Origin: an uncultured Nitrososphaeraceae archaeon
Lineage (GTDB): Archaea; Thermoproteota; Nitrososphaeria; Nitrososphaerales; Nitrososphaeraceae
Length of the DNA: 64,000 nucleotides
Direction: 5' to 3'
Assembly: GCA_963729045.1 (NCBI GenBank)
Contig: CAVSMN010000011.1
Span: 32,001-96,000, forward strand
Below are positions 1 through 64,000 of this stretch, one piece after another. The position numbers and the translations under genes are program-made. How positions within the stretch are numbered: the first letter of the stretch is position 1; the number at the start of each line of letters is the position of its first letter. The notes beneath the pieces were generated by a model. It searched no databases and was not told the origin of the DNA. It saw only the letters and a program-made list of their open reading frames with translations.

Positions 1-353
1 TTTTGGCCAGATCATCCTCAGTTAATATGCCAACCAATCTCGTTCCATTGAAGACGGGCATTTGACTGATGCTGTGGTCACGCATTTTTAGAATTGCTGT
101 ACTCAATGATTCTTCGCTTTGAATAGTTATGAGATCTTTATTGCATATATCACCAGCTTTTATAGACGCATTACTCTCCATCGAGAGCAAAATTTCAAAT
201 ATTCTCTTGGCAGTATCATAACTAGGTTTACATCTGCCTGACTCGATTTGATTAACCATAGACGTACCTGATCCCGCATAAAATCGCTAATTTCTTCTGG
301 GTAACTCCTAATTTTAGTCTGGCTTGTTTGATATAATCAAGTCTAGGTAGCAT
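1..353 (-). CDS. XRE-HTH + CBS domain transcriptional regulator (runs off the window start; one frameshift near 270)
   Basis: Manual translation gives MLPRLDYIKQARLKLGVTQKKLA..[fs]..TSMVNQIESGRCKPSY (XRE HTH), then MRDHSISQMPVFNGTRLVGILTEDDL (CBS). Confidence 0.8.
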
Positions 354-443
354 GCTGAATAGTATATTGCTCTCATCGATTAATAATTCTATAAACTACT
401 AAAGGATTTAGAACGTCTAATAGACTAATGTAATAGTAATCAA

Positions 444-518
444 TGCGACGGCCGGGATTTGAACCCGGGTTACCAGATTGGCAATCTGATGTCCTAGACC
501 AAACTGGACGACCGTCGC
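444..518 (-). tRNA. tRNA-Gly(GCC)
   Basis: Reverse complement GCGACGG..TCAGA-TTGCCAA-TCTGG..GGTTCAAATCCCGGCCGTCGCA forms a full cloverleaf. Confidence 0.96.
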
Positions 519-722
519 ATTCGTGACTTTTTATAAAAATCTAGGTTATATTAATTATATGGTGGCTCATATTGTCATCCTGGTCCGACAAACATGAATT
601 TATAAGTTCAGGACGCACACATAAAATCACAAATCGCAAGATCAGTCTTGTGAATGCAATTAATTGGTTCAAAATCAAATATCTATACATTGATTGGTTT
701 GGAATTGGAAAACGTACTATTG

Positions 723-983
723 CTATAGTTCTATCTCGTGCGTAGGTTCTAATATTTTTTCTGTACCAGTAGGTTTTTTCATAACATTGTACTCTTCAAA
801 AAGTGCATCAAGGGTATCTTTCTTTACAAAAAATTCCTTTTCTATGAATTCAGACTCATGATTGTCATTATATTCTCGAATTAGGACTTTAAAAACTCCC
901 TTCTTTATTTCCCTCACCAAGAAATCGGCATTTTCTCCCTCATAATTAAAGTAGGTCACATATTCAGAAATAGGTACTTCCAA
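723..983 (-). CDS. hypothetical protein
   Basis: 86-aa ORF with protein-like composition; no motif recognised. Confidence 0.55.
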   Translation of the reverse strand: MEVPISEYVTYFNYEGENADFLVREIKKGVFKVLIREYNDNHESEFIEKEFFVKKDTLDALFEEYNVMKKPTGTEKILEPTHEIEL

Positions 984-1129
984 TTTCCCCCAAATAAAGT
1001 CAAAAATTAACTAATATTAGTGTATCAACTTTCAAATGATAAGGTATATAACCACCTCTTAATCTTAAACTAGATCTAAATCTTTTGAAATCCTTTAAAT
1101 TTTAAATAGTAAATAGGTCTTGTACAGAT

Positions 1130-1543
1130 ATGCATAAAAAATATGCTGAAAAACCGCCAATGGTACTAATTTCGGGATCATGTCTCAACTTCAGAAAAGA
1201 AAGAGAATCCATTTTAGAATTAGTGGGTGAATTAGAGTGGGGCTGTCATTATCAATCAAAATTTGAATGCTCTTCCGTTGGAAAGACCATGGGTTGGGAT
1301 TTTTTTAATTTATATTTTGAAATGGAGTTTATAACAACATTATCTCAAGTACATCCAAAGATGCTTAAAGAAGAGGGAAACATTTTAGAACAACAGTTCG
1401 TGTTGTGGCTTGAGAAGCAATTTAAAAGAATGAAAAAGGAGTATCACCTTAAACTTGTTGAAACCCCATATGAAGTTTCAAAAGGGTTTAGAATAGATCC
1501 TGAAAGTTATAGAACGGAGGAGACATTATGGGATTTGAGATAG
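1130..1543 (+). CDS. hypothetical protein
   Basis: 137-aa ORF with ATG start, upstream TTTAAA boxes and a T-tract after the stop. Confidence 0.7.
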   Translation: MHKKYAEKPPMVLISGSCLNFRKERESILELVGELEWGCHYQSKFECSSVGKTMGWDFFNLYFEMEFITTLSQVHPKMLKEEGNILEQQFVLWLEKQFKRMKKEYHLKLVETPYEVSKGFRIDPESYRTEETLWDLR

Positions 1544-1605
1544 GAGATCCTTTTTTTGCACTCTCCCAAAGATATGATTGAATAATTGCACAAATTGGCA
1601 ACAGA

Positions 1606-2571
1606 TTGAACTCGATAATAGTTACTCATGAATCTGATGTTGACGGGGTATTTTCTGCGTCAATAGCATTGATGAGATACCCACAATCCAAATTAGTTTT
1701 TTCCTCTTATGGCAAGGATAACTTTTTGCGGATTTCAGATTTAATTTATAAAGAAGTCGTCTCAAGCCAGGGAAAGGGTTTAGTCATTTTCACTGATTTA
1801 GGCCTTAACGATGAATCGATCTCCCCTATTTCGGACACATTTAGTTTTCTTATGTCAAATTCATGGTCGGTTCTTTGGATCGATCATCATCCTTGGTCAG
1901 AGTGCGCATTGAACCTATTTGACAAGAATAAAGCCCTTCAATTGGTACTTGACAGAGGAGGAAACAAGTGCGCTTCGGAATTGATGTACGAACACCTTCT
2001 CTATGGGAATGATAGAGCGAAGCAATTGGCAAGCATAGCCCACACCTCAGATTATCTTCTAAAAGATCAAGATATTCCTCCCTTACCCGAGTTGATAGTT
2101 TATTATAGGACTCTTTCAAATTTCTATTCAAAGCTTACTGTACTGGCCAAGAGAATTTCTGACGGGATATTGTGGGATACTGAGATGCAGGCAGATTATA
2201 ATACTTATGTCAACCTTCGGAACGAAGCAAAATCAAATTCTCTAAAAATGGTTAGAATTCAAAAGTTATCAGGTGGACTCAATATGGCAGTTGTCCCAGT
2301 TTCTTCTTATATACAAACTAGCTTGTTTTCAGAAGAAATATTCCAAAAAACTAAAGCGGACGTGGCATTCTTCTTTAATAAAGAAGCGAAAGTTAGTATT
2401 CGAAGAAACAATCCCATAATCGAGTGCAACAAGATTGCAGATGAACTCATTGAAGGTGGAGGCCACGAATACGCGGCAGGTGGTAAGATGAAATCTGATC
2501 CCGGTCAAATTGATGAAGTTTTAAAAGAGCTTGAAAATGCTACTGAAACATGGTTAAAAAAAAGAAAATAG
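1606..2571 (+). CDS. DHH/DHHA1 family phosphoesterase
   Basis: THESDVDG, TDLG, IDHH and C-terminal GGGH motifs. Confidence 0.88.
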   Translation: MNSIIVTHESDVDGVFSASIALMRYPQSKLVFSSYGKDNFLRISDLIYKEVVSSQGKGLVIFTDLGLNDESISPISDTFSFLMSNSWSVLWIDHHPWSECALNLFDKNKALQLVLDRGGNKCASELMYEHLLYGNDRAKQLASIAHTSDYLLKDQDIPPLPELIVYYRTLSNFYSKLTVLAKRISDGILWDTEMQADYNTYVNLRNEAKSNSLKMVRIQKLSGGLNMAVVPVSSYIQTSLFSEEIFQKTKADVAFFFNKEAKVSIRRNNPIIECNKIADELIEGGGHEYAAGGKMKSDPGQIDEVLKELENATETWLKKRK

Positions 2572-2581
2572 AATAAAAAAA

Positions 2582-2893
2582 TTATTGAGTTAAAGATACC
2601 TCAATATAAACATCTTCTGGGATTTTGAGACGCATTAATTGTCTGATCGATCTGTCATCTGCCCCCAGGTCAATTACACGTCTATGAACCCTTAATTCAT
2701 ACTTATCCCATGTATTAGTCCCTTGTCCACATGGAGACTTGCGTGTAACGACCCGCATCTTTTTTGTCGGTAGTGGGTGGGGTCCCTTAAGACGTATTCC
2801 GTTTTTTTCTCCAATATCCTTGATTTCGGTACAGACATTTTCCAATGTCAATAAGTTTGTGCTTGTGAGTTTGATTCTAGCTTCTTGAGGCAT
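2582..2893 (-). CDS. rps10: 30S ribosomal protein S10 (uS10)
   Basis: GPHPLPTKK..RKSPCGQGTNTWDKYELRVHRR; lies directly downstream of EF-1alpha. Confidence 0.97.
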   Translation of the reverse strand: MPQEARIKLTSTNLLTLENVCTEIKDIGEKNGIRLKGPHPLPTKKMRVVTRKSPCGQGTNTWDKYELRVHRRVIDLGADDRSIRQLMRLKIPEDVYIEVSLTQ

Positions 2894-2903
2894 CTATCGT
2901 CAC

Positions 2904-4217
2904 TTATTTCTTGTTTGGATCGTGTTTTTCAGTAATGTTTTTTACGATTCCTGCTGCGATAGTTGTTCCCATGTCTCTTAACGCAAACCTCCCAATTTCA
3001 GGGAATTCTTTAAAAGTCTCTATTGCTAACGGTCTTACGGGCCTAATTTTTACTATTGCAGCATCACCTGTTTTCAAAAACTTTGGTTTTTCTTCTACAA
3101 TTCCACCTGTTTTAGGATCAATCTTGGCTACAAATTCTGATATTGTAGCTGCAACTTGAGCTGTATGGGCATGTAATACAGGAGTATATCCGGGTGCCAT
3201 AGCCGTAGGGTGATGAATTACAATAATTTGTGCTTCAAACTCTTTAGCTACACTGGGTGGGCTATCAATATTCCCAATTATGTCACCTCTATGTATGGCC
3301 TTTTTGTCCACACCTCTGAGATTAAATCCAATATTATCTCCAGCTTCGGCATAATCCATCTGTGTATGATGAGTTTCTATAGACTTTATCTCACCGGGCA
3401 CGCCTGATGGCATTACAATAACCTTCTCGTTTGTTTTCATTTTACCTGTCTCGACTCGTCCAACAGGTACTGTACCGACACCAGTTATAGTATATACATC
3501 TTGAACTGGAATACGCAATGGTTTATTGATAGGTTTTTCAGGAGGAGTAAAAGAATCTAATGCCTCTGCTAGTGTTGATCCCTTGTACCAGGCCATATTT
3601 TCAGATTTTTTTACAAGATTGTCACCTTTCCAGGCAGAAACAGGAATGAAGCTTACTTTTGATGTATTATAGCCTACCATTTTTAACATTTTCTCAACAA
3701 TTTCTTTTACCTCATTAAATCGGGCTTCTGCATAATTAACATCATCCATCTTGTTTAAGGCAACTACGATTTGACCTACACCTAGTGTTCTAGATAAGAA
3801 GGCATGTTCTCTTGCTTGACCACCTGGTTCAGTGGCTGCCTCTGTTTCTCCTGGTTTTACTGAAACAACTAGAATTGATGCATCAGCTTCAGAAGCTCCA
3901 GTAATCATATTTTTGATAAAATCTCTATGTCCTGGTGCATCTATTAGCGTATAGAAGAATTTAGGGGTTTCAAATTTTTGAAATGCCAAATCAATGGTGA
4001 TGCCCCTTTCTCGCTCATCTTTTATGCTGTCCAATACCCAAGCATACTTGAAGGTATCACCCTTCCCAGTTGCTTCTGACTCCTTTGCAAAAGAATCAAT
4101 AGTTCTTTGATCTATAACACCTAAATCGACCATTAAATGACCAACAGTAGTTGATTTACCATTATCGACATGTCCTGTAACCACCAAATTCATATGTGGT
4201 TTTTTACTTGCGCTCAT
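2904..4217 (-). CDS. tuf: translation elongation factor EF-1alpha
   Basis: GHVDNGKST, RERGITI, DAPGHRDF and NKMD G motifs; GRFALRDMG. Confidence 0.98.
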   Translation of the reverse strand: MSASKKPHMNLVVTGHVDNGKSTTVGHLMVDLGVIDQRTIDSFAKESEATGKGDTFKYAWVLDSIKDERERGITIDLAFQKFETPKFFYTLIDAPGHRDFIKNMITGASEADASILVVSVKPGETEAATEPGGQAREHAFLSRTLGVGQIVVALNKMDDVNYAEARFNEVKEIVEKMLKMVGYNTSKVSFIPVSAWKGDNLVKKSENMAWYKGSTLAEALDSFTPPEKPINKPLRIPVQDVYTITGVGTVPVGRVETGKMKTNEKVIVMPSGVPGEIKSIETHHTQMDYAEAGDNIGFNLRGVDKKAIHRGDIIGNIDSPPSVAKEFEAQIIVIHHPTAMAPGYTPVLHAHTAQVAATISEFVAKIDPKTGGIVEEKPKFLKTGDAAIVKIRPVRPLAIETFKEFPEIGRFALRDMGTTIAAGIVKNITEKHDPNKK

Positions 4218-4511
4218 AAAAGATAAAAATCATTCAGGGGTTTATTTGTATTTCGCTATCTTATTTTTAATAACGTTTTGAAATCATATTTGTATGATTA
4301 TAGAACAGATCAGTGAACAGCTAAAACAATAAAAACCGTCAGGTTTTATCCCGGGATCCATGATGCTGCATTAATCATCCAATTAATAACCAACATGCCG
4401 ATTTAGTATAGTTCTTGACCTTATCTTAATAACATACTTTTATGAATTGAGGAAGCCGATATCGCTCAAAATTAATACGACTAAAAGTTAGTGATTATTT
4501 ATAGGGTGGCT

Positions 4512-4856
4512 TTATTTTCTGTTATAAGCATCCTCTAACCGAACTATGTCGGATTCATCAAATTCGCCCATTGAGATTTCCAAAATCGTAGACGGGTATT
4601 GCAAATTTTTAACCCTGTGCTTTGAACCCCTGCTAATGAAAATTACGTCGTTTTCATTTAGTATACTTTTATCACCATCGAGTTCCACAGAAATAGAGCC
4701 CTTCAGAACTTTCCACCATTCTTCTCTTTTATGATGATACTGCAAGCTGGTTTGAGAATGTGGATTCAAATGTAATAACTTTACAGTGCATTTTTCATTT
4801 TCAACAAATTTTTCAAATTTCCCCCAGGGTCGATTCTCCTCATAAACCTCTATCAT
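4512..4856 (-). CDS. mannose-6-phosphate isomerase type II C-terminal cupin protein
   Basis: RPWG, SLQYHHKREEWW, HRVKN, EIS.G..DESDIVRLED.Y. Confidence 0.85.
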   Translation of the reverse strand: MIEVYEENRPWGKFEKFVENEKCTVKLLHLNPHSQTSLQYHHKREEWWKVLKGSISVELDGDKSILNENDVIFISRGSKHRVKNLQYPSTILEISMGEFDESDIVRLEDAYNRK

Positions 4857-5009
4857 GTTTCTAGATAGTAATTGATATCGTGTTATTTAAAAATAAACAG
4901 CGCTTTTTTTTGGGCTTTGAAATTCGTAGATAATTCCCATTGAAATTATGTTCGCATTAACAACTTATAGATGGCAATGAATCAGAATCTTCTAATAACA
5001 ATAATAGGA

Positions 5010-5372
5010 CTAGCGGATTGAAATCAAAGAATCATCAAGTGTCCCAAAACATTGGACAAATAGATTATTACTTCTCTTATAGATCCAAGTAGAGAATTCA
5101 TCGAATGTAAATACTCGCTGGTGCTGGATTGCAATCGGAACATAGCCTCCAAATGTTATAACTTGAATCACGACGAAATCTTCATTTACGATTGCAAGTT
5201 CTTGTTCCCCATAATCACTTACCTCATCAAGTAGTGTAGTGTAAAGTATTACGGGCTTGCCTGTTTCAGCAACGGTCTGAGAAAGGTCCATCAACTTCTC
5301 TTTGAAATTGTCAATTAGGCAATCTTCAAAGGACATTTGTTTACTTTCTTGTAGTCTCCGCACTTTTTTCAA
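5010..5372 (-). CDS. hypothetical protein (may extend upstream through frameshifts)
   Basis: 120-aa ORF; frame is open a few codons above the TTG. Confidence 0.6.
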   Translation of the reverse strand: MKKVRRLQESKQMSFEDCLIDNFKEKLMDLSQTVAETGKPVILYTTLLDEVSDYGEQELAIVNEDFVVIQVITFGGYVPIAIQHQRVFTFDEFSTWIYKRSNNLFVQCFGTLDDSLISIR

Positions 5373-5798
5373 GCAATCTTGTTCACTAAAAGAATTTATC
5401 TACATTAAAGATCATTACATTTGACTTTTAACTAATAATCTTTACACATCATTGCCAATTATTTTTCAATTAGTTCAAAAAAAAACTTGCGTTAAAAATA
5501 TGAAAATCAATGAATCAAGATTACCGCCGCCCCCACTCGATAACCTCTAGGAGATGGTTTGCTCTCGAAAATTACTGCTTTGGCTATTATGATTGCTCCT
5601 AGATATTTCAGAAAGCGTATAGTACAAAATTCTTTGATAATTTATTTTGTTCCACACTTTGTTAAAAAAGTGATTAATATATTAGAATACGATAAGATAG
5701 AATAATTTCTATTTTGAAAAGAAGTGATATACATTATTTAACTTCATATTCTAACAATAGTGCAAGAGTTTGCTATAGTGAGATTCGCTACAATGAAA

Positions 5799-8700
5799 CT
5801 AAAGTATGTAAATTGAAATTTCTCTCCCGTCCAATTCAATCTTTTTAGATCCTTTATCTTCATCGGTTTTCTCTGAAAATTCTATTTTGTTTACACGTAC
5901 CAAATTCTGCAGATCTATTTCGAAATCTTGTAATTTCGTAATTTCTTCAGAAGAAAAATTGGAAATATATGCTGTATCCAATATTTGGGTAGGAGAATAT
6001 CCTAATTCTTTTCGAAGTTGCTGAATGTTTCGAGCCAAATCCTTAACTAAACCTTTTATTATTAATTCCTCGTTTCTAGAAGTATTTAACAGGAGAATTA
6101 CATTTTCTTTTTCTCCTACCACATAACCGCTAGTTGGGACAAACGCAAAATCCATGTCGGTAATAGTCAAATCTATAGATTTATTTGGCAAATAATCGAA
6201 ATGATAAAACCCCTCCACTTGGAGCTGTTTGAGGATCTGAATCTTATCTTCACTTTCAAATTTGTCAATTAATAAGCCAATATCACCTTTAACGATCTTG
6301 GCAACACTTTTTCTATTTATGGTAATTGATGGTATTATTGGAGCTTTAAAGTTCATTAAACTTGCTATTTTTTCAACAATAGTATTTGCTTTAATCTCTT
6401 TAACCTCAATATTTTCAATGTTCATCTGTTCTTTTAACAATTCTTTTATCCCTCCCACATTTAGAAATTCAATCTCATCAACGTAAATCAATGCGGATTC
6501 CAGTGGCCACCTCCTTTTCAACTTGTGTCGGTTTCTCAATGAAAATGATAATGATGATATCCCCTTGATCGTATCAAATGCTGTTTCAACTTCTTTATTA
6601 GCTATCAGGGCTAATTCTTCACCCTCAGGCAGATTTTCCATCAGAATTGAATCAAACTGCTTAAAACATGATTGGTAAAGGTATTCGGTAAAAAATGGAC
6701 ATATGGGATGAAGTATTATATCAATAGTCAATAGACAGCGAGATAGAATCCTATATACTGTAAATCGTCTATTCTGGTTATCCAGATCATCGCTCCAAAG
6801 ATCATATCTTATCAGAGGGACATAGGTTTGACTCAATGAATTTATTATAAAGTCTTCAACCGCATGAGAAGCTTCATGAAATCTGCAGTTCCCTAACAGT
6901 TGAGAGGATTCGTCGATTAGGCCTTTTAGCTTTGTTAAATCCAAATATCCTGACTCCTCAGGGAAAGGTCGTTAGCCTTCCAACCCGACTTTGAGTACCA
7001 ATCTCCGAATTTGAATTGATCATAGACAGCATTTTGTTGATAATAGATATGCAAGAAAAAAAGTGTGCTTAAAACCTGATGAGGTCTAGAGGACATTTCT
7101 TTAATGTCAAAATTCAAAGGCTCTATTGGAGAAGATTTCCAAATAAAGTATAATCTCACCAGGTCCACAGGATTGTCAATTAAGAGGGATTTTGCATCAA
7201 CGACATTTCCCAAACTCTTGCTCATCTTGTTTCCTTTATCATCCAAAACATGACCTGTGAACAAGAATGATTGAAATGGAGATTGAGGGCTTTTTTTGAA
7301 GATAACATTTAACATCAACAAAGTGTATGCCCAACCTCGTGTTTGGTCAATCCCCTCTGTCAAAAATTCAGCTGGAATCAGTGTATCGTATTCTGCATCA
7401 GAAAGTGATGAATAAGGGGCACTTCCGCTGTTATGCCATGTATCCAAAACAAATAATTCTCTTTTCATTTTATTTTGACATTTGGGACAATTAATTAAAA
7501 CTTCATCTATCCAGGGCCTGTGCAATTCAAAGTTTTCTCCATCCGGCAAATATGAGGCTCTCGCAACAATTGATTTTCTGGAAAATAACCCTTCTTTAAA
7601 AGAACATTTAGTACATTTCCAAATTGGAAGCGGTGTACCCCATACCCGTTCCCTCGATATGCACCAAGGAACCTTTTCCCTAATGATCTCGAGAAACCTA
7701 TTTTTTGGTTGCTCGTAAAAATAATTTACTTTTGAGGCAGCGACAATGGGCTGGTCTCCTAAAATATCAATCATGTAGAAATACTCCTTCCTTGCCAACC
7801 AAACTATTTTGTGATGAGATCGCCAACATGTAGGATATTTATGAGTCAGTTTGCTGATCTTTACTACCGAATTTGTCAATTGCATATCATTAACGACAAT
7901 TGGGTCCACATCTCTGACGAATTGATTTTTATATTTGCCAGCATCTTTGGTAAAGAATACCTTATCATCAATGGGTACAAAGATTGGTATTTTTCGTCTA
8001 GTTGCAATTTCAAAATCCTCTTCTCCATTTGCCGGTGATAAGTGGACAATTCCGCTACCAGTAGTAACATCCACAAAATTTTCTGCGACCACAAAATGGA
8101 TTTTTCCTTGGGATGCGAGATCATTCAAGCCGGGTATGTTTTCTATGATTGGATGAATGTAATACTGGCCTTCTAATTTTATGCCCAAGAATGTATCAAC
8201 CACCTCATACTTTTCAATCTTCAGGTCGGCCATCAATTCCTTAACTCTATTTTCGGAAACAATCCATTTTTCATTATTGCCTTTAAAATCGACCTTTAAG
8301 GTTAGATATCGAGCCTCAGGGTTTACACCCACCAATTCGTCGGTAACTAGAGTAAAAGGCATTGTAGTCCATACGACTAGGAAAGTTTCTGATCCTTTTA
8401 GTTTTACCTTATAATAGAATGAAGGATCTTCTACCTGCTCATAACTTTGATTGATTTCAGCATTACTTAACGATGTCTGACAAGAAGGACAATATGCTAC
8501 AACTCTAAACCATTCCTTCAATATCCCCTCCTCGAATGCCTTGCCAATGTATTTCCATTCTCTTTCAATATATTGATCAGTATAAGTCCAATAACCCTTA
8601 TCATAATCAAATGACATTCCGATCAAATTATCCACTTGTACCCATTTTTTGTTATATTCAAGAATTAATTTTTTACAAGTTTCGACAATCTTATTGATTC

Positions 8701-9046
8701 CAACTTTTCGAAGATTATCGGATTTATTACCGGTTAAACCTAGAATCTTTTCTGCTTGAAGTTCGACCGGTAAACCTTGAGAATCCCATCCCGGTTGAAA
8801 CTCCATCTTCTTTTTTTCTATTGTAGATTTTCTGAACCATAGATCTTTAATTATTCTACCTCTAATATGCCCCAGGTGTGGCTCCCCATTCATAGTAGGT
8901 GGCCCCTCGACGTAGCCTATTGTCGTTTTAAAATTTTTAGAATCTCCAAGATATTCCCTAATGGTCCTTTTTATTGTGGGATCATCATAATATGCTCTAA
9001 CATGATTTTCAAACGTCTTTAGCTCAAATTTATCCCCCAATTTCAT
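5799..9046 (-). CDS. ileS: isoleucyl-tRNA synthetase, split by one frameshift at ~6940 (probable homopolymer error)
   Basis: GPPTMNGEPHLGH, PGWD, WTTMP, WCISR, EGIDQTRGW, KMSKS; the ORF 5799..6944 supplies the anticodon-binding domain; likely start MKLGDK at 9046. Confidence 0.93.
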
Positions 9047-9077
9047 ATTATATTGAAAATCAAATGTCCATCCATTC

Positions 9078-9124
9078 TTATATTTTTGGAACTTGAAGAC
9101 AGATTTCAAGTTCCAAAAATATAA
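9078..9124. repeat. perfect 20-bp inverted repeat with 7-nt loop, upstream of ileS
   Basis: TTATATTTTTGGAACTTGAA-gacagat-TTCAAGTTCCAAAAATATAA. Confidence 0.95.
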
Positions 9125-9321
9125 TTCGAAATCAGCAGCAGTTGATGAGGTGATCTAATGTTACGAATAAACTCAAATACCCTGTGTGCATGACCTTTGT
9201 ATATCCTACTGAAACTCAGGAATTATAGAAAATTGTAGAAAAGTTTCTCTCGTATAGGAGCAGGTGTATATGGATTCCTCCCACAAATAGAATTATATTA
9301 AAATTGTAAAAATCAATTGTT

Positions 9322-9855
9322 ATGAATAAGTTTAATCAAATCGGAGCAGGAAAGAATCCACCCAGTGATATTTATGTAGTAGTTGAAATTCCTAAAAATA
9401 GTAATATCAAGTATGAATTGGATGAAGAGACTGGGATTCTATTTGTAGACAGAAAACTTCACACCTCCATGGTATATCCATTTAATTATGGATTTGTTCC
9501 TCAAACTAAGGAAGAAGACGGGGACCCAATAGATATCCTGATACTGAGTAACGATCAATTTTCTCCACTTTCAGTGATCAAATCAAAGCCAATTGGTGTC
9601 TTAATTATGGAAGACGAAGAGGGGAAGGACTCTAAAATTATAGCCGTACCACATGAAAAAATTGATTTTGATTACTCTAGGTTCAATGAAATAGATCAAT
9701 TGGATGGTCGAACTTTAGATAAAATAAAGCACTTTTTTGAACACTATAAGGAATTAGAAAAAGGCAAGTTTGTAAAAGTCACAGGTTGGGAGAATAGCAA
9801 GGTAGCAGAGCGGATAATTAATGAGGGGATTGAGAGGTTTAAGAAGGAATCATAG
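9322..9855 (+). CDS. ppa: inorganic pyrophosphatase (family I)
   Basis: KYELD, YPFNYG, DGDPID, DSKIIAVP, HFFEHYKELE. Confidence 0.96.
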   Translation: MNKFNQIGAGKNPPSDIYVVVEIPKNSNIKYELDEETGILFVDRKLHTSMVYPFNYGFVPQTKEEDGDPIDILILSNDQFSPLSVIKSKPIGVLIMEDEEGKDSKIIAVPHEKIDFDYSRFNEIDQLDGRTLDKIKHFFEHYKELEKGKFVKVTGWENSKVAERIINEGIERFKKES

Positions 9856-11151
9856 GGCTTTAAATTGTTCACTCCAACGCATATAAGCTCTTATCATATC
9901 TGAACTCACGCTAGGCTTTCTTACTTTAAACATTTCTTTGAAATCTGCCAAATTCAATTCTCTAGGTAAATCATCTTCAACCAATGGTTCACCTTTTTCA
10001 AAAAGTTCATTCACAACCCTTAGTTGTGCAGACTGACAAATGTCTTTGATATCACTAGCACTATAAGCTTCCGAAAGTCTCGCCAATTCGTCTATTTTTA
10101 GTAATGGGTCTTTTGTTAATTTTGAAACATACTGTTTGAAAAGGTTCCGTCTGGAAGCCATATCAGGAAGGGTTACATAGATCCTCTTTTGAAACCTCCT
10201 CAAAAATCCAGATTCAAGACTCCAAGGTTTATTGGTTGCACCTATTACATAAAGGAATGATTCTTTAGATTTTCCATTAATTCCATCCATTTCGGTCAAA
10301 AATTGATTCTTTACTCTGACTTCTCCTCCAACCTCTCCATTCCTGGTCCCTAATAGGGAATCTATTTCATCGATAAATAACAATATTGGGATTTTTTCTT
10401 TCTGGTGCAAAGCCCTCGCAAAAGTAAATAGTTTTGAAATATTTTTCTCTGCTTCTCCTAACCATTTGCTCATCATAGAGGCTGCATCAATATTTATGAA
10501 ATACCCGTGTATCTCGGCTGCTGCAGCGGCGGCAAGTAAGGTTTTTCCGCAACCAGGAGGTCCAAAAAGCAGGATTCCTCTGGGCCAACCCAGTGGGAAT
10601 AAATCAGCACGTCTAGTTGGGTATACAATAGATTCACGAATAGCTCTTTTGGCATCTTCAAGGCCCACTACCTCTTTCCAACTCACCAAAGGCTTTTCCT
10701 TTAGTATCAGGTTTTCTAACTCTGAACTCAACTCTTGTATCTTGTTTGAATCTGGAGATTGTGAGTTCTGCCGTCCATGATGAATATCGTTGTGCAAATT
10801 TGTTTTATTAGGAGGAATAACGTGATTAATTCTTGAGTTAATTTTTGGTAATTGATTATCAATCATACCGGTTCTCTTAGATTCAGGCTCAACGGAAGAC
10901 TGCCTATCATCCTCTAATATGCCATTTGCCATTTGTATAGCCTTTATTCTGTTCTGATAAGCACCCGCCCTCTCTAGATAAACTCTATTTAATTTATATT
11001 CTGGATAAATTTGGACTAACTTTATTAATGCTTCACTAGCCCTCTGGTAGGAGTTTATTGCTGATGAATGTGATCCTTGAGAATCGAGTTTGATCGCTTC
11101 GGCGGCATATTTGCTTGCAGTATTCTCTAATTCCTGTGGTGCAAGTGTCAT
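9850..11151 (-). CDS. cdvC: Vps4/CdvC AAA ATPase (MIT + AAA)
   Basis: N-terminal MIT helices (A.EAIKLD..G..AI..Y), [29 protein letters not shown]. Confidence 0.9.
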   Translation of the reverse strand: MTLAPQELENTASKYAAEAIKLDSQGSHSSAINSYQRASEALIKLVQIYPEYKLNRVYLERAGAYQNRIKAIQMANGILEDDRQSSVEPESKRTGMIDNQLPKINSRINHVIPPNKTNLHNDIHHGRQNSQSPDSNKIQELSSELENLILKEKPLVSWKEVVGLEDAKRAIRESIVYPTRRADLFPLGWPRGILLFGPPGCGKTLLAAAAAAEIHGYFINIDAASMMSKWLGEAEKNISKLFTFARALHQKEKIPILLFIDEIDSLLGTRNGEVGGEVRVKNQFLTEMDGINGKSKESFLYVIGATNKPWSLESGFLRRFQKRIYVTLPDMASRRNLFKQYVSKLTKDPLLKIDELARLSEAYSASDIKDICQSAQLRVVNELFEKGEPLVEDDLPRELNLADFKEMFKVRKPSVSSDMIRAYMRWSEQFKAL

Positions 11152-11343
11152 AGTATTATGTTCTCATGTTATATTTCCTATTTGTTTGATAGGATATGAA
11201 GTAAATAGTTTTAATCAAAAGAATAAAAAAAAATAAACCTTTTTTGTGTTAATCAAAAGGGAATTGTAGTTGTCTTTTTTTTAATTATTAATATAAATAT
11301 TTTGACACATGTTCTTACTATCCCTTGTGATACGATATTAATC

Positions 11344-12139
11344 ATGATGTCAACTGATGGAAATGTAAATAACGAAATTCTTGGTGGTCTAGAAGAGTTG
11401 GGATTGTCAAAATATGAGGCATCAGCTTATTATAGTCTGCTTGGAAAGGGGATGATATCAGCAACTGAAATAGCATATTCACTCAAATTTGCCTAGAACA
11501 AAAATCTACTTTATTCTAAAAAAGCTGGAAAAAAAGAACTTGGTTTTTATAAATTACCAAAAACCATTAATGTTTAGAGCTCTTTCTCCTAAGGATTCTT
11601 TTGACAACATATTAAGTAAGTACGAGAACAGGATCAAAAGTTTAAAAAAAATAATAGAAATACTTCAACAAATTAATGAAAAGGGTTTGAAAAATAAGGG
11701 AATTGAGGAGAAAAGATACCTCGTCTTAAATCAATTTTCCACAGACAGTAAGATTATTGAATTGCTAAAAAATACAAATGAATCAATTGACATCTCCCTA
11801 AATCATTGGGGTAATGTGATTTTAAACGCCTCAAAAGAAGAAATATTGAAGGCCATATACAGAGGAGTGAAAGTAAGAATCCTATTTGACTTTATGTGCC
11901 CGGCTGATTCAATAATTTTGCCTAACGCGATTGAAAAAAAAAGTGCTAAAATTAGTACAAATATGTTTATCTTTGATAATAATAGTATGATAATAATTAA
12001 TAATGACGGTACAAAATCAGCATATTTTGATTCTCATGAGATTTTTGTTCCCACCTTAGTTAGTCAATTTAACGACACGTGGGTGAAGATGGAAACAGAA
12101 TCTTTGAAAAGCAAAAATATAGAACCTATTAATTTGTGA
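11344..12139 (+). CDS. TrmB family transcriptional regulator (frameshift at ~11485)
   Basis: LEELGLSKYEASAYYSLL..ATEIA joined to PRTKIYFILKKLEKKNLV; C-terminal RGVKVRIL effector domain. Confidence 0.85.
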
Positions 12140-12168
12140 TTGGTCAGTTAACTGGATAAATTAGATAA

Positions 12169-13032
12169 TCACCCAATAATATCATATTCCTTCATGATGT
12201 ATGGTAATTCAGTCAAAAGGTCAGAAGCGAGCATATGAAAGCCGATCTTATTTGATAGCCTTAATCCTGCTTTCCCGTTAAAAAATAAACCAAGCAAACA
12301 GGAATCTACTGATCCATATTTGGTTCTGAATCCAGTAATGAGGCCGGAAAGTATATCCCCTGTCCCTCCAACGGTCATTGATGGGGTTGTTCTTTCGATA
12401 ACAAAAGTGCTCTCCCCGTCAGATATTATATTCTGATATCCCTTTAAAACAATTATCAAGCCAAATTCTTTTGCTTTTCGATACACCAATTCGACCTGCT
12501 CGGATAACTTACCGGTAGGGCTATCACCAAATAGTCTTTTGAATTCTCCAGCATGAGGGGTAACTATAGTTTCATTCTTGCATATACTAGGCAGTATATC
12601 TGGAAGCAGAGCCCCAGCATCTATTACTAGATTAGAATCGCCCTCTAATAGCTTTTGTACAAGTAAAATCAATGGTTGTGATTTTGATACATTTAATCCC
12701 ATTCCAATCGCTGCTGCATCAATTCTTTTCGGTAGGGTGTTTAACAGTCTTCTAACAGAACCAGTAGTTAATTTATCATCTGGAAATGGCAAGATTATCA
12801 GATCTGGAGAAAAGATTCGGGAAGAAATTAAGTTGATCTTTGGAATAGCGGTATAGACCAAGTCAGTCCCACTTCTTAAGGCTGCTAGAGAGGATAGCAA
12901 AGGGGCTCCATGATAGATTCTGCTTCCCCCAACCACCAGAGATATCCCGTTTTCACCTTTTCTTGACAGGATATTTCGGGGTTTAACAATTTTTCTAATA
13001 AGGTTATCGTCAACTAAAGAGTAGTCTTTCAT
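12169..13032 (-). CDS. nnrD: ADP-dependent NAD(P)H-hydrate dehydratase
   Basis: GGSRIYHGAP, GMGL, IDAGAL, TPHAGEF, GGTGDILSG. Confidence 0.92.
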   Translation of the reverse strand: MKDYSLVDDNLIRKIVKPRNILSRKGENGISLVVGGSRIYHGAPLLSSLAALRSGTDLVYTAIPKINLISSRIFSPDLIILPFPDDKLTTGSVRRLLNTLPKRIDAAAIGMGLNVSKSQPLILLVQKLLEGDSNLVIDAGALLPDILPSICKNETIVTPHAGEFKRLFGDSPTGKLSEQVELVYRKAKEFGLIIVLKGYQNIISDGESTFVIERTTPSMTVGGTGDILSGLITGFRTKYGSVDSCLLGLFFNGKAGLRLSNKIGFHMLASDLLTELPYIMKEYDIIG

Positions 13033-13124
13033 GTTGGATAAATATTAGAGAGAATCCTCATAATAACTAGTTTTAATGACAATTAAATAGAAATATAGGA
13101 TTACCTTCTATAATAATTGGAGTA

Positions 13125-13328
13125 TTGAATAAAAAGGAAAAGGGTTCAATTAAAGATACCCAAACAGAGAACACAGATCAGAAATTCACTGTTCCCATAG
13201 AAATCGATACACATTATCAATTGTACGGCAAGCACATGTGGGAGGTCAACTACTTTGAAAAATGTCCTCGGTGCAATAAACGGATTGACGAATTTGGCTA
13301 TTGTGCATGTACTGGATTTGCAGAGTAA
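13125..13328 (+). CDS. small Cys-rich (Zn-finger-like) protein
   Basis: CPRC..IDEFGYCAC at the C-terminus. Confidence 0.65.
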   Translation: MNKKEKGSIKDTQTENTDQKFTVPIEIDTHYQLYGKHMWEVNYFEKCPRCNKRIDEFGYCACTGFAE

Positions 13329-13458
13329 TTAAACTCAAATATCCTCAGCAAAATTGACCGGAATTTTTGTTAAATTAATGAGAAAAGACAGGTTGTTATT
13401 TTAATTGATGTATATTGATTGGATAATAATTATATAGCTGTTCGAAGAGATATTATGT

Positions 13459-13623
13459 ATGAGTAACGAAGTTATGGGTGCGGTAACCTATGAATGTATG
13501 TCGTGTGGCACTAACGTAACAGCAGAAGAGTTGTCATACTTACCAGAAATAAAATGTATTTGCGGGTTCAGGGTATTTAGAAAAGTAAGACAACCGATAA
13601 TAAAACAACTAAAAGCGATCTAA
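13459..13623 (+). CDS. rpoP: DNA-directed RNA polymerase subunit P (Rpo12); not in ORF track
   Basis: Manual translation MSNEVMGAVTYECMSCGTNV..IKCICGFRVFRKVRQPIIKQLKAI*. Confidence 0.9.
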   Translation: MSNEVMGAVTYECMSCGTNVTAEELSYLPEIKCICGFRVFRKVRQPIIKQLKAI

Positions 13624-13788
13624 GTGAAAATCAGATGTCCTGATTGTAAAGAAGCGGCTTTTCTCAGCGATGATTTTTCTTTAGTCAAGTGTGATAAATG
13701 CGGTTTTGATAAGACCTATGGAGAGTATGTTAAATACGTTGCATACAAAGATGCAAGATATTCTGACATATTAAGTGATTACAAGTAA
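13624..13788 (+). CDS. 54-aa Zn-ribbon protein; not in ORF track
   Basis: GTG start directly after the rpoP stop; MKIRCPDCKE..VKCDKCGF..*. Confidence 0.8.
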   Translation: MKIRCPDCKEAAFLSDDFSLVKCDKCGFDKTYGEYVKYVAYKDARYSDILSDYK

Positions 13789-13839
13789 AAGGATGCAAAT
13801 AATGCCAGCAGACATCATTTAGAGTGGTGTGAAATTTGT

Positions 13840-15070
13840 ATGGCAATTAGGTCTGAAGTCAAAGAAAAGTATGAGTTAGGAAAATCAGAATACATGTGGG
13901 CAAAGAGGAATATGCCTGTTCTAAATCGATTAACTCATAAATTTGTCTCTAAAAGGTGCTTAGAAAATTTTAACCTTGGTATTTGTCTACATATAACAAA
14001 AGAAACATCAGTATTGCTGATGGCCCTAAAAGATGCTGGTGCCGAGGTTAATTTGTGCCCCGCCAATCCACTCTCAATTCAGGAACCTGTCAAATCTTTC
14101 TTGATTAAGAATGACATCAGGATTTTTTCTAAAGAGGATGGGACCCTCCTAGATTTTTACAGTAATATGGAAAGTGTACTAGATACCAAACCTCATATCA
14201 TTACAGATGATGGTGGGGAGCTTCACAAGAGAGCACTATCTAGAAAGTACAACATAATGGGTGGAACTGAAGAAACTACTTCCGGAGTTAACAGACTTTT
14301 GGCTTGGTGTAAAGAAGGTTTGTTGAAATACCCGATCATCGCCGTTAATCGCTCAAGAGCAAAATCCCTGTTTGATAATAAATATGGAACAGGTCAAAGT
14401 ACAATAGAAGGAATAGTAAAAACTACTGGGATATTGTTATCTAGTAAGAGGATCGTAGTTTGCGGCTATGGCTGGGTTGGAAAGGGAGTAGCAAGATGCG
14501 CTAATGGGATGGGAGCCAAAGTTACAATTACAGAGGTTAATCCACTTAGAGCATTGGAGGCATTTTTTGATGGCTTTGAAGTAAAGCCATTGGATGAAGT
14601 AATATCAAAGGCAGATATTTTCATAACGTGTACTGGTCAAGTAAATGTTATAGGGCAAGGTCAAATTGAAAAAATTAAAGAAGGTGCGATATTATGCAAT
14701 GCTGGCCATTTTGACGTAGAAATTGACATAAATTATTTGAATTCATATAGACCAGAATCATTTTTCTCCAAGAATGAATGTAGAATGCTATAGAGTGGGA
14801 GAAAGTAGAAAAAAAATTTACCTACTAGCAAAAGGGAGGGTTATTAACTTGGTTGGTGCAGAAGGTAACTCACCAGAGGTGATGAGTATTTCCTTCTCAA
14901 ATCAATTTTTGTCTATTGTTTATCTTTCGCAATTTCATGAGAAGTTAGATAACCAAATCTATAAGACACCAAAAAAAATTGAAAGAAAGATACTCTTGAC
15001 TGCATTGGATTCATTTGGTTTGAAGATAGACAGTTTAACTCCACAACAAAGTCATTACTTCAATACATGA
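13840..15070 (+). CDS. ahcY: adenosylhomocysteinase (frameshift at ~14770)
   Basis: CLHITKET, DDGG, EETTSG, KSLFDNKYGTG, GYGWVGKG, NAGHFDVE, and GRVINLVGAEG in the second ORF. Confidence 0.93.
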
Positions 15071-15106
15071 TTTTATCAACTGGTATATCTTCATTTCTTT
15101 TAATTT

Positions 15107-15313
15107 TTAACTTTGACCCAACCGTAACCGCTGTTTAGAAAACGAATTATGTGGCCTACTTCTCAAAATAGTATTACAACATGGACATTTAAATCCCTGC
15201 CATTCAAGAAACAATTCACATTCTTTGCATAATTTGTAGCCTTGGCTGTAATAACTAAAAGAGTCGTTTGTCTTATACGCTTTATACTTTTTGCAGATGG
15301 ATCTACAATACAT
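15107..15313 (-). CDS. small Cys-rich protein
   Basis: CRSIC..CKEC..W..CPCC..LRSRP pattern. Confidence 0.7.
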   Translation of the reverse strand: MYCRSICKKYKAYKTNDSFSYYSQGYKLCKECELFLEWQGFKCPCCNTILRSRPHNSFSKQRLRLGQS

Positions 15314-15571
15314 CTCTTAAAAAATAATTAACCATATTTGTCATTCTGCTACGTATGAAATCTAAATTATTTTTCATATACCACAATTACATTAATTACT
15401 TAAGAACTTAACTGTCTATTTTCATAGCTAATTTGCATTAATTATTCAATCAACAATAACCGGAACAGTATCTGCGGAGAGGAAAGGCATTTTCAAAAAT
15501 TCATAATCAAAGAATAATTTTAAACTCGGCTAATGAATCAAAAATAAGTTAGTTCACAACATAATATCATA

Positions 15572-16067
15572 CTAGTTAATCCTTTCTTTTTTAAGAACTA
15601 AACTGTTACCACACTTGTCACAAAAACTTGATTTTAAATCAAATAAAGTCTTACATATACTGCAATACTTAATGGTTTTTTTTGTCACAAAATTTTTTTT
15701 TCCTGGGGTCAGTATGTTTATAGAAAAATATTTTGCAGCATTGGCCAGAGCGTAATCGGCAGATAAAATCGGTAAATGTAGCTGTAAACTAAGTGCAATT
15801 ACCGAATGATCGGCTTTTGACAATTCCATTTGACCTAAATCTACACATTTTTGTCTGACCATAGAATGGATAGTTGATGTCTGGTTCTTGAATTATTACC
15901 TTTCCTGCAGTTATCAATAAATTCAACCCATCAATCCGTCTCTTGATGTGATTTATTTCCTCCTGAATATCAGGTGTTATATAATAAACATAATCTGAGG
16001 TGGTCTGAAATGGTATTCCCCCGTAAAAGATATTGGAATCAGTTACAAATTTTTTTCTAGAATCCAA
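15572..16067 (-). CDS. nob1: Nob1-like PIN nuclease with Zn ribbon (frameshift at ~15865)
   Basis: FVTDSN, ITPDIQEE, LSKADHSVIAL, SADYALAN, CSIC..CDKCG. Confidence 0.85.
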
Positions 16068-16857
16068 GTTTGTTCATCTGTCGAGTATCATTTTTATTGA
16101 ATCTGAGAAACACTGCATCATATCGATATTTTGAAATCTTTATTGGCTGATTCTCCTGGATTTCCTTTACAAGCTGTCCATCCATAATCAATTTAAGGTC
16201 ATGATTCGCACTAATAGTAATTGCCATTAAAGGTAACACAAAGGAAGGTAGCCTATTAACGGATCCTATTGGGGTAATCAGCATACAATCCAAATGTTCT
16301 TGAAGTATAGGTCCACCATTGGATAGGGAATGTCCAGTGGATCCAGTAGGAGTTGAAACTATCATTCCATCCATCTTTTGACTATATCCGTCATCATTGA
16401 TAGAGAGATAAAACAAAGGTGTTTTGGTAAGATCTGAACGCATTATGACGTAATCATTCAAAACAGGGACCGTAATCTCATCACCAATCTGTGCGACTAT
16501 TCTTATCCTTCTATCGAGAAAATAATGTCCTTCTAGGAGAGGGTCCACTATTGAATCAACGGAATCTTTTGAAACCTCCGACAAAATTCCACGCGTACCA
16601 CCTGCATTAATACAAAGTACTGGTATATCTGGAGGTAACGTTCTAAATGTTTTGATAGTAGTTCCATCACCACCGATCGCAATAGCCAAATCAACCTCAA
16701 TATCCAATTCCGGGCTATGTGAATCATAGTCCTTTTTAAAGTCTATGACACTAATCCCTTGTTCAGCCAACTTTTCTCTTAACAAATAAGAAACTTTTCT
16801 AGATTCTTCATTATTTCTTTTGGTAAAAATGGCAATACATCGGATTCGATTACTCAA
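16057..16857 (-). CDS. nadK: NAD kinase
   Basis: GGDGT, LND, DGMIVSTPTGSTGHSLSNGGP. Confidence 0.93.
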   Translation of the reverse strand: MSNRIRCIAIFTKRNNEESRKVSYLLREKLAEQGISVIDFKKDYDSHSPELDIEVDLAIAIGGDGTTIKTFRTLPPDIPVLCINAGGTRGILSEVSKDSVDSIVDPLLEGHYFLDRRIRIVAQIGDEITVPVLNDYVIMRSDLTKTPLFYLSINDDGYSQKMDGMIVSTPTGSTGHSLSNGGPILQEHLDCMLITPIGSVNRLPSFVLPLMAITISANHDLKLIMDGQLVKEIQENQPIKISKYRYDAVFLRFNKNDTRQMNKLGF

Positions 16858-17230
16858 ACAGTTAATGATAAAACATGGGGGTATATTTTTTTACTCTTTG
16901 TAGTTAGGAAGTCAGCTTGGTTTTGGGATTTTTGACTGAATTTTTACTTAAAATTGAAACAAATTGCTAGAATACTATATCTGGAATCATAAACTAAATC
17001 CGAACAGAAAAATAATACATTCAACTTTGAAACAGCTAACTATGGTTGAAATTAGTTCATATTTTCAATATTTTGTAGAGTGCAGAGTTATAGATAATTT
17101 TTAGAAGAAATTGAGCGTCAGAGATTATTCTCTTTTGATATGAATTGTATTTTTACCAAAATTGGGGCTATGGAACACAATAAATTACATTTATATTACA
17201 AAAATAAAGCCTTTAGAAAATAGAAAAACA

Positions 17231-17304
17231 GGGCCGATAGCTCAGCTTGGTGGAGCGTTCGACTGATAATCGAAAGGCCGAGGGTTCAAATCCCTTTCGG
17301 CCCA
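17231..17304 (+). tRNA. tRNA-Ile(GAT)
   Basis: GGGCCGA..TTCGA-CTGATAA-TCGAA..GGTTCAAATCCCTTTCGGCCCA. Confidence 0.96.
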
Positions 17305-18112
17305 TTGAGGATATAACTTAACATCCTTGTGGTTCTAGCTATTACGGATAAAAAATTTAACTAAAATGCCATTTAGATTTTCAATATTGTCCTTAATAAA
17401 ACAAATTCGAATCCATGGAGAACGCAGATCTAAAGATTTGATATTGTTGATTAGTCAAATACAACAATCATAGTGAAAAGTATCAAATTAATGTTGACAA
17501 AGATATCACAGTTTAGAAATTCTTTGAGACCTTTAGAATCATCCTTCTAACCAAGGAGATGACTTTAAAAAATTTAGTCGATCGGTAAATTACAACTTAT
17601 GTAATTCCAAAAAGGAAGGTTCATCCCTATGAATTATTCTATGAACCTCTAAACCGTGCCTCAAACGGAGATATCATGGATATTAAAGTAATGAATAAAA
17701 AAAGTTAGTCGATCGGTAAGCATTTGACTACTCAAGAACAAAAACGAAGGAAGTATTGCAAGGATAATATCTATAAAACATTAAAGGATTTAAGGGAAAT
17801 GCCGATTCACTATATGAGGACCATCTGGGCGGAATAATCCAGTATTAAAAAAATTTTAATATGTTTACATAAGAAATTAAAAAGAAGATCTACCGAATAT
17901 CGATTAGCAAGTCATTGGAGACTCGGTGTAAAAGAAGAACTTCTTGTGATCCTCTGGCTCCATTAACAACATTCGATGGATATTGATCTTCCCAAACATT
18001 ATGGAATCACAAACCGAGCATGAACGTGAGAATGATATGGAGACCTAGGGATTCATAATCTTTCTCTCTAGACTACAAAAACATAAAGCTATGCCGATAT
18101 TATTAATGGTTT

Positions 18113-18218
18113 AAAAAAAAGGAGATCAGTAGAAATAATAGGATTACTCACTGAAAAGAGGTATACATACCTCGCGAACCATCTTCACTCCTCTGGCCGA
18201 GATAGAGGTCGGCCAAAG
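18113..18218 (-). ncRNA. candidate K-turn / box C/D-like sRNA
   Basis: 5' hairpin TGGCCGA/TCGGCCA; GAGG-AGT-GAAGA ... CTGA-TCTC K-turn geometry; internal GAGGTAT/ATACCTC hairpin; 3' T8 tract. Confidence 0.4.
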
Positions 18219-18333
18219 TTTAATCATATTACACTGTTCTTAAATCCATATCCAGAGAAACTTCAAAAGTACGATTTAAAACTTGTCTATCATATAATTT
18301 AAAAACTAAAAAAAAGATTATGATGATCTGTGA

Positions 18334-18582
18334 TTAGCAGCTACCCTTTGACCAGCCTACTTTATATCCTTTAGCATAGTCACCTGATCCTGGTGAGTAT
18401 GATAAGCAATGGTCATGATCATACCATCCATCTTTACAGCCTGTGACCCATGCGTGGGGTTTACTTGTCTGGTCTGAACAATAAGATGTAGCGGCATGTG
18501 CATTTTGATTCATTATCAATGGAGTTAGTGCCATTGATGCTAGTGCTAATGCAATTACTAATGAACTTAGTTTAGTATCCAT
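18334..18582 (-). CDS. small secreted Cys-containing protein
   Basis: Start MDTKLSSLVIALALASMAL.., signal peptide ending AHA, ~52-aa mature part with 4 Cys. Confidence 0.75.
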   Translation of the reverse strand: MDTKLSSLVIALALASMALTPLIMNQNAHAATSYCSDQTSKPHAWVTGCKDGWYDHDHCLSYSPGSGDYAKGYKVGWSKGSC

Positions 18583-19547
18583 CAGTTTTCTACTATCCGT
18601 ATGTTTATATAAACATATATCTAATATTCCGGAAAAAGAACATTCATAGACTTTTATTTCCAAATGACGTCAATTACAAATGTAATTATTAATTTATTTG
18701 ACTGTTCCCCTAACAATAATTAGTTCCACGGTGCCGACCTTAAAGGACGATACGTACCTCTCTTATTCTTGTTAGCAAAGAATATGCGGTTGTTCAATGG
18801 TTTTGAACAAGAAATATTATGTGGACAAGCAATTGATTTCAAAATTACTCAATTCAAAAAAAAACAAGCAGCGCGCTTTGCATTTTCTAATAACTCTATC
18901 TCATTATTATTTCTAGGTCAATATTTTATTTGACGACATTTCCTAACAACTGTCTTTTGACTAAAATGTTTTAAAATTAGTTTCTCAAAAAATAGTCCAA
19001 ATTGATTAAGTTAATTCTAGGATTTTATTGACAATATCTGGATTGCAATCAAATAGAAACACAATATAACTAAGTGTCATAATTTTAAAAGTAAGTAGTA
19101 TATTGATAATCACATTAGTTGAGATCCTTTTGACATGTAAAGAAATGAAATTAAGGATGTTTTCTCAGAGTATATCATCATTCCCATTCCCGAATTCAAT
19201 ATTTTGATTATTATTTGAGTAGGTGCTTCCAGTGAAAATGTATCCTATGAAATCTAATTTTGAAATGTTGAGTGATATCTGAATTAAGCTCCTAATTGGT
19301 CTTTGTACATCAAAATAAGAAATAAGATTATGATTTGGGCTATCATTTATCCTCAATAATGGCTCGACTATCTGAATCGAATACACTTAACGTCTTATTA
19401 GAGTGATATATACCGATATAAGCTCATTCTAATACGAGGATCAAATTGCCAATTATTAGTCCAAATGATTAAGCTTATCTATATATTTCAATGTTATTTT
19501 GGTTTATGATTTGCACAATTCGGAGAAATAGATAGTTATTCAGTTGG

Positions 19548-20350
19548 TCAATCATTTCTGCTATGAATATTTAAATAATAAATTCGTGTCAATACGGCAA
19601 TTCCAAGCATTAGATATCCGATATTAAAGAAAAGGTCAAATAAATGGTCATCTTGGGTAAACCCAAATAAATCACAAATCCAAAAATTACATCTGCTAGG
19701 AGAAAGAAAAACCCACACGCTGAAAAGAGTAACCAGGAGAGATACTCCCTTATTCAATGAAATCTCCTTTTCTCTAAAGTAGTATAAAACACCGCTTATG
19801 ATAATAAACAAATCAAATATTGGGTATGCAAAAACAAGTATCAAGTCAATAAAATTCCCACTAAGGGAATACACATCAAAAATGAAAACTGAAATATATA
19901 ACACATAAAAAGAAAAAGGAAAAAGGTGACTAGTAAGCTAATAAAGATGCTTAGCTCAATTTTGTATGTTTTATTTAGTCTCCACAGTAACAAAACAAAA
20001 AAAATATACCCTGCAAGATAAAAGATATCCGCTATAGAAGGATAAGGATCAGTATTTAGAACTCCACTATAGTATCCAAAGATTGCTTCCGCTGAAAACC
20101 AACATACAAATGACAACAACAGAAACAATTGCATCACTATCCATTTGGAGTATTGAATTTCCGGTTTTAAGAATCAGGAAGAAAATCAAGTAAATAACAA
20201 TTCCAGCAAGATATTACATTTGGAATATTATAATAACCAAGATAAGATTCTTCGAAATAAAATAAAAAGGAAATTGCCCCGAAGGCAACAAATACCAAAA
20301 TTAGAGATTTCAAAGATAAACTAAAGATGAAATGGAAAGTCAGAAATCAT
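19548..20350 (-). pseudogene. polytopic membrane protein (sensor-type TM module), fragmented
   Basis: WFSAEAIFGYY..DPYPSIADIFYLAGY and AYPIFDL motifs spread over several frames. Confidence 0.65.
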
Positions 20351-20447
20351 ATAAAGACTAAGTTACATATTACTTTTTATCAGACAGTAATAAATCGAAT
20401 AAATGTGCATATAGAAATCTATTTAATATTTCTAGTGTTATCTGGAT

Positions 20448-22397
20448 TTGAGTTATCACGAAAGTAGCAACTAATATTTTGATTTTAATCATTCCATTAA
20501 TCATAGGATCAATAGTTATTACCTCCATCCTTTCACTCCAAAATATTTCTGGAGTTCGAGCAAAGTTTTATGATATTTATGAATTGTCTGGCATCCAACT
20601 AATGAACAAGCTCTCTGTTGAGGTAAATGAAATTGCAAAAGATCTTAGTAGTTTGTCAACCCACCCTATATTAGCTAATTCTACCACTCCCATAAACGAC
20701 CAAATTAGCTTACTTCAAAGATAGATTAATTTTAGTAACTCAGAATATCTAGCTGTATCTGTTTATGATAGAAATGGCACTGCTATCATTGATACATCAG
20801 ACGGATCTCCTGGTGGAAATGCTTTGCAAGAAGAATTTTTCAGACAAGCATTAACAGGAGGAACTTATTTTGATAAGAATCCGGATGAAATCGCATTCAA
20901 TCAAACAGGATTTCATTTTTCGGCTCCCATCTATGATTCTAATAAAGTCATAAAAAGTATAATGGATCTTGAGGTTTCAATAAGTTTTATAGACAATGTA
21001 TTCAATAACACACTCTTTCACGACGATATTGAAAATAGTTTGCTGAACTTTACTTCCAGACTAATTCATAGTGACGGCTCAGTGATATACACAGCAAGCC
21101 AGCAAAATGAGTCCCCAGGATATGAATGGTCAACAGAATTTGAACTTCCCTCTTCCTGGAAATCCAATCGCAGAATATGAAAAAAGGAAATCTCAGGACT
21201 CTATTTGATTGAGGTTCCTGAAACTGAAAGTGCGAAGGGTTATCGATCTGATGGGAATTGGACACTCTTACTTGAGGGAAATTTATCTCCAGTTATGAGT
21301 GATTATAACAAAACAGTAAACGGTTTCTTGATTTCTTCAACATTGATTTTATTAATCGCAATTGTAGTTACTATCATTGCTGTAAAGAAAATTACATCTC
21401 CAATTACTCATTTGAAGAACTCAGCTTTAGAATTAAGTAAAGGCAATTTTGGCAAGGAAATAATGGTTGAGGGATCAAATGAGGTAAAAGATCTTTCTAT
21501 CAGCCTTGAGGCAATGAGAAGAAATATCGAGAATTCTAAAAAGAATTTGATTCGTAAGGTTAGAGAAAGGACAAAGAGACCTTGAACGGGCGAATGAAGA
21601 GTTGAGAACAAAAGAATTTCAAGTTAACTCAATTAATAACGAATTGAGGATATCAAATAGAGCCAAGGAAGAATTTCTTTCAATGATAAGTCACGAACTA
21701 AAGACTCCCATAACCCCCATGAAGTTGAATATCGAAATGATGCAAAAAGGAAATAAATCAGAAAATCTAAACGAATTCCAAAGGAAGACACTCACCATTA
21801 TGCATAGGAACATCTTAAAGATAGAGACCATCATAGATGACATTTTTACTGTGTATAAGTTAGAATTGAATAGTTTTCCCATCAACAAGGAGATGACCAA
21901 TATTGTAGAATTAGTGGAGAACAACATGTTAGGATTATCCCCATTAATGAAAGATAAAAATATCAGGTTTATTTCAATAGTTAATGCAACTGGGAGTGTA
22001 TTTTGCGACCCGGTAAGAATTAGTCAAGTATTGTTCAACTTGGTAAATAATGCAGTTGATCACGTCCCTGAGCAAGGTGGGGAAATTACCATTCGAGTCG
22101 ATGAAGAAGATGTAACGTACAAGTAAAATGAGACTTTAATGATAATGTCAATAAAGCATCACAGATCAGTCATATTTACCGTCGAAGATAATGGAATTGG
22201 GATACAACCAGAAAATATGGAAGGACTATTTAAGAAATTTTACCAAATAGATACGGGCCTTAGCAAGAAAATTTGGTGGAACTGGATTAGGGTTAGCAAT
22301 ATGTAAAGGTATAATAGAATCTCACGGAGGCAAAATTTGGATCGATTCTTCATATCGGAATGGCGTCTCATTCAAGTTTTCCCTTGATTCGTTATGA
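20448..22397 (+). pseudogene. sensor histidine kinase (Cache-HAMP-HisKA-HATPase), disrupted
   Basis: HAMP ITSPITHL..EVKDL, SHELKTP, NLVNNA, DNGIGI, GGTGLGLAI; in-frame stops at 20722 and 22124 plus several frameshifts. Confidence 0.85.
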
Positions 22398-22445
22398 CAC
22401 CGAGAAAGTATTAAAATGAAAAATATGAAATATTCCTTGTTGACT

Positions 22446-22789
22446 ATGAAAGTATTGACAATTAATGACAATGAAAGTATAACCGAAGCTGTGAAGGATT
22501 TTTTTGAATTTGAAAATATTGATGCAAAACAGTGAATCAAGGTCGGTTAGGGCTTTCAAAAACTGAAAATAAAAAATTTGACCTTATATTACTCGACGTA
22601 GCCAATCCAAGATACAGTGGTATAGATATACTCAATGAACTCAAAAGAGAACGAATTGAAAATCAGAATATAATTATTTTTAGAGCATCAGTCTTCAAAT
22701 CAGAACAGATTGATGATTTTTTGGAAATCGGAGCCAAGGAAGTTTTGACAAAGCCTATCTCATTGGACAAATTAGAATACATTAAGTAA
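22446..22789 (+). pseudogene. response regulator receiver, frameshifted and degenerate
   Basis: MKVLTINDNESI..[fs]..FDLILLDVANPRYSG..LTKPIS. Confidence 0.75.
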
Positions 22790-23148
22790 AAATATTTGAA
22801 AACGTAAGTATTGTCAAAATCAGGCCTTGAACTAGGAGGTTTATTACTTTTAGAAATGAATCTGATTTAGTAGTAGTGGTCTATAAGGAGTCATAGTCTT
22901 TGTTCAATGTTGCTTCATAGATAATAACATTGATAGTATCAATTTGATTTTTCGTATCTATTTTTATACCACGATTATTTTTTTACCCGACCTCGGATGA
23001 ATAAGACATTATTATTAATTAGTAGCAAAGAATCTTCGAGAACTAGATACGGTAATTGAGAATTATAAATAAATATCCATCATTATCATAATCCATAATA
23101 TGACCAAAGGAGTCGGCAAGGAAAACTCATCAAAATAAATCAAAAAAG

Positions 23149-23904
23149 TTAGAGGGTATTATTCAAAAATTGAGCAATTACGTCATCAAAGACCTTTATC
23201 GGTTGAGCACCCTCTAAGGCCGCTATTTTTGTTGAATTATCCTTAAGAATAAGGAATGTAGGGGTACTTGCAAGCCCGAGACCTTTAGCGAATATATCAT
23301 TTTGTACCACAAGTTGATTGAATTTATGTGAATTCAAGCAATCTGTGAACTGCGAAATGTTTGGCATGTTTACATTTTTGGCAAATCCTACAAGGCTATC
23401 AGTACTAATCCAACCAGTGTTTTCACCTCTTGAATTTCTATAAACCTCGTCATGATAATCCCAATACTTATTCTGCTCGGCTGCACAATAAGAGGCCTCT
23501 GCACCAAGTGTAGATAGTTTATCCTTGGGTAGGTCGTTGATGACCAGATCCTTAAAACCAAATCTCACTATCCCTGTATCAACGTATTTTGAAACAAGCT
23601 CATCCTTAGTTTCTTGATTGAATCTAGCGCAAAATGGACATTGATAGTCACCAAACTCTATAATATTTAATGTGGCATTATTATCACCAATGGCTTCGGC
23701 GCCTGGAATCACTGGAGTAGTCAGATTGGAAATCAATTGCTGGGTATCAGCGGGATTAGAAGAGGATGACTTATTTTTGCCTCCAAAATTAGAAAATGCT
23801 GTAATTGAGCCTCCAATTAAAAGTGCCCCAAATAGAACTGCCATAATTAGTAGCTTGCGATAATTAGTTTTAGGACCATGAGGTTTCCTGTTTCTATGCT
23901 TCAA
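23149..23904 (-). CDS. membrane-anchored DsbA family thiol-disulfide oxidoreductase
   Basis: N-terminal TM helix, EFGDYQCPFC, STPTF, GAQP. Confidence 0.9.
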   Translation of the reverse strand: MKHRNRKPHGPKTNYRKLLIMAVLFGALLIGGSITAFSNFGGKNKSSSSNPADTQQLISNLTTPVIPGAEAIGDNNATLNIIEFGDYQCPFCARFNQETKDELVSKYVDTGIVRFGFKDLVINDLPKDKLSTLGAEASYCAAEQNKYWDYHDEVYRNSRGENTGWISTDSLVGFAKNVNMPNISQFTDCLNSHKFNQLVVQNDIFAKGLGLASTPTFLILKDNSTKIAALEGAQPIKVFDDVIAQFLNNTL

Positions 23905-24013
23905 ATTAGAACAATAATTGAAAAACCAATCGGTTATTTAAAATAAATATATAGAAAATACAGATAACTATATCCGGATTCAAAAGGTCAAAATATGAAA
24001 AACATTTCTTACC

Positions 24014-24433
24014 TTAATTGAGTTTGGATTTAATTAGCTCAAATGCTTTTTCGGCTTGGTCTTTCTTGGGTAATTGAACAAAAAAAATATTACTGCTTTT
24101 TGATTCATGTGGTGCAATTCCTAACATTCCAGCAGTTGAAAGAAATCTAAAAAAATCGATACTTTCATTTGCGAATAATAAGAAATCAAATTCAAGATCG
24201 GTATTAAGAAAATTTATATTCAAATTTACAAAGACATGGTGTCCGTCATCATAAATATTTAAGTTAGTATCAATCAAGTTAGGCTTGCCATATGATTTAT
24301 TAATAATATTTTCGAATTGAACATTTTCGATGAGTAAGCAGGGCACTTTAATCCCATTATAGTCAATCACAGAAAAACCTAATTTATGAACATTGGCTAG
24401 GAAATCTTCAAGGGAATTCAAGTTTTTATTCAA
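24014..24433 (-). CDS. hypothetical protein, co-oriented downstream of the ATPase
   Basis: 139-aa ORF starting 76 nt after the ATPase stop. Confidence 0.7.
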   Translation of the reverse strand: MNKNLNSLEDFLANVHKLGFSVIDYNGIKVPCLLIENVQFENIINKSYGKPNLIDTNLNIYDDGHHVFVNLNINFLNTDLEFDFLLFANESIDFFRFLSTAGMLGIAPHESKSSNIFFVQLPKKDQAEKAFELIKSKLN

Positions 24434-24509
24434 GTCTACACAACAACTTGAAAATTAATAAAATATAAATTAGATCATGGTTACAAGCAAAAGACTAGTA
24501 GGTCGCGGG

Positions 24510-26138
24510 TCAGCAGATTTGGATAGATTTTGCGAGCAGTATCGCCTTTTGTGGATCCTCTGATTTGATTTCGTCACTATCGTATTTCTTGCTAAAATAG
24601 AGCAAATCAGCCAGTTTCCATTTGTCAATGGTTACTAGGGTAGTGCCATTTTTTTTTACGTTTGTAATATTAGTAGTCAATATTACCAATTTATCAACTA
24701 CCGAGTTCTTTTTAGTGCTTTTAACAATCTTGTCAAAGTTCTTGTTCTTATCAGAATCGACTGCGATCGATATACCCACCTTTTTTCCCATTTGATCGTT
24801 ATATATTGCATCTAAATAATCGGTATCGATCTTTTCATCATATTTTTTTACAGTTCCCAATTCATCAAAATAACTTATCAAATTTCTGACAGCCTCTTTT
24901 ACATTCGATTCTACAATATCCTTATCAACTGATATTTTTCTCATTTTAATAAAATCTGAGATCGGTATTCCCATGATACTTCCTCTCAAACGCAACCCGG
25001 GATAGACATTTTTGATCGTTTCTTCTATTGATTGTTCGTCTATATTTGAAGAATTCTTCTTCAAAGACATTTCGAAGGCATGATATAAGACATTTAAGAT
25101 AGATCTTATGTTCCGAAAGTCTGGAAATTCATCATAAATTATTTTTATTTTTGATGAGATATCTTTCCTTTCTGAAGATGAAAGTTCATTGTTAAAATGC
25201 AACACATATTGAAGAACAATGCTATTTATTTCATCGAAAGAATTGGATCCTGCCAAATCAATTTTATAATTTGCTTTTTCTAGACGATCGAAAAGTGATG
25301 GATTGATCTTGGAAATATCAGCATACAAGGAAGGGGTAGTTACTATCATAAACAAGGCATACGGGACGTGAGAATTAATTAATCCCTTCAAATAATCCAA
25401 TGAATTTAAGTTGGTGTCAAACTCATCGATCTGAAAAATAGTAATTTTTTTAAACAATTTATAGTTGATCATGGCCAAGTTGGTTAAGACCATTGTAAGA
25501 TTTTCAAATGTTTTTAAATCGGAATAGTTTAATGTGCCTGTCTTGATAATTTCAGTAATTATATGTGTCTCTATTTTAGTAAAATCATTTGACATTAATT
25601 CAAATAAATGTTCGTAAGATATTCTCATTTTTCTTTCACCCATTTGTTCTATCTTGTCAGAAATTGAATTCCCATTGAGTGAATCAAAAAACCCGTATTT
25701 TACTATCTTCTTTACTAACTTTGGATTCTGTACATAACTATCTTTCAGGTAATCAATTAGCTTTACCTTTATGGAGTCATAGTATTCTTTTCCAAATCCG
25801 CTTACAATAGAATGAAAGAAATTATCGATTTCCCTGGGTTGAACTTGAGTTAGGTCGACGTATGAAATAATTGATTTATCATTGACTTCAGACAAAGTCC
25901 TCATATGCAGCGTTAAATGTGTTTTACCTGATCCCACATCTTGGATTACAGAGATTATCTTGAAAAGATCTTCATTTAGAGGCTCCGTACTATTTAATTT
26001 CAGGTTCAATTCGTTCAAGCAATCCTTAATTGAATTTAACGCTGCAATGTGCCTTTTCCCCCCAAGAATATTGGCACTGGATAATGTGGGTGTTGGACTA
26101 CTAGGAAAAGGATTGACGGTTAGATTGTATGGTGCCAT
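24510..26138 (-). CDS. uncharacterised AAA+/P-loop ATPase with C-terminal alpha/beta tail
   Basis: YNLTVNPF, Walker A QDVGSGKTH, Walker B FQIDEFD, SLFDRL, NIRSIL; ATG overlaps the upstream stop (TGATG) and has GAGGTG upstream. Confidence 0.8.
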   Translation of the reverse strand: MAPYNLTVNPFPSSPTPTLSSANILGGKRHIAALNSIKDCLNELNLKLNSTEPLNEDLFKIISVIQDVGSGKTHLTLHMRTLSEVNDKSIISYVDLTQVQPREIDNFFHSIVSGFGKEYYDSIKVKLIDYLKDSYVQNPKLVKKIVKYGFFDSLNGNSISDKIEQMGERKMRISYEHLFELMSNDFTKIETHIITEIIKTGTLNYSDLKTFENLTMVLTNLAMINYKLFKKITIFQIDEFDTNLNSLDYLKGLINSHVPYALFMIVTTPSLYADISKINPSLFDRLEKANYKIDLAGSNSFDEINSIVLQYVLHFNNELSSSERKDISSKIKIIYDEFPDFRNIRSILNVLYHAFEMSLKKNSSNIDEQSIEETIKNVYPGLRLRGSIMGIPISDFIKMRKISVDKDIVESNVKEAVRNLISYFDELGTVKKYDEKIDTDYLDAIYNDQMGKKVGISIAVDSDKNKNFDKIVKSTKKNSVVDKLVILTTNITNVKKNGTTLVTIDKWKLADLLYFSKKYDSDEIKSEDPQKAILLAKSIQIC

Positions 26139-26815
26139 CAAATACACCTCACAAATCCATGGACTATTCCTCTTAACACGACTCCTTCATAACCTCCAGA
26201 CGATAATTCATATTTTTCTGGATACAATTCAATGAGTTCACTTACAAGGCTGTAAAATTCATTATTGGAAAGATCGCAGGATTCACACAACTCGTCTTTA
26301 ACCGAAGAGAGTTCTACCCAACCAATTGAAGTCGAACGATTTCCTATTACTCTGTCAAAGTGTTCTTTAAATGTATCAATAGATATTTGATTATTATCAT
26401 AATCAATGTTAGTGGGATCAACTTTTATATTATTTATTTTATCTTCGATTCTGTTAAAGGAATTCTTAACTTCTACTAATTCGCCATCAATTTTTTCTAC
26501 ATATTTAAATATGCTATCAGAGTAGTTGTTTAGTTTCTTTTGAATACCTAAAATAGAATCGTATAGATATTTGAATTTTATATCTGATGAGAGTAAATGA
26601 TCTAGATAATATTCCTTTCCCCAGCAATAAACATATGTTCCTTTTTTAGATATGCATATTTTATCCTGTGCCGTTAGTTCATTCAAGGTATCCTCAAAAT
26701 TATCCTCAGGATATTTTTTCTTTAATTCAGATTTCTTTACTCCTGCAGATCCAAAGGAATTAATATCATTATAGATCATATCTAAATCGGACATACTAGC
26801 AAAATAAAAAAACAA
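26138..26815 (-). CDS. predicted wHTH - coiled coil - wHTH protein, partner of the ATPase
   Basis: GVKKSELKKKY..LNEL..KICISKKG; central heptads; GWVELSSVKDEL..EFYSLV..YELSSGG. Confidence 0.7.
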   Translation of the reverse strand: MFFYFASMSDLDMIYNDINSFGSAGVKKSELKKKYPEDNFEDTLNELTAQDKICISKKGTYVYCWGKEYYLDHLLSSDIKFKYLYDSILGIQKKLNNYSDSIFKYVEKIDGELVEVKNSFNRIEDKINNIKVDPTNIDYDNNQISIDTFKEHFDRVIGNRSTSIGWVELSSVKDELCESCDLSNNEFYSLVSELIELYPEKYELSSGGYEGVVLRGIVHGFVRCI

Positions 26816-27046
26816 GATAAAAAAAAGATAGTCAATAAAAAATAATTATGCTGTAAAAAAAAATAAACAAATATAAGAATTAATACATCTGAGTGAGATC
26901 CATGGGAATGATGATACATTTGTCTGATAAAATAATGATGATAGCACTAGGGTATCTGACCTAAATTACAAATATCTGGACCGTTTGATACCGGATTTAT
27001 TATATACATTAATAAATATTCTTTTGACAATAGTTCTACAGTTAAG

Positions 27047-27361
27047 TTGTTCAATAATGATAAAAGATATGAAGATACCGTCGGTATAGATGAAATAACT
27101 AAAAGAACTAATAGATTGCTCGATGAATTTAAGGAGAATTATATAAAGAACAATAAAAATGATTTTATCAATGATGCAATAACAAATATGGTTGTTTGTT
27201 GTAAAACATACGAAAAAATTTTCGCAGGCTTCATAATTGTATCTCAAAGAAATAACATGCCACAAGAATTAATTGAAGGATTTGTAAAATGGTCTACCGG
27301 TCAACTAGAAGACCTCAAGGAAAAAATTCAAGAAATAGATAAAAAAAGAGATATGCGATGA
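27047..27361 (+). CDS. hypothetical helical protein
   Basis: 104-aa ORF divergent from the ATPase operon. Confidence 0.55.
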   Translation: MFNNDKRYEDTVGIDEITKRTNRLLDEFKENYIKNNKNDFINDAITNMVVCCKTYEKIFAGFIIVSQRNNMPQELIEGFVKWSTGQLEDLKEKIQEIDKKRDMR

Positions 27362-27436
27362 TTATGGCGTTTATTTAAATTATTTGTGCATCGAAGGAGT
27401 TAAATTCAGGATTAGAGTGTTTAATATTGAAAACTT

Positions 27437-28351
27437 GTGTCATTGAGTGGTCGAGTAGAATCTTCTGCGATTAAAGATTATATCGAGGTTTCAAAGCCGC
27501 GAATTGTAATTGTACTTGTCATTACAGCGGTTACCTCTATGCTTGCAGCGACTAGATTTGACGGTACACCAAACTCGGCATGGGATATTTCTGGATGGAA
27601 ATTATTGTTTCTAATAATTAGTGGATCCCTTTCCTCAATGGGAGCAAGCGCAATTAATCAATTTTATGATAAGAATATTGACAATTTGATGGGAAGAACA
27701 GCCAAGAGACCGATTCCATCAGGTAGATTGAAGGCAAATAATGTTTTGATATATGGCCTGGCTTTGTGTGTTATATCGGTTATCCTCGCATGGTTCACAT
27801 TAAATCCGATGGCAACTTTTATGATAGGGTTGGGAATTTTTTTCTACGTAGTTATTTACACGTTACTTCTTAAGAGAAGGAATGTTTGGAATATCGTAAT
27901 TGGAGGATTCGCAGGAAGTGCAGCTGCTATGGCAGGTTGGGCAACAACCACAAATAGTATAGATGTTTTAGGATTTTTGGTAGGATGGATTGTCTTTATG
28001 TGGACACCACCTCATTTCTGGTGCTTGGCCATCAAACAAAGGGAAGAATATTCAAAAGCTAAAGTACCCATGCTACCGGTTATTTATGGTAATCAAGTAA
28101 CGGCTAAATATATTTTCATAAATTCTTTGATATTAATTCCCTATTCACTTTCATTGTATTTTTTTGGATTAGGAGTTTTATATTTAGGTGTAGCAGCGGT
28201 GTCTGGATCACTAATGACTTTCTACCATTACAAACTTTTAAAGAATCCAACTCCAGAACTAGCATGGAAAGCATACAAGGTAACAGCACCCTATCTAGTA
28301 ATAATTTTTGTAGCAATTGCCCTTGATTCGTTATGGTACTTTAGATTTTAG
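27437..28351 (+). CDS. ctaB: heme o synthase (protoheme IX farnesyltransferase)
   Basis: KPRIV, DNLMGRTAKRPIPSG, YTLLLKR, NIVIGG, WTPPHFW. Confidence 0.95.
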   Translation: MSLSGRVESSAIKDYIEVSKPRIVIVLVITAVTSMLAATRFDGTPNSAWDISGWKLLFLIISGSLSSMGASAINQFYDKNIDNLMGRTAKRPIPSGRLKANNVLIYGLALCVISVILAWFTLNPMATFMIGLGIFFYVVIYTLLLKRRNVWNIVIGGFAGSAAAMAGWATTTNSIDVLGFLVGWIVFMWTPPHFWCLAIKQREEYSKAKVPMLPVIYGNQVTAKYIFINSLILIPYSLSLYFFGLGVLYLGVAAVSGSLMTFYHYKLLKNPTPELAWKAYKVTAPYLVIIFVAIALDSLWYFRF

Positions 28352-28389
28352 TAAGATTTGGATGCTAAGAGGGGAGCTCAACTAATTTT

Positions 28390-28623
28390 TTATTTTGTTA
28401 ATTCAATTCTTTTCTTATCTTTTGTCAACCAACTGACCCTAATGAGACCGTAAATCTCCAGGTCCAATAATACTTTGTTAAATTCGTCTTCTAATATACT
28501 AACACCATCTTTAGACATAGAATTAAGTAAATCCTGATCGGTAGTGGTACCTAGCTGTTTAATCTTTTCAAATATAATATTTCTTATAGGATAATTCACA
28601 TTATCAATTCTAACATGGAGCAT
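28390..28623 (-). CDS. small winged-helix-like protein downstream of CDC48
   Basis: IFEKIKQ..TDQDL..FNKVLLDLEIYGLIRVSW. Confidence 0.7.
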   Translation of the reverse strand: MLHVRIDNVNYPIRNIIFEKIKQLGTTTDQDLLNSMSKDGVSILEDEFNKVLLDLEIYGLIRVSWLTKDKKRIELTK

Positions 28624-28663
28624 ATTATAGGTTTAGAAATAAAAAATATTTTTTATTATCTAA

Positions 28664-30868
28664 TTAACCATAAAAGATCTTGTCTTGAAATTTTGGAATC
28701 GCGGTTGTCAATTTTTTTTCTATTGATGAATACCAGTTATGTATATCATTTGTAATTGATGGTTTGACGGTGTTAAGTGCCTCCTCGAAATCGACATTAA
28801 AGATCATGTCCGAATTCTTGTGAATTGCATTAATTGCTGCAAATCTACAAAGGGCCACTAAATCTGCTCCACTAAATCCTTTGGTTAGCGACGATATCTT
28901 GTTCAAATCTACATCAGAAGATATAGGCATGGCAGAGGTAATTTTTAATAAAATATCGTTCCGAGAAATCTCATCCGGCGGATTGACAAATATTATGAGA
29001 TCAAACCTTCCTGGTCTCAGTAACGAAGTATCCAGGAGATCGGGTCTGCTAGTTATCCCGATTACTATAACCCCAAAATTACCAGAATCATCCATTTCAG
29101 ACAAGATTTGTGATAAAACTCTTTCATTTCCAGAAACATCATCAGAGGTACGTGGTCGACCGAGAGAATCCAATTCATCGAAAACAACTATGCAAGGGGA
29201 AGAGGATCGAGCTTTCCTAAATATTTCTCTTATGGCCTTTTCCGATTCTCCTACCCATTTTGATAACACTTCTGGCCCCCGAACAAAAATGATATTCATG
29301 GAACCTTCATTTGCAAAGGATTTAGCTAGTAGGGTCTTACCACATCCAGATGGACCAAATATTAATGCCCCTTTAGCTGGCTTTATTCCCATTTTCAAAA
29401 ATTTTTCAGGAGATATGATAGGAGACAACAGGTTTTCCCTAAGCAGGCTTTTTTCCTTAACTAGACCCCCGACTTCATCCCAGGTTATATTTGTTGGTTC
29501 AACATAAAATTCCCTTAGCGCTGTTGGTATAATTTCCTTCATAGCGTTAATAAAATCCTGTTGATTAATTCTTATACTATTCAAAATTTCAGTAGGCACT
29601 TGATTTTGGTTCTCTAAATCAAAATCAGTTAGAGTTCTTCTTATAGATTTCATTGCAGCTTCTCTGGAGAGAGCCTTGATGTCCGCACCAGTATATCCAT
29701 TCAATAATTTTGCCAAATCTCTTAATTGAATGTCTGAATCAAGCGGCATTTCATGGGTATGGATTTTTAATATTTCAAATCTTCCATCCACATTGTGAAT
29801 TCCTATTTCTATTTCACGATCAAATCGGCCAGGTCTTCTCAAAGCTGGGTCCAGACTATCTGGTCTGTTTGTAGCACCCAATACAACTACATTTCCTCGA
29901 TCAGACATTCCATCCATTAAAGCTAATAATTGTGCTACTACCCTTTTTTCTACATCACCAAACGTATCTTCTCTTTTAGGTGCGATGGCATCAATTTCAT
30001 CAATGAATATAATACTAGGAGCTGATTCTTTGGCTTTTTGAAAAATCTCTCTTAGTTTGCTTTCTGTTTCACCATAATACTTGTTCACAATTTCAGGACC
30101 ATTAATGATATAAAAATTTGCTTTTGACTCAGCTGCCAATGCTTTGGCAATGAGGGTCTTTCCGCATCCCGGAGGACCAAAAAGGAGAATACCCTTATGT
30201 GGTTCTATCCCTATTTTTGAAAATACTTCAGGATGTCTGAGTGGAAGCTCTACTATTTCCCTCAAACGGGTGATTTGATTTTTCAAGCCACCAATTTGCT
30301 CATATGTAACGTGGTAACTGTCATGATAGAGTTTTTCTAAACCCGTTCTGATCACTATTTTGGTAAACTTGGTAATTTTTACCACCTCTCTAGGGAGAGT
30401 GCTATAGACTTTAAACTCCAACGAGGTCCCCAAAAAATTTAGGGTGAATTGTTCGCCTTTGGTCACAGGATATCCTTCAAATCGGTTATTTAGATACAAA
30501 TTAAATTCATCTGAAAAATTCTTTGAAGTATTGCACGACAATACTACTCTTTCAGCAGGTTTAGGTTCAGTCTTTTTGACCAACACGTAGTCATTAAGGC
30601 TAATACCTGCATTTTGTCGAGTCTGACCATCAATATGAATACAACTGTTTTTTTTAGCCTTATCCTCAAAACCAAAAACAGAAACGGTTGTTATTTTCTT
30701 CCCAGCAATCTCTATTATATCACCGTCAGAAACCCCTAATTTCTCCATTGAAATGCGGTCGAGAATCGCTTTTTTCTTTCCTACATCCTTGATTCGACAC
30801 TCGGCAACTTTCATCTTAATAGTTGTTGCTTTGTGGGAACCAGTGAGAGATTTATCTTTTCTTTTCAA
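28664..30868 (-). CDS. cdc48: CDC48/VCP family AAA ATPase
   Basis: N-domain plus two AAA modules ([13 protein letters not shown] and [13 protein letters not shown]), LRRPGRFD. Confidence 0.95.
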
Positions 30869-30895
30869 ATGAATCCAGATGCTAATTATTAGATA

Positions 30896-31177
30896 TTATT
30901 TCATCTTTACAGATTGTCTGCTGATATTCATGACTTGGATTTCTCCAGCCCCGTCTATTTTTTTTATGGATTCTTCGAGTTTTTCCATTTCTCCTTCAGC
31001 ATCATCTAATAAGAAATCACCCACTAGAGCATTTAAGCCAAATGCTATTGGCTCTTTGGCATGTGCCTTCAATTCCATGCCCTCAGGAACTTTTGATTTC
31101 AGAACATTAGCCAATGAATCCATATCAGTTTCTGAATCTGCTGGTAGAATTTTGATCCGTGCTACAAGTCTAGCCAT
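30896..31177 (-). CDS. ef1b: elongation factor 1-beta
   Basis: MARLVARIKILP..EPIAFGLNAL. Confidence 0.93.
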   Translation of the reverse strand: MARLVARIKILPADSETDMDSLANVLKSKVPEGMELKAHAKEPIAFGLNALVGDFLLDDAEGEMEKLEESIKKIDGAGEIQVMNISRQSVKMK

Positions 31178-31182
31178 TTTAA

Positions 31183-31362
31183 TTATGGTCCCTCGAATCC
31201 ACACCCTACACATTTATAGGGTCTGGCAAATTCTCTACAGCTCTGACATCTCCAGATAATAACATACCCGCAATTTGGACAATAAAATCTTACACATGCA
31301 TCGTTAGGCATGATAGGTCTGTTACAAGAGGTACAAACAGGTAATTGTAACTGCTTTGACAT
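31183..31362 (-). CDS. DUF1610 / HVO_2753-like Zn-finger protein; not in ORF track
   Basis: MSKQLQLPVCTSC..FYCPNCG..IWRCQSCR..YKCVGCGFEGP*, in the usual position upstream of EF-1beta. Confidence 0.9.
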   Translation of the reverse strand: MSKQLQLPVCTSCNRPIMPNDACVRFYCPNCGYVIIWRCQSCREFARPYKCVGCGFEGP

Positions 31363-31388
31363 GTTATCTAAAGGTCTGCAAACCGCAT

Positions 31389-32579
31389 TTATATCTTGCT
31401 TAGATCCTGGACTATTTTGCGATATTCATTACCCATGAGAGTACGCATCAAGTTTATAGTCATACGAGTATTCATGAAGCGTTTGAGAGCAAATGAATGA
31501 AAATCAAAATCCCCTGTAGAAGAGATCTTTTCCAGGGTGTTTTTTGATATATCAGAAAATATTTTGTCCAACGCTCTATTATCTAGCCGTTCAAGTATTC
31601 GCCTAAATAAGAGTAACTTATCAAACTCACTTCCAAATCGGGTCAACCAATCATTCTCATACTGGTCTAAAAACGAAGAATCACCACCATCCAATATAGA
31701 TTTGGATATGGCACGGCCAGCATAAATTCCCCCCATTCCCCCCGTATAAATTCCTCCTGCAGTCGTAGGTTTGGTCTGCCCTGCAGCATCCCCTACAATA
31801 ACGGTTTTACCGTTATAAAACGGCTTGACATATCCACTAATCCAAATGGGAGCATATATCTTTCTGACGATCGAATATGGTTTGCCTCGGATTTCCAGGA
31901 ATCGTTCTATGGATAAATTTGGATTTATGTTCTTACCTGCTACACCTACTTTGCCCTTTCCTTCACCAGTTGGGATAATCCAGGCAAAAAAGCCTGGATA
32001 TAGATCAGAATCAAAAATAACTTCTATGGTGTCTTTCATTATCCACGGGGCATAAACTTCAAACTGTCCCGATGGGATTATGTTCCTCCTGCCTTTATTT
32101 ACTAATGTTCCGACTCCACGCGCATCAACAAAAAAATTGCTACCAAATACTTTTCCCCCTTGGATCTTAACTTCGAACTGATTCTCTTCGAAACTAACGG
32201 AAATAATAGAACTCCTGGTGTTAATCTCAGCACCATTTTTCTGAGCTTGAAGTGCTATTTCCTTATCGAAAGATCTCCTATCTATCACTATAACCCTTTG
32301 ATTTTCAGAATTTATGCCAAAAGAGCTATTTCGGGTCCGAATTACGGCGCTCTTTATTTCGTTATCTACGGTTTTTAATCTAGGGATTATTCCGAGACTT
32401 TCAAGTGCTTTTTGGCTGACAACCCCTCCGCAATGTTCTGGGGTTCCAATTTCGTGATCTTCTTCTAGAACTAGAACTTTAAGACCTCTAGACGACATTT
32501 CACGAGCCGCCAAAAGTCCAGAAACACTCCCACCCCCGACTATGGCATCATAATGGTCTGCTTTTAATGCTGAAGTCAA
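31389..32579 (-). CDS. geranylgeranyl reductase family FAD oxidoreductase
   Basis: GGGSVSG, HCGG, DRRSFD, FAWIIP, GDAAGQTKPTTAGGI. Confidence 0.85.
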   Translation of the reverse strand: MTSALKADHYDAIVGGGSVSGLLAAREMSSRGLKVLVLEEDHEIGTPEHCGGVVSQKALESLGIIPRLKTVDNEIKSAVIRTRNSSFGINSENQRVIVIDRRSFDKEIALQAQKNGAEINTRSSIISVSFEENQFEVKIQGGKVFGSNFFVDARGVGTLVNKGRRNIIPSGQFEVYAPWIMKDTIEVIFDSDLYPGFFAWIIPTGEGKGKVGVAGKNINPNLSIERFLEIRGKPYSIVRKIYAPIWISGYVKPFYNGKTVIVGDAAGQTKPTTAGGIYTGGMGGIYAGRAISKSILDGGDSSFLDQYENDWLTRFGSEFDKLLLFRRILERLDNRALDKIFSDISKNTLEKISSTGDFDFHSFALKRFMNTRMTINLMRTLMGNEYRKIVQDLSKI

Positions 32580-33003
32580 AATTAATGAATAATATTAATT
32601 GGACAATTATTTATTCTATAGAGCATTAATATCACAAAAAGATGATTAATCGATCTTAAAGTACAAGTTGTAATGTAAATTCAATAATCAACAGAATAGG
32701 GGCTGATCTATAAAAAATGGAAAAGGAAAACTTTCAGAATCTTATCATTATTATACGAATTGAAGACACATTAAGTTAATTGAAGCTAAATAGATTATGT
32801 ATAGAATGTATGATAAAAATAGACTCAATCAGGATAGAAATAACTATATCGATTAGTTGATTGCAGTTCAGCTATTTGATTTATGGTCACTGCTTGCACC
32901 CAACAAAAAAATCTATACTCGGTTTAACTTGATCGAATGCAATCTGAAATAATATTGTAATAGTTTCCCGTCCATCCAAATCTATCAGACTCGTCATATT
33001 TTA

Positions 33004-34206
33004 TCAATTGCGTAAAATATCTATTCCAGGCATTTCATCTCCAGCTAAAAATCTAAGCGTCGCACCCCCTCCTGTAGAAACATGGGTTACTTCCTTCTCA
33101 GAAACCCCAGATATCTTCATGGCCTCTAGGGTATCTCCTCCCCCAATCAGGGTCTTTACCCCCCTCCAATATGCCAATGCCATACTTACAGCAACACTCT
33201 TAGTTCCGTTAGAAAATATTTCTTTTTCAAAGTACCCCATTGGGCCATTCCAAAAAATTGTGCCCAAGCCATTATTATGAATTTCAAAACTAAACTTTTG
33301 AATTGTCTTGTCTCCGATATCAAATCCTTTCATGTTTTTTGGAATATCCGCTTCAACAATATGGTATTGGCTACTATTATCAGAAGAAGCCACCTTATGG
33401 TCTATCGGCAGAATTATCTTATCGCTATAATCTCCTAAAGCCTTAGTAGCCCATGGTAAGTAGTCCTCTTCAATGAGAGAATCTCCCACAGAATAACCTT
33501 TTGCTTTAAGGAAGGTGTATGAGGCAGCCCCTCCTATGAGTACTTTATTTGCTTTGGGTAAAAGATGGTTCAAAGCTCCAATTTTATCCTTGATTTTCAC
33601 ACCGCCGATTACCAGCGTAAAGGGGACTGAAGGATTTTCTCTCAATAGTGATAAGTATTGCAATTCTTGGGTAAGGTTAAAACCAGCAATTCTAGTGTCG
33701 AAATACTGGGCAGTTCCATAAGTAGAAGAGTGTTTCCTATGGGATGTACTAAACGCATCGTTTACATAAATGTCAGCGTAATTAGCAAGTTTTTCAGAAA
33801 ATGCAGGATCATTCTTTTCCTCTTCGGAGTAGAATCTCAAATTTTCAAGTAACAATACATCGCCATTTTTCATATCATTTATAGTGTCAATAGTATCCCG
33901 ACCTATACAATCATCTGAAAAAGTAACTCCAGCATTAAAGGAAGATAACATCTCACCCAGTTTTATTGATACAGGTCGTAAAGAATATCTCAAGTCCTTG
34001 CCAGAAGGTCTGTCTAGATGGGATGCAAGAATAACTTTGGCACCCCGTCTTACCAAATATTCTATAGTTGGAATTGCAGATCTTATTCGATAATCTTCAC
34101 TAACAGCATTATCTTTAACCTTTACATTAAAATCAACACGAACAAATATTTTCTTGTTAAGATAAAACTGATCGTCAAAATCTGTAATGAATTTTATCTG
34201 TCCCAT
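33004..34206 (-). CDS. pgk: phosphoglycerate kinase (bacterial-like signature)
   Basis: VRVDFNV, LLENLRF, VNDAF, WNGPMG, GGGDT, HVSTGGGA. Confidence 0.95.
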   Translation of the reverse strand: MGQIKFITDFDDQFYLNKKIFVRVDFNVKVKDNAVSEDYRIRSAIPTIEYLVRRGAKVILASHLDRPSGKDLRYSLRPVSIKLGEMLSSFNAGVTFSDDCIGRDTIDTINDMKNGDVLLLENLRFYSEEEKNDPAFSEKLANYADIYVNDAFSTSHRKHSSTYGTAQYFDTRIAGFNLTQELQYLSLLRENPSVPFTLVIGGVKIKDKIGALNHLLPKANKVLIGGAASYTFLKAKGYSVGDSLIEEDYLPWATKALGDYSDKIILPIDHKVASSDNSSQYHIVEADIPKNMKGFDIGDKTIQKFSFEIHNNGLGTIFWNGPMGYFEKEIFSNGTKSVAVSMALAYWRGVKTLIGGGDTLEAMKISGVSEKEVTHVSTGGGATLRFLAGDEMPGIDILRN

Positions 34207-35149
34207 AAAAGAGATAAAAATTATTCGTTATAAAATATTTGTTGTGAAATTTTGTTATATGGTAAATATGTGAATGGATAGGTTCAAAATATCATCAATT
34301 CCTTCTAAAAATAAAACAAGTTACCCGGCGATTTCTTTTATTTTGCCGGTAATGTCTTTAGGTCATCTTTTATACAGATGTATTAAAATCCTCAACCCTC
34401 TCCGTTCCTAACACATAGGTATACATATGTGGTGTATTATTTACCCGATAATACTAGTACCTAAATTCAGAAAACCTGTAATCTGTGTCATGAAATCGCA
34501 GTACGGAAAACATACGATAGAACATTAATAGGCCTTTGAAGGGGCGTATAATTGTAAAGAACTGGATGAATCTGCTTGGATATAATCATAAAAAGGAGAT
34601 ATTTGCCTCAAGAAAACAGAACCGACAAGCCAATACAGTCTTTTATGATAAAAGGCTATGTATGAGGGAGTTTAAAGGAAATATGCAGTATCATGATACC
34701 ATGTTATTTTGACATGATATAGACAATGACTATTGTATATCAAGCACAAGTGGATGTAGATAACTCAATCAAAGCACGTTAGTCAGAGCAAATGTTTACT
34801 TTTAAGTAGGTATGAATATATTCCAAGTATAGAATCACCAGTCAATTTGTTCTACGGATATATAAAAGCGACACAATGGCATACCAAAACATAATGAATT
34901 AACCATTTATATATTGTGCATGATAAGTATTTGCTTATATAACATTAATTCATCCCTTCGTCTGGTATATGGGGTAGAACGGCGTAACTGAACATAATAC
35001 GTCCCAGGTTTTAACTTTTCAGATCTTTAGAATATTATCATGATATAGATATTTCTAAAAGTAATATATTGTTAACCAAATTTTACATCTTTTTGTCCGT
35101 ATTTTATAATAACTATATAAAATACTTCTAATAATTTTCATTTCAAGAT

Positions 35150-35580
35150 CCATATTTGGCAAAATTCAGACGGTTATTGACCACTCTATTCAATAATCTA
35201 ATTCATAAGTCTTCTTGTAATGGCGAATCAAAAATATATTAATGGAGAATTTAACTCTAACAATGGATCTTACTCTGCAAACTAATGGTTGATGGTCGTT
35301 ATATGTAATCAAATACAATTCATTAGGAAAATACACTTGGATGATTTGGTATAATGTCCACAGCCTTTATCGTCGAGCAAATCAGGGTAATTCCCTCTTT
35401 TTTTGTAGAAAAATAATAGGATTTGCATACTTTTTGGCTCTATTTGATCACGATCCATAACTAAATACATTATTTAGAGCCAACTTTGATCATAATTTAC
35501 GTTAAATCAGATATCTTTTTTCTTTTTTTGAAGTTTGGATTGAGGGATGTATTTTTGACTCAAATTTCCTCTTTAACCAA
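35150..35580 (-). mobile_element. highly degraded IS6-like DDE transposase remnant (boundaries approximate)
   Basis: Broken-frame fragments QKY.P..KKISDF, IKVGS, LWI, IEPKSMQIL occur in the order recalled for archaeal IS6-type transposases. Confidence 0.55.
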
Positions 35581-35776
35581 TAAAGTATTCTTTAGGTTGA
35601 AATAATATTACAATCTTTACGACGCTCTTCTCAAAAATATTGTTGAATGTTAAAAATACAGACTATAAATACGGTAATCAGGTGATGTTGTACCCTGTTT
35701 TTGTTAGTCCATACGAGGTTAACCAGATTCTACCTATAAAACTTGAGTTAGCAGATGGGCTCGGTCGCCATCTGAT

Positions 35777-36283
35777 TTAGGTTTGATCCTTCTTAATAGG
35801 AGTTATTTTAGTAATAGTTGGACATCCCACCTTACTTGAAGCCACTTTGAATGCCTTTTTAGCTAATTCTAAGTTTTCTTTCGTAACATGTGCTTCATAA
35901 ATGGTTCTTCCTCGTTCAACCCGTGCAGCCAAGCCTGTGGCTTTACCGAATGCACGTCTCATTCCCTCCTGGAGACGATCAGCACCTGCTGTAGCAATCA
36001 TTTTATTTTCTCTTAAAATTACATGCGGATAAACCCGTAGTCTCGAAAAAAAACTCATATCACCTGCTTGAGCCATTGTTTTATTACCTGCTAGCCTTGC
36101 AGCTTCAAGAGAGTTATGACGGATTTGAATTCGTTCTGTAACAGTTAATTCGACTAAATAATCATAATTACCTTTTGCTTGTCCAGATGCAAATCGAGCA
36201 ATTTTAATTTGAGGTTTACCCTTAATATACTCACGCCTTACATATGGCATACCACGAATTTCTCTATAATTGACACCTTTCAC
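35777..36283 (-). CDS. rpl10e: 50S ribosomal protein L10e/uL16
   Basis: QIRHNSLEAAR, RVYPHVILRENKM, GADRLQEGMRRAFGK. Confidence 0.96.
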   Translation of the reverse strand: MKGVNYREIRGMPYVRREYIKGKPQIKIARFASGQAKGNYDYLVELTVTERIQIRHNSLEAARLAGNKTMAQAGDMSFFSRLRVYPHVILRENKMIATAGADRLQEGMRRAFGKATGLAARVERGRTIYEAHVTKENLELAKKAFKVASSKVGCPTITKITPIKKDQT

Positions 36284-36337
36284 AAATATTCCTCTCTTTA
36301 ATAAATAAATGAGGCTGTTGGCTGTGATTTATTTGTT

Positions 36338-37019
36338 ATGTCCTCAGAAAATAATGCTCGCAATGACCCTACCGAGTCCTCTCAAGTCGGTGGACCTACA
36401 GATTTAGATTTGGCATCACTTACCACAGAAACTTTCAATGAGAAAACCAGTAATGAGGAAAATATTGATTCGAACTTTCTGATAGAGGCAGTTTCACCAT
36501 ATGAAAGAAGGAAAAATAGTTGTTCCTGAGCCAAAACAGCAAGATCAACTGAGGAACAAGGGATTTGGAGAGGTCTTTAATAAAGAATACTTGTTAAATA
36601 GCCTAGAGAGCCTATATTTACTTCAAAATAATAAAATTAAAATTTACAAAAACAAAACAGAATATGATTTTTCTACTTTTTTGAAGACGATGATAAAAAA
36701 AGACAAAAAGATCTTGACAAAGTATTTGATTTTTAGAGATTTGAGAAGCAAAGGGTATGTTATCAAAGAAGGATTTGGGTTTGGAACAGATTTTAGAATC
36801 TACGAGAGAGGCGAATACAATAAGAAAACCTCAAAATATGTCTCTATAGGATTAAATGAAGGGACTAACATAAAAGCTTCGGAATTTGCCGAAGTTATTG
36901 AACAAGTAGAAAACATGGGCAAGTCTGTTGTTATTGCGGTTGTAGAGCGAAGAGGTGAAGTAATTTATTACAAGACTTCAAAGATGACATTTTTTGACAA
37001 CAAGAAATCCAAGAAATAA
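36338..37019 (+). CDS. endA: tRNA splicing endonuclease subunit (acidic N-terminal extension probably joined by a frameshift at ~36500)
   Basis: LNSLESLYL, YLIFRDLRSKGYVIKEGFGFGTDFRIY, VIYY. Confidence 0.85.
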
Positions 37020-37062
37020 GTCACCTGAGTCATGATCTAAACATATAATTCTCTCTTTAAAA

Positions 37063-37452
37063 ATGATAGATACAGAGATGTCAGGGAAAAATGATTCAGA
37101 CCAATTCAGAAGGGACATTTGTAATGAGATATTTGCAGTTGATAAAAACGTAAGGTTTGTTGGAATCGTAAATAGGGAAGGCGAAGTTATAGAAGGCGGA
37201 TTCCGAAAGGGAATTGAGCCATTACTTGATCAGAATGAAGAACAGGATATGTATCTCCAGTCTCTCTCAAATATCACCTTTTTTCAATCATTCTCAGAAA
37301 AATTCGGCCCAGTAGACTACTTATTGATTAAACAAAAGAAAATCACCATGATAACCATTCCCTATAAAGATGAGATATTATGTATATCAGTTTCTTCTCA
37401 ATCTGAAATTGACAGAATTAGGGATGAAGCTATCAAAATTGTTTCACCTTAA
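37063..37452 (+). CDS. roadblock/profilin-like small protein (DUF6659-like)
   Basis: VRFVGIVNREGEVIEGGFRKGIEPLL..FGPVDY. Confidence 0.7.
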   Translation: MIDTEMSGKNDSDQFRRDICNEIFAVDKNVRFVGIVNREGEVIEGGFRKGIEPLLDQNEEQDMYLQSLSNITFFQSFSEKFGPVDYLLIKQKKITMITIPYKDEILCISVSSQSEIDRIRDEAIKIVSP

Positions 37453-37513
37453 CGTAGAAGGCGTTTCAATAAACTATTAAATAAAGTATTATATCCATAT
37501 ACCTTTGACTTAG

Positions 37514-37663
37514 ATGGAAAAAGTAGTTTGCGAAATTTGTTTTTATAAAGGAAATAAAACGGAATTTGAGGAAAGCAGTGATTACTGCATAGAATGTGTG
37601 TGTGATCATGCCATGTGCCCAAAGTGCAAAAAACCATATCATGCAGCCATGATTACCGAGTAG
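37514..37663 (+). CDS. 49-aa Cys/His-rich microprotein; not in ORF track
   Basis: MEKVVCEICFYKGNKTEFEESSDYCIECVCDHAMCPKCKKPYHAAMITE*. Confidence 0.7.
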   Translation: MEKVVCEICFYKGNKTEFEESSDYCIECVCDHAMCPKCKKPYHAAMITE

Positions 37664-38167
37664 TTAATATACCAAATTTGATCATGGGGATAGACTTATA
37701 GAACATACTAATAAAATGCTAAATACAGACGTTACAAGACGATGATGAATACGATAGTCCCCCTATTACATTGAATTTATTTCAATTAAAATGAAGAGAA
37801 TAAACCGGACTTCCGAGTTTTGTGACATGATTTGGTACCAAATTGCCAAAAAAACAGAGTAAAATATTATCGTTTAATATTAGCATTTTGACGATGAAAG
37901 GTATTTGCTTTAAATTAGTCGCGGAGAAAATAAGCAGATAATGATGTGAAAGAGACCTACACCGAAAATCATCACAAAGTTTGTCAAACCGAGTACTAAT
38001 TTAGATCTCTATGAGATAGAAAATTGTTAAGTAACAAAATATAAGAAGTTTTGAACTATAGTTTATTACTTATGAAATATTTAAATTATATATCAAATTA
38101 ATAAAATTATTATAATATATGTTGCAATATTTATATAGCCTAAAAACACAATTAAAAGTAGATATTA

Positions 38168-38359
38168 ATGTTCAATGAAGATTCTTGCAGAAGGTGTGGT
38201 CTGATCCTGACTGCAATGTGCAGATGTAATGATTGCTTAGAGACTTCTTCTTGGATTTGCAAAAATTGTAACAACTCCATAGATCGCATACACTTTCATG
38301 GATTTGAAACATCTAATCCAGGTTCAAACAACGTTCACCTCGGAATTTATACCTCCTAA
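38168..38359 (+). CDS. small Zn-finger protein
   Basis: CRRC..CNDC..WICKNC..HFH; TTTATA about 35 nt upstream. Confidence 0.7.
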   Translation: MFNEDSCRRCGLILTAMCRCNDCLETSSWICKNCNNSIDRIHFHGFETSNPGSNNVHLGIYTS

Positions 38360-38400
38360 CTCCACAGAAAATCCATCAATTTAGGTTAGGAGAAAACTAT

Positions 38401-39740
38401 TCAATATTTAATGGACCTCATAAAGATTTCATGATTACCAGGAGTATAATCCTCCCAAGATACTAAAACGATATTGTCCAATGCATCAATTGTAATAGAA
38501 GGACATTCTGAAATACCAGGGTTTGAACTCAAATTGTAGAATGTGTAATCGTCAGTTTGGTTAAAGCTTCTCATAAACAGAAAAATTTCCTTATTGAATG
38601 TCGGTTCAGAACCGACGGTCATATTAAATCCAGGTTCAACAAGACTACCCTCAAATGATGTGAACAATTTATCCTGATAAGCGAATGTATCTAAATTGGC
38701 CGCATCAAGAATTTGATTAGCAGAGATAGGAATTTGATCGATTGTAAAATTCTGACCACCATCTGAACTTTTTGCAGTAAAAAGATTTCCTAATTTATTT
38801 ACGGTGTCCCTCTGTACCCATGTTATGTATACGTATTTATCAAAAGCGGAAACTTGTGACTTACCGCTGTCAAAGCTGTCATCATGATCGAATCTAACTG
38901 GGCTGCTAAAACTTTTTCCAAGGTCTTCGCTCTTAATGAAATATATTCCAGGCTTATGACCCGTTAATTCCTCTTGCTCTTGAACGACTCTAGGATGGAA
39001 CCGATTATCGGCGTCTACATTCCAGGTAATATACACATTATTCTCATCTGCAAACACTTTTGGATAGGAATCGCTGCTATAATCTGAAAGTATCGTTCTC
39101 GCTACCAAAGGATTTACCCATATCATCACTAACTCGCAAAGCAACCGAAGAATGAGTAGAATTAGATTGTTGCCATACAACGAAGACATGTTTATCATTT
39201 GAATAAATATCAGCGTTAGATGCATTGACATTATCGTTACTTAATGAAAGACTTTCATCCAAATGTCTTACCTCCGTTATCACTAGATCGTAGGAATACT
39301 TGTTTATGACCATTAGAGTTGTCAACCCACGCCAAATAGATATTATTTCCTGATGAAGCGATATGTGGATGTTCTGAGAACCCAGAATTATTGCTGATGT
39401 TAAGGGTTTCATCGTTTGAAACATTGTCTAAATTGACGTTTTTAAAAAAATATCGTAATTTCTATCCTCTAGATTTGATGCTCGAGTTTTAAAGTTTGAA
39501 TCTTGCCAAACAAGGGAAAAGTTAGTTTTATCAATGCTTTGAATCTGTCCATATACGGAATCATTCTTATTATTGCTAAGGTTATACAACTGAGAAAATC
39601 TGAGTCATCAATTGATTAACTACTTTGGAGAACACAAGATTACTTTTGTCATTGTTAGAGTAGGGGATAATATTAGATAATGGGATTATCAGCAAAAATA
39701 GAAATATTGTCATTATGCTTCTAAATAGTGAGCTGACCAT
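38401..39740 (-). CDS. secreted BNR/Asp-box (sialidase-like) beta-propeller protein with several frameshifts
   Basis: Repeats VSDDMGKSF, KSEDLGKSF, KSSDGGQNF; hydrophobic N-terminus near 39700. Confidence 0.75.
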
Positions 39741-39825
39741 GATTTTTGTCAATAAAGTTACTTCATGGATTATTTTATATATTTTACTTTGGATTCAAAT
39801 TTCATCTGAAGATTAATCCTTCCTA

Positions 39826-40226
39826 TCAGGAAGGAGTATTTTTCTTTTTAAAATCTAACGACAAGGAATTAATGCAATATCTCAATCCAGTTGGATTGGG
39901 ACCATCATCGAATAGATGACCCAAATGGCATCCACATTTTGAACAAACTACTTCCTTTCTAATCATACCGTAATCATAGTCCATTTTTTCTTGAATATTC
40001 TCATTATTTGATGGAGCCCAAAAGCTTGGCCAACCTGACTTTGAATCATACTTACTATCAGAATCAAATAAAATAGAGCCACAGCACTTGCACGAATATA
40101 CACCATTTTCTTTATTGTGCAAAAGGTTTCCAGAAAATGGTGGCTCAGTGCCACGATTTACACATACTTCAAATTCCTCAGGAGTTAATTTTTTTTTAAA
40201 TTTGATTTAGAATATTCTTCTGACAT
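39826..40226 (-). CDS. msrB: peptide-methionine (R)-S-oxide reductase (frameshift in an A9 run at ~40190)
   Basis: GTEPPFSG, KYDSKSGWPSF, HLGHLFDDGP, RYCINS. Confidence 0.93.
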
Positions 40227-40502
40227 TTATCGATACAATAATTGACTACATTATTTAAAAATTTAACGATCAGGGAAATCATCTTAATTCTCAAAATTAT
40301 GTTTATTGACAAATGTAACTTTGTTTGGCTTCTAACTTTAATGAAATTACGATTTTCTAAAATTATAAAAGGTCATTCCAGATCTGCCATAAAAATCTAA
40401 GCGATTGACATGTCGAAATCATTTTTCAAATTTTGAATCCCAAATGAGCATCCAAAAATAAAAGTTTTTATTTAATCTTGGGGCACTAACCATTGATTAG
40501 AA

Positions 40503-40814
40503 ATAGGCAAACGTAAAGTTTTAAACGAAGCTCACTTGAAGGAACTGGTCATGCCCCAGGAAGGAGAGTTATTTGGAAGAGTCATTAAATTAGTAGGCGG
40601 GGATAATATCATTGTAAAGAGTAATGACGGAAAAGTTAGGACATGTAGGATTAGAGGGAAGATAAAAAGGAGAATGTGGATACGTGATAATGACTTGGTA
40701 TTAATTGCACCATGGGATTTTCAATCAGATAAAGCAGACATTATTTGGAGATACATCAGCGCTCACGCAGACAAGTTAGAACAAGAAGGACATCTCGAAG
40801 GTTTGAACAGATAG
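40503..40814 (+). CDS. eif1a: translation initiation factor aIF-1A (apparent ATA start)
   Basis: (I)GKRKVLNE..CRIRGKIKRRMWIRDNDLVLIAPWDFQ..IIWRY. Confidence 0.95.
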   Translation: MGKRKVLNEAHLKELVMPQEGELFGRVIKLVGGDNIIVKSNDGKVRTCRIRGKIKRRMWIRDNDLVLIAPWDFQSDKADIIWRYISAHADKLEQEGHLEGLNR

Positions 40815-40833
40815 AAATCACAGTATATTATAC

Positions 40834-40918
40834 TATTGTACCCCGCCACTGACCCACAGCAAAATCATAGTTAGCCTTACACTACGTGTATAACTCATTG
40901 CGCACTCTCTGACGGGGA
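40834..40918 (-). ncRNA. candidate single-hairpin H/ACA pseudouridylation guide RNA
   Basis: Lower stem CCCCGTCA/TGGCGGGG, pocket GAGAGT/GGGTCAG, K-turn TGA-GTTA / TAAC-TAT-GA, apical TACAC/GTGTA, ACA 1 nt after the stem, TATATA ~25 nt upstream. Confidence 0.65.
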
Positions 40919-41138
40919 TTATTGATTATAAAATTAAACTGCTATATATCATTTAACTAAGAGAATTACATAGCTAAGAAAATACCCCTTTAGCAAGAAA
41001 TGGTCGGTCTTTGCTTTAGATTCATAAGGTTGCCCAGACACTCTGGAAATCAAAAATGAGCATAGTCATAGTCATAGAATTATATATAAAATAGAAATCC
41101 TGTATTACTGAGTTCTATCTAAACAAGACTACAAATCC

Positions 41139-42836
41139 TTATACGATGAGGACCTTATCAAGTTTCAGGATTTTAACTACCGCTGATAAGTTGAATTCGA
41201 AAATAGTTATTAACGTACGCAAGTTAAGATTATCCAAAACTTGAGGATGAATTTCACCAATCTCTCCAATTACATCATCTTCCAGGAAGATTTTTGCAGA
41301 ATGGCCTGGAAGAAAATAAGCAGTGTCATATCTTGGTGTAGTAACAAACGCATTGAAACAATACCTCATGAAAGATTCTAAATTGGATTTAATTTCTGTA
41401 TAGTCTGTCGTATTGTGAGCAATTGAAACACAGAGTGACCAATTTTCTCTGATTTCATTATTTGTCGTTGAGAATGTCTTACCTATCTCAAATAATTTTT
41501 GAGGATATTTTTCATGAATATTGTTAGAAAAGGTGTTTATTAAAGAGGGAATTAGACTGTTCCTCAATAACTCAAATTCGGTATTTTTTGAATCACCCAA
41601 AGAAACTAAATTTTTGTCTAAGTGATCATCTTCCAAGAAAACATCTTTGACCAAGTTTTTTGATATTACATTAGAATTGATAATTTCCATAAATCCGAGG
41701 CCAATTAATATATCACGCACTTTATCAAAAATAATAGATTGACTATTCTTTCGGCCAGGAAAATAAGTAGCAGGGTATAATGGTCCTAAATTGAAGATTC
41801 CATAACCAATAGCTACCTCCTCGGATACATCTACTTTATCAAACAAATCTATTCTATAACTAGGTATTATGCATTCTAGTTTCCCATTACCTTTGTCTAT
41901 ACCTTCACATCTACTTCTCTGAAGACATACCAAGATTTCGTCATGAGTTAGTTCGAGTCCTAATATCTTATTAATATAGTCAAAATCCAAATGTATTCGA
42001 TGTGGTTCCAATATTGGAGTAACAATTTCTCCATAAAAAGGAGAATCAACCATCAAAGAATACAAATCAAATCCCATATCGCTCAATTCAAACGACAGGA
42101 TTGAAAGTATATCCTTAGCAGACTTAGAATTCACTGAAGTAACTTCTATAAATAGATTACTAGTTAACAGATCAACTTTTGTTGTGTTTCCATTTATAAT
42201 AGGTGGAAATGAAATAACGTTATCCTTTGAGTCGATTAAAATAGGAACTATGTCAAACTTTTCCAAAATGTGACCATACTTTTTTCCAACATCAAAACCT
42301 GTAAGGATATTGTCAAGGCTGTATTCTTTATTTCCATCTAATGGCACAAATTTGATTTGTCTGGAAACCCCTTTATATGAAAGCGGAAATGTCAATGCAT
42401 CATAATTATGTAAACCGATTGAAGACTTTTTTCTCTTTCTACCTATCCCATTATGCAAATCTTCTTGCATGGATATCAATTGTGTTAATTCTTTGTCATT
42501 AATAGGAAAATCCCGTTTGGCAATTAAACCATAAATAATGGGTCTTACATCTTTCAATTGTTCATCTACTCGTATTAAACTTGAGGACGGCTGAAGATCT
42601 TGTATATCAGGACATCCTAATTCTACATTCAATATACCTTTTAGAGCTCTTACGATTCCGTTCTCAGAAGAAAAATCTGGTCGATTGGGATTAAACTCTA
42701 TCTTAATTTTATCATTATTCTTGTCAAATCCTTCTATATCGAGACCCAAGTATGGTAATTTTTCAATAATTTCATCTAAAGCCCTTCCAGGAAAGATTCT
42801 TGAGAGCAAAGATGGTCTAAGGTTTACTACAGGCAT
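41139..42836 (-). CDS. pheT: phenylalanyl-tRNA synthetase beta subunit
   Basis: PNRPD, MQEDLH, SFPPIIN, YRID..DVSEEVAIGYG, LRNSLIP, GEIHP. Confidence 0.96.
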   Translation of the reverse strand: MPVVNLRPSLLSRIFPGRALDEIIEKLPYLGLDIEGFDKNNDKIKIEFNPNRPDFSSENGIVRALKGILNVELGCPDIQDLQPSSSLIRVDEQLKDVRPIIYGLIAKRDFPINDKELTQLISMQEDLHNGIGRKRKKSSIGLHNYDALTFPLSYKGVSRQIKFVPLDGNKEYSLDNILTGFDVGKKYGHILEKFDIVPILIDSKDNVISFPPIINGNTTKVDLLTSNLFIEVTSVNSKSAKDILSILSFELSDMGFDLYSLMVDSPFYGEIVTPILEPHRIHLDFDYINKILGLELTHDEILVCLQRSRCEGIDKGNGKLECIIPSYRIDLFDKVDVSEEVAIGYGIFNLGPLYPATYFPGRKNSQSIIFDKVRDILIGLGFMEIINSNVISKNLVKDVFLEDDHLDKNLVSLGDSKNTEFELLRNSLIPSLINTFSNNIHEKYPQKLFEIGKTFSTTNNEIRENWSLCVSIAHNTTDYTEIKSNLESFMRYCFNAFVTTPRYDTAYFLPGHSAKIFLEDDVIGEIGEIHPQVLDNLNLRTLITIFEFNLSAVVKILKLDKVLIV

Positions 42837-44419
42837 TTAGGGACACTCTTTAGCCAGGCTAAATTATTTGAATATAATTCACGTATATCATCAAGATTAA
42901 AGCGTAACATGGCCAATCTTTCAAAGCCTCCTCCCCATGCCAATACAGGATTTTTTATTCCCAATGGTTTAGTTACCTCAGGTCTAAAAATTCCCATACC
43001 AAACAATTCTATCCATTTATCAAATTTCTCATTATATACCATTGATTGAAGAGAAGGTTCGGTATAAGGGAAAAAGGTAGGCCAGAACTTGATTCTTTTT
43101 TATCCCAAGTTTAGAATAAAATTCGGATTGAATTCCGATTAGTTGTCTTAGATTGGCATCTTCATTTACATAAATCCCTTCAACTTGATGAAATTCAACA
43201 AGATGCTTAAATGTCACCTTTTCGTTCCTAAAGACGCGACCTATAAGAAAAACTTTATCTCTCTCCGGTTTACCTTCTGACAAGTATTGGAGTGTAACAG
43301 GAGTGGTGTGAGTCCGCAAAACGTATGGTTTAGATTCTTCAATATTCCAATCATACTGCCAATTTTCCCTATGGATTTTGGATACATGCTGCAGTAAGGA
43401 AGTATTTTTTGGTAAAGGAGAATAGAGATCCGTTTGGGATTTCAGGTAAAACGTATCTTGCATCTCCCTAGCTGGATGATCTTGAGGAATAAATAATGCA
43501 TCAAAATTCCAAAAACATGACTGAGTCAGGTTTCCTTCAATCTCACTAAAACCCATACCGACCAATATTTCCTTGACTTCATCTATGAAATCGACCAAAG
43601 GGTTCTTTTTACCATAATTGAGCAATGGCAATGGGGCTTCTACATCAATCTGTTCAAAAATTAGATCCCTCCATTTGCCAGATATTAAAACATCATGAGT
43701 CATTTTTCTAACAACATTATCGCCGGTTAATAACAATGAATCAACAAGAGGTATACTAGTTTGCGTAATTTTGTATTTTTTGGCTACCAATTTCTCTGTA
43801 ACTAAGATATTATGTCGTTTTTTTAATGATTCATATGCTTTTTTATCTTCGTTCTCAAATAGCGATTCTAACGCTGTCTTTGTATTTTTTAATTTGGTCC
43901 ATGAAATTCTCCTCACTCGATGATTTATGCGAATCTGGAAGAAGAGTTACCTTATCATCAAGTATACTAATCCAGTTATTTTTCTTGCAAAACCGAATCG
44001 CTCCAAAAACTTCCTTTTCGTTTCCTCTAAACTCTTCGACTGTTTATGATTTCCGACAATTTGTTTACCCCCTTCTTTACAATATTGACAAGTTTCCTTT
44101 CAGGGAGAACAAGGTGCTCATTATCAGACATATCAGGATGTAAAAAGACTTTGATATCCGTATCCTCACTGATTTGAACGAGGTCTTTATACCTCAACCA
44201 TTCAACCCCTCTTCGCACTTGGTCTACTGACAATTCTGAACTTTTTATTAGGTCAGATTCGGTCACCCAATCAGCCTCTACCAATCTCAGTACGCTCAGA
44301 AGTTTCTTCTCAATGGGATGCAATGATGAAATCGATAGTTTTGAGTTATCTTCAAACTTAGATATATCACTGCTTGCTACTTCATCCTTATCCATTATAT
44401 AAGTAGAAAACTTGTGCAA
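42827..44419 (-). CDS. pheS: phenylalanyl-tRNA synthetase alpha subunit, split by frameshifts (~44030, ~43095)
   Basis: FWNFDALFIPQDHPAREMQDTF, LRTHTT, FHQVEG, GMGIFRPEV, AWGGGFERLAM. Confidence 0.93.
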
Positions 44420-44466
44420 GTATTTTTAAACGTTTAAACTTTGGTTATTTAAAGAATAATTTAAGG

Positions 44467-45717
44467 ATGCCAAGTGAAAAGGAAAGCATTTCATTTGAGA
44501 AAAGCAATATGACGTTAGATTCGAGTGACATAAATATTGAAAATGATTCAGAATCAGATTCAATTGGAGTCAAAGATTTTGTCGTTACCCCCTGGGAAGT
44601 AGAGGGAGATATTGACTACTCTAAGTTGATCGAAAGATTTGGTACCCATACCATAGATGATACTTTATTTGAAAAAATTAAGTATTTTACTGGAGAAATA
44701 CATCCATTTCTCAAAAATAGATATTTTTTTTCCCACAGGGATCTAGATGTGGTTCTAGATGAATATAAGAGAGGCAACAAGTTTTATCTTTATACAGGGA
44801 GAGGTCCCTCCGGCTTGGTTCACCTGGGACATTTGATGCCATGGTTATTCACAAAATATTTACAAGAAAAATTCGATGTAAACCTAATATTCCAATTGAC
44901 AGACGATGAAAAGTTTCTGTTTAACAGTAATTTGGATATGGAAGCAATTCAAAAATATACATATGAAAACATATTAGATATTATTTCGATAGGATTTGAT
45001 CCAAAAAGAACCAAAATAATTGTTGATACCAAACATATTAAATATTTGTATCCTTTATCTATTGAAATTGCGAAGAAAATCACTTACTCCACAGCAAAAG
45101 CCGTATTTGGATTTTCTAATTCTTCTAACATTGGGATGATAGGCTTTCCTCCTGTTCAGGGTGCGCCGTGCTTCCTTCCATCAATAATCGAGAATAAACC
45201 GACACCTGTGCTGATACCGGCCGCAATTGATCAAGATCCCTATTGGAGGGTGACCCGAGACATAGCGGAAAAATTGGGTTATCCCAAACCAGCCCAGATC
45301 CATAGTAAATTTATTCCAGGACTTACTAGTGTAGGGAAAATGTCATCCTCAAAGCCAGAAACTGCATTATTTACCGTCGACGATCCCGAGATCCTGGAGA
45401 CGAAAATCAAAAATACCTTTACTGGGGGTCAACCAACAGTAGCTCTCCAACGCAAATTAGGAGGAAATGCTAATATTTGTCCAGTGTATTGGTATTTGAA
45501 TTATCTCTTTGATTCCGAAAAGGAATCTCAAGAGAGATACAATGACTGTACGAGTGGCAATTTGCTCTGTGGAGAATGCAAAGGCGACATGATAAAAAAG
45601 GTAAAACCATTTATTAAAGATATACAAACAAAGAGAGAAAAGGCACAAAATTTGATTAAGGATTTCATGATTGACGGAAAAGAGTTTTTTGAAGATGACA
45701 ATATTGGTTTTGATTAA
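44467..45717 (+). CDS. trpS: tryptophanyl-tRNA synthetase
   Basis: VTPWEV, YTGRGPS..HLGH, TDDEK, IDQDPYWR, KMSSS. Confidence 0.96.
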   Translation: MPSEKESISFEKSNMTLDSSDINIENDSESDSIGVKDFVVTPWEVEGDIDYSKLIERFGTHTIDDTLFEKIKYFTGEIHPFLKNRYFFSHRDLDVVLDEYKRGNKFYLYTGRGPSGLVHLGHLMPWLFTKYLQEKFDVNLIFQLTDDEKFLFNSNLDMEAIQKYTYENILDIISIGFDPKRTKIIVDTKHIKYLYPLSIEIAKKITYSTAKAVFGFSNSSNIGMIGFPPVQGAPCFLPSIIENKPTPVLIPAAIDQDPYWRVTRDIAEKLGYPKPAQIHSKFIPGLTSVGKMSSSKPETALFTVDDPEILETKIKNTFTGGQPTVALQRKLGGNANICPVYWYLNYLFDSEKESQERYNDCTSGNLLCGECKGDMIKKVKPFIKDIQTKREKAQNLIKDFMIDGKEFFEDDNIGFD

Positions 45718-45737
45718 CCAATATCTTTGAATTCAAG

Positions 45738-46031
45738 TTGAATTTTAAATTTATTTGTCAAGATAGCTACGAGGCGGAAAAATTAACAAGTATTTTTGCT
45801 CTGCAAAAGGATAATACACTTTTTGTCAGCAATATCGTAAGAATAATCGATAATGAGGTTGTCGTCAAGCTAAAAGATGGTTCTCATCACAGCATTATGT
45901 TTAAGGATGAAATAAATTCATACAAGTTAGAACGATTCTTTAAAGAACTTTTATCACGAAAGGGGCAAGTCACTGATACAAAATATGTAGGGGATGTAGC
46001 TTTCATAAGTTTAAGTGAACCTGTAACTTAA
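45738..46031 (+). CDS. hypothetical protein
   Basis: 97-aa ORF 20 nt after trpS. Confidence 0.6.
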   Translation: MNFKFICQDSYEAEKLTSIFALQKDNTLFVSNIVRIIDNEVVVKLKDGSHHSIMFKDEINSYKLERFFKELLSRKGQVTDTKYVGDVAFISLSEPVT

Positions 46032-46055
46032 TAGTCCAAATTATTGAAAATTTTT

Positions 46056-46389
46056 TCACACATAATCCCTATTAAATTCATCCAGAATTAGTTGGTAGAC
46101 TTTCTCAAAATATAATGTCGTCGAGTATGGCATCAATGGAATAAAATCTCTTATAGTTTCAAGAACCAAAGGAACCGCACGTTTTGATAATTTAATTTCA
46201 AATTTCATCCATAGGATCCGATTCTGAGTAAATACTGATTTTTTCACCTAACTCCCTGTCACAAACTTCCTTAGCCTTGTCCTCAACGCGCTTGTACCAA
46301 TACGCAAGGACCTCTGGGTCCAACCCGCCACTAAGATTTGTAATGTTATTACAATAATCGAGTATTAAATCGTCAATTCCATTCTTCAT
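46056..46389 (-). CDS. hypothetical protein (two overlapping ORFs, probably one frameshifted gene)
   Basis: GLDPEVLAYWYKRVE.. joined to ILWMKFEIKLSKRAVP..MPYST..YF. Confidence 0.6.
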
Positions 46390-46455
46390 TTTATAATGTT
46401 AATTTCAACCTAAAAAATTTATTATTGGGTATTAAATTTATTTGATAAAATAAGA

Positions 46456-46960
46456 TTATTTTTTATTCTTTACTATATTGCCCTCATTATCAATCTCATT
46501 TGCTCTGATACGACTGGAAGAAATCGGTAACCCATCTTTGGCTAATTTCAATTCAACTGAAACTATATCAATTGTTGGGAGACCCATTCTTGTTCTGATT
46601 TCATTAACTTTTTTGCCCTTGTAACTTGTTTCGCTACTAGCTACCATACAATCAACTTTTTCAGAGAACATTAATGGTCCAAAATACATCCTCAAGCTTT
46701 GTAATTTCGTACTAGATTGGATCCAACTTCACTATCGATGATATTGACTAAATTGCGTTTTCGAACTTCAAATGAATTATTTATATTTTTCTTTAATTTT
46801 TCTTTTACTAAATTATCTGATGATAAGCCTATTATAACGAATTTTCCCTATCTCAAACGACTTTTTTAAAAGTTCAATATGACCAGTGTGTATAATATCA
46901 AACGTACCGCCCATGGCCACACAATCATATTTTTTCAATATAGATGTCAATTCTAAAAAT
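46456..46960 (-). CDS. coaD: phosphopantetheine adenylyltransferase, frameshifted
   Basis: GGTFDIIHTGH, FGP, SSET, ISSSRIR..ID.EG. Confidence 0.85.
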
Positions 46961-47037
46961 AATATAAAATTATTTATTTCACAATTAAACTCATGATTTG
47001 ACAAATTTATAAATACCTAATTGAGGATAAATAATTA

Positions 47038-47688
47038 TTGTCATCTACAGTTGCAGAATATATCTGTGAAGATTGTGGTTCTCTATTAATTCATTTAAAT
47101 CCAACTACACTGCAGAGCATAATAGAGGTTCACTCACAATTATGCCCCATAAAAAGACAAAAAATTCTTGCGAATGCAGAAGCTGAGAAACTAAAGAAGG
47201 CATCCGTAACAAGGAATTCAAACATCCCAGTTCAAGCTACTCAAATAGTCAGTGGCGCTCCACCTAGTGCTGCTTCCATACCACAACAAGCTGTCGCACC
47301 TAGTATGAACCAAAGTGGCGCCGGTTCATCTCTTCCACTGACTGGAACTGGAACAGACTACCAGACAGCAGAAGGACCAATAGATACTGGCTTTAAATCA
47401 AAGAGACAACCTGCAGGAAAGTTTCAAGGAATCCAAGTATGGGGTCCATACGATGCACCTGGACAACTCGGGATTTGGGGCACGGATGTGTGCGTTGATT
47501 TTGACATTTGTATTTCAGATGGTGCCTGTATTGATGCATGCCCAGTGAATGTTTATGAATGGCTTGATACGCCAGGACATCCGGCTTCAGAGAGGAAACC
47601 ATTTATGATTAGAGAAAAGGATTGTATTTTTTGTTTGGCGTGCGAAAATGTCTGTCCTCCACAAGCGATAAAAATATTTGTGAAATAG
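47038..47688 (+). CDS. dicluster (7Fe-type) ferredoxin, Zfx-like, with N-terminal Zn finger and low-complexity linker
   Basis: CISDGACIDACP and CIFCLACENVCP; N-terminal CEDC..H...C. Confidence 0.88.
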   Translation: MSSTVAEYICEDCGSLLIHLNPTTLQSIIEVHSQLCPIKRQKILANAEAEKLKKASVTRNSNIPVQATQIVSGAPPSAASIPQQAVAPSMNQSGAGSSLPLTGTGTDYQTAEGPIDTGFKSKRQPAGKFQGIQVWGPYDAPGQLGIWGTDVCVDFDICISDGACIDACPVNVYEWLDTPGHPASERKPFMIREKDCIFCLACENVCPPQAIKIFVK

Positions 47689-47708
47689 CATAGTACAAGT
47701 CTGAACTA

Positions 47709-48452
47709 TTAGATTTGACTATCCTCTTTTACATATTTATAAATCCTATAATTCAGGTTATTATTGTACTTCATAGCAGTATCCCACTTTGAATTTCGAT
47801 CATCATATAGAGCTATAAAGTATTTCTTTTGGTTGATATCAAGATTATGATAAATGTTTTCACCTACAATTACTTCCCCAGGATAAGATAATGATGTGAT
47901 TTTAGCAGCTATACTGATACTAAACCCTATCAAATCTATATGAGCATGAGCAATATTTTTTCCATACAGTAAAACAAGCGCATTTCCATATTCTATACCA
48001 ATCTTCACAGCAATCTCAGGGATTGAATGTTTCTTAAATACGGGGTTGATCCCGTTTCTCATTACTTTCTGTATATGGCGTGCACAATCCAAAGAATTTA
48101 CTATTGCCTTTTTTTGATCATAGTCTGATGGGAATAGACCGATTACAGCATCTCCCACGAATTTTAGCACATACCCCCCGAATTTTTCAATAGATAGGCT
48201 TACCTCTTGGGAAAAGATTTGGATAATCAGGGCCAAATCTAGTGATGAAAGGTCATGAGACATTTGAGTAGAGCCTGCAATATCCACATACATAACCACA
48301 ACATTTGTTTTGGTATTGACTTTCCTTTCTAAGTACTTCCTACACGAATCAGTAGACAGATCAATAAGCAATCCTTTATTTTCTAGACTATGTGACACAC
48401 GGTCTTGTACACTCCTTACAAAATCAAAATCTCCTGATTCAAAATTTTTCAT
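47709..48452 (-). CDS. class III adenylate/guanylate cyclase
   Basis: YVDIAGST, LKFVGDAV, KIGIEYG, DLIG. Confidence 0.88.
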   Translation of the reverse strand: MKNFESGDFDFVRSVQDRVSHSLENKGLLIDLSTDSCRKYLERKVNTKTNVVVMYVDIAGSTQMSHDLSSLDLALIIQIFSQEVSLSIEKFGGYVLKFVGDAVIGLFPSDYDQKKAIVNSLDCARHIQKVMRNGINPVFKKHSIPEIAVKIGIEYGNALVLLYGKNIAHAHIDLIGFSISIAAKITSLSYPGEVIVGENIYHNLDINQKKYFIALYDDRNSKWDTAMKYNNNLNYRIYKYVKEDSQI

Positions 48453-48717
48453 CTAGATCTGAAAATGACAATTCTGCCTAGTTTATTCGTTATGAGCAGT
48501 AATTCTAGAGGTGAATCTGATTCTATCCCCATAATTGGAGTAAGAACATCATACATAACTGCGAACCCCAAGTTATAGATAATCATGTTGACCTATTATC
48601 ACTTGTGATTTTGTTATAAATAAGACTTGAAGAGAATCAAAATTTCACGTCTAAAAAAACTGACTATATGTCTAATAAAACAATGGATAAACAAGGGCAA
48701 ATAATCTAAAGCAGTTT

Positions 48718-49143
48718 TTACTTTAGATCAATCTTCCTTAGAGTAAATGATGTTATCATACGAAGACCAAAAATTACTGCGAAAAATATTATAGTATTGT
48801 AGATTTCTGGGCCCGGGCCATCTTCATATAGACTCGAAATTACTAAAATGAGTCTTAAAACTGCATTGGCACATTCAAATTCTAGTGCAAATAATAATCC
48901 ATTGGCTAATAATGAAATTGAAGAGACTTTTAGTTCATTAGTACCATTATCTGATATAACTTTAAATCGCTTCATAATAACATGAAAAACTCCCATACTA
49001 GTTGGGAATTTTTTTGAATCAACGTCTAAGACTCTATTCAGTAGTAACATTAATAATTGTCCCATAGTAATCAATATGATACTAATTGCGGCTATATCGA
49101 TGGCGTATATCAAAAAAAGAACAAAAGTATCTAATGTAAGCAT
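48718..49143 (-). CDS. DUF1622-like membrane protein (divergent copy)
   Basis: LANGLLFALEFECANAVL..LRMITSFTL. Confidence 0.65.
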   Translation of the reverse strand: MLTLDTFVLFLIYAIDIAAISIILITMGQLLMLLLNRVLDVDSKKFPTSMGVFHVIMKRFKVISDNGTNELKVSSISLLANGLLFALEFECANAVLRLILVISSLYEDGPGPEIYNTIIFFAVIFGLRMITSFTLRKIDLK

Positions 49144-49211
49144 TCTAGCATCCTGTCAGATTCATACGACAAATGAGAATAGTTTTTTAATATCTACTAA
49201 CGTACTTAACA

Positions 49212-49607
49212 TTAGGTCATCTTGTTGTGCCTATCTATTTCCTTGGATAGTGACCAACTTAATACTATTCGAATAGTAACGATTACCCCCAAAATCAGTA
49301 GTTCTTTTATTCCTGGAATCTGCATCGTCTTAATTATATCACTTCCTATTTCAAAATCTAACGCTAGCAAGATGCCTCTGGCTAATCGTAATCTGATTGA
49401 TTCCTTTTCCATTGTTTGATCCTTAATTGGATTCTTAAGGATCTTGAGAAAGGAAATTACCGCCATAATAACCGAAATGATGATAACTGAAGCAGCTAGT
49501 ATATCAATTCCGAAAGTAATCAAGTCGATATAATAAGATCGGATTGAATCGATCGGAATCAAGCCATTCAAATCAAGCATCACTTCTTTCACTGGAAAAG
49601 GTATCAA
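49212..49607 (-). CDS. DUF1622 family membrane protein
   Basis: IRLRLARGILLALDFEIGSDII..IRIVLSWSLSKEI. Confidence 0.85.
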   Translation of the reverse strand: MIPFPVKEVMLDLNGLIPIDSIRSYYIDLITFGIDILAASVIIISVIMAVISFLKILKNPIKDQTMEKESIRLRLARGILLALDFEIGSDIIKTMQIPGIKELLILGVIVTIRIVLSWSLSKEIDRHNKMT

Positions 49608-49677
49608 TCTATTATGTATTTTATTTTCATCTATTTTATGTTATTGTATAAAGAATGTAGGTATTACCAAGGAATAT

Positions 49678-51353
49678 TTATTCACGAAATCGATCATGTT
49701 TGAATAGTAACTCGTTGCGATCAGCATCGATATCAATTGCTATAACTACAGGAGTATGTATAGACTTTATTGCCTCTCTTAAAACGGAAGAAAATTCATA
49801 AGTACTGGTTACCCTATACCCCTTTGCCCCAAAGCTCTCTGCAAGCTTGACAAAATCAGGATTATTGAAATTAGTGAAAACACTCCTACCGAATTCTAAT
49901 CTTTGTTTTGTAGATATTACACCTAAATCCGAGTCAACCCATACGACAATAATGATTGGAAGTTGTAATGGTACTGCTGTTTCTAGTTCTTGAACATTCA
50001 TTAGGAAACCACCATCCCCGCACATCGCCACCACCTTCCGAGTGGGGCACGCTAGTTGAGCACCAATTGATCCGGGAAGTGCAAATCCCATCGAACAAAA
50101 TCCATTACTTATTATGCAGGTATTGGGACTAAATGTCTTGAAGATTTTTGCTATCCAAAGTTTATGAGCTCCAACATCAGAAATCAATATATCATCTGAA
50201 GAAAGAACACTTCTAACATCATGAATTAATTTTTCAGGTTTGATCGGATAAGATTCGTCATCAGTAAACTGCTCAATACGCCAATCCACCTCTTCTTTAA
50301 TTTTCTTTAATCTTGACCTCGCTAGACTTATTTTTTGTTTATTAATAGAATCCATTTGAATTTCGTTCTGGTATATCTTTACAGAATTTATAAGTAAATT
50401 TATAGTTAATTTCAAGTCACCAGAAATTTCTATATCAGGATTATAAAAGTTGTCAACTTCTGCAGATGTAGAATCAATATGAATTATTTTTTTGAGATTA
50501 AGTCCATTCCAATTTTTAGGACTGTATTCAACCAAATCATATCCGATAGAAATTACAACATCAGCTAATTTCAAAGCGTGTAAAGCATAGTCGGATTCCT
50601 TTATGCCAATAGTGCCCATATGAGTTGGAGAATTATCAGAGATCACACCTTTTCCCATAAATGTGTTCATCGAATAAAATCCGGTCAAATCTGCAAAACT
50701 TCTGATAATATTTGAAGCGTTATTTCGAATACAACCATTCCCAACTAGAATAACAGGTGCAATTGACATCAATATCATTTTAGTTGCATCGTGCAACCTT
50801 GATGGTGTAGGACATGAATGTATGCCATTTTTACTACTAAGTGGTTTCAAAGCTGATTCCATTTTTGCCACGTCAATAGGCAAATCCAGATGAGTTGCCC
50901 CTTTTTTTCTTCAGTTGCAATCTTGAATGCTCTTCTTAGAATTTCAGGTATCCCGTCAGCATCCCTTATAGACCACGTCCATTTGGTAATGGGAGTAAAC
51001 ATAGTTACAGGGTCCATATTCTGATGAGATTCTTTATGCATCTTGGTAATTTCAGTTTGACCGGTAATCGCAAGGAGCGGTGATCGGTCCATATTAGCAC
51101 TTGCTACTCCCGTAGTAAGATTAGTGGCGCCTGGACCAAGAGTTGCGAGACAAACACCAACCTTGTTGGTTAATCTACCATAAACATCTGCCATAAATGC
51201 TGCCGCCTGTTCGTGTCTCACCAAAATAAATTTTATAGTTTGTGATTCTGAGATTGATATCATAAGATCATTTGTTTCCTCACCAGGGATTCCAAAAATA
51301 TACTTGACATTTTCGGCCTCAAGGCACTTTACAAATAGATCAGAAGCCTTCAT
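49678..51353 (-). CDS. acetolactate synthase large subunit-like ThDP enzyme (frameshift at ~50900)
   Basis: FGIPGEE, RHEQAAAFMAD, TLGPGATN, SMGFALP, GDGGFLMN..N. Confidence 0.9.
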
Positions 51354-51854
51354 CTATTAGAGGATGCAACATATCAATAATAAAAATATGATCCAATGGT
51401 ATAATTGATAATGATAAGAGTGAAACATGATTGTTCTAACAATAAACGATATGAATTACATTCACATCTCATTTCTTGTAATATAAAATAACCAAAGATC
51501 AGTAGAACGGCAAATCCAAAGTTATTAAAGTCCTAATAGTGATGTGTTATCATAAATTAAAGAATAAATTTGTTTCAAAATTTAATTCTATTATTCATCC
51601 AACACCCTTGTCATATCCAAAAATTTAAATGAATTAGTCCTAAAGGAATAAAAAGAAATATTATTGCTGGAATTCTATTGTTTATTTATGTCACAATGAT
51701 AAATAGTGAGCCCATAAACAAAAAATTTAAATCTGACCTCTCAATTCTTAACCTACTCCTGTCATAAAAAAGGGGGATCGAAATCAAGAATATTCACATA
51801 TTACCCAATTGACTTTTGAATCACTTTATATTTCACGTCAAATAAGAAATTTAC

Positions 51855-53207
51855 ATGTCACTAAGTATCTTGATACCAATATTTATCGGGGTCGTATTAG
51901 GCTATGGGTCCGCTTATCTGCTACAGGAAAGTAATAGTCAACTTTCCATAAATGATACCAGTTTCCTACCGGATGCTTCTTCAAATTTTTCATTCATGTT
52001 AGACCCAAATGGTTCAAACGAGTCAAATGGAATGCAAATGGGTAACCAACCGTCAATGAATTCATCTAACTTAAACGACTTAATACTTTTAGAAGATCAA
52101 TTAAAGTTGGCCCAAGACAAAATTGAGCAAGCGGATATTAAAAACAAGGATTGGAGAAATTATACAAGTAACAAACTAGGATTGTCATTGGAATATCCCA
52201 TCGACGTTCATCTGCAAAAAGAGGGGAAAGAATCTCGATTTGATCCCGATAAGGATTTAAAAATAGGCAGTATTGAGAAAGATGGATTCAGTATTAGCCC
52301 TAGTATTTATGGCCAAAATTCTACTGATTTTTCCAATGTTGTTCTACAGGCAAAGGAATCTCATCTTAACATGAATCTAAACGATTCGTATCTAATGTTA
52401 GTGGAAGATATTACACCAATGAGTATTCATGATGATATCGGTTTGTCCTACTTAATATCATTGATCGATAATGGTCTAGAAAAATCCCTTTTTGTATCTA
52501 ACAATACGTTCCTTTCTCATAACGATAATATTTATAGGTTCGTGTTTGTTACCAATACTGATCAATACAATAAAACGAACGCAATATTCAATCATATATT
52601 AAACTCAATTAGTTGGAATATCAATCAGGATAATGTTAGTTCGACACCTATTGTTCTTGCGAATCAGAGCTCTCTACTAAATAATACTGTTACTGCGATT
52701 AATAACCAAACCTCAGAAAATAACACAGCAACTATTGAAACTACTCAAGGTCCAATAAAAATCGAGTTTTATCCTGAGGTAGCTCCTAACCACGTTAAGA
52801 ATTTTAAAGATCTCGCTAACGACGGTTTTTACAATGGAGTAGTATTTCATAGAATAGTACCAGGATTTGTAATACAGGCAGGTGATCCAAACACAAAGAA
52901 TAGTAGCATTAGTCGAGATGCTTGGGGGACTGGTGGTCCAGGGCACACTATAAATCAAGAATTTAATACCATACCTCATGAAAGGGGGATATTATCCATG
53001 GCTCGCATGCTTGATCCGAACAGCGCAGGATCTCAGTTTTTTATTGTGCTAAATAATTCAAAATTTTTAGACGGCCAATACACAGTGTTCGGAAAGGTTA
53101 CAGAGGGTATGGAGATTGTAGATAAAATAGCTAATGTTACCACTAATTCATTGGATCAGCCCTTGAATCAAGATTTAGCAAGAATAAACAAGATAATGAT
53201 TAATTAG
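51855..53207 (+). CDS. membrane-anchored cyclophilin-type PPIase with an N-terminal PsbP-like domain
   Basis: N-terminal TM; WRNYTSNKLGLSLEYP; C-terminal FHRIVPGFVIQAGDP, SMAR, SAGSQFFI, YTVFGKV. Confidence 0.85.
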   Translation: MSLSILIPIFIGVVLGYGSAYLLQESNSQLSINDTSFLPDASSNFSFMLDPNGSNESNGMQMGNQPSMNSSNLNDLILLEDQLKLAQDKIEQADIKNKDWRNYTSNKLGLSLEYPIDVHLQKEGKESRFDPDKDLKIGSIEKDGFSISPSIYGQNSTDFSNVVLQAKESHLNMNLNDSYLMLVEDITPMSIHDDIGLSYLISLIDNGLEKSLFVSNNTFLSHNDNIYRFVFVTNTDQYNKTNAIFNHILNSISWNINQDNVSSTPIVLANQSSLLNNTVTAINNQTSENNTATIETTQGPIKIEFYPEVAPNHVKNFKDLANDGFYNGVVFHRIVPGFVIQAGDPNTKNSSISRDAWGTGGPGHTINQEFNTIPHERGILSMARMLDPNSAGSQFFIVLNNSKFLDGQYTVFGKVTEGMEIVDKIANVTTNSLDQPLNQDLARINKIMIN

Positions 53208-53583
53208 GAATAGACCTTGAACAAGAAATAACTATCCAGTTAGTAGATCATATAATTACAATTATTTTTTGAAATGTAATCTTAGTCATTGGTCATGAAC
53301 AAGATTTCATTCATAATTTGTAAGATTCTTATCGATTCAAAACATAATCCAAAATTACATTCGATTTAAAACTTTTATCTTTTAGATGTGAAAATGCCGG
53401 ACAAAATAGTTCAATTTCTATAGTATAAAGAATTCATTGATGTAATTTCCTCAGGAGGTTTAGTATTGATAGTAGTGATATTGGCATTTACATCACAATG
53501 TATCCATATTGCAACTCATGAAATGAAATAGATGATACTTAAATCGCCGAATCCTTAAACGTTAACTCGATATTTGGATTATT

Positions 53584-54235
53584 TTAAATCAAGTGCAAGA
53601 TTTTCGACAGAAAGAGTGTACTGGATTCAGGCATGCGAACGGTGCAAACAGATGAGACGATACTTTCATAATCAATCACGAGCCCAAATGAAATCCTACC
53701 TGTTACAGTTATAGCACAATCTAAACAATCAGAGAAATTACTAATTCTTATGAATGATTTAGAAGATGCACTCTCAATACCTTCATCAATTACTACAGTA
53801 TCGATAGTAATTTCTTCAGTAAATAGAAATGTGGTGGTACGAATGTTACATATGTTATCATTCTGAATAGGATAGGGCCTACAAACAGAATGATCGATGA
53901 ACATTTTTAACCTTAGCTCACTTGATGTCGCAGACCCAACTGGCAAAATTGATTCACAGGGGTTATTCAATACAGACCATTCATTGGAATTTTCTTGGTC
54001 CTGAAGGAGTGCATTATTTCCAGATAATAAACTACTATCCCTAGAAATAACCTGTCCATTTTGTTATGCCGATTGTGATTGTTATGTATTCTATTCTACA
54101 TTACTTCCATTACCTCTTTGGGATAAAGCGCCATTTTGCGCGTAGGATGATAATTGAAGGTTAACTGAAACTAATTCAATTGATAATGTCATAATGATGA
54201 AAAACACATTTAAACTTAATCTTCTTATTGTTATA
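53584..54235 (-). pseudogene. secreted Gln/Asn-rich protein pseudogene (start approximate)
   Basis: One frame reads ..SYAQNGALSQRGNGSNVE*NT*QSQSA*QNGQVIS..SGNN and continues into ORF 53584..53970. Confidence 0.65.
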
Positions 54236-54483
54236 AAACTTAGAAATGAATTAAAAATATAATGGCTATTGTTGATTTAAGCCTTTTCAAATAATAGAAA
54301 ATTTAGAAATAAATCCAGAAGTAAGATATAATCTACTTACCATAGATCAGAAATAACGAAGTGATCACAAAAAGGGTAAATCTAAGTTGGAATAGTCCGG
54401 TTAAGGAATAATTACTATTCAAACTTTATATTCAAGTATTTGTCGACAATACAATAGGTATTTTATCCATATCCATGGTTTTT

Positions 54484-54903
54484 TTAATACTTTTCTAAAA
54501 GTTTGTTAACGTTATTAATTAGTTTAATCAATGAAAATGGCTTATGCATAATATCATCGATTTTGACTCCGGTGTTCAAGTTATCAGATACCTCGAGTTC
54601 AGAAACGTCATAAGCAGACATCAAAATTGTCTTGATCAATGGATCAATGCATTTGATTTCATTTATTAATTGATAGCCATTAACTTTGGGCATACGGATA
54701 TCTACAAGGACCATACAATACTTTTTGTAATGCTCTTTCAGTTCATTTAGAGCTACTGCAGAGTCATCAAATGTAACTACTTTGAGCCTTTGTAACTCTA
54801 ATGCCTTTTTATAAACAAAAAGCAAATCTTTTTCATCGTCAATGATCGCTATGCTACGATCACCTGCTCGATTATGTGATGTTCTAGGAGTATAATTGGG
54901 CAA
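54484..54903 (-). CDS. single-domain response regulator
   Basis: IIDDEKD, LVDIRMPKVNG, MSA, KP. Confidence 0.9.
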   Translation of the reverse strand: MPNYTPRTSHNRAGDRSIAIIDDEKDLLFVYKKALELQRLKVVTFDDSAVALNELKEHYKKYCMVLVDIRMPKVNGYQLINEIKCIDPLIKTILMSAYDVSELEVSDNLNTGVKIDDIMHKPFSLIKLINNVNKLLEKY

Positions 54904-55762
54904 TATATATCATAAATAAACCAAACTATTAATGTTTTTGCAAAATAATGGAAATATATAACAATTATATTACTTACACTAAGCAAGAAGGGTAGGTAAT
55001 TCAACTAGTCTATCGGATAATAATGATGATGAAGATGACAAATTATAACTATAATGATTATTTACCTTGATGGTAATAAATAAGCTATTTAATTTTTGAA
55101 TTTGATCAAAAACATGAAGAATCTTTTTTATTTATATCTCCTTGCTTTGTTAAAATTGTTGTTAGATTAGATAATCAATTTAAAGAACAAATTGTATTTA
55201 TTTAGCCAACTCCATAATTTCGTCTGTTTGGATTTCTTATTTGTAATGGTTTATCATCACTTATCCGTATTGCATCAAACTTAGATCTAAATATTGTAAA
55301 TTCTCTTGTCTATAACAAACTAATAGCATCCGCTTTGTCATCAGTCATTCAATCATGCTTAACAATAAAATAGATATTTTTATTATCCTCATTTTCCTCC
55401 ATGCTTTTTTTCTAGATTTGCTAAAAGAGATAGATATTTTATCTAATATTTAGAATATCAGAGAATCTCAATAATCACTTATTTGATTGACAAGAATTTC
55501 TCAACGTCATCTAACGAATAATGTACTAAATAATCCCGAATACTTAATACCTGTAAGACTATGAACCTTGCTCCAACATTTCTCGAAAATACTCTCTCCT
55601 TTGGCCTTATTGAGAAACTAAATTTACTTTTAGATATTCATGGAAATATCACTACCGATGAAGGTAATTTTCACCCAACAAGACCTTCCCGCAGTGTATT
55701 CAGCAAAGGGTTTCCAAAGTATTATATTAATAACCCCTCAAGTTTAATAAAAAACGCAGTAG

Positions 55763-55865
55763 GCTCCGGTGGTGTAGAGGTTATTAACCAAAGTAGCCAC
55801 ACAGTCCGGCTAAGCATTTCGCCCTCTCAAGGCGACGATCCCGGGTTCAAATCCCGGCCGGAGCA
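55763..55865 (+). tRNA. tRNA-Glu(CTC) with a 27-nt intron at position 15/16 (55778-55804)
   Basis: GCTCCGG/CCGGAGC acceptor stem; TCGCC-CTCTCAA-GGCGA anticodon arm; BHB GTGT-AGA / ACAC-AGT. Confidence 0.93.
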
Positions 55866-55928
55866 TCCTCTGTTTGGAAAAAGAAGACCAATTTGAGTTT
55901 CTTTTCATGATCTCTGTTTTATGAGAAT

Positions 55929-55955
55929 CTGTATACAGTTTCATTCTGTATACAG
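55929..55955. repeat. two tandem 10-bp palindromes CTGTATACAG (17-bp period)
   Basis: CTGTATACAG-TTTCATT-CTGTATACAG. Confidence 0.9.
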
Positions 55956-57063
55956 TTTTTTGTCGTAGTGTATATCGCAACTTAAGCATGAATAACCAAT
56001 CTTTTTGAATGATCCGAGACTTCCAATTCTGACATATGTAGAATTTAGGCCTCTGTTACAGATGGTACATTTGGTCATAGAACAAGAATATTTGAAGCAA
56101 TTGGATTTAAAGCTTTTTTGGATGTATCCAATGGAGATAGTAATGGTGTCGTCATTTGAGAGGGCGAAATGCTTAGCCGGACTGTGTGGCTTTCATTACT
56201 ACTATACCACCGGAGCCTTCAATTACGTCGATATTAGTCCTTGTAGTGTGGTTTTAATTCTATTAATCAAATGTTGTTTAGTGAACTAGTCTAGTTAGTG
56301 CTTTTATGAGAATGAAGAGGAAATATTGCCGTTTTGACTTGGGGCGGTCCCCTTTTTGTATGCTATTCAAACATATGATCGTGACATTTCTAATAGATAG
56401 ATTTGATAGCATTTAGAATTCTTTTTGCAAAACTTCCAGTATGTGATTAAGCAGTCTTTGATAACATGAAATATTAGTAGCGTATAGAAGTATATGAAAG
56501 TTGAAAAATCTCTTACACTTGTGCATTTTTATAGCAAATGTATATTCTACGCAGGCTGATGATTTCAGAATGGAAATTACTATATTTAGTAGTTTGATTG
56601 TCATGATTTGTTGATTAAAAGTTCATTGTCTAGAAGTATTGATTATCAGAACTGTTCAGTCGGCCAGCATCCTGACATTCGTATCCATTATATCTTCGAT
56701 TGCCAGAATTATCAGAAGTAACTTTGATAGCAAAGGAATTTCCTTTCTTAAGACATCTCATCTTTTTCTGATTAAGCATTTCAACTTTCTTTCATAGGAC
56801 TATTGATACAATCTTTTACCTTGAAGATATAGAATCTTTGCTTTTCGAAAACATGATTAATATAAGATTAGGGTGTTAAGAATTAAGACTTTTTCGTATT
56901 TTCATGATTGGATGAGAATAGAAAGGATTCTAAGTTCTTGATGGTAGTTGAATAGAATAGCGGAGTGGGGGGCCGAGCTCATGAAAGATTAAGTTACTTG
57001 TATAATATACGCATAGTTACACTGCGTAAAGGATAAATACATATAATTACATTCTCTAATCAA

Positions 57064-57601
57064 ATGGGTCGAAGCATTCCTTCATTTAGACAGTTAATTG
57101 AGATAGAGCGGTTGAATTGGTCTGAATTTAAGAAAGAACTACCATCCAAGGATGAGAAAGAAGCGTTTAATACCATATTTGAAAACGCCAAATTGTATAC
57201 ACAATATCTATCTAATGCCAACAGACCAATACCAATAGAGCCTATTATGATGGGTGCTTTGTTCCATAATTATAAAACACTTTTGAAGTTGTGTAAAGAG
57301 GAGAATGTCACTGAAGAATCCATAAATCAGAAATTGGTTGTATTGGATAAGAGAGAAACCTTTAGCAAAAACATTGTTTGATAAAACTTGCGAAAGGTGG
57401 CGCGGTCTGCTATACGCCCTTCATAAAGATGATAGAGAACAGTTGCTAAAAATGTTAGTTGATTGTTGTAATAGTTTGGATGAAAGGGCGGCCAAGGTGA
57501 TAATCGACAAAGTTTCAGAATCTACTATTTCTGTTCTTTTCTTTTTTTGTCTAGTCTTGCAGAATCAAAAACTGATGAACAGAATTAAAAAGTCTAGATA
57601 G
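57064..57601 (+). CDS. helical protein resembling the small PolB2-associated family; internal duplication; frameshift at ~57340
   Basis: MGRSIPSFRQLIEIE..W.EFKK.L..DEKEAF..IFE.A..Y...SNANRP; the second half repeats W..L..AL..DDRE. Confidence 0.6.
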
Positions 57602-57917
57602 AAAAGAGCCTAAGATGATGTTAATTTGTTAGACTTTATCGATTCATTATATTGGAAATAGTTCAAGTTTCATCTATATGGTTGCGGCGCGCTACCACTC
57701 AAACATGAATGCAAAATTTCTAATTTGTGAGATTGTATATATTCGATGGAGATAATTGTGTAGTGCCGTCGCCAATTCTCTAAATCATTCAAAATATTTT
57801 TCGCCATTCTTATTCATGTAATTTAGAATTGTTTTGTGTTATCATGGTGTGGTTGCCATTTTAGTATCGAAGTGTTAGTAAATATATATAATTACTCATC
57901 TGTTGTCCATTAATGAG

Positions 57918-58298
57918 TCATATGATCCGCTCCACCCACTCGGATCTCCACTCTGGTGGCTCAAATGGATCAGCGTAATAGTGCGTCTCATGTGCAATCT
58001 TGCCTTCTCCGAACTCCATGATACATACAACATTGACGGGGCGGCCATCATAGGTGATTATTAATTCAGTTATCCAAAGATTTCCTTCTCCACGAACTCG
58101 CGAAATCTCAAAAGTGAGTTTAGCAGGATAATGTGCCCTGAGTTGGTAAATGTTGTGTTTACCACGAATTAGTTCCCCAGACTGTGGAAATTCTACCATA
58201 ACATCATCTTGGTAAAATTCATGTATTTTCACCAGATCATGAGCCAATGTTGCCTCCCAATACTGATCCATGATTAAACGCAGTTCCTGATTATTCAA
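57918..58298 (-). CDS. SnoaL/NTF2-like protein
   Basis: EFPQSGELIRG, GKIAHETHYYADPFEPPEWR. Confidence 0.85.
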   Translation of the reverse strand: MNNQELRLIMDQYWEATLAHDLVKIHEFYQDDVMVEFPQSGELIRGKHNIYQLRAHYPAKLTFEISRVRGEGNLWITELIITYDGRPVNVVCIMEFGEGKIAHETHYYADPFEPPEWRSEWVERII

Positions 58299-58422
58299 CT
58301 ATATGTTCATTGCCTTTACCAAAGGTTTGCTTATTAGTATTCACTTTGGCTTTGTGTGATAAACAATTACCACTTGATGACTTGCTCCAAAAAAGTAGTA
58401 TGATATTGAAAGATGGAGTCAA

Positions 58423-58641
58423 TTGTTATATCCATTTTCCTGGATAAGCCCAGATGAAATAACTAATGAAGAATCCTCTAAATGGAGGGTGACAAAAAAA
58501 AGAGGAATGTATATGCAAGAACTTCTAAATGGAACAATATTTCTTACCACCGATCCCCATGGTTCTAATCTAAATCGATTAAACTTTTTACCACTATATG
58601 ATAGACCTTTCTTAAAACAGCTGATAGAATCCGTACGTTGA
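58423..58641 (+). CDS. hypothetical protein
   Basis: 72-aa ORF only. Confidence 0.35.
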   Translation: MLYPFSWISPDEITNEESSKWRVTKKRGMYMQELLNGTIFLTTDPHGSNLNRLNFLPLYDRPFLKQLIESVR

Positions 58642-58725
58642 ATAAGATCCATTTAGAATTGTCAATATCTAACTAAAAATGATTCCTTATCCTAGCCTGT
58701 TGTAGTGGTTAATACTTCTGAACAG

Positions 58726-59111
58726 CTATTGTTTGTTAGAGCAGAGTTTAATTATATGGGGACCTAGATCGTTCAAATCTATTGGCTTTAACAATACTTC
58801 GGTGATTTTGGCCTCTCTGAATTCATCCCCAGGCAACATGTCTTTAATATAATATCCCGTTATCAAAAGAATAAGAACCTTGGAATTGATTTTTCTTATC
58901 CTCTTTGCAAGTTCCAAACCATTCATAAACGGTAGATCCCAATCTAAAAGTGCCAGAGCATATCTACCATGATTTTGTTCATAATGCTCCAAAGTAATAA
59001 TGGATTAGCGAAAATGATCGAATCAATTTCGAATCTTTCTAAATACAATTTGAAAAGATATGACAGATCCTCTTCGTCCTCGACTATAATTATAGACAGA
59101 GGCGTGGACAT
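58726..59111 (-). CDS. single-domain response regulator (frameshift at ~58995)
   Basis: IIIVEDEEDL joined to LLDWDLPFMNG, ITG, KP. Confidence 0.85.
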
Positions 59112-59267
59112 TCTTGTCAGACATTGCTATTAAGGTATTTAACAATCGCTGTTTAGTTGTTATCTATTCAAATACACTTTTGTTAGAACTTTTCATCCAC
59201 AAAAAGAAAAATGCAAAACTGAACGAAAATATCATCGATAGTAATTTTTTTACTTGAGTCACCAAAA

Positions 59268-59675
59268 TTATGAAATCTCTTCTAATTTGCTAAACCCACC
59301 AAAGGAAACTGCAGATCCAGGGGTGATTAGCTCCATGAATCGTTTGTATAGTGGTTCAAGGCTATTGTCACCTTCCATACTAGCAACAAATGCTTTCACA
59401 TGCTCTGCATCTCTATAGGATTGTATTTCAAGCCATACTTCATCGTCTTCACTGGCTGAAATTGTTTTAGATAGATTTTCAAATTCCATCACGTTTTCCC
59501 TATTGGCAAGAGAAAATACTTCAAATCCAGATGCACCATGTTTTGTGAAAAAATCTCGAGACTGTCTGTTAACTTCTACCAATTCATCATGGTTTTTCTT
59601 TGGGGCCCGATAAAGGAAAATTTCAATCTGATGGCATGAATATTTTTGGTTTGAAAAAGCGTTAGTACTAGTCAT
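59268..59675 (-). CDS. DUF1428-like dimeric alpha-beta barrel protein
   Basis: YRAPKKNHD, FTKHGA, WLEIQSYRDAEH, FGGF. Confidence 0.7.
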   Translation of the reverse strand: MTSTNAFSNQKYSCHQIEIFLYRAPKKNHDELVEVNRQSRDFFTKHGASGFEVFSLANRENVMEFENLSKTISASEDDEVWLEIQSYRDAEHVKAFVASMEGDNSLEPLYKRFMELITPGSAVSFGGFSKLEEIS

Positions 59676-59783
59676 GACGATTCATATCAAAAGAAGATAT
59701 AAAAATTATCAAGGGATCAAAAGTATACTTATATTCAATACGGATTTTGATTTTGATTATAAAATTAAGATTTAAAGAAAATT

Positions 59784-60572
59784 CTAACTCTTAATTCCAA
59801 TGATCATAGATATTGGAAAATAAAAGAAAATTTCCCCGTTCTTCATGTGACTTCTCATACCTAAATTATCCATTAAAATGTCTTTCTTAAATAATAGTCT
59901 AATTCTAGGTATATCCGCAGGATTCGGAAAAGACGATTTTAAGAGGTTCTCGAGCCCCATTTCTAGCTCATGGTGTTTAGATTTCAACTTAGTCAGCCCG
60001 GCTTCATGCATTAATCCTTTTAGCTGTTCAAAAGTCAATGCTCCAGTGTGTGAACTATCACGTAATTTTTCTACGCCGTTATATGCCTCAATCTTGTCTT
60101 TATCTGGAGTTACATCAATTATGAGTAATTTGCCATTTGGTTTACATACTCGCGTCATCTCCTCAAGTACCTGCTTTGGGTCAACTAAATGATGAAAACT
60201 ATACCTAGTTACCACCAACGAAAAGGAATCATCCTCAAAAGGAAGTCTAGTTACATCTCCTAACTTCCAATCCACATTATCAATCTTTCTTTCTCTCTGA
60301 AGATTTATAGCTTCCTCAATCATAGCGGGAGTAATGTCTATTCCCGTAACATGGTTAACTTTGTTAGCAAACTCACATGCAATAATTCCCGGTCCGCATG
60401 CCACATCCAAAACATTGTCGTCAATTTGTGGATCACTTAATTCAAACATCAACTCTAATCCATAATGATTTGAATGTTGAGCCATTTGTGAAAATGGAAG
60501 GGCCTGTTTGGTAAATTGAGATACAATAATGTCATTATGGGATATACCATTATCATGAGTATTGGAATCCAC
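59784..60572 (-). CDS. class I SAM-dependent methyltransferase
   Basis: VLDVACGPG, GIDIT, GDVTRLPFEDDSF, FHH, EMTRVCKPNG. Confidence 0.92.
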   Translation of the reverse strand: MDSNTHDNGISHNDIIVSQFTKQALPFSQMAQHSNHYGLELMFELSDPQIDDNVLDVACGPGIIACEFANKVNHVTGIDITPAMIEEAINLQRERKIDNVDWKLGDVTRLPFEDDSFSLVVTRYSFHHLVDPKQVLEEMTRVCKPNGKLLIIDVTPDKDKIEAYNGVEKLRDSSHTGALTFEQLKGLMHEAGLTKLKSKHHELEMGLENLLKSSFPNPADIPRIRLLFKKDILMDNLGMRSHMKNGEIFFYFPISMIIGIKS

Positions 60573-61279
60573 ATTGAAAAAATAACTTTGCCAAATATAA
60601 AAATTATTTATATCGACAAGGTGAAAGGCAAATTTATTACAAATAGAACTTCTAGAAAGTTATGAACCCGCTTGGAGTAGCTAATTGGTTCATCTGTTCC
60701 CGAGTATAATGCTAAAATTTGAAAATCCTTAACTTCACTCATATCTCCGCTTTCTATTATCCTACAAAAATCGAACACTTTCAGCTAATGCGTTTTTTAT
60801 TCAATAAAATCATAATTCTGCCAGTTAGAGAACTTTTAAGGTATACTTTCAGTCTTCTCGTACAACAACATTCTCTGTTTTAATACTTTGTAAATCTCTG
60901 TGACTTGCATATATTTTCCAATACTTTTTTCATTCAATTCGGCAACTAACCATAGGAGCCTATTGACAAATTTGTAGCCTATTTCCACACGCTCTGAATC
61001 AGATATTAAAAGATAAAAGAATTACAACCCTTTTGAGATTTTTCATGGATTTGAACTTTCAAATCAATATCATACCTATGTCAAAAATAGTTAAACCGTT
61101 TCATAGAATATGAATCATATTATTTACTTGAAATGAAATTTGTATCTCGAGATTCCAAAACAGGGTTTGTGAAATTTAGTTGTAGAGTTGGTAATTACTT
61201 AAATTGGATGTGTTGGTCACTCAACTACATTCTCCATAAACATTTATATTCTGATAATTGTTTCTATTGATAGTATTAG

Positions 61280-61375
61280 ATGATGTGTTCCAAATGCAAA
61301 ACGGACTATGAGGTAGAGAAATCATTTTATGATAAGAAATTACATCGTTTTGTTTGTCCTACTTGTAAGGCATGA
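61280..61375 (+). CDS. 31-aa CxxC..CxxC microprotein; not in ORF track
   Basis: MMCSKCKTDYEVEKSFYDKKLHRFVCPTCKA*; TTTATAT about 35 nt upstream. Confidence 0.5.
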   Translation: MMCSKCKTDYEVEKSFYDKKLHRFVCPTCKA

Positions 61376-61821
61376 ATTCTCTAAAAAATAATCTAGCCTA
61401 TTAATAAATAAATGTTGTTGGATATTGCATACATCATTATCCGGGGACAATTTATACTATTACTATTACGGAGTAATAGAGCACAATCTTGAAGGGACAA
61501 TGAATTTTATCGACACCTGAGAATCAACCTCCGAATATACCTATTAAGAAAAATCGATTTAACTTATCACTTTTTATATGATGAAAGGTTCCAAAAGATT
61601 GATTGCACTTTTGACACCTAAATTTTGAGTTAGTAGGACTAGGGGCCAAATGCCTTAAGAGCATTTTTGTTGCGGTTTGCAGAATAGCTGTTAGAAAAAG
61701 ACCTCTGCATGAGAGATTTGATTCTTTCCATGCAGAAGTAGACCCTATCGAACAATAATAGGTCACCAAAAAATGAACCTTTGTCTAATTTGTTATTCAA
61801 AATAGAATATTATCTAAACAA

Positions 61822-62175
61822 GTGGTAAGCGTGCAACAATGTAATAGACAATTGGAATTGACAAAAAGTGTTGGTCAAATTAACCATGATACTTTTAGCA
61901 TTAAAAAGAATATGGACAGCATGAAAGATTTCGAGGATATGACTCTCGAAGAAAGGGAAGAAATTCTTGAACAGTTAAGAAATCTTCCAGATGAATCAAG
62001 TGATCCAATAGATATCTTTACACACTCTTTCAATGAACTTTCTCAAAACTGGTCTAATGCTTTAAAAGAATTTGATACAATTTACTCAGACTGCAAAATA
62101 GAAAGTCATGTGAACCATACTGAGGAAAGAGATGAGAGTAGTTGGCGGGCGAAAATCTGCAGCCGCTTCTACTAA
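61822..62175 (+). CDS. hypothetical acidic protein
   Basis: 117-aa ORF; true start probably at MDSMKD. Confidence 0.5.
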   Translation: MVSVQQCNRQLELTKSVGQINHDTFSIKKNMDSMKDFEDMTLEEREEILEQLRNLPDESSDPIDIFTHSFNELSQNWSNALKEFDTIYSDCKIESHVNHTEERDESSWRAKICSRFY

Positions 62176-62248
62176 TCAGGTTTAGAGTTTGCAAACATCA
62201 CTAAATATTATGCCAGATTACAACATTGATTGGAATTAATCCCACTAA

Positions 62249-62833
62249 TTACCGAGGCTTTCGAAGCATTGGAAAGATGGGAGGAAATTCTTTTACTTTA
62301 ATGGTACCAAGCAATTCAAAGCCGTGTCGTTTGTAGAATGGAATGTTTCTTGGATTCGATGATTCGAGATATGCCAATGAATTATCTTTATCACACACGG
62401 TTAGTGCATGTTTCATGAGCAAGGAACCTAGACCTTTACCATGGTGATGAGGGTCCACTCCTAGAAGTGGTAAGTACCAGTGGGGTTCATTTGGATGATA
62501 TCCACCCATTTTCTCAAACACTTCTGGGACGACCCTTTGAGATTCTTCGGATGTAGTTTCTTGGAGTAGTGCAAGTATGGTATCAACATCAGGATCAACA
62601 TTTGGAGGTAACCAAAGGGCAGCACCATAATAATTTCCAATATAGTGGGCAGACTTGTGTTCAAATGCTTTTCCTCCAAAGGCTTGGGCAAATTTGGAAA
62701 AATGCAAAAGGTATTTCTGTGAATCTGGCCATACCCAACGTGTGGCAGGATCAGCTACAAAGGCCAATTTTAACGCATCAATGACAGCGTTTTCCTCGAA
62801 TTCGGTAGCCGTTTTGACATCTGGTATTGTCAT
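62249..62833 (-). CDS. GNAT family N-acetyltransferase
   Basis: HWYLPLLGVDPHHHGKGLGS, AYLESSNPRNIPFYKRHGF. Confidence 0.92.
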   Translation of the reverse strand: MTIPDVKTATEFEENAVIDALKLAFVADPATRWVWPDSQKYLLHFSKFAQAFGGKAFEHKSAHYIGNYYGAALWLPPNVDPDVDTILALLQETTSEESQRVVPEVFEKMGGYHPNEPHWYLPLLGVDPHHHGKGLGSLLMKHALTVCDKDNSLAYLESSNPRNIPFYKRHGFELLGTIKVKEFPPIFPMLRKPR

Positions 62834-63366
62834 TAAATTCCCTCATAATATATGAAGTCATGACATTTTAAGATTTCATGCAAATGTTAAAATTTGAGAT
62901 AGTCAACCCGTCGTGGATCTCGTATTGATGAATCAAATTGAAGAAATTTGATTTGAAAGATTTAGTATCTTTTGGAATAGTTACTAAGGGTAAATTTTCT
63001 TAAAGAATAATCAGAACCAGGTTTATTGCCTGAAAGAATGCTATCGATTTTCTTCTCAAAGTGGGATAACAAGGAGCCAGGACTTGCTAGTGATGGTAAG
63101 GCTGATAGCGTACGCGTTGTGGAGCAAATACTTTGGTTATTGCAGATTTGAAAGCCACGACTGTTAAGTACTAATGTCCAACATTCTCTTTTTACCGATA
63201 TCAAAAAATATTCAATTTCCAATCTCCTTCCTTACATGAAAAAAATAACTATAATCCTTTAACTTCAGCTAAAAATTGGACAAGTGATCGTCTTGTCAAT
63301 AGACAAATATCACCAAGAATTTATTGAGAAATTTTTTAAAGAAAATAAGCAAAAAATAAGGAGGAT

Positions 63367-63635
63367 TTATTGTTGTCCTGCGGCTATGTTACCGTCTTGG
63401 AATTGAAGACCCAGACCTACATTGTTACAATCTAACAATGATATTGTACCAGTAACACATTGTGCATTTTGTTTATTTGTTTGTTCCTGCTCGATTTCCT
63501 GTTCTGAATCATTGTGTTTTTTCTTCCACCTGCATATGCCATGTTATCACCAAAGGCTACTACTGAACCAATTAGGGCTGCTGCAATGAATATTGCAAAT
63601 ATTCCTACTTTGTGAGTTTTTGTTATGTTGCTCAT
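63367..63635 (-). CDS. small secreted Gln/Asn-rich protein (frameshift in an A-run at ~63520)
   Basis: Signal peptide ..MAYA, then HNDSEQEIEQEQTNKQNAQCVTG..DCNN..QFQDGNIAAGQQ*. Confidence 0.75.
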
Positions 63636-64000
63636 TATAGTCAGAATATATAATTGAAATTGATTATATCATAGCTTAGATTCTTATTACTGTTTGATTT
63701 CAATGTAATTAGAATCTAGTATTATGCTCACATAAACAATTTAGTAACATAATTACGACTTAACCTAGAATTCGTATGGAGAAGGAGTTAAACGTAATAT
63801 TACTAAGTTCGTGTTTCAATGTTCTTACCTATATTCACGATGTACAAAAAATCCTCGGATTGCGCTTTTATAATGTAATAAGTAATTTTAAGAAAGACCA
63901 ACGCTGCACAGCAATCTAGAATTCGAAGGTAAAAAGTTATTCAACATGTAAAGGTAATATCGTTGAAATTAATATGAAAACAAACATCCAAAAATGAAGA

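Follow-up and report, generated by a model that had tools for sequence, protein, structure and literature searches.

The locus examined here raises the question of what two tightly coupled genes of a soil archaeon, one for a small protein with two predicted winged helices and the other for an ATPase, do together; the archaeon is an ammonia oxidiser. The window is the whole stretch of 64,000 nucleotides analysed, from an uncultured member of the Nitrososphaeraceae, and the locus comprises three ORFs on its minus strand: gene A (26138..26794, a 218-aa adaptor), gene B (24510..26138 with the stop codon counted, a 542-aa P-loop ATPase) and ORF C (24014..24433, a 139-aa conserved protein). The initial annotation had described them as co-oriented and intact in a frameshift-rich assembly; the first point held, and the second held locally. 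Internal stops are absent from the three ORFs and, in a local look, the adjoining histidine kinase is spread over at least five ORFs (20479-22306), whereas in two congeners a single ORF encodes it, 636 aa long in one and 639 aa in the other. The starts were revised: gene A begins with the ATG at 26794, replacing a 225-aa ORF with a TTG start, and its homologues span 213-222 aa; gene B begins with the ATG at 26138-26136 and has homologues of 541-545 aa.

The A/B junction (26136..26149, minus strand) is formed by GAGGTG at 26149-26144, a 5-nt spacer and the TGATG at 26136-26140, in which the TGA of gene A (26140-26138) and the ATG of gene B have one base in common; the overlap and the SD-like site had been noticed at the outset. 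A close junction with a GTGAGG-like site is repeated in the relatives. Junctions were compared in 26 sources (the window and 25 loci), and the pair is conserved and tightly coupled, with A directly 5' of B in 25 of them. The A stop lies from -17 to +1 nt of the B start in 21/26 sources as computed by script, the genes are adjacent or overlapping in four more, and L016 is the only source lacking A. A-like ORFs also overlap or abut B-like ones in the distant Thermoproteota loci L025, L026, L028, L029 and L030, and in L027.

In four soil studies RNA libraries yielded contigs over A and B, DNA carry-over being possible and a single transcript unproven, and the junction is crossed by X1 record 8 (26077-26418) and X5 record 22 (26078-26311). 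Gaps in the cover within single runs are not evidence of silence at the locus. Scans for sigma-70 promoters (21 sites, 20.8 expected) and for terminators (0 terminator-like sites) are uninformative for an archaeon, and the inverted-repeat search 5' of gene A gave just short A+T-rich pairs.

The product of gene A is modelled as a winged helix (residues 1-59), a long helix (60-123) whose length varies among relatives, a second winged helix (139-207) and a conserved C-terminal tail. This model agrees with the bivalent partner with a coiled coil that had been predicted from the letters. Foldseek of the model against PDB and BFVD returned generic winged helices, none at E<=0.001; among the rows of low probability were chains of Wadjet JetABC. 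No Pfam family was common to the 13 adaptor sequences scanned, and among the matches listed the A records are named 'hypothetical protein', with the single exception of one 'archaellum component FlaC'.

Gene B encodes an AAA+ module (24999..26138, about residues 1-380) and a C-terminal domain. In the 24-sequence alignment, whose residue numbers follow a 543-aa translation (the true protein being minus 1), all the motifs first listed for the ATPase were found and are conserved. The N-terminal strand P-Y-x-L-x-x-N-P-F is kept up to its N-P in at least 90% of the sequences. In the Walker A (25920-25934) G70, G72, K73 and T74 are invariant; it is deviant in its first glycine alone, here Q, and is canonical in distant members. 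In the Walker B (25422-25427) D239 is invariant and E240 is kept in at least 90%, as is R286 of the DRL motif (25284-25286). The lid helices carry an R-x-I-R-S sensor-2-like motif. All these features are on the minus strand. The model (pLDDT 86.3, pTM 0.77) contains a helical insert after strand 2, at about residues 105-230, and the structural search, which took in residues 1-395, places the modelled AAA+ module in the ORC/Cdc6 clade. The protein has 1317 homologues at E<=0.001, the best 94% identical, and 83 representatives in 1.84 billion clusters at 50% identity; among the matches listed all are 'hypothetical' except one 'ATP-binding protein'. PDB sequences searched with profiles of B and of its C-terminal domain yielded P-loop or chance matches alone. 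A match of PF25657 (Rota_VP6) to one homologue was under the cut-off and judged spurious.

The C-terminal domain of B (24513..24959, minus strand, about residues 394-542) had been overlooked in the initial annotation. It is modelled in the order helix-strand-strand-helix-strand, a restriction-endonuclease fold of the PD-(D/E)xK, Mrr-like type, with a degenerate catalytic motif. The aspartate is retained (24810-24812), and the acidic residue and lysine of the (D/E)xK are replaced, by S-I-A in the window and by S-I-A, A-V-V or M-V-I across the window-clade sequences aligned (6/6 of the 13-sequence alignment A4, on which the loss of the motif rests). The intact D...(D/E)xK is found in the distant members L027, L028, L029 and L030. 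Pfam identified Mrr_cat in 2/13 members of A4 (best E 9.4e-7), Mrr_cat_2 in 1/13 (2.1e-5) and NA-iREase1 in 1/13 (0.0042), and zero families in the window's own domain. Window-clade and distant profiles of the domain align by hhalign at 98.5% (E 3.5e-15, 133 columns), and it is among the distant members that Mrr_cat matches. By these alignments the window clade has kept the predicted endonuclease fold and lost the catalytic motif.

The relatives of this pair lead to the Sulfolobales. In its available text, PMC11065993 (2024) describes a Sulfolobales operon of an ATPase-nuclease and a wHTH protein as hypothetically antiviral and proposes a type II toxin-antitoxin or abortive-infection role (OLD/PARIS-like). 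There arCOG03737 is a 'GntR-family regulator' and arCOG03738 a 'P-loop ATPase fused to PD-DExK nuclease'. By profile comparison the window's pair is homologous to the Sulfolobales-type pair, both for the adaptor (hhalign of A2 against A8, 97.8%, E 9.9e-13) and for the ATPase (A1 against the L030 ATPase, 99.1%, E 1.7e-18, 400 columns). The claim that the locus matches no named system is not supported, the AAA+ module being of the ORC/Cdc6 clade by structure and the pair being homologous to the SiRe_2374/SiRe_2373-type operon (arCOG03737/03738) by a link that runs via the Sulfolobales-type locus L030 and two viral proteins. These are stand-alone homologues of the adaptor winged helix, ARV3 gp05 (tblastn E 5e-12) and ATV2 AON96442 (5e-11), and phrog_38850 matches A both in L030 (E 1.4e-21) and in the window (E 0.0019). 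The same source, as far as available, lists viral homologues in ARV3 and ATV2 and states that the viral proteins retain the N-terminal winged helix; here, on the contrary, they align to the adaptor's C-terminal one (query residues 128-193 of 194). Among 50,697 records of phages and archaeal viruses no B-like ATPase was detected. Literature searches, by accessions for the N. gargensis orthologue and by keyword for the Nitrososphaerota pair, found no paper.

Distribution was surveyed in 301 genomes of the order, each at least 80% complete. B was identified in 87/89 genomes of the window's family (f1), 7/8 of f4, 10/10 of f9 and 20/89 of f13, and A in 88/89, 6/8, 10/10 and 19/89, respectively; two genomes, G259 and G264, are unpublished, and without them the f1 and f13 counts each fall by one. 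About 69/89 genomes of f13 are without the pair, and it is missing from f10, where 58 genomes gave none or one weak P-loop match. Since many genomes of the order do without it, their way of life does not depend on the pair. Most genomes have one match. In a quick ML tree f1, f4, f9 and f13 each form one side of a branch, and the four share a long stem (length 1.28, support 100).

The neighbours are housekeeping genes, as the first reading of the locus had noted; in the window they are a DsbA-like thioredoxin, a UbiA prenyltransferase, CDC48 and EF-1beta. Housekeeping neighbourhoods were seen in 13/13 loci scanned, with one PIN-domain gene, and Pfam identified no integrase, transposase, restriction-modification or CRISPR genes in their 80 flanking ORFs. 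With its single copy, family-wise tree and housekeeping setting, the pair behaves in the window clade as a vertical, non-mobile element.

The explanation preferred here, held as somewhat probable, is that A-B is this order's branch of an old Thermoproteota module, a double-wHTH protein with an ORC-clade ATPase fused to a PD-(D/E)xK fold, working as an ATP-driven switch bound to DNA. On sequence grounds the window clade appears to hold a real and new, nuclease-dead variant of the published Sulfolobales-type module, and its function we infer as follows. A would dimerise via its long helix and bind DNA through its N-terminal MarR-like winged helix, and its conserved C-terminal winged helix and tail may dock on B. 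ORC/Cdc6, MuB, TnsC and BrxC assemble on DNA in the ATP state, and B in the same state would do likewise. Its catalytically dead endonuclease-fold domain would then serve as a surface for sensing or binding DNA or nucleotides, with no cutting, and the pair as a sensor or switch that sits on DNA and is driven by ATP. Such a pair would derive from an ATPase-nuclease module and be fixed in the chromosome, with regulation or genome surveillance as its most likely outlet. From the earlier idea of an adaptor and ATPase acting on DNA, the pair, its coupling and the winged-helix model survive, the action on DNA staying conditional; the third gene and the want of a named relative do not.

A bolder reading, offered tentatively as a possibility, is that the pair of soil ammonia oxidisers is a domesticated form of an ancestral immune or toxin module, retained by almost all Nitrososphaeraceae genomes, in which a nuclease-dead, ORC-like switch and its double winged-helix adaptor sense DNA damage or foreign DNA and control transcription or replication. 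If true, archaeal chromosomes would employ the ORC/Cdc6 engine for a second purpose besides initiation, and the same module would be the target that viruses of other Thermoproteota attack by means of truncated adaptor copies.

It is unlikely that the pair is still antiviral, that is, an abortive-infection or toxin-antitoxin-like system with the ATPase-nuclease as toxin and the wHTH protein as antitoxin or repressor, which viruses counter with truncated wHTH copies. The homology to the Sulfolobales-type pair argues for it, although that precedent is itself a published hypothesis, and so do the stand-alone viral adaptor homologues, ARV3 gp05 being listed as the predicted anti-defence gene ADG.51 in the available text of PMC11065993; for B, however, no homologue was seen in the viral records searched. 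Several distant members have the intact D...(D/E)xK motif, whereas 6/6 window-clade sequences lack its acidic and lysine residues, so the clade has no obvious toxin. BrxC and BrxD are among the nearest structural and feature neighbours of B, and distant relatives of B match PADLOC families weakly (mad8, best E 1.6e-7; BrxD, 1.5e-4), but PADLOC is blank for the window's three proteins, A, B and C together matching 0 families of PADLOC-DB 2.0 at E<=1. No PADLOC, Pfam or NCBIfam family reached threshold for the window proteins, a result in line with the first reading. The presence in 87/89 genomes of f1 and the family-wise tree are unlike typical patchy defence genes, and the neighbourhoods are housekeeping at all 13 loci with their one PIN gene. 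A simple 'defence island' reading is questioned by this setting and by the span of the module over several Thermoproteota lineages.

The first reading, taken as a chromosome machine with a housekeeping role, is quite improbable; its bivalent binder would mark the sites on which the ATPase works, in segregation, organisation, replication licensing or cell-cycle control. The ORC/Cdc6-type AAA+ fold of B, the core-gene surroundings, the single copy and the family grouping on the tree are consistent with it. Archaeal Orc1/Cdc6 homologues with roles outside replication are also known, and according to the available text of PMC10123103, Orf8 of virus SNJ2 transduces DNA-damage signals in concert with wHTH proteins. 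On the other side, a bona fide Orc1/Cdc6 gene lies elsewhere in the genome and B falls short of TIGR02928, and descent from an ATPase-nuclease fusion points to surveillance or repair more than to segregation. In two large families of the order most genomes gave no match to the pair, a pattern that speaks against a core role in the cell cycle.

ORF C was first taken as the third gene of the module. It matched nothing in Pfam, NCBIfam, PADLOC, PHROG or PDB sequences, its 79 homologues are all 'hypothetical', and the B-C gap is 76 nt with an A+T-rich box. That A, B and C form one three-component functional system is extremely improbable, largely refuted by phyletic patterns: C lies on the same strand 3' of B within 55-1900 nt in 11/16 loci compared (including, L037 aside, all nine f1/f13 loci) and an RNA-library contig crosses the B-C gap (X5 record 18, 24399-24650), but C is found in 181/301 genomes against 136/301 for B, in 87/89 against just 20/89 in f13, and in 0/10 of f9 and 0/10 of f12, where B is 10/10, counts from a search with one protein, so that distant copies of C could be missed. 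In six f4 genomes C and A-B are on different contigs, and in genus g22 C is 5' of A on the opposite strand. To judge from these patterns, ORF C is an adjoining, independent gene outside the A-B module.

The window's family takes in major soil nitrifiers, and B of this functionally unnamed pair is in 87/89 of its sampled genomes. The Sulfolobales link gives these soil-archaeal genes a testable ancestry, and Sulfolobales genetics with the viruses ARV3 and ATV2 puts the question within experimental reach. The versions with active and dead motifs are a natural pair for probing the fusion of an ORC-like ATPase to an endonuclease fold.

Among known systems the closest is the Sulfolobales operon, with which the pair shares the order and coupling of the genes (the ATPase follows immediately on a small double-wHTH protein), the ATPase N-terminal half, with best structural matches 1w5t and 2v1u, and homologous C-terminal domains. 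The window clade differs from it in lacking the acidic and lysine nuclease residues, in its deviant first Walker A position and long stem branch, in the long, variable coiled coil of its adaptor, and in that no virus-borne copy was found for it.

Orc1/Cdc6 initiators share with B an AAA+ module of the same clade, the insert after strand 2, the D-R-L arginine and the sensor-2-like lid helices. Unlike them, B has helices and an endonuclease-fold domain instead of the C-terminal DNA-binding winged helix, the winged helices being on a separate protein, gene A. Cdc6_C has no match in B, whose C-terminus is the alpha/beta domain homologous to Mrr-type domains. B was rejected as the initiator itself: the TIGR02928 gene is elsewhere in the genome (G000 C9, 374.5 bits), and B's locus is absent from the four matches of the own-genome search.

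BrxC and BrxD of BREX are also placed in the ORC/Cdc6 clade by the available text of PMC12839542, which gives them an arginine finger and an insert that follows strand 2. Protein-atlas neighbours of B carry PF10923, a lead toward these proteins. The identification was rejected, PF10923 being seen in 2/24 members under the cut-off (best 18.2 against 22.2 bits); B has about 540 aa and BrxC about 1200 aa, and Pfam matches of the neighbours in the window and 13 other loci include no PglZ or PglX.

Finally, the ATPase_2/DUF234, AAA_14/DUF4143 and NACHT-associated iREase fusions resemble B in joining a P-loop switch to a domain of endonuclease fold, in many cases a catalytically dead one, and the B family matches some of them weakly, under threshold (ATPase_2 in 4/24, NA-iREase1 in 1/13 and DUF4143 in 1/13). 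Inactive endonuclease-fold domains are thought to be nucleotide sensors, according to the available text of PMC12839542. Unlike these fusions, B has a dedicated double-wHTH partner encoded 5' of it.

Three co-oriented intact ORFs, as read in the initial annotation, are present at 24014-26815 on the minus strand, in a source genome of 2.85 Mb and 22 contigs. Gene A, the double winged-helix adaptor (26138-26794, minus strand), comprises 218 aa, and gene B, the ATPase with a C-terminal endonuclease-fold domain (24510-26138, minus strand), comprises 542 aa; both begin with ATG, the starts being fixed by homologue lengths and sequence. ORF C, their small downstream neighbour (24014-24433, minus strand), comprises 139 aa. 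The proposed TGATG overlap with an SD-like GAGGTG was also recovered: A's TGA and B's ATG have one base in common and the GAGGTG site lies 5 nt upstream at the junction. No family at threshold was identified for A, B or C in Pfam, NCBIfam and PADLOC, B giving a weak Pfam match to AAA_22 (E 0.018). Named relatives of the window's proteins belong to Candidatus Nitrosocosmicus (about 79% identity) and Nitrososphaera (about 44%; N. gargensis AFU59226.1).

Two further features adjoin the locus. A probable C/D box sRNA is located at 26903-26964 (plus strand), between gene A and a divergent ORF at 27047, with two AUGAUGA and two CUGA boxes in about 57 nt; the segment is near-invariant in four congeners and its flanks vary. 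The ten Rfam matches here were all sub-threshold and all to C/D box families, archaeal sR5, sR9 and snoPyro_CD among them, the best being SNORD20 (27.4 bits against a gathering score of 43, E 0.0086). The second is a histidine kinase at 20479-22789 (plus strand), broken into a run of at least five ORFs with HisKA and HATPase_c pieces beside a response regulator shortened to 85 aa. The kinase is one ORF in two congeners (636 or 639 aa), one of them with an adjoining 122-aa regulator ORF; the splits are frameshifts or assembly errors adjoining the intact A-B-C genes.

The order-wide survey comprised 301 genomes at least 80% complete, the window's own counted in; two of the genomes counted (G259 and G264) are unpublished, and without them the counts for f13 and for f1, the window's own family, are each one lower. 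The B profile was identified in 136 genomes (87 of 89 in f1, 7 of 8 in f4, 10 of 10 in f9 and in f12, 20 of 89 in f13), with a single weak P-loop match among the 58 genomes of f10 and no match in the remaining families of the order. The A profile was present in 124 (88 of 89 in f1, 6 of 8 in f4, 10 of 10 in f9, 0 of 10 in f12, 19 of 89 in f13). The pair is kept together. By script, the distance from A's stop to B's start is between -17 and +1 nt in 21 of 26 sources (the window plus 25 retrieved loci); in four more loci tblastn or a listing of ORFs shows the two genes side by side or overlapping, and a GTGAGG-like site precedes B's start in most of these loci. Family f12, with the ATPase in all ten genomes and the adaptor found in none, is a natural adaptor-less form of the module; at its locus L016 (G035:C11, 3681-5351) the ORF upstream of B is an opposite-strand membrane protein. 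One genome of the genus (G008) carries two full A-B-C sets on contigs C141 and C355 (L003 and L017), their B copies 94% and 45% identical to the window's; because the second set looks Nitrososphaera-type, the bin is probably mixed rather than holding a true paralogue.

The three-gene module of the initial annotation was not upheld, the phyletic pattern of ORF C differing from that of A-B. ORF C was found in 181 of the 301 genomes, including 87 of 89 in f13, most of them without A and B; f9 and f12 yielded no copy, and six f4 genomes have it on another contig than A-B. In f1 and in the pair-bearing f13 genomes it frequently lies close to B, an arrangement suggestive of an independent gene whose synteny has been retained. 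ORF C is a bystander to the pair. It is a conserved protein (139-147 aa), its 79 listed homologues being all "hypothetical", and no library tried gave a match.

The predicted wHTH-coiled-coil-wHTH architecture of A agrees with its model (pLDDT 79.6), which has winged helices at 1-59 and 139-207 and a long helix at 60-123, with a low-confidence linker before the second winged helix and the tail unmodelled; the modelled parts have likeness at common-fold level. The length of the middle helix differs between relatives, and one f13 locus has almost none of it. In f9 the A-proteins have 407-491 codons in all, about double length, the addition being in the middle region (e.g. L041, G032:C1, about 7300-8537). 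Conservation is highest in the C-terminal domain and tail (at least 90% in 20 sequences); for the tail it is at the protein level, because one base alone of it overlaps B's coding sequence.

Conservation in B was read from 24 diverse full-length members, with alignment and model numbered on a 543-aa translation having one N-terminal residue more than the true protein. The Walker A is deviant as first described: the window clade has Q for the first glycine, distant members are canonical, and G70, G72, K73 and T74 are invariant. D239 of the Walker B is invariant and E240 is conserved in at least 90%; R286 (D-R-L motif) and an N-terminal P-Y-x-L-x-x-N-P motif are further conserved, and E304, D444 and D512 are invariant. 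B is not Orc1/Cdc6, as had been stated, and a replication initiator was rejected: TIGR02928 misses B and matches one gene of the genome, on contig C9 (374.5 bits).

Residues 394-542 or so of B are modelled as helix, strands, helix, strand, strand, helix. Among 13 aligned loci scanned individually against Pfam, this domain matched Mrr_cat in two (best E 9.4e-7), Mrr_cat_2 in one (2.1e-5) and NA-iREase1 in one (0.0042); the window's own domain gave no Pfam match. A profile of six window-clade sequences matched one of seven distant sequences with 98.5% probability (E 3.5e-15, 133 columns), the clade's invariant aspartate aligning with the D of the distant P-D motif. Downstream of this aspartate, the (D/E)xK motif is D-V-K in L027 and L028, E-V-K in L029 and D-I-K in L030; its position reads N-V-K in L016, M-I-K in L025, and S-I-A, A-V-V or M-V-I in the window clade. 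As judged from these alignments, the clade keeps the endonuclease fold but neither the acidic residue nor the lysine of the motif remains, from which we infer that its B would be unable to cut DNA.

That the searches did not find the pair in the 58 genomes of f10, nor in about 69 of the 89 in f13, argues against an essential role. For the window clade the evidence tends to disfavour a classical defence or toxin system, because the nuclease motif is dead, PADLOC is blank, the pair is mostly single-copy, the tree is family-wise and the neighbours are non-defence. The majority of genomes carry a single copy. In a quick maximum-likelihood tree built from 26 B sequences, with long-branched distant rows, f1, f4, f9 and f13 each occupy one side of a branch (supports 92-100), together behind a long, fully supported stem (length 1.28), a pattern consistent with vertical descent following a burst of change. 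Of the 80 flanking ORFs scanned at 13 loci, some of these distant, those that could be identified are metabolic, translational or membrane genes, with one PIN domain and no integrase, transposase, restriction-modification or CRISPR gene; beyond the genus, A-B alone, often with C, remain together. A HAD-family hydrolase gene abuts B's 3' end in L049 (7314-7952, f4) and L041 (10165-10854, f9), and a family-2 glycosyltransferase lies within a few kb in four loci, recurrences that may be old synteny. RNA-library contigs from four soil studies map to A, B and C, two of them crossing the A/B junction; they are weak evidence of expression, DNA carry-over being possible in such libraries. The pair is real, conserved and expressed-looking.

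Distant B-like genes were identified in a phylum-level search (301 genomes, E<=1e-5) in other Thermoproteota families: f24 (13 of 14), f36 (3 of 10), f31 (2 of 5), f22 (1 of 1) and f43 (3 of 8), some matches spanning the ATPase core only. Each of the six distant loci fetched has an A-like ORF overlapping or adjoining the B-like one, and the C-terminal winged helix of these proteins aligns with that of the window's A. The A-like protein of one such locus, L030, matched phrog_38850 (E 1.4e-21; window's A, E 0.0019) and, by tblastn against 50,697 viral records, Acidianus rod-shaped virus 3 gp05 (101 aa, E 5e-12) and an Acidianus two-tailed virus 2 protein (124 aa, E 5e-11). Both matches span its last 66 residues, and the viral match to the C-terminal wHTH takes in its glycine-rich hairpin and the tail; the same records gave no match for the B-like ATPase.

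The identity and architecture of A-B are well supported, and the following mechanism is plausible. A would dimerise via its long helix, its N-terminal winged helices binding DNA and its C-terminal winged helix and tail holding B. By analogy with its structural relatives, B in the ATP state might load or oligomerise on DNA, the dead endonuclease-fold domain offering a surface that binds or senses DNA or nucleotides. Truncated adaptor copies of Sulfolobales viruses may compete for the ATPase, which is consistent with an immune and with a hijacked host function alike. An ORC/Cdc6 homologue acting as a signal transducer with wHTH partners is described for a haloarchaeal virus in PMC10123103.

The closest known system is that of the Sulfolobales. 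The section of PMC11065993 on these proteins places those of ARV3 and ATV2 in a predicted anti-defence family, ADG.51, homologous to SiRe_2374, a double-wHTH protein in an operon with SiRe_2373, a fusion of AAA ATPase and PD-DExK nuclease (arCOG03737 next to arCOG03738). It describes this pair as conserved in most Sulfolobales and hypothesises that it forms a system of abortive-infection or TA-like type, akin to OLD and PARIS. The ADG.51 proteins keep the N-terminal wHTH according to that section, whereas the C-terminal one was matched in the present alignments. The A-B pair is a new, nuclease-dead variant of this module, which the literature records only as a pair of arCOGs and as a hypothesis.
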